Virus record (IMG/VR): IMGVR_UViG_3300013105_000023
From: an uncultured virus (IMG/VR IMGVR_UViG_3300013105_000023)
Taxonomy: Duplodnaviria > Heunggongvirae > Uroviricota > Caudoviricetes
Length of the DNA stretch: 20,000 bases
Direction: 5' to 3' (one strand)
This document shows positions 1-20,000 of the stretch, one piece after another. Each line of letters begins with the position of its first letter. The first letter of the stretch is position 1. A program made the translations under genes and the position numbers. The notes below the pieces were generated by a model. The model worked only from the letters and a program-made list of their open reading frames with translations. It was not told where the DNA came from and did no database searches.

Positions 1-2
1 TT

Positions 3-569
3 CCATCGATGTCGGATCTCCTGGGTATCGGTCCGGAAGACATTGCCGCGATCCTGACGTCGTGGAACAACACGCTGAATGACATTCTGTCGGTGCCGAA
101 TGCCATCATCAACAAGGTGAATAGCTACGCGGACGAGGCTGTGTCATACTTGACGACGGTCGAGCGTGGACTTGACCAGATGATGGGCCAGATCACCGGT
201 ACCGTCGGGGCGTTCTACGGCGCTGTCGACAAGGTTAAGGACACGATCGGCACCATTGCCAACTTCCCGGAAAGCCTGGCATCCCGTGTGGGTCGCTTCC
301 TGGATAACGGCTTCATGTCACCAAACGGAGCGGACGGTTCCTTCCTGCTCAGTTCACACGGCGGCGGCAACGGGGACAGCCCCAGCAATGCCCTGGTCGG
401 TGGCGGAGCCCTCGGAGCGGCGGCCGCGGCGAGTTTGCTGTCTGCGGGGTCGCGAGCAGATCCGGGACCACAGCGTGGCGCCACGATCAAGCCAGTTCCG
501 GTTAACGTAGGTATCGTGAAGAATTCAGATCAAACGGCAACACTGCCAGTGGGAGTAATCGATGAGTAA
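3..569 (+). CDS. 5'-truncated hypothetical protein, probably virion/tail-associated
   Basis: Frame is open from the window start, so the true start is probably upstream. Amphipathic helical stretch then a Gly/Ala-rich region. Stop overlaps the next ATG (ATGAGTAA, 562-569). Function inferred only from position. Confidence 0.6.
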   Translation, partial: PSMSDLLGIGPEDIAAILTSWNNTLNDILSVPNAIINKVNSYADEAVSYLTTVERGLDQMMGQITGTVGAFYGAVDKVKDTIGTIANFPESLASRVGRFLDNGFMSPNGADGSFLLSSHGGGNGDSPSNALVGGGALGAAAAASLLSAGSRADPGPQRGATIKPVPVNVGIVKNSDQTATLPVGVIDE

Positions 570-1242
570 TTTAGGTGTTCGTTCCTACGCCAACTCGATG
601 TTGATCGAGAACCTGTTCCGTCAGCGGGCCATGCCAGACCTGCTGCCGAACGTGAAATCCTTCACGACCCGCATCCTGATGCCGAGCGTGAAGATCGTCG
701 AGGATGATTGTCACACGTTGATTGGCCGTAACGTCTCGGCCGATGACTATTCCATGGTGGGCTTGCTCGCCTTGGATACCGACGAGATCATCGATGAAGC
801 GTACGTCGTGGAACGTTACAAGAAGAACATTTTCACGATTCGCGTGCGTGACACGTGTGCATGTACCAGTACCGGTGGCATTTGTCGTAAGTGCTTGCAC
901 GGGACGTTTATCCGTTTGGGTATCAAGGACGATGTTCCGGCGGTGGGTTCCACCATCCGCATGCCAGTGGAGTCCTCGTCGTACCTGAACGCTCTGGCCA
1001 AGACTTACAGTGGCGCCCTGCTCGGGGTAAAACCCATGGCGGCAGCGCCATTGCCGATCCGTCCTGATTTATACGGTGGGATGGTGACCCACGAGGAAAT
1101 GACAATGGTTATCCGTGAGATGGCGTCTTTAAAAATCCCAACAGATGAGGTAGACTACCTCAATGGGATTCACGACAAATTCGAACGTGCCCTAGCGATT
1201 GTTGCTTACTACGGAGTCTACGGTAATGCGTTTAGAAAATAG
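562..1242 (+). CDS. RNA polymerase beta-prime-like fragment (bridge-helix end plus Zn site 2), 226 aa
   Basis: [20 protein letters not shown] resembles RpoC [45 protein letters not shown] resembles [21 protein letters not shown]. C50, C101, C108 and C111 match E. coli C814/C888/C895/C898 with the same C-x6-C-x2-C spacing. GGGAG SD upstream. Confidence 0.75.
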   Translation: [226 protein letters not shown]

Positions 1243-4200
1243 TCTTGGCGGGGATAACATTTACACCAACTTTCGGGTGTACGTGGAAGGGGTAGAAATC
1301 CCCTTCTCTTCAGCCAATATCTCCAACTCCTATGGTGGCCTCCCAACGGCCACCGTTTACGTTGCCCCTTGGCGTGGCTTCACGGAGATCACGAAGGGAT
1401 ACTTCCCGAAAATCCAGATCTTCTACCGTGACTTCAACCAGGGCCTGGCACCGTACGACGTTAAACGGCTGATCAGCACCATTCCGGATATTGAAGGTGC
1501 CGAAGAACGACTCGAAAACGCCAAAGAGACCTTCAACAAGGTCGAGCGTAACGCGTACAAACTGCTGTTCGACGGCGTTATTGCCAGCGTCCAGGACTCC
1601 AAGAGCCTGGGTGGCGACGGCGGCCAGTCTTCTATGGCGTTCAACTGCGTCCACCCTCACTATTTGCTGAACGAAATCCTCTTCAAGTTCATCGGGACCA
1701 ACCCGGAGACCGAGACGGCGAAGGATTCTGCGTTCGGGATCATGGTCGACGGCGGTAACGTCGGTTCAGTCTTTGCCATTGAGCAAGCCTTGGCCGGTGT
1801 CCACGAGCCACGCGACGGGGATAAGACCCTGGAAGCCGGTGGCAGTGACACGTCAGTGCTCTCAGAAGGCATGCAGGACAACTATTGGCGCCTTCAAGGC
1901 ATGCCCGGTGTCATTGTGGCCATGTGGAACTCCCTGAAACGCTCGGCTTACTCCGCGGCGTCGCAGGAAGACAAGTCGATCATGACCAAAATGTACATTC
2001 CGCTGTTAGAAGACGGCTTGAAGTACTTCAACCGCATGACGGGCCACCCGGTAATCGAAGGAGCGATCCAAAAGGACGCTCAGATCGCCCCGACGCCTGC
2101 TCCAACGGTGACGCAGACAGCAGAAAGCAACACGACACCAACCGGAAAGCTTCCCGAGCCGCCAAAAGGCACCCTCGGACAGAAGTTCATGTCGGATAAA
2201 GGTAAAAAAGAGCTGATTGAGTTCTCTGAAGGCCGTCGTTACCGTCTTTACGACGATGCTACCGGCAAAGAGATCACTTTCGCGGCCGATGCAGTGGGTA
2301 CGCCGACCATCGGTGTAGGTCATGCCGTGAAGAAAACGGATACCACCTACGATAAAGTCACTCTTTCGGACTTGGACATCGATAAACTGCTGAGCCAAGA
2401 CGTGGCGTCGGCGACACAGGCTGTAAACAACCTGGGATTAACCCTGTCACAGGGTCAGTTTGACGCTCTCGTGGACCTGACGTTTAACGTTGGCCCTGGT
2501 GCCAAGGGCGGTAAGGACGGAGCACTGTGGCAGGCAAGCGGCGAACCGTCAACGATCGTCCGTTTGATCACCGAAGGGAACACCCAAGGCGCTGCTGACG
2601 GCTTCCTCGCGTGGACCAAAGCGGGTGGATCGGTATCTCAAGGTCTGGTGACCCGCCGTTCACGCGACCGTTCATTCTTCCTGGATGCTCCGCTGCCCTC
2701 CTCCCAGGAGTTGGCAAACCAAGCCGCCGCGGCCAAAGGGACCACCGAAGAGATGTCGAACAACAACGGCAAACTCGTCCCGGCCAACCTGAATGGCTTG
2801 ATGCCGCGTGCCATGGCCGAACAGCTGCTGCACATCATGTCCAACGATCTGATGTCAGGCGGTACCGGTGAAGTGACGTCGTTTGGTTCGTTCATTCAGC
2901 AGTTCCTGCAGATCATCGAGTACGATCACGTCATCCTAAGCTCGCCGGCAGTACTGGGTATCGCGGGCCGCCGTGAAGTCATCGACCACGTGTTTAAACC
3001 GAAGATGTTTGCGTACTATTCACCGATCTGTAACGTCATTCTGCCACACATGTACGAATCGATGAGTGTGAACCTCGGGACAGACCAAGTGCCTTCCCGT
3101 GTGATCTACAACGCGATGCCGTTCCAAGCGGACTCGGCCATGAATGCCACGACCGATGTGTTCGCCCACAACTTCATTGCCCCACACTCTGTCCGTAAGG
3201 CGCTGGCCAACGGCGGTAACCTGTCCAAGACGTTGCTCCCAATGCGTGCGACCCCTGGCAAATACGAGTGGGCGAGCGGTGTGCGGACGGCGGACGGTAA
3301 CCTGCCATTCTGGTACAGCGTGCTGTCTCAGCAGTCTGAATCAGCGAACGTCGGCGACTTGGCAGACAAAGACACCGGTGCCCGCCTTAAAGCGGCATGG
3401 TTGAAGCTGTATCCAGAAGACCCGAACCTGAACCCGTGGGACGTGACGCTGGCGGGAATCAACGCGTATGAACGCTTGTTCTTCACCGGTGTCGACGTGG
3501 AATACTCGAACATCTACTCGTCCGCCCGCTCTGGCGTCGTGGATGGCGTGTTCAACCCGTTCATCATCCCGGGTTACCCAATGGACGTGGTCGATCCGTC
3601 GCCGCTCCGTGAGTCATACCACGGTTTCTGCACCAGCGTGAACCACTCAATCGATGCATCGGGCTACTCTTCGACCAACATTGGGATGAGCTCTGCGTAC
3701 ACCTTCTCGGAATTGGCCACGTGCTACATCCCGGGAACGTATCCGTGGCTGCTCGCTCAGTTGAAGATGGATGAAAACCTGAAGATGTACGGCAATACGC
3801 CTGCTTTCCAGCGTGCCTGCCAGTACTACGTTGACGTGCTCGGCGTCGGTGCAGCAGATCCGACCATCCTCGAAGCGTACTCAACCGGTAGACCAATCCC
3901 GGTGACGCGTAACATGGGTGTCTGGGAGATCGGTGGCTCAGAGGCCGTGAATGATCCGTCTCGCCCAACGCTCTACACGACGGCACTCGGTAACCTGAAC
4001 CTCGTGGCCCGCAACATCTCGACGCTTCTGGATGTTCAGATGGAACACAGCGTTCTGGCTGAAACTTTCGTGGATATCGACATGTGGAACCAAGGGTCAC
4101 CGACCGTGGAAGAAGTCCGCAAGGGTCCGTGGGTGAATGACGGCAAGACCGCATCGAGCAGTACGCTGCGGGGTCGCGACATGGAGTCTTCGGCGTTCAT

Positions 4201-4744
4201 CGACTACGAGTTCGACGGCGAGACGCCAGATCCAATCGTGAACGGCGGTCCACGTGATACCAACACGTCTCCGACGCCAGGTGCTCCGATCACCAGCGAT
4301 GAGAATGCGGCCAAGAGTCTGCCGGCCACGCCAACCGTTCTGCCTAAACTAGGTAAGCGGTGCTCGGTAGGCGTACTGGACTCGTCTTCACAGTCGATTC
4401 TGGCCTCCTGTCACCCGGATCTGATTAAGGTCGTGATGAAAGTCATCGAGACTCGCCCTGTGGTCGTCACCAGCGGTTACCGCTCTGGCGCCAAGCAGCA
4501 AGCCCTCGAGAACGACGCGTCGTCTTACGCTCAAGGTGCTGGCAACGGCTCTCGCCACCGTAAGTACCCGTCATGGGCGGTGGACATGGTGCCGTGCAAC
4601 GATCTGCATGCATCTTCACGTGCGGTGATGAGTAACTTCGCCCAGTACGTACTGCAAGTCGGGAACTCACTCGGCGTCAAGCTGCGTTGGGGCGGGAACT
4701 TCTCAACCTATGATCCGGTGCACTTCGACTTAGGCCTCGGTTAA
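1226..4744 (+). CDS. Baseplate hub-like protein with inserted GH24 lysozyme and C-terminal M15 peptidase
   Basis: ATG 1226 follows GGAG (1213-1216). Hub-like N-terminus (FRVYVEGVEIP...LLFDGVIASV) and hub-like C-terminal strands (FNPFIIPGYPMDV...TSVNHSIDASGYSST). Lysozyme motifs SEG..YDD, TIGVGH, QGQFDALVDLTFNVG, GLVTRR at about 2186-2686. M15 motifs CHPDL, SGYRS, SRH, AVD, WGGNF..DPVHFD at about 4376-4741. Confidence 0.85.
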   Translation: MRLENSLGGDNIYTNFRVYVEGVEIPFSSANISNSYGGLPTATVYVAPWRGFTEITKGYFPKIQIFYRDFNQGLAPYDVKRLISTIPDIEGAEERLENAKETFNKVERNAYKLLFDGVIASVQDSKSLGGDGGQSSMAFNCVHPHYLLNEILFKFIGTNPETETAKDSAFGIMVDGGNVGSVFAIEQALAGVHEPRDGDKTLEAGGSDTSVLSEGMQDNYWRLQGMPGVIVAMWNSLKRSAYSAASQEDKSIMTKMYIPLLEDGLKYFNRMTGHPVIEGAIQKDAQIAPTPAPTVTQTAESNTTPTGKLPEPPKGTLGQKFMSDKGKKELIEFSEGRRYRLYDDATGKEITFAADAVGTPTIGVGHAVKKTDTTYDKVTLSDLDIDKLLSQDVASATQAVNNLGLTLSQGQFDALVDLTFNVGPGAKGGKDGALWQASGEPSTIVRLITEGNTQGAADGFLAWTKAGGSVSQGLVTRRSRDRSFFLDAPLPSSQELANQAAAAKGTTEEMSNNNGKLVPANLNGLMPRAMAEQLLHIMSNDLMSGGTGEVTSFGSFIQQFLQIIEYDHVILSSPAVLGIAGRREVIDHVFKPKMFAYYSPICNVILPHMYESMSVNLGTDQVPSRVIYNAMPFQADSAMNATTDVFAHNFIAPHSVRKALANGGNLSKTLLPMRATPGKYEWASGVRTADGNLPFWYSVLSQQSESANVGDLADKDTGARLKAAWLKLYPEDPNLNPWDVTLAGINAYERLFFTGVDVEYSNIYSSARSGVVDGVFNPFIIPGYPMDVVDPSPLRESYHGFCTSVNHSIDASGYSSTNIGMSSAYTFSELATCYIPGTYPWLLAQLKMDENLKMYGNTPAFQRACQYYVDVLGVGAADPTILEAYSTGRPIPVTRNMGVWEIGGSEAVNDPSRPTLYTTALGNLNLVARNISTLLDVQMEHSVLAETFVDIDMWNQGSPTVEEVRKGPWVNDGKTASSSTLRGRDMESSAFIDYEFDGETPDPIVNGGPRDTNTSPTPGAPITSDENAAKSLPATPTVLPKLGKRCSVGVLDSSSQSILASCHPDLIKVVMKVIETRPVVVTSGYRSGAKQQALENDASSYAQGAGNGSRHRKYPSWAVDMVPCNDLHASSRAVMSNFAQYVLQVGNSLGVKLRWGGNFSTYDPVHFDLGLG

Positions 4745-4757
4745 GGGTATAAGAAAT

Positions 4758-5048
4758 ATGGCTCAATACAGTGACATTTTGACCTACCCTGAAGGACTTC
4801 CGGCCCAGCTGCCGGAGTCCCAGGTGGTGGACCCAGATGCGAATCTGGCAGAAACCGACAAGATGAACGTCGTTCGGCGTTTTAACAACATGATCCCAAC
4901 GGTGCTGATCTCTGACCAGCGTCTCTCGACGACCTCGAATGCAAAGGACTGCTTCGTGTACCGTCGGAATTCGCTCAAGCTGCAGCAACTGATGGTGGAT
5001 TACTCGTACAACGTCGTGCGGGCGTTCAATTTAACTCAAGAGGTGTAA
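4758..5048 (+). CDS. Hypothetical protein, 96 aa
   Basis: Fills the gap between hub and sigma genes. Its 3' end carries the GAGG SD for the next gene. No recognised motif. Confidence 0.75.
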   Translation: MAQYSDILTYPEGLPAQLPESQVVDPDANLAETDKMNVVRRFNNMIPTVLISDQRLSTTSNAKDCFVYRRNSLKLQQLMVDYSYNVVRAFNLTQEV

Positions 5049-5049
5049 C

Positions 5050-5751
5050 ATGAATGATTTAGGCGACAAGGATCTCGAGCTATTCCACGCGTGGAAAAAC
5101 ACCGGGGATAAGAAGGCTCTGAAGAACCTGGTGAACAACCTGAAGCCGATCATCCAGAGTGAGACGACGAAGCTCTCTGGAAGCTTGCCTGCCTCGGCCT
5201 TGAAAGGTGAGGTCGTCTCCTGGACGATTCGTGCTATCAAGGATTACGATCCGAGCAAAGGCACCAAGCTGTCGACCCACGTCTATAACTGGACGCGTAA
5301 GGCCAAGCGCCTGAACTACACGTACCAGAACCTGGCGAACATGGGTGAGGACAAACAGCTGCAGTACGGCAAGTACAACCTCGCGGTGACCAACCTTGAG
5401 GATGAACACGGCCGGGAACCGACCAACAAGGAAATTGGCCAACGGCTGGGCTGGTCGGAGAAAGAAGTCGAGAAGTATAAAGGCCTGATCTTCCAGGATC
5501 ACTTTGAGTCCGGCAATCTGTACTCTGCCGAGCACTCACGGTTCAACTCGGACCCGCTGAAACTAAACTACATTAGAGACAAGCTGACCCCGGACGAACT
5601 GAAGATCCTTGATGGACGAGCGAATAAGATCCCTGCGGGTGATATCGCTCAGTCACTCAACATGAACATCAACCAGTACAACTATGCGTCCGGTAAGCTG
5701 ACAAGTAAAGTGCAGCAACTACTATCGGAGTATGGAACGTGGGACAACTAA
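5050..5751 (+). CDS. Phage sigma70-family sigma factor (regions 2, 3, 4; group-3-like size)
   Basis: GDKKALKNLVNNLKPII (2.1), AIKDYDPSKGTKLSTHVYNW (2.2-2.3), LEDEHGREPTNKEIGQRLGWSEKEV (region 3), KLTPDELKIL...AGDIAQSLNMN (region 4 HTH). GAGG SD. Confidence 0.9.
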   Translation: MNDLGDKDLELFHAWKNTGDKKALKNLVNNLKPIIQSETTKLSGSLPASALKGEVVSWTIRAIKDYDPSKGTKLSTHVYNWTRKAKRLNYTYQNLANMGEDKQLQYGKYNLAVTNLEDEHGREPTNKEIGQRLGWSEKEVEKYKGLIFQDHFESGNLYSAEHSRFNSDPLKLNYIRDKLTPDELKILDGRANKIPAGDIAQSLNMNINQYNYASGKLTSKVQQLLSEYGTWDN

Positions 5752-6131
5752 CCGACATCCCTGGACTGGTCAAACAGCATTTCGAAAAGGTTTCGGGCTA
5801 CTTCGGTAGCCTTTCGGGGTTCTTTGGGGACCCCGAGTCTCCTCCGAAAGACGCCAAAGACGCTATCCAGGGCGTGGACCTCTCAGGTCTGCGAAGAGCA
5901 ATCCAGAGTCGTGTAAACGGCTCTGCCTCCACCGCCAATGCCGCCCTTTTAGATTCCTTTCGTAATATGGACTCCGTCGTCGCCGAAATGGGCCTGCGGA
6001 ACATGTCACGGGCGGAGTATTACCGTGAGGCGGCATCTGAAGCGGGTATCCGTGAGGCAAACTGGCAAAGCACCATGCAGGGTAACCTGTACAACTTAAC
6101 GGGAGCCCGACCGGCTCCGAAGGATAGCTGA
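5739..6131 (+). CDS. Hypothetical protein, 130 aa
   Basis: GTG start with GGAG SD at 5727-5730. Overlaps the sigma stop and shares TGATG with the next gene. Confidence 0.7.
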   Translation: MGQLTDIPGLVKQHFEKVSGYFGSLSGFFGDPESPPKDAKDAIQGVDLSGLRRAIQSRVNGSASTANAALLDSFRNMDSVVAEMGLRNMSRAEYYREAASEAGIREANWQSTMQGNLYNLTGARPAPKDS

Positions 6132-6637
6132 TGGCCCGCGTAGGCAATAGTGAAAACCTAAAGCAGCAAGACCGCTATGATCTGCTGCTCTTGAGCTTCC
6201 CCGACGGCTTCCCGAACTCCAAGCTGGAATTCACGCTTGGGGAAAACCCACGGAAGATCACCGGGCTGCAGAAAGTCGTCCAGGTGTTCATCAAGTGTTT
6301 GATGACCGGGCAAGGGAGCGACCCGATCTACCCGAAGCAAGGCACAGACTTCCGCAATTACGTGTGGTATTCTAACATCACCGAAAGCGCCACGGCGGCC
6401 CGGGCGGCGATCACGTCTGCAGTCAAGCAGGCGAGTGACCAAGCGAAAGCCATTCTGAACTCCTATCTGTATTCTGCGGAGTCTCAGCTGGAGAGCGTCG
6501 AAGTGCTGGATGCCGTACAGGGTAGCGAAACAACCATCGTCAAGGTCCGCATCCTGACCAAAGCCGGCGTAGGCGCCCCGATCGCCCTGCCGTTTAACAG
6601 TACCGGTTTAGTCCTGAATGAGGTAACCAATGGCTAA
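6131..6637 (+). CDS. Baseplate wedge subunit, T4 gp25/P2 gpW-like
   Basis: ITGLQKVVQVFIKCLMTGQGSDPIYPKQGTDF fits the gp25/gpW L-x-T-x-x-G....P..G pattern. Directly precedes the baseplate-J-like gene. Confidence 0.75.
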   Translation: MARVGNSENLKQQDRYDLLLLSFPDGFPNSKLEFTLGENPRKITGLQKVVQVFIKCLMTGQGSDPIYPKQGTDFRNYVWYSNITESATAARAAITSAVKQASDQAKAILNSYLYSAESQLESVEVLDAVQGSETTIVKVRILTKAGVGAPIALPFNSTGLVLNEVTNG

Positions 6638-8219
6638 CGATATCTTTTCCGTAATGAGCTCGCTGGAGTTGTCAGCCGATGACGTCCAGCAAGCAGAAGT
6701 CTTCGCCCAGCAATATCTGGAGTCGAAGTTCCCGACGGTCGACTTCCGTCAGGGCACCGGTGTGCGTGACTTGGTGATTCGTCCCAACGCGATGCTGATT
6801 GCTCTGGTCCGCAAGTACACCGAAACGTATTTCGACAATGCCACCCTGGCCAACGTCACTGAAAGTACGCCGGCTGAAGTCGTTGACAACATCCTGTCGA
6901 ACTTCTTCGTCACCCGTAACAGCGGTTCCTTCGCGACGGTCCGCACACGTCTGTACTTCCTGTTCCAGAATGGGATTCCAAGCAACGTGAGCCTGCCGAC
7001 GTCAGCGTTCTTCTCACCCGATAACACCCACATGTTCTTCCCGTCGGCTCCGGTCTTTGCCCAGCCGCTGAAGGACGGTGACACGCCGATCTCCGGAATG
7101 ACCTACCTGCAGTACGATTCCTCGGAAGAACTGTGGTATTTCGACGCGGACATGTCCTCACAGACGTCTGACGAAGCGTTCAACGACTTCAAAGACAACG
7201 ATCTGCTGTACTTCACGCTGTTCAACCCGTACTTCGTGAAAGGCAAGATCCTGTACCAGGACACGCCAGCCGTTCGTCAGGAAACTAACCTGGAGATGGT
7301 GGACCGTTCGTACAACTCGATCTCAACCCGTAACCTGATCAACGACCCGTCGATCACTTCGCGTCTGTATGACGTGTTCAACTACCTGCAGCGTATCAAG
7401 GTGGTGGGCATGGGTGATCCGGACATGTGGCGTGACTACGTGCAGGTTGAAGGCGTCTTCGAGAACCTGCAGACCGAGAAGCTCGACAAGTTCCGCATCC
7501 ACATTGGTGGTACCGTGGATATCTACGCTGACACGCCGTTCCGTACGTCTGTCGTGCAGTACACCACGAACGCAGCAGGAGTGATTGAACTGACCGGCGG
7601 AATCTTCGACATTGAACGCTCAACCCTGTCTGGTGGCGTGGATGCCGACCAGATTCCCCAGACGGCGACCGCGGCGATCTCCTACCCGAACACCACGGTG
7701 TACACCGATCACGTGCCACTCGTGCCGCAGAAAGACTTCGGCCTGTCGGCGAAGCAGATCGTGCACATCGACTTCGGTCTGGACTACCCGAACCAGACGG
7801 CAAGCTTCGTGGTCCGCAAGTTCACCGGCCTGGAAGACATCCAGTCGTTCCTGGAAGATCAGCAGTCCCGTGTCGTCTGTGCAAACCAACTGGTCCGTGC
7901 CTTCGAGCCGATCCTGGTGAACGTGGAAGCCAAGGGTTACGAACAATCGTACTCGGCCACACAGATCTCTGCTGCCCGCAAAGCGATCGAAGACTACTTC
8001 AACCAGACTCCGGTTAATGGTACCATCTACGTCTCAGAGATTTATAAGCTGATTGGCGACGCCGGTTTGACCAGCATCAAGGCACCTCTTCCTGTGAGCG
8101 TTTACGCCATCGCGAAGGACTTGGTTGGCACCAGTGCGACGATCACAGACGGGTACACCGCAGGCAGCACGCAGCGTTTCTACCTGGATACCTTTACTGT
8201 TACTCCGGAGCCTAAATGA
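6630..8219 (+). CDS. Baseplate J-like (gp6-like) wedge protein
   Basis: N-terminal VDFRQGTGVRDLVIRP, NFFVTRNSGSFAT, ETNLEMVDR and GGTVDIY motifs are typical of baseplate-J proteins. GAGG SD. Gene order after the gp25-like gene fits. Confidence 0.8.
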   Translation: MANDIFSVMSSLELSADDVQQAEVFAQQYLESKFPTVDFRQGTGVRDLVIRPNAMLIALVRKYTETYFDNATLANVTESTPAEVVDNILSNFFVTRNSGSFATVRTRLYFLFQNGIPSNVSLPTSAFFSPDNTHMFFPSAPVFAQPLKDGDTPISGMTYLQYDSSEELWYFDADMSSQTSDEAFNDFKDNDLLYFTLFNPYFVKGKILYQDTPAVRQETNLEMVDRSYNSISTRNLINDPSITSRLYDVFNYLQRIKVVGMGDPDMWRDYVQVEGVFENLQTEKLDKFRIHIGGTVDIYADTPFRTSVVQYTTNAAGVIELTGGIFDIERSTLSGGVDADQIPQTATAAISYPNTTVYTDHVPLVPQKDFGLSAKQIVHIDFGLDYPNQTASFVVRKFTGLEDIQSFLEDQQSRVVCANQLVRAFEPILVNVEAKGYEQSYSATQISAARKAIEDYFNQTPVNGTIYVSEIYKLIGDAGLTSIKAPLPVSVYAIAKDLVGTSATITDGYTAGSTQRFYLDTFTVTPEPK

Positions 8220-10387
8220 CCGACTACATCTCATCAGCCGATTTAAACGGCATCGGTGAGCGTGCTGCGGTGAAAGGGCAGATGGCCTATTACTATGGGC
8301 TGTCTGACTTTTGGTTGCAAATCTTTGCCGACCAGGACCTCGTGGATTCGCTCCTCGAGGTTTCAACCCAGCAGCTCGGCGACGTGTACGGCCAGTTCCT
8401 GCAACGTGCGGGGAATATCTCCCTGTCCACGATCCAGGAGTCGTACAACTCCCAGCTGAAGCTGTTCCTGTTCTCTCCGGGCGACGCCGTCGACGGTCTG
8501 ACTGGCTCGGTCTTCAAGTTGCCAGAGCGTGTGACGAACATCTCGTTCATCATGAACCGCCCAATGCTGCCGTCAATCAGCCTGTCGAAAGGCGTGCACT
8601 TTGAGATCAACGAAGACTTCACCGAGATCTCTTTCTACAAGCCGCTGGCCGAAATGGGCTTCCCACAGCGTGTGACCGAAGCCGGTGTCACCCAGTTTGC
8701 CCTGTGGGCATCGAACGTGTGCGTTGACGAGAACATCATTTACTCCCAGTTTGGACGTGCCGTGGGCATGACGCCAGACCGGGCAATCGGGAACTACAAG
8801 GACTTCGTGAACGGGCTCTACTTCCTGTATTCACACGGTCCCGTGATCAACTACATGCAAGCCGGTGTTAACCTGGCGCTCGGTATTCCCACCGTTCGTG
8901 CCAACGAAAAGGTCATGAGCGTGCTGCAGAACCCGATCAACGGCCACTGGGAAATCCTGACCGCCACCAACTTCTACGATATCCCGTACGGATTCCAACC
9001 GGACGTGGCGGAAGGTGATGCTCTGGTTGAAGGCACACAGCTGGTGAACTGGGTCGACATCAAGGACTACCAGAAGTCCGGCGAGTGGTGGTACAACACG
9101 TTCATCCCTGCCGAGCTGACCGGTGGTGTGCAGTATCCTCCTGTGCAGCCGAACACCGATATGGCGTACATTATGCGTCAATACTTGCGTTATAACACGT
9201 TCATGGTACTCTTCCAGCAGACCGGCGTGGACATGCAAGGCTATTACACCGTATCGGATGTCATTTGGCGTGCCCGCCCGAGTCACACTTTCCCTGTGTT
9301 TGTCTGGAGAGCGCCAATGGGTGATGAGATTGTGATGATCACCGATGACGACTTCGAGATGAACCAACGTGTTGATATTGAGGATAACATCTATGACACA
9401 GCTATTATCGACTTCGTCCGCGGAGACAAGAGCACATACTTTGACCGTGGAACCAACTTTTACAACCGCTTCCAAATCCCTGTTTACCATCAAGGAATGC
9501 TCGGAGATGCTCCAAAGCTGGGAGAATTCCGAGGCCGCAATGCAGATGGCACAGCACTCTCTGGAATTGGCGGCTGGGTTGATGAAGCGGGAGAAGCCGT
9601 CGATTCCGACATTCAGCGTATCGACCCCGTCCTCTCGAGCCGAGGATCTATGGCGGTCGTTCGCGGCCGTTCGACCGGTCTCCGCGGTAAGAGGGGTAGT
9701 GATACCACCGGATCAACCGGGCTTCTTCGCACTTATGTGAATGCTGAAGGGCAGACGTTAGACCTGGACACGCGGAACATTGTCCCGCTGTACCTCTGCC
9801 ACAAGGACGAGCTGGTGGCCAAACTGGCTAAAATCAACTTACAGTCCTCGGTCGCTTTGGTTAAGCAAGACGCCCTTCCGTTCTGGGCAGGCCCGGTTGC
9901 TTTACAAGACGTGTACGACGATATTATCGTCCGCAAGTCGGGCACCGTGGCAAAAGATTATGATGCTACGCTTGAGAAAGTGTTCACGTTCGACTACACC
10001 GACGAGTACGTGCCACCAATTCTGTCGAAGCACGCGGGCCAGATGTACGTACCGCGTAAGGAAGACCTGCCGGCAACCGGTAAGCTCTTCTTCGCGGAGA
10101 TCTTCCAGGATAACTGGTCGGTCTCACTGGTAATCGAGCAAGTTGACATCCTGCCGACGTACTTCCCGGTGAACGACGGGGATCCGATTGAAATGACACT
10201 GTCATTCATTCAGAAAGACGGGACGTCACCTATCACTCGCGGCACGTACCTCGCCAACGCGGCGTTGACCGACGCTCGAGCGGTACAGGATGGGCATTAT
10301 CAGGACGGACGTGGCGGGGCGAACTTGAAGTTTGACCGCAGTGGCAATTTCGGTGGTGACCTCAAGGCCATCATCCGCAGAGACTAA
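8216..10387 (+). CDS. Large baseplate wedge protein (gp7/gpI-like position), 723 aa
   Basis: ATGA overlap with the J-like gene. LYFLYSHGP..NYMQAGVNLALG and RARPSHT resemble gpI-type wedge motifs. Call is mainly from synteny. Confidence 0.6.
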   Translation: MTDYISSADLNGIGERAAVKGQMAYYYGLSDFWLQIFADQDLVDSLLEVSTQQLGDVYGQFLQRAGNISLSTIQESYNSQLKLFLFSPGDAVDGLTGSVFKLPERVTNISFIMNRPMLPSISLSKGVHFEINEDFTEISFYKPLAEMGFPQRVTEAGVTQFALWASNVCVDENIIYSQFGRAVGMTPDRAIGNYKDFVNGLYFLYSHGPVINYMQAGVNLALGIPTVRANEKVMSVLQNPINGHWEILTATNFYDIPYGFQPDVAEGDALVEGTQLVNWVDIKDYQKSGEWWYNTFIPAELTGGVQYPPVQPNTDMAYIMRQYLRYNTFMVLFQQTGVDMQGYYTVSDVIWRARPSHTFPVFVWRAPMGDEIVMITDDDFEMNQRVDIEDNIYDTAIIDFVRGDKSTYFDRGTNFYNRFQIPVYHQGMLGDAPKLGEFRGRNADGTALSGIGGWVDEAGEAVDSDIQRIDPVLSSRGSMAVVRGRSTGLRGKRGSDTTGSTGLLRTYVNAEGQTLDLDTRNIVPLYLCHKDELVAKLAKINLQSSVALVKQDALPFWAGPVALQDVYDDIIVRKSGTVAKDYDATLEKVFTFDYTDEYVPPILSKHAGQMYVPRKEDLPATGKLFFAEIFQDNWSVSLVIEQVDILPTYFPVNDGDPIEMTLSFIQKDGTSPITRGTYLANAALTDARAVQDGHYQDGRGGANLKFDRSGNFGGDLKAIIRRD

Positions 10388-10396
10388 GGAGAAATC

Positions 10397-10891
10397 ATGA
10401 AACTGAATGAAGCCAGCGATGTGCTGGAAGGCTTCCTGATCGTCGATCGGGTATGGTTAGACGGAACGCGTGAACGTCTGGTTGAGGACAAAAACCTCAT
10501 CGTCCGTGCAGCGAAGCGTGAGCACTTAAGCTTCCTGTACGATGCCAACGCGAAGGTAAACCGAATTGACTCGTTCAAGATCGGTAACGGCGGGACCTAC
10601 GACACGCTTGGCCGCAAGCCAAAACGTCCGGACCCAACACTGAACGACCTGTACAACCCGATCATCACGTACAACCGTAACCTGAGCATCACCCCGTCTG
10701 CCCTGACGGATCCTCAGGATTACATCACGGTTGACTTCGTGCTCGGGCCGGCAGAAGCGAACGGTGAGAACATCTCGGAAGTGGGCCTGTTCAAGGAATC
10801 CGGCGACATGTTCAACATCAAGACGTTCCGTTCGGTGCCGAAGGTTGATTCCTTCTCGCTGCAGTTCTGGTGGAGAATCCTGTATGCCTAA
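10397..10891 (+). CDS. Baseplate/tail-fibre attachment protein (tail-collar-fibre N-terminal-like fold)
   Basis: NLIV...FKIGNGG...EANGENISEVGLF...DMF..KTF..VPK......WWRI pattern, typical of this small myophage family. AAGGAG SD. Confidence 0.65.
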   Translation: MKLNEASDVLEGFLIVDRVWLDGTRERLVEDKNLIVRAAKREHLSFLYDANAKVNRIDSFKIGNGGTYDTLGRKPKRPDPTLNDLYNPIITYNRNLSITPSALTDPQDYITVDFVLGPAEANGENISEVGLFKESGDMFNIKTFRSVPKVDSFSLQFWWRILYA

Positions 10892-11246
10892 TACGCTCGT
10901 TATCACGTCACGGTTCAAAGACGGGAAGTACGAGGTACTGGGTAAGGTGAAGGAGGGGAGCGATGTCTCCCCGGAAATCTTCATCTACGAGAAGAAAGAT
11001 GACGGTTCTCTCGGCGATTACGTCGGGATTACCGCCCTCAAGGAGCTCGCCAAGATCCCTCGCTACAACCCAGACAAGAAGTCGAATTTTGGTAGTCGTT
11101 ACTGCCGGTACACGGAAGGCCTGGTCAAATTGGATACCGCCCAGGATCAAACGAATGCAGTGAACCACATGAAGGCCACCTTCAAGTTGCTCATCGATGC
11201 GTTCAAGGCGGGGTCCGCCGAAGAGGTAGAGGAATATGCCCTTTGA
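10884..11246 (+). CDS. Hypothetical protein, 120 aa
   Basis: ATG 10884 with GGAG SD (10872-10875) overlaps the previous stop (ATGCCTAA). The ORF-track extension from 10731 overlaps a real gene and is not credible. Confidence 0.75.
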   Translation: MPNTLVITSRFKDGKYEVLGKVKEGSDVSPEIFIYEKKDDGSLGDYVGITALKELAKIPRYNPDKKSNFGSRYCRYTEGLVKLDTAQDQTNAVNHMKATFKLLIDAFKAGSAEEVEEYAL

Positions 11247-11739
11247 TTGGAAGTCACTCGTCATTCGAGTAGCGCCTACGTTAGGAATGGTCCTTCAGGG
11301 GCCACTTTCCAACATGGCAATCAGCTTTTTAGCTTCAAAGTTTTTCCCGGAACCACCGGCCGACGTGGATGCAGCCCTGAGTGACCTTCTCGGGGCTCAA
11401 GCTCCCGAAACGGTGGCTCAGCTGATCGCACTCGACGTTGAATTCCGTCAGACGCTTAACCAGTTGAATCTCAAGGACGAGTACTTTCAGGACGTTGCAA
11501 ACGCCCGCGAAAGGGAGATGACACTCCGAGACCGCACACCCGCTACCCTGGCGGCGGCGGTTACCGGCGGTCTCTTTGCTATCATCTTCATGCTGATCTT
11601 CGTGCCAATCCCGGCCGACAGTATGAACATCGTCAACATCATGCTCGGATCATTGAGCACGGCGTGGATGAACGTGATCGGATACTACTTCGGATCCACC
11701 AAGGTGGCATCCGTGGTAGCAAGCAGATCTAAAAAATAA
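11236..11739 (+). CDS. Holin-like membrane protein (GTA 3TM-holin-like)
   Basis: WKSLV..VAPTLG..L.GPL N-terminus, DVANAREREM, two C-terminal hydrophobic helices ending YYFGS. GAGG SD. Confidence 0.6.
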   Translation: MPFDWKSLVIRVAPTLGMVLQGPLSNMAISFLASKFFPEPPADVDAALSDLLGAQAPETVAQLIALDVEFRQTLNQLNLKDEYFQDVANAREREMTLRDRTPATLAAAVTGGLFAIIFMLIFVPIPADSMNIVNIMLGSLSTAWMNVIGYYFGSTKVASVVASRSKK

Positions 11740-12248
11740 GATCCTGGGAGGCGGCGCTCTGCTTCCTTCCAGATTTTCGAATCGTATAACCCTACCGATC
11801 GCCCGTCGGGCCCCAGCAACCAGCACAAATCCACCGGACTAAACGTCGTCGCCAGAACTGCTTCATAGATCGCCAGCAGGAATACCGACACTTGATACAT
11901 GCTCATGGTGCCTTCTTTGAACTCTCCGGTGAGCTTCGCCGGTGCTATCGACAGCACAACGACATCATCTTCCTGCGTGACGTAGAAAGGACGGCAGCCA
12001 TCGAGCTGGACTTCAGCGGTGAGGAGGAACTGGTCGTTGGAAGTGAGGGTTTTGGCGTCAAGGATATCGAGTTTGTCTTGAATCATGGCTAAAAAATGGG
12101 GGTAGGCATCGCCGCGGTCCGGTGTGTCGGACAGCTCAAAGATGATCGGTTGGGAGCCACGCCAATACAGATCAATGCCGTCGGATGGGTATGTGTTGCT
12201 TTGGAACAGTTTGACGCCCTCCAGGGGCGTCTGATTCATAATATTCAT
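11685..12248 (-). CDS. Hypothetical protein, 187 aa
   Basis: Start 12248 gives an ATGA overlap with the kinase stop (12245-12247). 3' end overlaps the holin-like gene convergently by 55 nt. Confidence 0.7.
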   Translation of the reverse strand: MNIMNQTPLEGVKLFQSNTYPSDGIDLYWRGSQPIIFELSDTPDRGDAYPHFLAMIQDKLDILDAKTLTSNDQFLLTAEVQLDGCRPFYVTQEDDVVVLSIAPAKLTGEFKEGTMSMYQVSVFLLAIYEAVLATTFSPVDLCWLLGPDGRSVGLYDSKIWKEAERRLPGSYFLDLLATTDATLVDPK

Positions 12249-12835
12249 TTCAGTCTCGGGAGGATGCGTGCATCCGCCCAGGCACAAACCCTGTCACGCA
12301 AATCTTCCAGCGTCCCGGAGTTAAAGATGACGGCGTCAAACTTCTCGTCGGGTTGCGGTTTCTCGCTAATGTGGGCTGGCGCCTGAGCGTCAACGTTCGG
12401 GTTAAAGACCTTCATCGTCGTGGAACCCCACCCTACTGTAGAAGGGAATTCGCCGACGAGAATGATCTCATTGTCGAACCGCATGTCAGGGATCGCGATG
12501 ACGTCAGCCTCTGATTTCGCTGCAGCTCTGGTAAAGAAGTCGGTCCAGATCTCGGGGTAAAAAACATCCCGGAAGGATTCGGTACCGATCTTCTGTTGAA
12601 TTTCACGAGAGGTCAGGCCACGGGCCGTCGGAATCACACGCTTCTTGCCGGCGGAGGTGTTCACGTCCTCGTCCGTCATGTCAAAGACGTAGCGGGCCAT
12701 ATCTTTGATGGGTTTGGCGAACGGGATGATGTCACAGGTGACGCCACGCATGGAGAGATACGCTTTGAGCATCGCAGCGCTGGTGTCTTTACCGTGTTGG
12801 GCTAAGCCGTTAATTCCGACGATTAGTTTAGGCAT
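12245..12835 (-). CDS. Deoxynucleoside monophosphate kinase (T4 gp1/T5 dnk-like)
   Basis: P-loop IVGINGLAQHGKDT, FAKPIK, TSREIQQKIGTESFR, IPDMRFDNE, HISE, NSGTLEDL. GAGGA SD before ATG 12835. Confidence 0.92.
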   Translation of the reverse strand: MPKLIVGINGLAQHGKDTSAAMLKAYLSMRGVTCDIIPFAKPIKDMARYVFDMTDEDVNTSAGKKRVIPTARGLTSREIQQKIGTESFRDVFYPEIWTDFFTRAAAKSEADVIAIPDMRFDNEIILVGEFPSTVGWGSTTMKVFNPNVDAQAPAHISEKPQPDEKFDAVIFNSGTLEDLRDRVCAWADARILPRLK

Positions 12836-12856
12836 TTCTGGGTCCTCTTTGGGATG

Positions 12857-12886
12857 ATTATACGGGATAAAAACAGGAGAGGTCAA
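12857..12886 (-). promoter_or_regulatory. Host sigma70-type promoter for the dNMP kinase gene
   Basis: Minus strand reads TTGACC (12886-12881), 18-nt spacer, TATAAT (12862-12857), upstream of the SD and ATG 12835. Confidence 0.7.
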
Positions 12887-12896
12887 TCTCCTGTTT
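12867..12896 (-). terminator. Intrinsic terminator-like hairpin
   Basis: Perfect inverted repeat AAACAGGAGA-ttgacc-TCTCCTGTTT (12871-12896) running into TTTTTAT on the minus strand, just after the 12909 stop. Confidence 0.65.
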
Positions 12897-12908
12897 CTTC
12901 CCAGCATG

Positions 12909-13268
12909 TTAGCCGATCTTGATTTTGAACGGGCTATCTTGTTGAGTTTGTGACGATTTCGGTTCGAGCATATTTTTCAATTCTTCCTGCTCTTTTTCCG
13001 ACAAGGGAATACCGGTGGAAGAACGGGCCAACTCATTGCCAACGTCCACCAAGGAGACGCTCGTGTCCAGACCGAAGCTTTCCACTTCGGACGATACAGA
13101 GAGTTCCTCAAGGACTTGATCAATGTCCCGGCGCTTACAGCGTAGACGCAGGTCGCTGGCCAGTTTCGGATGCTTCAGGATGTACTCCTGGATGGCCTCT
13201 TCGCCCCATCCCCGTATGCGACTACCTTCGGTAATCGACAACTCCAGTGTTACTTTTGACTTAATCAT
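12909..13268 (-). CDS. Hypothetical protein, 119 aa
   Basis: ATGA overlap with the upstream gene. Followed by the terminator hairpin. Confidence 0.7.
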   Translation of the reverse strand: MIKSKVTLELSITEGSRIRGWGEEAIQEYILKHPKLASDLRLRCKRRDIDQVLEELSVSSEVESFGLDTSVSLVDVGNELARSSTGIPLSEKEQEELKNMLEPKSSQTQQDSPFKIKIG

Positions 13269-13834
13269 TCAGGATCTTCCGATAATAGCACGGACGAGAT
13301 ATCAACGTTACTGAATTCTCTGTCGATACCGCCGAGGGTTGAAGAACGGAACGGACTGGAAGACTTCAGCGGGCCGGCATTGCCAGACCGTGACTCATTC
13401 CTGTCGCTTGTTGTCTCACCGGGGCGAACATAACCGGGGTAAGACGATGACGAACGTCTGGGTTCAAGAATGTCGCTACTACGGGTTTCAGAGGTTTTAT
13501 CCTGCTGACGCTCTTTGTGCAACTTCATGATGTACGCGTCTTCGGCATCCTTCATTGACTCGCTGATCTGGATGAGCAGAACGGGAGAGAACGAGTTTTT
13601 CACTGCCGACTCTTCCTCTTCGGAAGGCTTACGGCGAGCAGATGGGAAGAGTGACCAGACCAGCCCAGAGACCAGAGATGCTAAGAGGGTGAACTTTGCG
13701 ATCTTATACATGTCGCGATCGAGCTTGAGATCCTCGAGCACTTTATAAGATGCCAATCCGACGATAGGTGCTGTCCCGATCGCCGCTAAACAACCATTTT
13801 GGAAGCGGTTGTGCAATGCCTGCTTGTTAAACAT
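13265..13834 (-). CDS. Hypothetical membrane protein, 189 aa
   Basis: Two N-terminal hydrophobic segments (CLAAIGTAPIVGLASY; IAKFTLLASLVSGLVWSLF) and a Ser/Arg/Glu-rich C-terminal tail. AAGGGG SD. Confidence 0.7.
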   Translation of the reverse strand: MFNKQALHNRFQNGCLAAIGTAPIVGLASYKVLEDLKLDRDMYKIAKFTLLASLVSGLVWSLFPSARRKPSEEEESAVKNSFSPVLLIQISESMKDAEDAYIMKLHKERQQDKTSETRSSDILEPRRSSSSYPGYVRPGETTSDRNESRSGNAGPLKSSSPFRSSTLGGIDREFSNVDISSVLLSEDPE

Positions 13835-13857
13835 AAGTGCCCCTTTATCTCTACTCT

Positions 13858-13868
13858 TTACTTATACC
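13858..13868 (-). promoter_or_regulatory. Candidate phage promoter motif GGTATAAGTAA
   Basis: Intergenic, 23 nt before ATG 13834. Near-identical copy at 19753-19763 with the same spacing. Confidence 0.55.
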
Positions 13869-13897
13869 AGTAAATTGCCCGTCCCTGGGCTGGTTAA

Positions 13898-15100
13898 TCA
13901 CAGTGAAAGATCGCCGAGTTCGGACAATCCATCCATCTTGAGGTCCGCCGTCAGGTAACTGGAGATCTCCGTTTCCTGCGGGGCCACTTGCACGTTTTCC
14001 GAGTTGGTGTAGGTCACCATCCACGGCATTGGGTTCTTCTTACGGCCGTATGCTGGCAGGATATGCAACTGATCCAGCAAGACGTCTGCCAGGTACTCGA
14101 TGTACGCAGAGATCGTCTCCAGGTTGATTCCCGGCATGCTTCCGTCTTTGAACAGATAGCGGGCCCAGCGAATTTCCTGCTCAACAACCGACTTCACCAG
14201 TGGCGTGATGCGAGCCTGTTGCACCCGGGCAATCTTAGCCCACTCCTGTCCTTCTGCACCGCTGGCAAGCTTGTTCAGCATCCACGTGGTCGACGTCTTG
14301 TGCAGACTCTCGTCGCGGCAGATGAACTTGATTACCTTGGCGTTACCTTCCATCAGCTCACGCTCATTGAACGAGAACGAACAGGCGAAGGATACGTAGA
14401 AACGCAGGGCTTCCAGCGTATTGATGTCGGCCAGCATGTAATACGCGTCGTTCATCAACTGTGGCATGTTGATGTCGAACGTCTGCAGATGTTTGTGCTG
14501 AGGGCGGGCAGCCATCGGGTTCGCCAGAATCTCACGCATCGCGTTCGGATCAGCCTGGTTCACGATAAAGCGACCTTCACCGAACAGGGACCACATGTCC
14601 ACGTTACGGATGAAACGGTCATAGTTACCGGTCAGGTTCAGTGTACGCTCGGCGATCTCGGGGTTAATCACGATGTCATCGAAGATTACGCCAGGGTCCA
14701 CGTACAGGTTACGAATGATGTGCGTGTACGAGCGGGAGTGAATCGTCTCAGAGAATGCCCACGTCTGGAACCAGTTCTCCAGCTCCGGCAGGGTGATGAC
14801 TTTGCCGAACGCCGCTTCGAGACCCCGCGACTGGACGGAATCCAGCAGCGTTTGATACTTCAGGTTGCTGGTGAACAGGTGTTTCTCGTGAGCCGACAGC
14901 TTTTCGTTGAAATCGATACGGTCTTTCGACAGGTCGATCTCTTCCGGACGCCAAAAGAAGCCCAGCTGTTTCTGCGTGAAGCTTTCATCAATGTGCTCGT
15001 ACTTCAGGCGGTCAAAGCGGGCAACGTTCAGGCCTTCACCGAAGAACATCGGCTGCAGGGTGTTATCAACCTGGTTAGGGTTGAAGGTAGAATAACTCAT
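13898..15100 (-). CDS. nrdB: Ribonucleotide reductase class Ia beta subunit
   Basis: FFWRPEEIDL, YQTLLDSVQ, FSETIHSRSY (radical Tyr), LEALRFYVSF, RDESLH, VAPQETEISSY. Start 15100 has a GGAGG SD and ATGA overlap with the MazG-like gene. Confidence 0.97.
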   Translation of the reverse strand: MSYSTFNPNQVDNTLQPMFFGEGLNVARFDRLKYEHIDESFTQKQLGFFWRPEEIDLSKDRIDFNEKLSAHEKHLFTSNLKYQTLLDSVQSRGLEAAFGKVITLPELENWFQTWAFSETIHSRSYTHIIRNLYVDPGVIFDDIVINPEIAERTLNLTGNYDRFIRNVDMWSLFGEGRFIVNQADPNAMREILANPMAARPQHKHLQTFDINMPQLMNDAYYMLADINTLEALRFYVSFACSFSFNERELMEGNAKVIKFICRDESLHKTSTTWMLNKLASGAEGQEWAKIARVQQARITPLVKSVVEQEIRWARYLFKDGSMPGINLETISAYIEYLADVLLDQLHILPAYGRKKNPMPWMVTYTNSENVQVAPQETEISSYLTADLKMDGLSELGDLSL

Positions 15101-15603
15101 GCTAAATCCGCCTCCTTCACAAAGACGCCATCGATCATTTTGCCTTTGCGGTCTTTGATTTCGTTCCACGCCATGTCAACGCACTCTTCCAGCGTTGCCC
15201 GCTGTTCTTCCGCTGCACGACGAAGCAAGTAGACGATCTCGTTGATTGAGAACTCGATATCAGAAACCAAGCCGCCTTTATCGACCAGCACCACTAAGTG
15301 GCCCAGTTCCGCATACAGTGAGAGACGCACGGTGGAACACATGGTGTCGCTACCGGTGTAGGTTTCAGCTTTTGCGGTACGGAATTCAACGCCTTTCTGG
15401 GCGGCCAGGATAACCATGACCACGAAGGTATCACCAATACCGTCTTTGGCCAGGTCCAGCTTACCACGGGCGGCGCCACCGGCGTGCTCACCATTCTCTT
15501 CAAACAGCTTATCGAACTGTTTCGTCGGGGTAGAGCCTTCAATCAAATTACGGTCTGCAGCCCAGCCGCGGATAAGTGTTGCGTATTCGTTCAGGGTTTT
15601 CAT
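15097..15603 (-). CDS. MazG-like nucleoside triphosphate pyrophosphohydrolase
   Basis: WAADRNL...QFDKLFEENGE...KDGIGDTFVV...LEECVDMAWNEIKDRKGKMIDGVFVKE, characteristic of phage MazG-like proteins. Confidence 0.88.
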   Translation of the reverse strand: MKTLNEYATLIRGWAADRNLIEGSTPTKQFDKLFEENGEHAGGAARGKLDLAKDGIGDTFVVMVILAAQKGVEFRTAKAETYTGSDTMCSTVRLSLYAELGHLVVLVDKGGLVSDIEFSINEIVYLLRRAAEEQRATLEECVDMAWNEIKDRKGKMIDGVFVKEADLA

Positions 15604-15606
15604 CGA

Positions 15607-16233
15607 TTATTTCCAGTTCAGAAGGTTATCGGGAACTAACGGAGCTTTCTTAGATTTGGCACGCTTGGCATTCAGCTTCTCGTAGCTACGAGTCTCTTGC
15701 TCCAGCGTGAACAGGCCCAGCTGATAGGACAGCAGGAACTTCAGGGTAATGGCGGACAGGGCGGACAGGTGGCTCTTGCCCATTTCATCCAGCGGTTCTT
15801 CACTTGCCAGCGGGTGCGTGTCACGCGTTTGGATGGTCATCTTGGTGATGTCACCCACGTTGCCGAACTGGAAGTGCTTGTCGTACGCCCACATGTCGTT
15901 CTTGTGGTTGTTGTTGGAGAACGGGAAGCACGTGATCTGCGGGACTTCATCCATCGGAACAATCAGGATAGAAATCACGAAGCGACCGTCGTTGTCATTC
16001 ATACCGTCGAACTGCAAGGTGACCGGACCGAGCTCTCGCATCTTGTCCATGTTCAGGGTGCCGCTGGTGGCAGTGTACGCCAGCAGTCGGTCTTTGTCGG
16101 TTTCCGACAGCACCACGGCACGGGATTTGGCCACAGTGTTAAGAACCAGGCCGACACGGGTAACGTGGGCAGTGTTCATGTAAGGGAGCGTTGTTGCATC
16201 ATCCATCAGATCGTGGATTTTATTAAACGGCAT
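15607..16233 (-). CDS. Hypothetical protein, 208 aa
   Basis: GAGGA SD. Codon usage like nrdAB. Basic C-terminal motif KLNAKRAKSKKAPL. Confidence 0.8.
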   Translation of the reverse strand: MPFNKIHDLMDDATTLPYMNTAHVTRVGLVLNTVAKSRAVVLSETDKDRLLAYTATSGTLNMDKMRELGPVTLQFDGMNDNDGRFVISILIVPMDEVPQITCFPFSNNNHKNDMWAYDKHFQFGNVGDITKMTIQTRDTHPLASEEPLDEMGKSHLSALSAITLKFLLSYQLGLFTLEQETRSYEKLNAKRAKSKKAPLVPDNLLNWK

Positions 16234-16510
16234 AGGAAATTCCTCTTTTATAACTCACGACCGCGAGGGCCGGATTAGTAACAGTCGGACTGCATTTGCC
16301 CGACCGAGCATGGCGGAAGTGAGAGTATACCGCATCTCCAAAGGCAGAAACTACCAGAATCGTCTCAGGATCCACCTTAACTTCAACGGTGTCTTCCTTG
16401 ACCAAATGGGATTTCGGCATTGGGTAAGGCTTTTTGATGCGGAAATAAATCTTTGCCGCATGTCGGATGCACAGTTTGTCATCCATTTCCGAGAGTTCTA
16501 CAGGACGCAT
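16223..16510 (-). CDS. Hypothetical protein, 95 aa
   Basis: ATG abuts the upstream stop (16511-16513) and the end overlaps the next start, tiling the operon. Confidence 0.65.
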   Translation of the reverse strand: MRPVELSEMDDKLCIRHAAKIYFRIKKPYPMPKSHLVKEDTVEVKVDPETILVVSAFGDAVYSHFRHARSGKCSPTVTNPALAVVSYKRGISYAV

Positions 16511-16807
16511 TTAGATACCACGCGGGGTCTGAGGCACCATGGCACGCTCGACGAGTTCACGCAGTTCAGCCATCGTGTCTTCACAGGAACGCCCGCGGCT
16601 GAACACGATGATCTCATCAGGTTCACCATCTTCTGTCACAGCACCGTAGTCGGCATATACCGTTGTGCCAAGGCCGGGGTTATCTTCCATGGAGATCTTA
16701 ACGCTGCGGGTTTTAAAGAAGTTGGCATCGTCATCGTTTATGTTCTTGACGGTGATTTCTTCCTGGCGGCCATTTGGACGCAGGAATACAGTTGCTTGAA
16801 TAGGCAT
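16511..16807 (-). CDS. Hypothetical protein, 98 aa, acidic
   Basis: GGAG SD upstream of ATG 16807. Tiles the operon after nrdA. Confidence 0.75.
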   Translation of the reverse strand: MPIQATVFLRPNGRQEEITVKNINDDDANFFKTRSVKISMEDNPGLGTTVYADYGAVTEDGEPDEIIVFSRGRSCEDTMAELRELVERAMVPQTPRGI

Positions 16808-16816
16808 GGTGACTCC

Positions 16817-16843
16817 AAAGAGAAAGGGTCCCGAAGGACCCTT
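16817..16843 (-). terminator. Intrinsic terminator with UUCG tetraloop after nrdA
   Basis: Minus strand AAGGGTCC-TTCG-GGACCCTT (16843-16824) followed by TCTCTTT, 5 nt after the nrdA stop. Confidence 0.8.
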
Positions 16844-16848
16844 GAGGA

Positions 16849-19149
16849 TTAAATCTTGCAGGCGCCGCTTTCGCAGCCATCATCGGCCTCTTCCACTACC
16901 TCGAGTTCTGGCAGCGGTTTGTCCGCGTAGGCTTTGTCATCGGAACCGTCACGGGTGTTGTGATAGTACCAGGTTTTGACACCGAGCTTGTAACCGTAGA
17001 TCAGGTCTTTCAGCACTTGCTTGGCCGGGACCTTGCCTTCCGGGAACTTCGTGGGGTCGTAGTTGGTGTTCGCCGAGATCGTCTGGTCGACGAACTTCTG
17101 CATGATTGCCACCTTCTGGATGTAGCCGACGTTGTCTGGCATCATCCACGTGGTTTCGTACGCGTGGCGAAGTTCCGTCACACCGGGAACCACTTGGCGG
17201 AAGGAACCATCTTTCGACTGCTTCACGGACACCAGACCACGTGGCGGCTCAATACCGTTGGTGGCGTTGGAGATCTGAGAAGAGGTCTCGCTTGGCATCA
17301 GAGCCGACAGCGTAGAGTTACGCATGCCGTACTTCAGGATGTCAGCACGCAGACCTTCCCAATCGCAATGCAGAGTGGCGTCCACGACGGTGTCGACGTC
17401 CTTCTTGTACGTGTCGATCGGCAGGATACCTTTCGAGTACGTCGTTTCGTGGAAGCCCGGGCACGCACCGTCTTCTTTGGCCACGTTAACCGAGGCACGC
17501 ATCAGATGGTACTGCAGCTGTTCGAACAGACGGTGGGTCTCAGTGTTGGAGACACCGGTGTCGGAGTACTTCAGGCCTTTCTTCGCCATCCAATACGCAT
17601 AGTTGATCACGCCTACACCCAGGGTGCGACGGTAATCGGAACCTTGCTTAGCAGACAGAACCGGATAGTCCTGGTAATCCAGCAGTTCGTTCAGGCCACG
17701 GACCAGCAGATCTGCCGCAACCGGAATCTCTTCTTCGGTCAGCACGCCCAGGTTGAACGCCGCCAGGGTACACAGGGCGATCTCACCGGAACCGTCATTC
17801 ACGTATTCCATCGGTTTGGTTGGCAGAGCGATTTCCAGGCACAGGTTGGACTGGCGGATCGGTGCGACCTTCGGATCGAACGGTGAGTGCGTGTTGCAGT
17901 GGTCAACGTTCTGGATGTAGATACGACCGGTGGATGCACGTTCAGAAGCCAGCAGGCCAAACAGTTCAGTCGCAGAGTACGTCTGGCGACGGATGTTCGG
18001 GTCCGCTTCATAGAGCTCATACAGGCGGGCGAACTCTTTCTGATCGGCGTAGAACGCATCCAGCAGGCCCGGGACGTCAGCCGGCGAAAAGCAAGAGATC
18101 TTGCCATTCGACAGTAAACGCTGGTACATAAAACCGTTCAGCTGAATGGCGTAATCCAGGTGGCGTTCACGGTTAGCTTCGGTACCGCGGTTGTTCTTCA
18201 GGACCAGCAGATCCATGATCTCGTAGTGCCACCCGGCGTAGAACAGCGTTGCTGCACCACCACGGACGCCACCCTGAGAACAGGACTTGACGGCAGCCTT
18301 GAAGAGCTTGATGAACGGGATCAGACCGGTGTGATTGGCTTCACCGTTACGGATCTTCGAGCCGAGCGCACGGATACGAGCAATGTCCAGACCGATACCG
18401 GCACGTTGGGAGACGTACTTCACGATCGCTGAAGAAGCCGCGTTGATGGAGTCCAACGAGTCACCGGCAGAGATCAGCACGCAGGAAGAGAACTGACGGG
18501 TCGGCGTACGCATGCCGGCCATGATCGGTGTCGGCAGGGAGATCTTGAAGGTTGACAGGTAGTCATAGAACTTCAGGACGTAGTCCATACGGGTTTCTTT
18601 CGGGTAACGAGAGAACAGACACGCAGAGATCATCATGTTGGCCATCTGCGGGCTCTCGTGCAGGGTGCCATCGACACGGTCCTGAACCAGGTATTTACCC
18701 TCGAGCTGTTTCACTGCAGCGTGAGCATACAGGAAGTCACGCTCGTGATCGATCGCTTCACTCATGACGTCCAGCTCGTAATCGCCGTAATCCTTCAGGA
18801 TTTGCTCGTCGTACAGGCCTTTCGACACCATGTGTTTTACAAACAGTGGGAAGTGCATCGGTTCAAACTGACCGAACACTTCTTTGCGGATACCAAACAT
18901 CGCGGCACGGGCAGCCATGATCGCGTAGTCTGGTTCATCGACGGTGATCAGGTCGGCAATCGCTTTAACAACGGCACGGTGCAGGTCTTTGGTGGTAACA
19001 CCCTCGACCACGTGCAGCTTAACGGTGAGCTCGACCTGAGAGGTGGAGACGTTTAAGTTCTCCCCTGCCCAAGTAATAACGCGACCAATCTTCTCCCAAG
19101 TGAAGGGTTCTTTGGTGCCATCGCGTTTAATTACCTTGATATCTTGCAT
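16849..19149 (-). CDS. nrdA: Ribonucleotide reductase class Ia alpha subunit
   Basis: ATP cone VIKRDG, PTRQFSSCVLI, SCSQGGVRGG, QSNLCLEI, IALCTL, MPSETSSQISNATNGIEP, TWYY, C-terminal CESGACKI. Uninterrupted reading frame. Confidence 0.98.
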   Translation of the reverse strand: MQDIKVIKRDGTKEPFTWEKIGRVITWAGENLNVSTSQVELTVKLHVVEGVTTKDLHRAVVKAIADLITVDEPDYAIMAARAAMFGIRKEVFGQFEPMHFPLFVKHMVSKGLYDEQILKDYGDYELDVMSEAIDHERDFLYAHAAVKQLEGKYLVQDRVDGTLHESPQMANMMISACLFSRYPKETRMDYVLKFYDYLSTFKISLPTPIMAGMRTPTRQFSSCVLISAGDSLDSINAASSAIVKYVSQRAGIGLDIARIRALGSKIRNGEANHTGLIPFIKLFKAAVKSCSQGGVRGGAATLFYAGWHYEIMDLLVLKNNRGTEANRERHLDYAIQLNGFMYQRLLSNGKISCFSPADVPGLLDAFYADQKEFARLYELYEADPNIRRQTYSATELFGLLASERASTGRIYIQNVDHCNTHSPFDPKVAPIRQSNLCLEIALPTKPMEYVNDGSGEIALCTLAAFNLGVLTEEEIPVAADLLVRGLNELLDYQDYPVLSAKQGSDYRRTLGVGVINYAYWMAKKGLKYSDTGVSNTETHRLFEQLQYHLMRASVNVAKEDGACPGFHETTYSKGILPIDTYKKDVDTVVDATLHCDWEGLRADILKYGMRNSTLSALMPSETSSQISNATNGIEPPRGLVSVKQSKDGSFRQVVPGVTELRHAYETTWMMPDNVGYIQKVAIMQKFVDQTISANTNYDPTKFPEGKVPAKQVLKDLIYGYKLGVKTWYYHNTRDGSDDKAYADKPLPELEVVEEADDGCESGACKI

Positions 19150-19729
19150 TGATTTCTCCCATAATCTTAATCAAGTAGTCCGGGGTGATCGGACCGGTAA
19201 AGAAGTCGCCCCGGGCGATCTTGCTAAAAGCAAACAGGAACATGCCTTCAGCCATCTCCGGGGACCAGCCATAGATAGGAAGGCCGTCTGGATTGTGAGC
19301 CCAGCCCTCCCCTTTAGAATGCAGTAACTGCGTTGCCTCGACTTGGCACATCATGCTGTCGACGCGTTTAACTTCGGGGTAAACCGAGTGAACCCACTCA
19401 GGATCTAACTGGAATGCACGGTAGACACGATTCTGAACCTGCTCTTCGATCTTCGCGTAGTCCGGGAGGAACGGTTTGAATGGCGCCGGGATGTCCTGAA
19501 TGAACGCTTCCGAGCCGTCGTGAACCAAACCGATCATCTGCAGTTCTGGTGGGAGCTGGGCTGCCACGTGAACCGAGTGTTCTGCCACGGAGTACGGGAA
19601 GTTGGTGTGGCCGTTGAAACGGTTAACCATGGAAAGAGCATGAGCAATGTTCTCGACAGTCAAGCCTTCGAGGTCATCGGATACTAAAGAAAAGTATTGA
19701 CCGTTGTAGGTCTCAATCATACCGGACAT
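19127..19729 (-). CDS. HD-domain phosphohydrolase (YfdR/YfbR-like 5'-deoxynucleotidase family)
   Basis: IAHALSMVNRFNGH...YSVAEHS...GLVHDGSEAFIQDIPAPFK...VKRVD. AGGAG SD. Overlaps the nrdA start by 23 nt. Confidence 0.9.
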   Translation of the reverse strand: MSGMIETYNGQYFSLVSDDLEGLTVENIAHALSMVNRFNGHTNFPYSVAEHSVHVAAQLPPELQMIGLVHDGSEAFIQDIPAPFKPFLPDYAKIEEQVQNRVYRAFQLDPEWVHSVYPEVKRVDSMMCQVEATQLLHSKGEGWAHNPDGLPIYGWSPEMAEGMFLFAFSKIARGDFFTGPITPDYLIKIMGEINARYQGN

Positions 19730-20000
19730 AGGTGATCTCCTGTGTGTCTATGTTAGTTATACCTGTGGATAAAGCATTATTGAGAATTGTACCACAGTGT
19801 TACACAGACGTTCCAGGGATTTGGTTGAGATGTAGACGAAAAAAGAGATTGATACGTTTGAACGGAAATTACGTGGAAACCCACACCGCCCTATAGCTTT
19901 CTTACCCAAGCATACTGACTCTCTATATATCTTTAAAAAAGCCTTAGTAAGTAGTTTATAGTATAGGGGAACAGTTACACTATAAAGGGTGTCAAAAGTG
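19730..20000. other. AT-rich non-coding regulatory region containing one perfect DnaA box
   Basis: No ORF in the track and visibly AT-richer than the genes. TTATCCACA on the minus strand at 19764-19772. Confidence 0.5.
19753..19763 (-). promoter_or_regulatory. Candidate phage promoter motif GGTATAACTAA
   Basis: 23 nt before ATG 19729 at the head of the HD-nrdA operon. Matches the 13858-13868 copy at 10 of 11 positions. Confidence 0.55.

Follow-up and report, generated by a model that had tools for sequence, protein, structure and literature searches.

A sigma70-family gene and a beta-prime paralog among the putative late structural genes of an Arash-like myophage

The window analysed here, a 20,000-nt stretch of viral DNA, is best explained as the late structural operon lying near terminase in an Arash-like myophage of ~176–180 kb, in which a late-made, virion-packaged and sigma-dependent phage polymerase would be accompanied by a beta-prime-derived, non-catalytic virion protein. 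We give this explanation, taken as a whole, about an even chance of being correct. Arash (OQ632216) belongs to the same lineage and shares the gene order, with 75% identity over 91% of window positions 1–8000. Statements about the whole genome are drawn from G001, the nearest relative, which is ~96% identical to the window. Clade members come from varied metagenome samples, and the names of the four cultured ones carry Salmonella or Vibrio. The four open reading frames (ORFs) on which an initial annotation was built, a beta-prime-like gene, a sigma gene and the two small ORFs beside the latter, are all present where it placed them (Table 1).

Table 1 Features of the window
Feature	Position	Strand	Basis
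gp6-like virion protein gene, 3′ part, cut by window start	3..569	+	Arash gp6 homology
Beta-prime paralog, 226 aa	562..1242	+	Family profile, BLASTP, hhalign
Virion-associated cell-wall hydrolase	1226..4744	+	Pfam, PHROG
GGTATAA core, lone plus-strand copy, without flanking consensus	4746..4752	+	Motif scan
96-aa ORF	4758..5048	+	ORF call
Sigma70-family protein, 233 aa, regions 2, 3 and 4	5050..5751	+	Pfam, profile, Foldseek
130-aa ORF	5739..6131	+	ORF call
Downstream structural genes, 168, 529 and 723 aa	6131..10387	+	PHROG, conserved order
‘Class A’ promoter-like core, upstream of minus-strand nucleotide-metabolism genes	13862..13868	−	Motif scan
Second ‘class A’ promoter-like core	19757..19763	−	Motif scan

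By sequence and model comparison, the product of ORF 5050–5751 is a genuine sigma70-family protein, as first proposed. Its Sigma70_r3 match in Pfam (nt 5368–5478) reaches 35.3 bits (cut-off 25.3), a family profile retrieves 62 PDB sequences at E ≤ 0.001, the best 60 of which are all sigma factors, and Foldseek with the predicted model returns 121 matches at E ≤ 0.001, with sigma chains or models making up all 50 that were listed. The protein is 100% identical in G001, which encodes a second sigma70-family protein elsewhere; region 4 is apparently present in both.

The polymerase itself lies outside the window. A search of G001 finds a 1525-aa fusion of beta and beta-prime-N, beside the portal gene, and a separate 613-aa beta-prime-C with its own zinc site (a Cys cluster) and trigger loop. 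Rpb2_2/3/6, Rpb1_1/2 and Rpb1_4/5 are all present across these two proteins, the polymerase catalytic motif occurs once genome-wide and a single set of catalytic domains is detected. Beta is whole, with beta-prime-N fused to it or adjacent, and beta, beta-prime-C and the second sigma are found in all five distant complete genomes. Beta-prime-C matches the NCBIfam models for rpoC2_cyan and for beta/beta-prime fusions, all below their cut-offs. Beta-prime-N aligns to E. coli beta-prime 173–518 (E 3e-47), a stretch that contains the clamp helices, the docking site of sigma region 2. Judged by its genes, the phage lineage encodes a complete bacterial-type polymerase even without the paralog. The earlier idea that the phage builds its own fragmented, sigma-dependent enzyme thus stands as regards a two-protein core and sigma70-family proteins, and falls as regards ORF 562–1242, which is not a missing piece.

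Beta-prime-C has its own copy of exactly the segment encoded by ORF 562–1242, which makes the latter a paralog: a redundant version of the bridge-helix-to-trigger-loop segment, not the split-off beta-prime fragment first suggested. Residues 39–187 (nt 676–1122) correspond to a beta-prime stretch that begins directly behind the bridge helix, takes in the four-Cys zinc site and reaches the first trigger-loop helix. C50, C101, C108 and C111 (codons 709–711, 862–864, 883–885 and 892–894) are invariant in the family alignment and would bind zinc. The paralog has no match in Pfam, PHROG or NCBIfam; as a single sequence it matches 11 PDB chains at E ≤ 10, seven of them beta-prime (best 6j9e_D, E 0.007, residues 45–117 to 832–905). 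A profile of 19 family sequences extends this to 76 PDB sequences at E ≤ 1, the best 60 of which are all beta-prime chains matched in the same region (top match 8i23_D, E 4.3e-7). Within the lineage, BLASTP connects G001 beta-prime-C to the paralog (E 2e-8), the beta-prime-C query also matches it in two of the five distant genomes (E 2e-7 and 2e-6), and hhalign aligns 143 columns of the family with a set of six phage beta-prime-C sequences at 98% (E 3e-13). In metagenome loci, the paralog HMM also picks up four long ORFs that are genuine beta-prime (E 1.6e-6 to 3e-10). An AF2 model (pLDDT 80) has its best structural match, a weak one, in M. tuberculosis beta-prime 6edt_D (Z 5.0, 126 residues aligned), and Foldseek with this model returns nothing at E ≤ 0.001.

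Such a protein might be an exchangeable polymerase module of a virion-specific enzyme, for example one that keeps the packaged enzyme inactive or alters its properties. It is homologous to mobile catalytic elements, is present in every polymerase-encoding relative examined and directly adjoins the sigma gene in L029, the sole rearranged relative, where the hydrolase gene has moved. We nevertheless think this quite improbable. Beta-prime-C already has the segment in one chain, so there is no vacancy for a module; the trigger-loop His is replaced by Ser in the alignment to beta-prime-C; and the paralog evolves much faster, at 30–44% identity against 50–57% for beta-prime-C in the same genomes. 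Some family members carry Laminin_G_3 (lectin-like) inserts or fusions, and in the Arash data the paralog homolog gives a weaker virion signal than the polymerase subunits do (PMC10585845). The family tolerates large insertions. We favour the view that the paralog is a beta-prime-derived virion protein and not a catalytic polymerase subunit; close to the tail hydrolase, it may serve the particle structure, take part in ejection or act as an adaptor. In the Arash annotation its homolog gp7 is merely a ‘structural protein’.

The gene upstream encodes a gp6-like protein, 470 aa at full length in G001, whose Arash homolog is likewise annotated ‘structural protein’. Its stop falls inside the first codons of the paralog gene, an 8-nt overlap, and a GGGAG motif precedes the paralog ATG. 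In nine of ten relatives examined, the gp6-like ORF ends 1–8 nt past the first base of the paralog tblastn match (locus position 10001, beginning at query residue 1–6); in the tenth, L028, it ends 8 nt before that base. The paralog is probably translationally coupled to the gp6-like protein. Read together, the gp4-like and gp6-like proteins and the paralog could form a second, cryptic and highly diverged tail-associated polymerase, of which only the bridge-helix-to-trigger-loop part is still recognisable. Gene order would match that of beta followed by beta-prime, the gp6-like family has invariant acidic residues D128 and D131 within DDxDND, gp4 is the second most abundant protein in the Arash virion table (PMC10585845), and a virion polymerase fused to the tape measure of Thermus phage P23-45 offers a precedent (PMC10770324). 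Against this very improbable arrangement, hhalign of the gp4 and gp6 families with phage beta and beta-prime-N gives probabilities of only 0.1–0.8%, below 1% in every gp6-like comparison, PDB profile searches with either family find no polymerase (no match at all for gp6-like), neither has a Pfam or PHROG match and the paralog lacks the trigger-loop His.

Downstream, the 3′ end of the paralog gene is overlapped by the 5′ end of the hydrolase gene, which is open from TTG 1199 and probably starts at ATG 1226. A GH24-type lysozyme domain spans residues 357–489 (nt 2267–2665) and a second endolysin-like domain residues 1060–1178 (nt 4376–4732). The lysozyme domain is an insert found in the near group, since distant relatives match solely residues ~19–291 and 505–1004. 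The N-terminal 300 aa find nothing relevant in the PDB; a baseplate hub role is plausible. The remaining junctions are as tight as first described, with gaps of 13 nt (4744 to 4758) and 1 nt (5048 to 5050) on one side of the sigma gene and a 13-nt overlap (5751 with 5739) on the other. The label ‘baseplate operon’ has its basis in the 529-aa protein (6630–8219), which matches the baseplate wedge subunit phrog_6 (E 4e-10). The order gp6-like, paralog, hydrolase, sigma and baseplate genes is kept down to ~30% identity; it is shared by 20 viral loci, of which several are near-duplicates, and by two metagenome loci. The order of the downstream structural genes is conserved as well.

The two small ORFs had been put forward as accessory subunits, a role that the comparison does not bear out. 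Neither has a Pfam, PHROG or NCBIfam match. The 96-aa ORF has tblastn matches in 18 of the 19 loci that reach the region, and in L029 it has stayed with the displaced hydrolase gene upstream, not next to sigma; its Atlas score of 0.80 is at chance level. For the 130-aa ORF (Atlas score 0.77), tblastn finds a counterpart in 5 of 19 loci, all from near relatives. In the Arash virion table the homolog of the former, Gp9, is absent, and that of the latter, gp11, has just two unique peptides (PMC10585845).

A terminator scan finds 11 candidate sites where shuffled sequence would give 10.9, so there is no credible terminator between the transcription and baseplate genes. In G001 the polymerase genes and the window sigma belong to the plus-strand structural set, with a late-type motif upstream, in line with the suggestion that they are made late. 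That motif, YTAAAATA, is confined to the plus strand, where it has 10 copies; 9 of the 10 are intergenic, 11–53 nt before plus-strand genes that include portal, beta-prime-C and terminase. We take it to resemble the −10-only type of T4 late promoter. The window holds no YTAAAATA, so its plus-strand genes are probably read from sites at terminase and the next gene. GGTATAA has the opposite bias, with 39 minus-strand copies (24 between called ORFs) and one on the plus strand, 5 nt before the 96-aa ORF, that is probably due to chance. Over 50 kb of Arash the two motifs are biased in the same way (plus/minus, 0/8 for GGTATAA and 3/0 for YTAAAATA). Bipartite promoter-like motifs, consisting of a −35-like TCCA.AA, a 17-nt spacer and GGTATAAG, precede minus-strand replication and nucleotide-metabolism genes. 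A host-like TTGACT-17-TACTAT before the second sigma gene, of a kind common by chance, hints that host polymerase may act early.

Packaging, also anticipated by the initial annotation, is indicated by virion preparations of Arash. In the published table Gp206 is the most abundant protein (128 unique peptides), the other polymerase subunit, Gp216, has 40, the sigma Gp10 has 24 with 100% coverage and 467 spectra, and the paralog homolog Gp7 has 7; gp12–14, the homologs of the downstream structural proteins, are in virions too (PMC10585845). By crude arithmetic, sigma yields ~2.0 spectra per residue, and the polymerase subunits 2.3 and 2.0. Such presence could also be carry-over of a late- or middle-gene sigma that, as in T4 or SPO1, redirects host or phage core in the cell and is not injected, a reading that we consider unlikely but worth taking seriously. 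The sigma gene sits in a late operon without a promoter of its own, and jumbo phages that have no RNA polymerase usually encode recognisable sigmas for host core, according to the parts of the review drawn on here (PMC7598289). The Arash table moreover runs to 116 proteins, among them ribonucleotide reductase, ligase, primase and helicases; these obviously non-structural enzymes mark the preparation as unspecific, and the Arash authors raise carry-over themselves (PMC10585845). However, a late-only sigma must be brought in if it is to activate the late genes from which it is made. It has 24 unique peptides and 100% coverage, its spectral density is close to that of the polymerase subunits, the other sigma, Gp196, is missing from the same table (PMC10585845), and the gene keeps its place among the tail and baseplate genes in each of the 19 loci that extend to it.

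Alternatively, paralog and sigma may both be injected to remodel the host polymerase, with sigma taking host core and the mimic titrating or blocking a host partner. Both proteins are virion-associated in the Arash table (PMC10585845), both genes lie beside that of the tail hydrolase, which enters first, and retention of the fold-defining Cys with loss of the catalytic His is as expected of a mimic. We judge this improbable: the phage supplies abundant copies of its own complete polymerase, and sigma keeps ~40% identity across the clade despite the varied samples and the Salmonella and Vibrio members, which fits co-evolution with a phage core better than with diverse host cores. We also know of no host target for this beta-prime segment, which counts against the proposal. 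In the explanation that we prefer, sigma would pair with phage core rather than host core, be packaged together with the phage polymerase and, once injected, give that enzyme its promoter specificity for the first round of transcription. Its likely targets would be the bipartite promoters of the minus strand, and the second, non-virion sigma would serve another promoter class, an assignment suggested by timing logic only.

The phage enzyme mimics two cellular arrangements at once, its split point recalling cyanobacterial and plastid RpoC1 and RpoC2, the natural beta-prime split, and its fusion the Helicobacter-type beta/beta-prime chain. To our knowledge, split or fused cellular RpoB/RpoC enzymes have no extra zinc-site and trigger-loop paralog. 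T4 gp55 and SPO1 gp28/gp34 are phage sigmas that redirect host core; the sigma described here is likewise a phage-encoded sigma-family protein that would change promoter choice, but it has regions 2, 3 and 4, coexists with a phage core and, in Arash, is found in virion preparations. The Arash report already calls gp10 a sigma, assigns gp206 and gp216 to the polymerase and places all three in virions; it gives gp206 as a beta subunit, and the parts of it drawn on here mention neither a fusion of beta with beta-prime-N nor promoter classes (PMC10585845). The mReC polymerase-encoding Caudovirales, contigs from IMG/VR and metagenomes whose beta and beta-prime are cell-like (PMC7481178), probably belong with this lineage; the words ‘sigma’ and ‘virion’ do not occur in that paper. 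Thermus phage P23-45 likewise has polymerase-derived sequence in its tail module, delivered with the tail; there the tape measure contains a two-barrel polymerase domain that is active (PMC10770324). Here, by contrast, the sequence is a separate, non-catalytic fragment of 226 aa, and profile and hhalign searches detect no barrel domains in its neighbours. Jumbo phages of the phiKZ/AR9 type resemble this one in having a bacterial-type enzyme, with a packaged form proposed for early genes; as described in the sections used here, they encode two full sets, each of four beta/beta-prime pieces plus a fifth subunit without sequence similarity to sigma (PMC7598289), whereas the present lineage has one set, a whole beta and two recognisable sigma70-family proteins.

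The Salmonella phage Arash (OQ632216; 180,819 bp) is the sole match to positions 1-8000 of the window among 50,697 phage records, with 75% identity over 91% of the query. The nearest genome available, the viral record G001, spans 176,323 bp, carries terminal repeats and is 96% identical to both halves of the window; all whole-genome questions were answered on it. The structural and nucleotide-metabolism genes of the window are listed below with the other located features, including G001 genes with predicted roles in anti-CBASS defence and NAD salvage.

Coordinates of features in the window, in G001 and in a relative's locus (L039)
Feature	Sequence	Coordinates	Strand	Remark
Structural gene set	window	3 to ~11.7 kb	+	tightly packed
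dNMP kinase, both ribonucleotide reductase subunits, MazG-like protein, phosphatase	window	after ~11.7 kb	-	nucleotide metabolism
Beta-prime paralog (226 aa)	window	562-1242
Hydrolase (1181 aa)	window	1199/1226-4744
Lysozyme domain of the hydrolase	window	2267-2665
Sigma (233 aa)	window	5050-5751
GGTATAA	window	13862-13868 and 19757-19763	-	window motif search
GGTATAA, without flanking consensus	window	4746-4752	+	window motif search
Repeat copy	window	19849-20000
Repeat copies	G001	111641-111911, 150971-151113, 6708-6786, 77283-77351, 43446-43528
TTGACT-17-TACTAT	G001	~27030-27090		directly before second sigma gene
Beta plus beta-prime-N fusion	G001	36431-41008
SNF2-family ATPase	G001	46302-47720		Arash gp217
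619-aa protein	G001	47770-49629		Arash gp218
ThiF-like and JAB-like genes	G001	80004-82252		adjacent pair
RtcB ligase	G001	154400-155545
Acb1-like anti-CBASS phosphodiesterase	G001	163432-163884
Nicotinamide phosphoribosyltransferase	G001	171491-173011		NAD salvage
NMN adenylyltransferase/Nudix pair	G001	174040-175326		NAD salvage
168-aa protein gene (after sigma), two copies	L039	14746-15219 and 16049-16522

The ORF at 562-1242 goes unseen by Pfam, PHROG and NCBIfam models, and Pfam stays empty even at E ≤ 1. The initial annotation called it beta-prime-like, correctly so according to PDB matches of both the single sequence and the family profile. At E ≤ 10, 7 of the 11 PDB matches of the single sequence are beta-prime chains, all at the same place. 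A word-indexed search returned 32 homologs of 214-291 aa, and four cysteines (C50, C101, C108 and C111) are invariant in the 19 that were aligned. The profile of these 19 sequences matches 76 PDB sequences at E ≤ 1, and all 60 of those listed are beta-prime; the best match (E 4.3e-7) pairs profile positions 41-128 with chain residues 834-919, a stretch in which, by E. coli numbering, we place the second zinc site together with the beginning of the trigger loop. Membership in beta-prime is marked by a putative four-cysteine second zinc site and an adjoining trigger-loop helix, both present and collinear with beta-prime. Clustered at 50% identity, the family comprises 241 clusters at E ≤ 0.001, 156 of them at E ≤ 1e-10, in an exhaustive search of representatives. 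The long, low-ranking profile matches P0181-P0186 were rejected as SprB/Ig-repeat surface proteins, whose repeats make the matches spurious. The AF2 model is confident (pLDDT 80), and structure searches with it agree only weakly with a beta-prime origin: Foldseek against the PDB gives nothing at E ≤ 0.001, its list being mostly beta-prime chains with 9n9p_D as the best (E 0.26), and the best VIA-align row is beta-prime 6edt_D with a Z of 5.0, within the range of chance helical matches.

The polymerase of the phage itself lies outside the window. Among 134 G001 ORFs of at least 140 aa and five more ORFs scanned with Pfam, a 1525-aa protein adjoining the portal gene carries Rpb2 domains 2, 3 and 6 and, after them, Rpb1 domains 1 and 2, and is a fusion of beta and beta-prime-N, the N-terminal part of phage beta-prime. 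The C-terminal part, beta-prime-C, is a protein of 613 aa that contains Rpb1 domains 4 and 5 and aligns to rpoC_TIGR positions 548-1070 (E 3.8e-61). Beta-prime-N aligns across E. coli beta-prime 173-518 (E 3e-47), which presumably contains the clamp helices, the binding place of sigma region 2. The initial annotation had pointed to the rest of the genome for the remaining polymerase pieces, and a search of the six frames of G001 with PF04998, PF00623 and PF00562 found these two genes only, PF04998 (Rpb1_5) matching beta-prime-C alone and PF00623 the fusion alone. The Asp-triad motif D[FYW]DGD likewise occurs once in the six frames, within the fusion. In five of five distant genomes, 92-100% complete, we found beta, beta-prime-C and a second sigma factor. 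A single complete core of bacterial type, made up of two or three polypeptides, is encoded by the lineage. The state of the beta/beta-prime-N joint, assessed by setting the G001 gene against the relatives' loci L063, L064 and L065, varies among genomes: the two are fused (1510-1525 aa) in G001, G002 and G003 and are separate genes in three of the distant genomes, G004, G005 and G006 (beta 1133-1198 aa, beta-prime-N 381-419 aa), with another gene between them in G005. Fused forms have DYDGD as their catalytic motif, and separate ones have DFDGD.

The ORF at 562-1242 had been proposed as a missing piece of a split polymerase, but the same segment is already contained in beta-prime-C, making the ORF a paralog. 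The idea that the phage builds its own fragmented bacterial-type enzyme therefore stands for the core and falls for this ORF, which is no needed fragment. By BLASTP, paralog residues 45-168 align with 234-348 of beta-prime-C (E 2e-8), and when the paralog family is compared by hhalign with six beta-prime-C sequences of phages, residues 39-187 pair with 225-378 over 143 columns at a probability of 98% (E 3e-13). Beta-prime-C carries its own Cys cluster and trigger loop. In the hhalign alignment, an invariant T-Y-S-G of the paralog stands opposite T-K-H of beta-prime-C, so that the catalytic trigger-loop histidine is replaced by serine; the paralog is also without the Asp-triad motif of the catalytic double-psi barrel, and is not matched by PF00623. 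It diverges faster, with 30-44% identity in genomes where beta-prime-C shows 50-57%. The paralog is a conserved, non-catalytic derivative of beta-prime. Large inserts in the family fall after the Cys cluster and at the position equivalent to the trigger loop, and in some members the inserts or a C-terminal extension bear Laminin_G_3 lectin-like domains; these positions and domains make a structural part or an adaptor more likely than a component of the active centre. Cellular beta-prime takes its own lineage-specific inserts where this family takes lectin-like ones. Two scans of viral contigs for the gene surroundings of the variants with Laminin_G_3 were empty, and one scan of metagenomes yielded ordinary members of the clade and genuine genes for beta-prime, not these variants.

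The assignment of the ORF at 5050-5751 to the sigma70 family holds, with Pfam region 3, profile regions 2-4 and the predicted fold all in agreement. Region 3 is detected by PF04539 at residues 107-143 (35.3 bits against a cut-off of 25.3). Region 2 stays below the PF04542 cut-off in the single sequence (15.9 versus 24 bits) and is recognised by a 12-sequence profile, whose positions 15-145 align with RpoS 88-220; this E value of 3.5e-10 is the best among the matches to RpoS and SigA structures, in which regions 2 and 3 are covered. The helix-turn-helix region 4 is reached by profile positions 63-223 on sigma-F (1l0o_C 67-242, E 1.3e-6) and 108-227 on FliA (1rp3_A 97-235, E 5e-6), and the invariant residues N208, N211, Y212, L217 and K220 sit within the C-terminal helices. 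The AF2 model (pLDDT 74) has 121 Foldseek matches in the PDB at E ≤ 0.001, and all 50 of those listed are sigma chains or models. FliA/WhiG are the nearest NCBIfam models, far under their subfamily cut-offs (NF005809, 42 versus 326 bits; TIGR02479, 33.7 versus 189.6). Elsewhere in G001 is a second sigma factor of 293 aa with Sigma70_r2 above cut-off, and BLASTP detects no likeness between the two. The likely start of the second sigma is an ATG eight codons inside the called ORF; the sequence directly before the gene contains a host-type promoter-like TTGACT-17-TACTAT, a pattern with frequent chance matches.

Scanning IMG/VR with the paralog alignment yielded 20 loci, several of them near-duplicates. 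The initial annotation had raised conserved linkage as a test, and the order gp6-like gene, paralog, hydrolase, 96-aa ORF, sigma, 168-aa protein, wedge protein (529 aa) and 723-aa protein recurs in the loci that are long enough, among which sigma is present in 19 of 19, the 96-aa ORF in 18 of 19 and the 130-aa ORF in 5 of 19. Locus L029 is an exception, with the hydrolase and 96-aa ORF upstream and sigma 22 nt after the paralog. Two more metagenome loci have the same order. In 10 relatives the tblastn match of the paralog begins at query residue 1-6, and the gp6-like ORF ends 1-8 nt past the first base of that match in nine of them and 8 nt before it in the tenth, L028. Arash and three Vibrio phages are the only cultured phages with the paralog or the sigma gene. 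The best Atlas scores of the 96-aa and 130-aa ORFs (0.80 and 0.77) are at chance level, and the 168-aa protein, whose gene is duplicated in one distant relative (L039), has no match in the PDB.

The hydrolase between paralog and sigma was considered as a tape measure, since without its two enzyme domains it has the length expected for a 140-nm tail; the idea was rejected, the protein being globular-looking and having no 19-residue window with hydropathy above 1.6. A check of its identity as the hub gave no confirmation. Its lysozyme domain is absent from distant homologs, whose tblastn matches skip residues ~292-504, and is therefore an insertion particular to the Arash-like group. Judged from sequence, its C-terminal domain resembles a second, peptidase-type wall hydrolase.

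Two promoter-like motifs divide the G001 genome by strand. On the minus strand GGTATAA is present at 39 sites, against one on the plus strand; 24 of the 39 lie in gaps between called ORFs, mostly just 5′ of minus-strand genes. Aligned, these sites read TCCA.AA-N17-GGTATAAGTAA.GTGTA.A ahead of minus-strand replication and nucleotide genes, a promoter-like layout in the sigma70 bipartite style with its own -35 element (TCCA.AA). All 10 copies of YTAAAATA are on the plus strand; nine of them are intergenic, 11-53 nt ahead of plus-strand genes, and the genes behind the motif include those for portal, beta-prime-C, terminase and the gene after terminase. Both motifs have the same strand bias in 50 kb of Arash, and in distant relatives versions of both precede the terminase gene. 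Gaps between divergent genes hold the two classes back to back, CTTATACC then CTAAAATA. The window contains no YTAAAATA, and its terminator-like sites are at chance level, in keeping with the initial annotation, which saw no terminator separating these genes from the baseplate genes; paralog, hydrolase, sigma and baseplate genes are therefore probably a single late transcript, predicted to start near the terminase gene. A repeat of ~70-150 bp, with at least five copies at 95-100% identity and no matching Rfam family, keeps the same orientation whatever the direction of neighbouring genes and is found in divergent, convergent and same-direction gaps.

Published virion proteomics of Arash (PMC10585845), in the part of the article available, detects these products in virion preparations. 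Gp206, the fusion, is the most-detected protein (128 unique peptides, 3516 spectra), accompanied by Gp216, which is beta-prime-C (40 peptides, 1210 spectra), the sigma Gp10 (24 peptides, 467 spectra, 100% coverage), the paralog Gp7 (7 peptides, 202 spectra), the hydrolase Gp8 (44 unique peptides) and Gp11 (2). Gp196, the second sigma, and Gp9 are missing from the table in that part of the article. As a crude measure, spectra per residue come to ~2.0 for sigma, 2.3 and 2.0 for the polymerase subunits and 0.9 for the paralog. The table holds 116 proteins, among them reductases, ligase and primase, and its authors mention possible carry-over. Within these published data, core, one sigma factor and paralog, all from late-operon genes, are detected in the particles of a relative. 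Directly after beta-prime-C follow genes for an SNF2-family ATPase and a 619-aa protein; their Arash products are listed in the same table excerpt with 38 and 36 unique peptides, roughly the abundance of beta-prime-C. The two are possible polymerase-associated factors, and the ATPase might be RapA-like.

We infer that the core and the sigma of the window are packaged together as a holoenzyme, which would transcribe early genes from GGTATAAG promoters, and that the second sigma would serve another promoter class. The paralog may be a virion protein exapted from beta-prime and coupled to the gp6-like protein and the hydrolase. A further reading, which we regard as quite unlikely, makes sigma and paralog tail-hub cargo delivered before the DNA, so that a complete sigma-dependent bacterial-type transcription system is injected, with the paralog as a docking or chaperone mimic or a polymerase remnant. 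As a mimic of beta-prime-C it would dock or chaperone sigma or beta/beta-prime-N inside the virion until these are ejected; as a remnant it could be what is left, along with the gp4-like and gp6-like proteins, of a second polymerase borne by the tail. Such cargo might be likened to effectors encoded beside VgrG in type VI secretion. Two-barrel polymerases of the P23-45 type are known to escape sequence methods. The tape-measure-fused enzyme of P23-45, as presented in the accessible part of its report (PMC10770324), is a precedent for tail-borne polymerase sequence, and the gp4-like and gp6-like neighbours were therefore checked as hidden polymerase parts. Neither family was retained as a hidden beta or beta-prime: PDB profile searches gave no polymerase, hhalign stayed below 1% and PHROGs returned nothing, the best PDB-profile match of gp6 being FtbJ (E 0.0024) in a low-complexity helical part. 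Profile comparisons thus speak against P23-45-type parts in these two proteins, for which we see little chance.

With the paralog taken as an exapted virion protein, it is a rare case in which part of the catalytic machinery of a polymerase has been duplicated and retained for another job. Virion-packaged phage polymerases are known as single-subunit giants, in N4 and crAss-like phages, and, in phiKZ and AR9, as heavily split enzymes whose specificity subunit cannot be recognised. This lineage has instead a bacterial core of nearly canonical form, whose cuts and fusions fall at natural joints, and two ordinary-looking sigma factors, one of which appears to travel in the particle. It is therefore a tractable system, with Arash growing on Salmonella Typhimurium ATCC 14028 and three more isolates named as Vibrio phages D69, D148 and D181, and could reveal how a holoenzyme that depends on sigma is loaded into particles, ejected and switched from one promoter class to another.

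Searches of the openly accessible literature returned neither a report of a beta-prime paralog in this clade nor one of a virion polymerase that depends on sigma. The system is of the same lineage as Arash and probably also as the metagenomic polymerase-encoding Caudovirales (mReC) contigs (PMC7481178; Weinheimer and Aylward 2020), in a paper that does not use the words 'sigma' and 'virion'; as in mReC, beta and beta-prime are both detectable by cellular HMMs on a Caudovirales contig. According to the part of a review available to us (PMC7598289), phiKZ and AR9 have two polymerase sets, each divided into four pieces, and their specificity subunit has no similarity to sigma, whereas here there is one set, beta is unsplit and the sigma factors are recognisable. 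It differs equally from the jumbo phages described in that part of the same source, which encode sigma factors and no polymerase.

Follow-up and report, generated by a model that had tools for sequence, protein, structure and literature searches.

The window, by which we mean the whole 20,000-nucleotide stretch of uncultured caudoviral DNA analysed here, begins with a run of genes on one strand, in which a reading frame for a protein of 226 amino acids, the subject of this report, lies between the 3' part of a gp6-like gene and the gene of a hub protein with a cell-wall hydrolase. The features on which our argument depends are as follows.

3..569, + strand: gp6-like gene, 3' part, 188 aa (470 aa in a near-identical contig)
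551..555, + strand: GGGAG, probably the ribosome-binding site, 6 nt ahead of the ATG at 562; the letters are read directly and the function is putative
562..1242, + strand: stand-alone paralogue of the beta-prime Rpb1_5 core (Arash gp7 family), 226 aa plus stop, 72% identical to Arash gp7
562..681, + strand: residues 1-40 of this protein, equivalent of the bridge-helix region, with two model helices (9-19 and 29-39)
688..915, + strand: residues 43-118, Zn-site-2/sandwich-barrel module with the putative ligands C50, C101, C108 and C111, assigned from cysteine invariance and VIA
946..1026, + strand: residues 129-155, equivalent of trigger helix 1, assigned from alignments to beta-prime-C
1063..1230, + strand: residues 168-223, C-terminal four-helix part, with the near-invariant E208, assigned from the model helices
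1226..4744, + strand: hub/cell-wall hydrolase gene, 1172 aa, whose ATG at 1226 overlaps the end of the 226-aa frame by 17 nt
5050..5751, + strand: sigma-factor gene, 233 aa, assigned from Pfam Sigma70_r3 (E 1.3e-8); it belongs to the same operon and is no part of the target protein

The stop codon of the gp6-like gene (567-569) overlaps the start of the 226-aa frame by 8 nt, and the hub start at ATG 1226 was set by analogy with the annotation of Arash gp8 and from the sequence. Counting residues from the TTG-1199 start, the hub protein has a lysozyme domain at 357-489 (Pfam Phage_lysozyme) and matches phrog_465 at 1060-1178, its C-terminal domain being an endolysin-like peptidase. A low-confidence model of the hub (pLDDT 51.6) resembles, over residues 5-151, the hub and tube proteins of phages and of contractile injection systems (VIA Z 8-10); a profile of this N-terminus had no significant match in the PDB. 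The gp6-like protein matched no family, and its profile was not significant against the PDB, where its C-terminal half gave weak coiled-coil-like matches (E 0.014-0.03). The sigma-factor gene product also matched the NCBIfam FliA/WhiG family at E 7.5e-11, under the cut-off of that family.

Homology to beta-prime and the trigger-loop position

The original prediction concerned positions 658-1020, which are residues 33-153 of the 562-1242 frame, and described a stand-alone beta-prime Zn-site-2 module that keeps all four Zn ligands and the EDDC-x-T and RVR..C motifs. Direct reading of the sequence places the four cysteine codons at 709-711 (C50), 862-864 (C101), 883-885 (C108) and 892-894 (C111), with V-E-D-D-C-H-T at residues 46-52 and I-R-V-R-D-T-C-A-C at residues 93-101, exactly as described, and the four cysteines are conserved across the family: they are invariant in 32 of 32 aligned members, and of the 130 representatives that span the four columns 127 have them all. 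A fifth cysteine, C99, is not conserved in the 32-member alignment. The four-cysteine arrangement aligns with the Zn2 region of beta-prime, and we propose that the module formed around C50, C101, C108 and C111 binds zinc.

When the single protein was searched against the PDB with phmmer, beta-prime ranked first (E 0.0069, query 45-117 on chain 832-905). A profile of 32 family members gave a best E of 7.7e-7, all 60 of the 60 matches listed being beta-prime or RNAP chains aligned over the same region, and an independent profile of 60 distant members reached beta-prime at E 6.7e-10. The nearest relative by score is the beta-prime-C of the same phage clade (Arash gp216), which has the D-C-H-T motif and the Zn knuckle in common with the target and is found in the same genomes; BLASTP recovers it from the target at E 2e-8, and hhalign aligns it with the family at a probability of 98.1% (E 8e-14, 143 columns). 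Searches of Pfam, PHROGs, NCBIfam and PADLOC with the target returned no match; in Pfam, no family appeared at E <= 0.01 or even at E <= 10, and PF04998 (RNA_pol_Rpb1_5) was thus missing, whereas the clade's beta-prime-C does match PF04998 (55.2 bits against a gathering cut-off of 28.5). A distant member, P0036, was matched, well under the cut-off, by a beta-prime equivalog of NCBIfam (E 0.0044), and the Protein Atlas held no usable match for either the target or P0036. Because the family is absent from Pfam, PHROGs and NCBIfam, its members are now annotated as hypothetical or 'structural'.

The AF2 model of the target (pLDDT 85.7, pTM 0.81) led to the same subunit. In Foldseek, 50 of the 50 matches listed were RNAP largest-subunit chains, either beta-prime itself or the equivalent chain of plastids, cyanobacteria or phages (best E 1.8e-4), and the core VIA match superposed 88 residues, model 43-166 on 883-1157 of M. 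smegmatis beta-prime, with Z 9.7 and an rmsd of 2.7 A. Longer VIA alignments place model residues 1-213 on 778-1308 of the E. coli chain and reach model 206-214 on chain 1308-1315. A VIA search of 48,161 chains, independent of Foldseek, returned M. tuberculosis beta-prime as the sole chain with Z >= 8 (Z 8.9, rmsd 5.6, 146 residues, model 6-210 on chain 860-1209), and the next matches covered 40 residues of the barrel sub-domain, on MoeA-type proteins. In the BFVD library of viral structures, the target matched pieces of phage RNAPs. None of the Foldseek, VIA or BFVD matches listed for the target was a known tail or baseplate fold, which is not evidence that the folds differ.

Profile and structure searches therefore agree on beta-prime, and the target is homologous to this subunit from the C-terminus of the bridge helix, through the Zn2/SBHM module, to the base of the trigger loop. 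The claim that the N-terminal half of the bridge helix is unrecognisable holds only in part, as the structure alignments that begin at model residues 1-6 reach the bridge-helix region; G5-x-R7, with its nearly invariant R7, appears to sit where the bridge helix would begin, and K-S-F-T-T-R-I-L aligns on the bridge-helix C-terminus of the clade's beta-prime-C in a profile alignment that runs from position 30. The target resembles bacterial beta-prime (E. coli ~778-1315) in the four-cysteine Zn2 site, in E-D-D-C-x-T and R-x(4)-C, in the sandwich-barrel fold and in collinear flanking helices, the C-terminal four-helix part being collinear with those beta-prime helices that come after the trigger loop and jaw. 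It differs from bacterial beta-prime in being a stand-alone protein of 226 aa with no Pfam match, in having a bridge-helix equivalent modelled as two short helices and in having lost the catalytic residues of the trigger loop; by structural collinearity, the trigger-loop tip, the second trigger helix, the jaw and the other beta-prime domains are all missing.

At the trigger-loop position, residues 129-151 contain no histidine, and what lines up with the histidine of beta-prime-C is S150 in one alignment and G151 in another. The family instead has the motif A146-x-T148-Y149-S150-G151-x3-G155, in general form A-x-[TS]-[YF]-S-G-x3-G, in which T/S is kept in 133, Y/F in 136 and G151 in 135 of 139 sequences; this motif, the cysteines and E208 (137 of 139 sequences) are the most conserved features of the family. 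At this position a family-specific A-x-T-Y-S-G motif replaces the catalytic residues. With serine or glycine in the histidine column, a length of only 226 aa and the other parts of beta-prime absent, the protein is, as had been proposed, not a normal catalytic segment.

Coexistence with beta-prime-C and location in a tail operon

Over the target locus, the window shares 99-100% identity with its nearest virus record (G001), and in the G001 genome, in Salmonella phage Arash and in Vibrio phage D181, RNA_pol_Rpb1_5 matches a separate ORF of 610-628 aa; a separate beta-prime-C was likewise found by RNA_pol_Rpb1_5 in five more distant genomes that are 92-100% complete. In all eight related genomes a single family gene therefore coexists with one intact beta-prime-C gene, whose ORF was called at 603-635 aa. 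Each of the eight beta-prime-C proteins retains a Zn knuckle of its own and a canonical trigger loop with T-K-H at its end (G-V-I-A-A-Q-S-x-S-E-V-L-T-Q...T-K-H), together with ~390 further residues. In the five distant genomes tested, the family profile matched each genome at two sites and no more, those of the family gene and of beta-prime-C, and searches with PF04998 and PF00623 found a single RNAP set in each related genome, Rpb1_2 and Rpb1_5 sitting in other, complete genes. The beta-prime-C gene adjoins a helicase gene and not tail genes. In Arash, an ORF of 1525 aa that comes immediately after the portal gene encodes Gp206, and because Rpb1_2 lies at the C-terminal end of this RNAP 'beta', we take it to be a beta/beta-prime-N fusion. 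Two of the identities first offered for the protein can now be separated: a highly diverged subunit is disfavoured by the intact beta-prime-C, with its own Zn2 site and T-K-H trigger loop, in eight of eight related genomes, and an inactive paralogue is supported by the same coexistence together with the lost histidine. With the family profile, the clade's beta-prime-C proteins reach 38-56 bits and the best bacterial beta-prime in the PDB 32 bits, a difference that would fit a putative old duplication within the clade. The clade's beta-prime-C is possibly a member of the 'mReC' lineage of phage RNAPs (Weinheimer and Aylward 2020).

The family gene, encoding 215-296 aa, is carried by 22 of 24 viral loci, and in 20 of these 22 a hub homologue lies directly 3' of it; of the other two, L015 ends at a contig edge and L022 has its hub gene 5 kb upstream. 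Immediately 5' of the family gene, 19 loci have a gp6-like gene, which BLASTP recognised in 16 and a profile in three more (five of five profile-tested loci were positive), and this holds for every locus whose upstream gene was examined. The conserved order is gp6-like, target, hub, gp9, sigma, gp11, gp12 and a gp6-type baseplate wedge. The sigma gene is present in 21 of the 22 family loci and directly follows the family gene in L022, and in the loci examined the family gene never adjoins RNAP genes. The two loci outside the family, L034 and L035, encode proteins of 476-481 aa with a bridge-helix/Zn2/trigger-like C-terminus and show no synteny, and were treated as polymerase pieces of other phages.

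A scan of 1.84 billion representatives found 231 cluster representatives of the family at E <= 1e-3 and 107 at E <= 1e-30, most of them 205-300 aa long and almost all from uncultured sources; only four isolate genomes in the phage collection carry the gene. Variation was counted in the target and 149 of the representatives among those listed, aligned to the profile. P0173, a protein of 1940 aa with SprB repeats, was left out of these counts and dropped as an unrelated repeat protein. The segment from C111 to T148, which is 36 residues long in the target, exceeds 45 residues in 106 of 132 representatives (<=45 in 26, 46-80 in 11, 81-130 in 84, 131-250 in 6 and >250 in 5). The insertions of the relatives, of 70 to ~680 residues, enter at about residues 115-137, just upstream of the trigger-helix-1 equivalent. 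Laminin_G_3, a concanavalin-A-like lectin fold, was matched in 6 of the 14 long members scanned by Pfam, over the gathering score in P0050, P0130, P0137 and P0174 and under it in P0138 and P0142; it is placed at the C111-T148 insertion site and, in P0050, appended C-terminally. Only four of the 60 matches listed for the distant-member profile against the PDB were not RNAP chains; these weak matches came from the common insert of ~70 aa and were all phage tail proteins, namely a capsule depolymerase (E 0.0014), Gp44 (0.016) and two tailspike chains (0.074).

Two scans of viral contigs for the genomic context of the LamG-bearing members returned no relative, and none of the 10 loci from a metagenome scan bears LamG. 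Two of these 10 loci are ordinary, with gp6 and the family gene, and the one that is not cut by a contig end also has the hub gene. Four others hold ORFs of 676-1420 aa that match the Zn2 region only and are probably real polymerase subunits, and the remaining four had no ORF match at the thresholds used.

Evidence from virus particles comes from phage Arash. Table 2 of PMC10585845 gives gp7 in sucrose-gradient-purified particles with 77% coverage, seven unique peptides and 202 spectra, its peptides per length being similar to those of its neighbours gp6 and gp8, and that paper re-annotates gp7 as a 'structural protein'. As presented in PMC10585845, the proteome comprises 116 proteins, including ribonucleotide reductases, primase and helicases, and the authors allow that abundant enzymes may be carried over. 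Because the particle list thus holds non-structural enzymes and carry-over is allowed for, the 'structural' label of Arash gp7 is weak evidence. The most detected protein in the same data was the RNAP 'beta' Gp206, and beta-prime-C Gp216 and sigma Gp10 were also prominent (PMC10585845).

For the operon as a whole, there are counterpoints to a structural reading. Late expression beside tail genes could equally serve the packaging of transcription factors; a sigma gene lies within the operon, and the clade's RNAP is abundant in the particle proteome of Arash.

Possible roles of the family

Taken together, the loss of the catalytic features, synteny, the Arash mass spectrometry and the tail-like and LamG inserts make it somewhat probable, in our judgement, that the target is a beta-prime paralogue exapted as a Zn-stabilised, baseplate-associated structural protein. 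An exapted tail structural protein had been named among the options of the original prediction and is the best-supported function, although the case for it remains circumstantial; the overlap with the hub start, which had been offered in its favour, is real (17 nt) and is weak when taken alone. We propose that the clade's beta-prime-C was duplicated anciently to yield a non-catalytic paralogue, which would then have been reduced to a rigid core comprising the bridge-helix C-terminus, the Zn-clamped sandwich barrel, the base of trigger helix 1 and, from beyond the trigger loop and jaw, the subsequent helices. No longer active in transcription, such a paralogue may have become a Zn-stabilised adaptor of the tail baseplate, co-produced with the gp6-like protein and the lysozyme-bearing hub; both the baseplate location and the adaptor role are what we infer for the protein of the window. 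The loop that leads into the trigger loop of beta-prime would face outward, and in most relatives it bears a tailspike-like or lectin-like module. Since most relatives add a module in this outward loop, the protein of the window would be a minimal form. Display-type insertion modules would make little sense on a polymerase-bound factor.

This last point weighs upon the main rival reading, which we regard as rather unlikely, namely that the protein is an RNAP accessory factor or decoy whose retained fragment keeps the surface that docks the F-G/Zn2 module of beta-prime onto beta. Such a protein could bind the phage beta/beta-prime-N or the host beta and thereby hold packaged RNAP inactive, aid its assembly or poison the assembly of host RNAP, and its late synthesis would allow packaging together with RNAP and sigma. 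It would accord with this reading that the target is genuinely homologous to beta-prime, with the clade's beta-prime-C as its nearest relative, that the family co-occurs with a phage RNAP in eight of eight genomes and that a sigma gene belongs to the same operon in 21 of 22 loci, directly after the family gene in L022. Markov et al. (1999) reportedly found that the Zn2 site of beta-prime is needed for the entry of beta-prime into the core enzyme, which would accord with it as well. The prominence of RNAP subunits and sigma in the Arash particle proteome tabulated in PMC10585845 points the same way. However, LamG or tailspike-like insertions of 70 to ~680 residues are hard to fit into an RNAP interface, the gene stays beside gp6 and the hub gene and never beside RNAP genes, and the catalytic beta-prime-C already fills the site in the phage enzyme. 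We consider it very unlikely that a beta-prime-derived part of the baseplate or hub tethers or gates packaged RNAP-sigma at the tail exit by means of the ancestral docking surface, coupling ejection to the first transcription; if true, a polymerase paralogue in the tail would be physically connected to the polymerase in the head.

It is also improbable, though less so than such a tether, that the protein is a morphogenetic factor outside the virion, one that helps gp6 or the hub to assemble, as chaperone or scaffold, and of which nothing or only traces stay in the finished particle. Translational coupling to gp6 and the hub and the universal adjacency of gp6 would suit a factor of this kind, and the virion list in PMC10585845 is contaminated, so that detection does not prove residence; against it stand the 77% coverage and 202 spectra of gp7 in purified particles in the same source, and the display-type insertions of the relatives, which suggest a protein that stays on the particle. 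That the target is a split or second RNAP piece, supplying the bridge-helix/Zn2/trigger-loop segment to an enzyme encoded elsewhere, has been largely refuted and strikes us as barely credible. Its N-terminus does start where the bridge helix would start, and yet beta-prime-C is intact in eight of eight genomes, with its own Zn2 site and trigger loop, each genome has one RNAP set by PF04998/PF00623, the family profile finds two places in the five genomes, and the trigger-loop histidine is missing from the target. Split beta-prime genes are known in jumbo phages, and like their fragments (phiKZ/AR9 type) the target is a small phage protein with part of beta-prime; however, those fragments complement one another into one active enzyme, whereas the enzyme of the target's clade is complete without the target protein. 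Chains of the AR9/phiKZ type match weakly, 7ogp_D at VIA Z 3.3 with the target and 7s00_D at E 0.028 with the distant-member profile.

Among tail proteins, P2 gpX and Mu gp43 are examples, by gene position, of small hub-proximal proteins of contractile tails, whose genes fall between the tape-measure region and that of the hub. The target resembles proteins of this type in that its gene is directly upstream of the hub gene and coupled to it, a likeness of position only, no sequence or fold similarity between them and the target having been found. To our knowledge, the catalytic subunits of multisubunit RNAPs are among the most conserved proteins, and free-standing non-catalytic paralogues of their core are rare. 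We found no description of a beta-prime-derived tail protein in the literature, and the main-text passages of the paper on RNAP-encoding Caudovirales (mReC; PMC7481178) describe none.

If the exaptation that we favour is true, the recruitment of a polymerase-core paralogue into the virus particle would count as exaptation of a new kind. As an internal paralogue, the family could help to root or date a deep-branching lineage of phage RNAPs. Its insertion-tolerant display site, with Ig-like and LamG modules, may bear on host recognition, and Arash-like phages, which have a cultured host, provide a tractable system.

Proteins flanking the polymerase paralogue

The stand-alone beta-prime paralogue is flanked by two genes:

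L014:6596-8008 (viral locus in which the upstream gene is complete; its 3' part is window 3-569): gp6-like gene
Window 1226-4744, + strand: hub gene, with a tube/hub-like N-terminus and two cell-wall-degrading domains

In the gp6-like protein the N-terminal domain is conserved, and many of the residues at positions 1-190 are invariant. The C-terminal half weakly matches trimeric coiled coils and terminates with a Gly/Ala-rich stretch, and the protein may occupy the tail lumen or plug the hub. In the hub protein, the two domains are Phage_lysozyme (357-489) and an endolysin-like domain (1060-1178; numbering from the TTG-1199 start). Its relatives are 708-1192 aa long, and the shorter ones align over only about 450-550 residues.

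Opposite-strand genes and antisense reading frames

Window 12245-19729, - strand: nucleotide-metabolism block
Window 571-900, - strand: antisense ORF of 109 aa, opposite the paralogue gene
Window 13988-15232, + strand: antisense ORF of 414 aa, lying across from the gene for the small subunit of the reductase

The block encodes a dNMP kinase, a class Ia ribonucleotide reductase (small and large subunits, with ATP cone), a MazG-like pyrophosphatase and a 5'-deoxynucleotidase-like phosphohydrolase. Neither antisense ORF has support as a gene, and both look like by-products of coding sequence at 52-57% G+C.

Polymerase subunits and sigma factors

L034:6945-8390 and L035:6957-8387 (two loci lacking the paralogue): phage proteins of 476-481 aa
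Window 5050-5751, + strand: sigma-factor gene within the baseplate operon (Sigma70_r3, E 1.3e-8)

A Pfam search with the 476-481 aa proteins returned no match; their C-terminal third contains a bridge-helix-like segment, Zn2 and a trigger-like segment in which Lys replaces the trigger-loop His at the equivalent position. They are probably beta-prime pieces from another phage polymerase lineage.

The window sigma gene has a FliA/WhiG-like match (E 7.5e-11) under the NCBIfam cut-off, and its position inside the baseplate operon is kept in 21 of the 22 related loci. Its homologue in Salmonella phage Arash, Gp10, reached 100% coverage with 24 unique peptides in the particle proteome (PMC10585845), so this sigma may be packaged. 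Arash also has a second sigma gene, gp196.

The clade's own RNA polymerase appears to comprise a 1525-1532 aa beta/beta-prime-N fusion and a separate beta-prime-C, encoded at L009/L012 (Arash 130093-134670; about 40391-40798 in G001, the nearest virus record) and L004/L007; the fusion gene lies directly 3' of the portal gene, and the beta-prime-C gene is followed by a helicase gene. Both subunits rank among the most-detected Arash particle proteins (PMC10585845), which suggests that the clade's polymerase is packaged in the virion.
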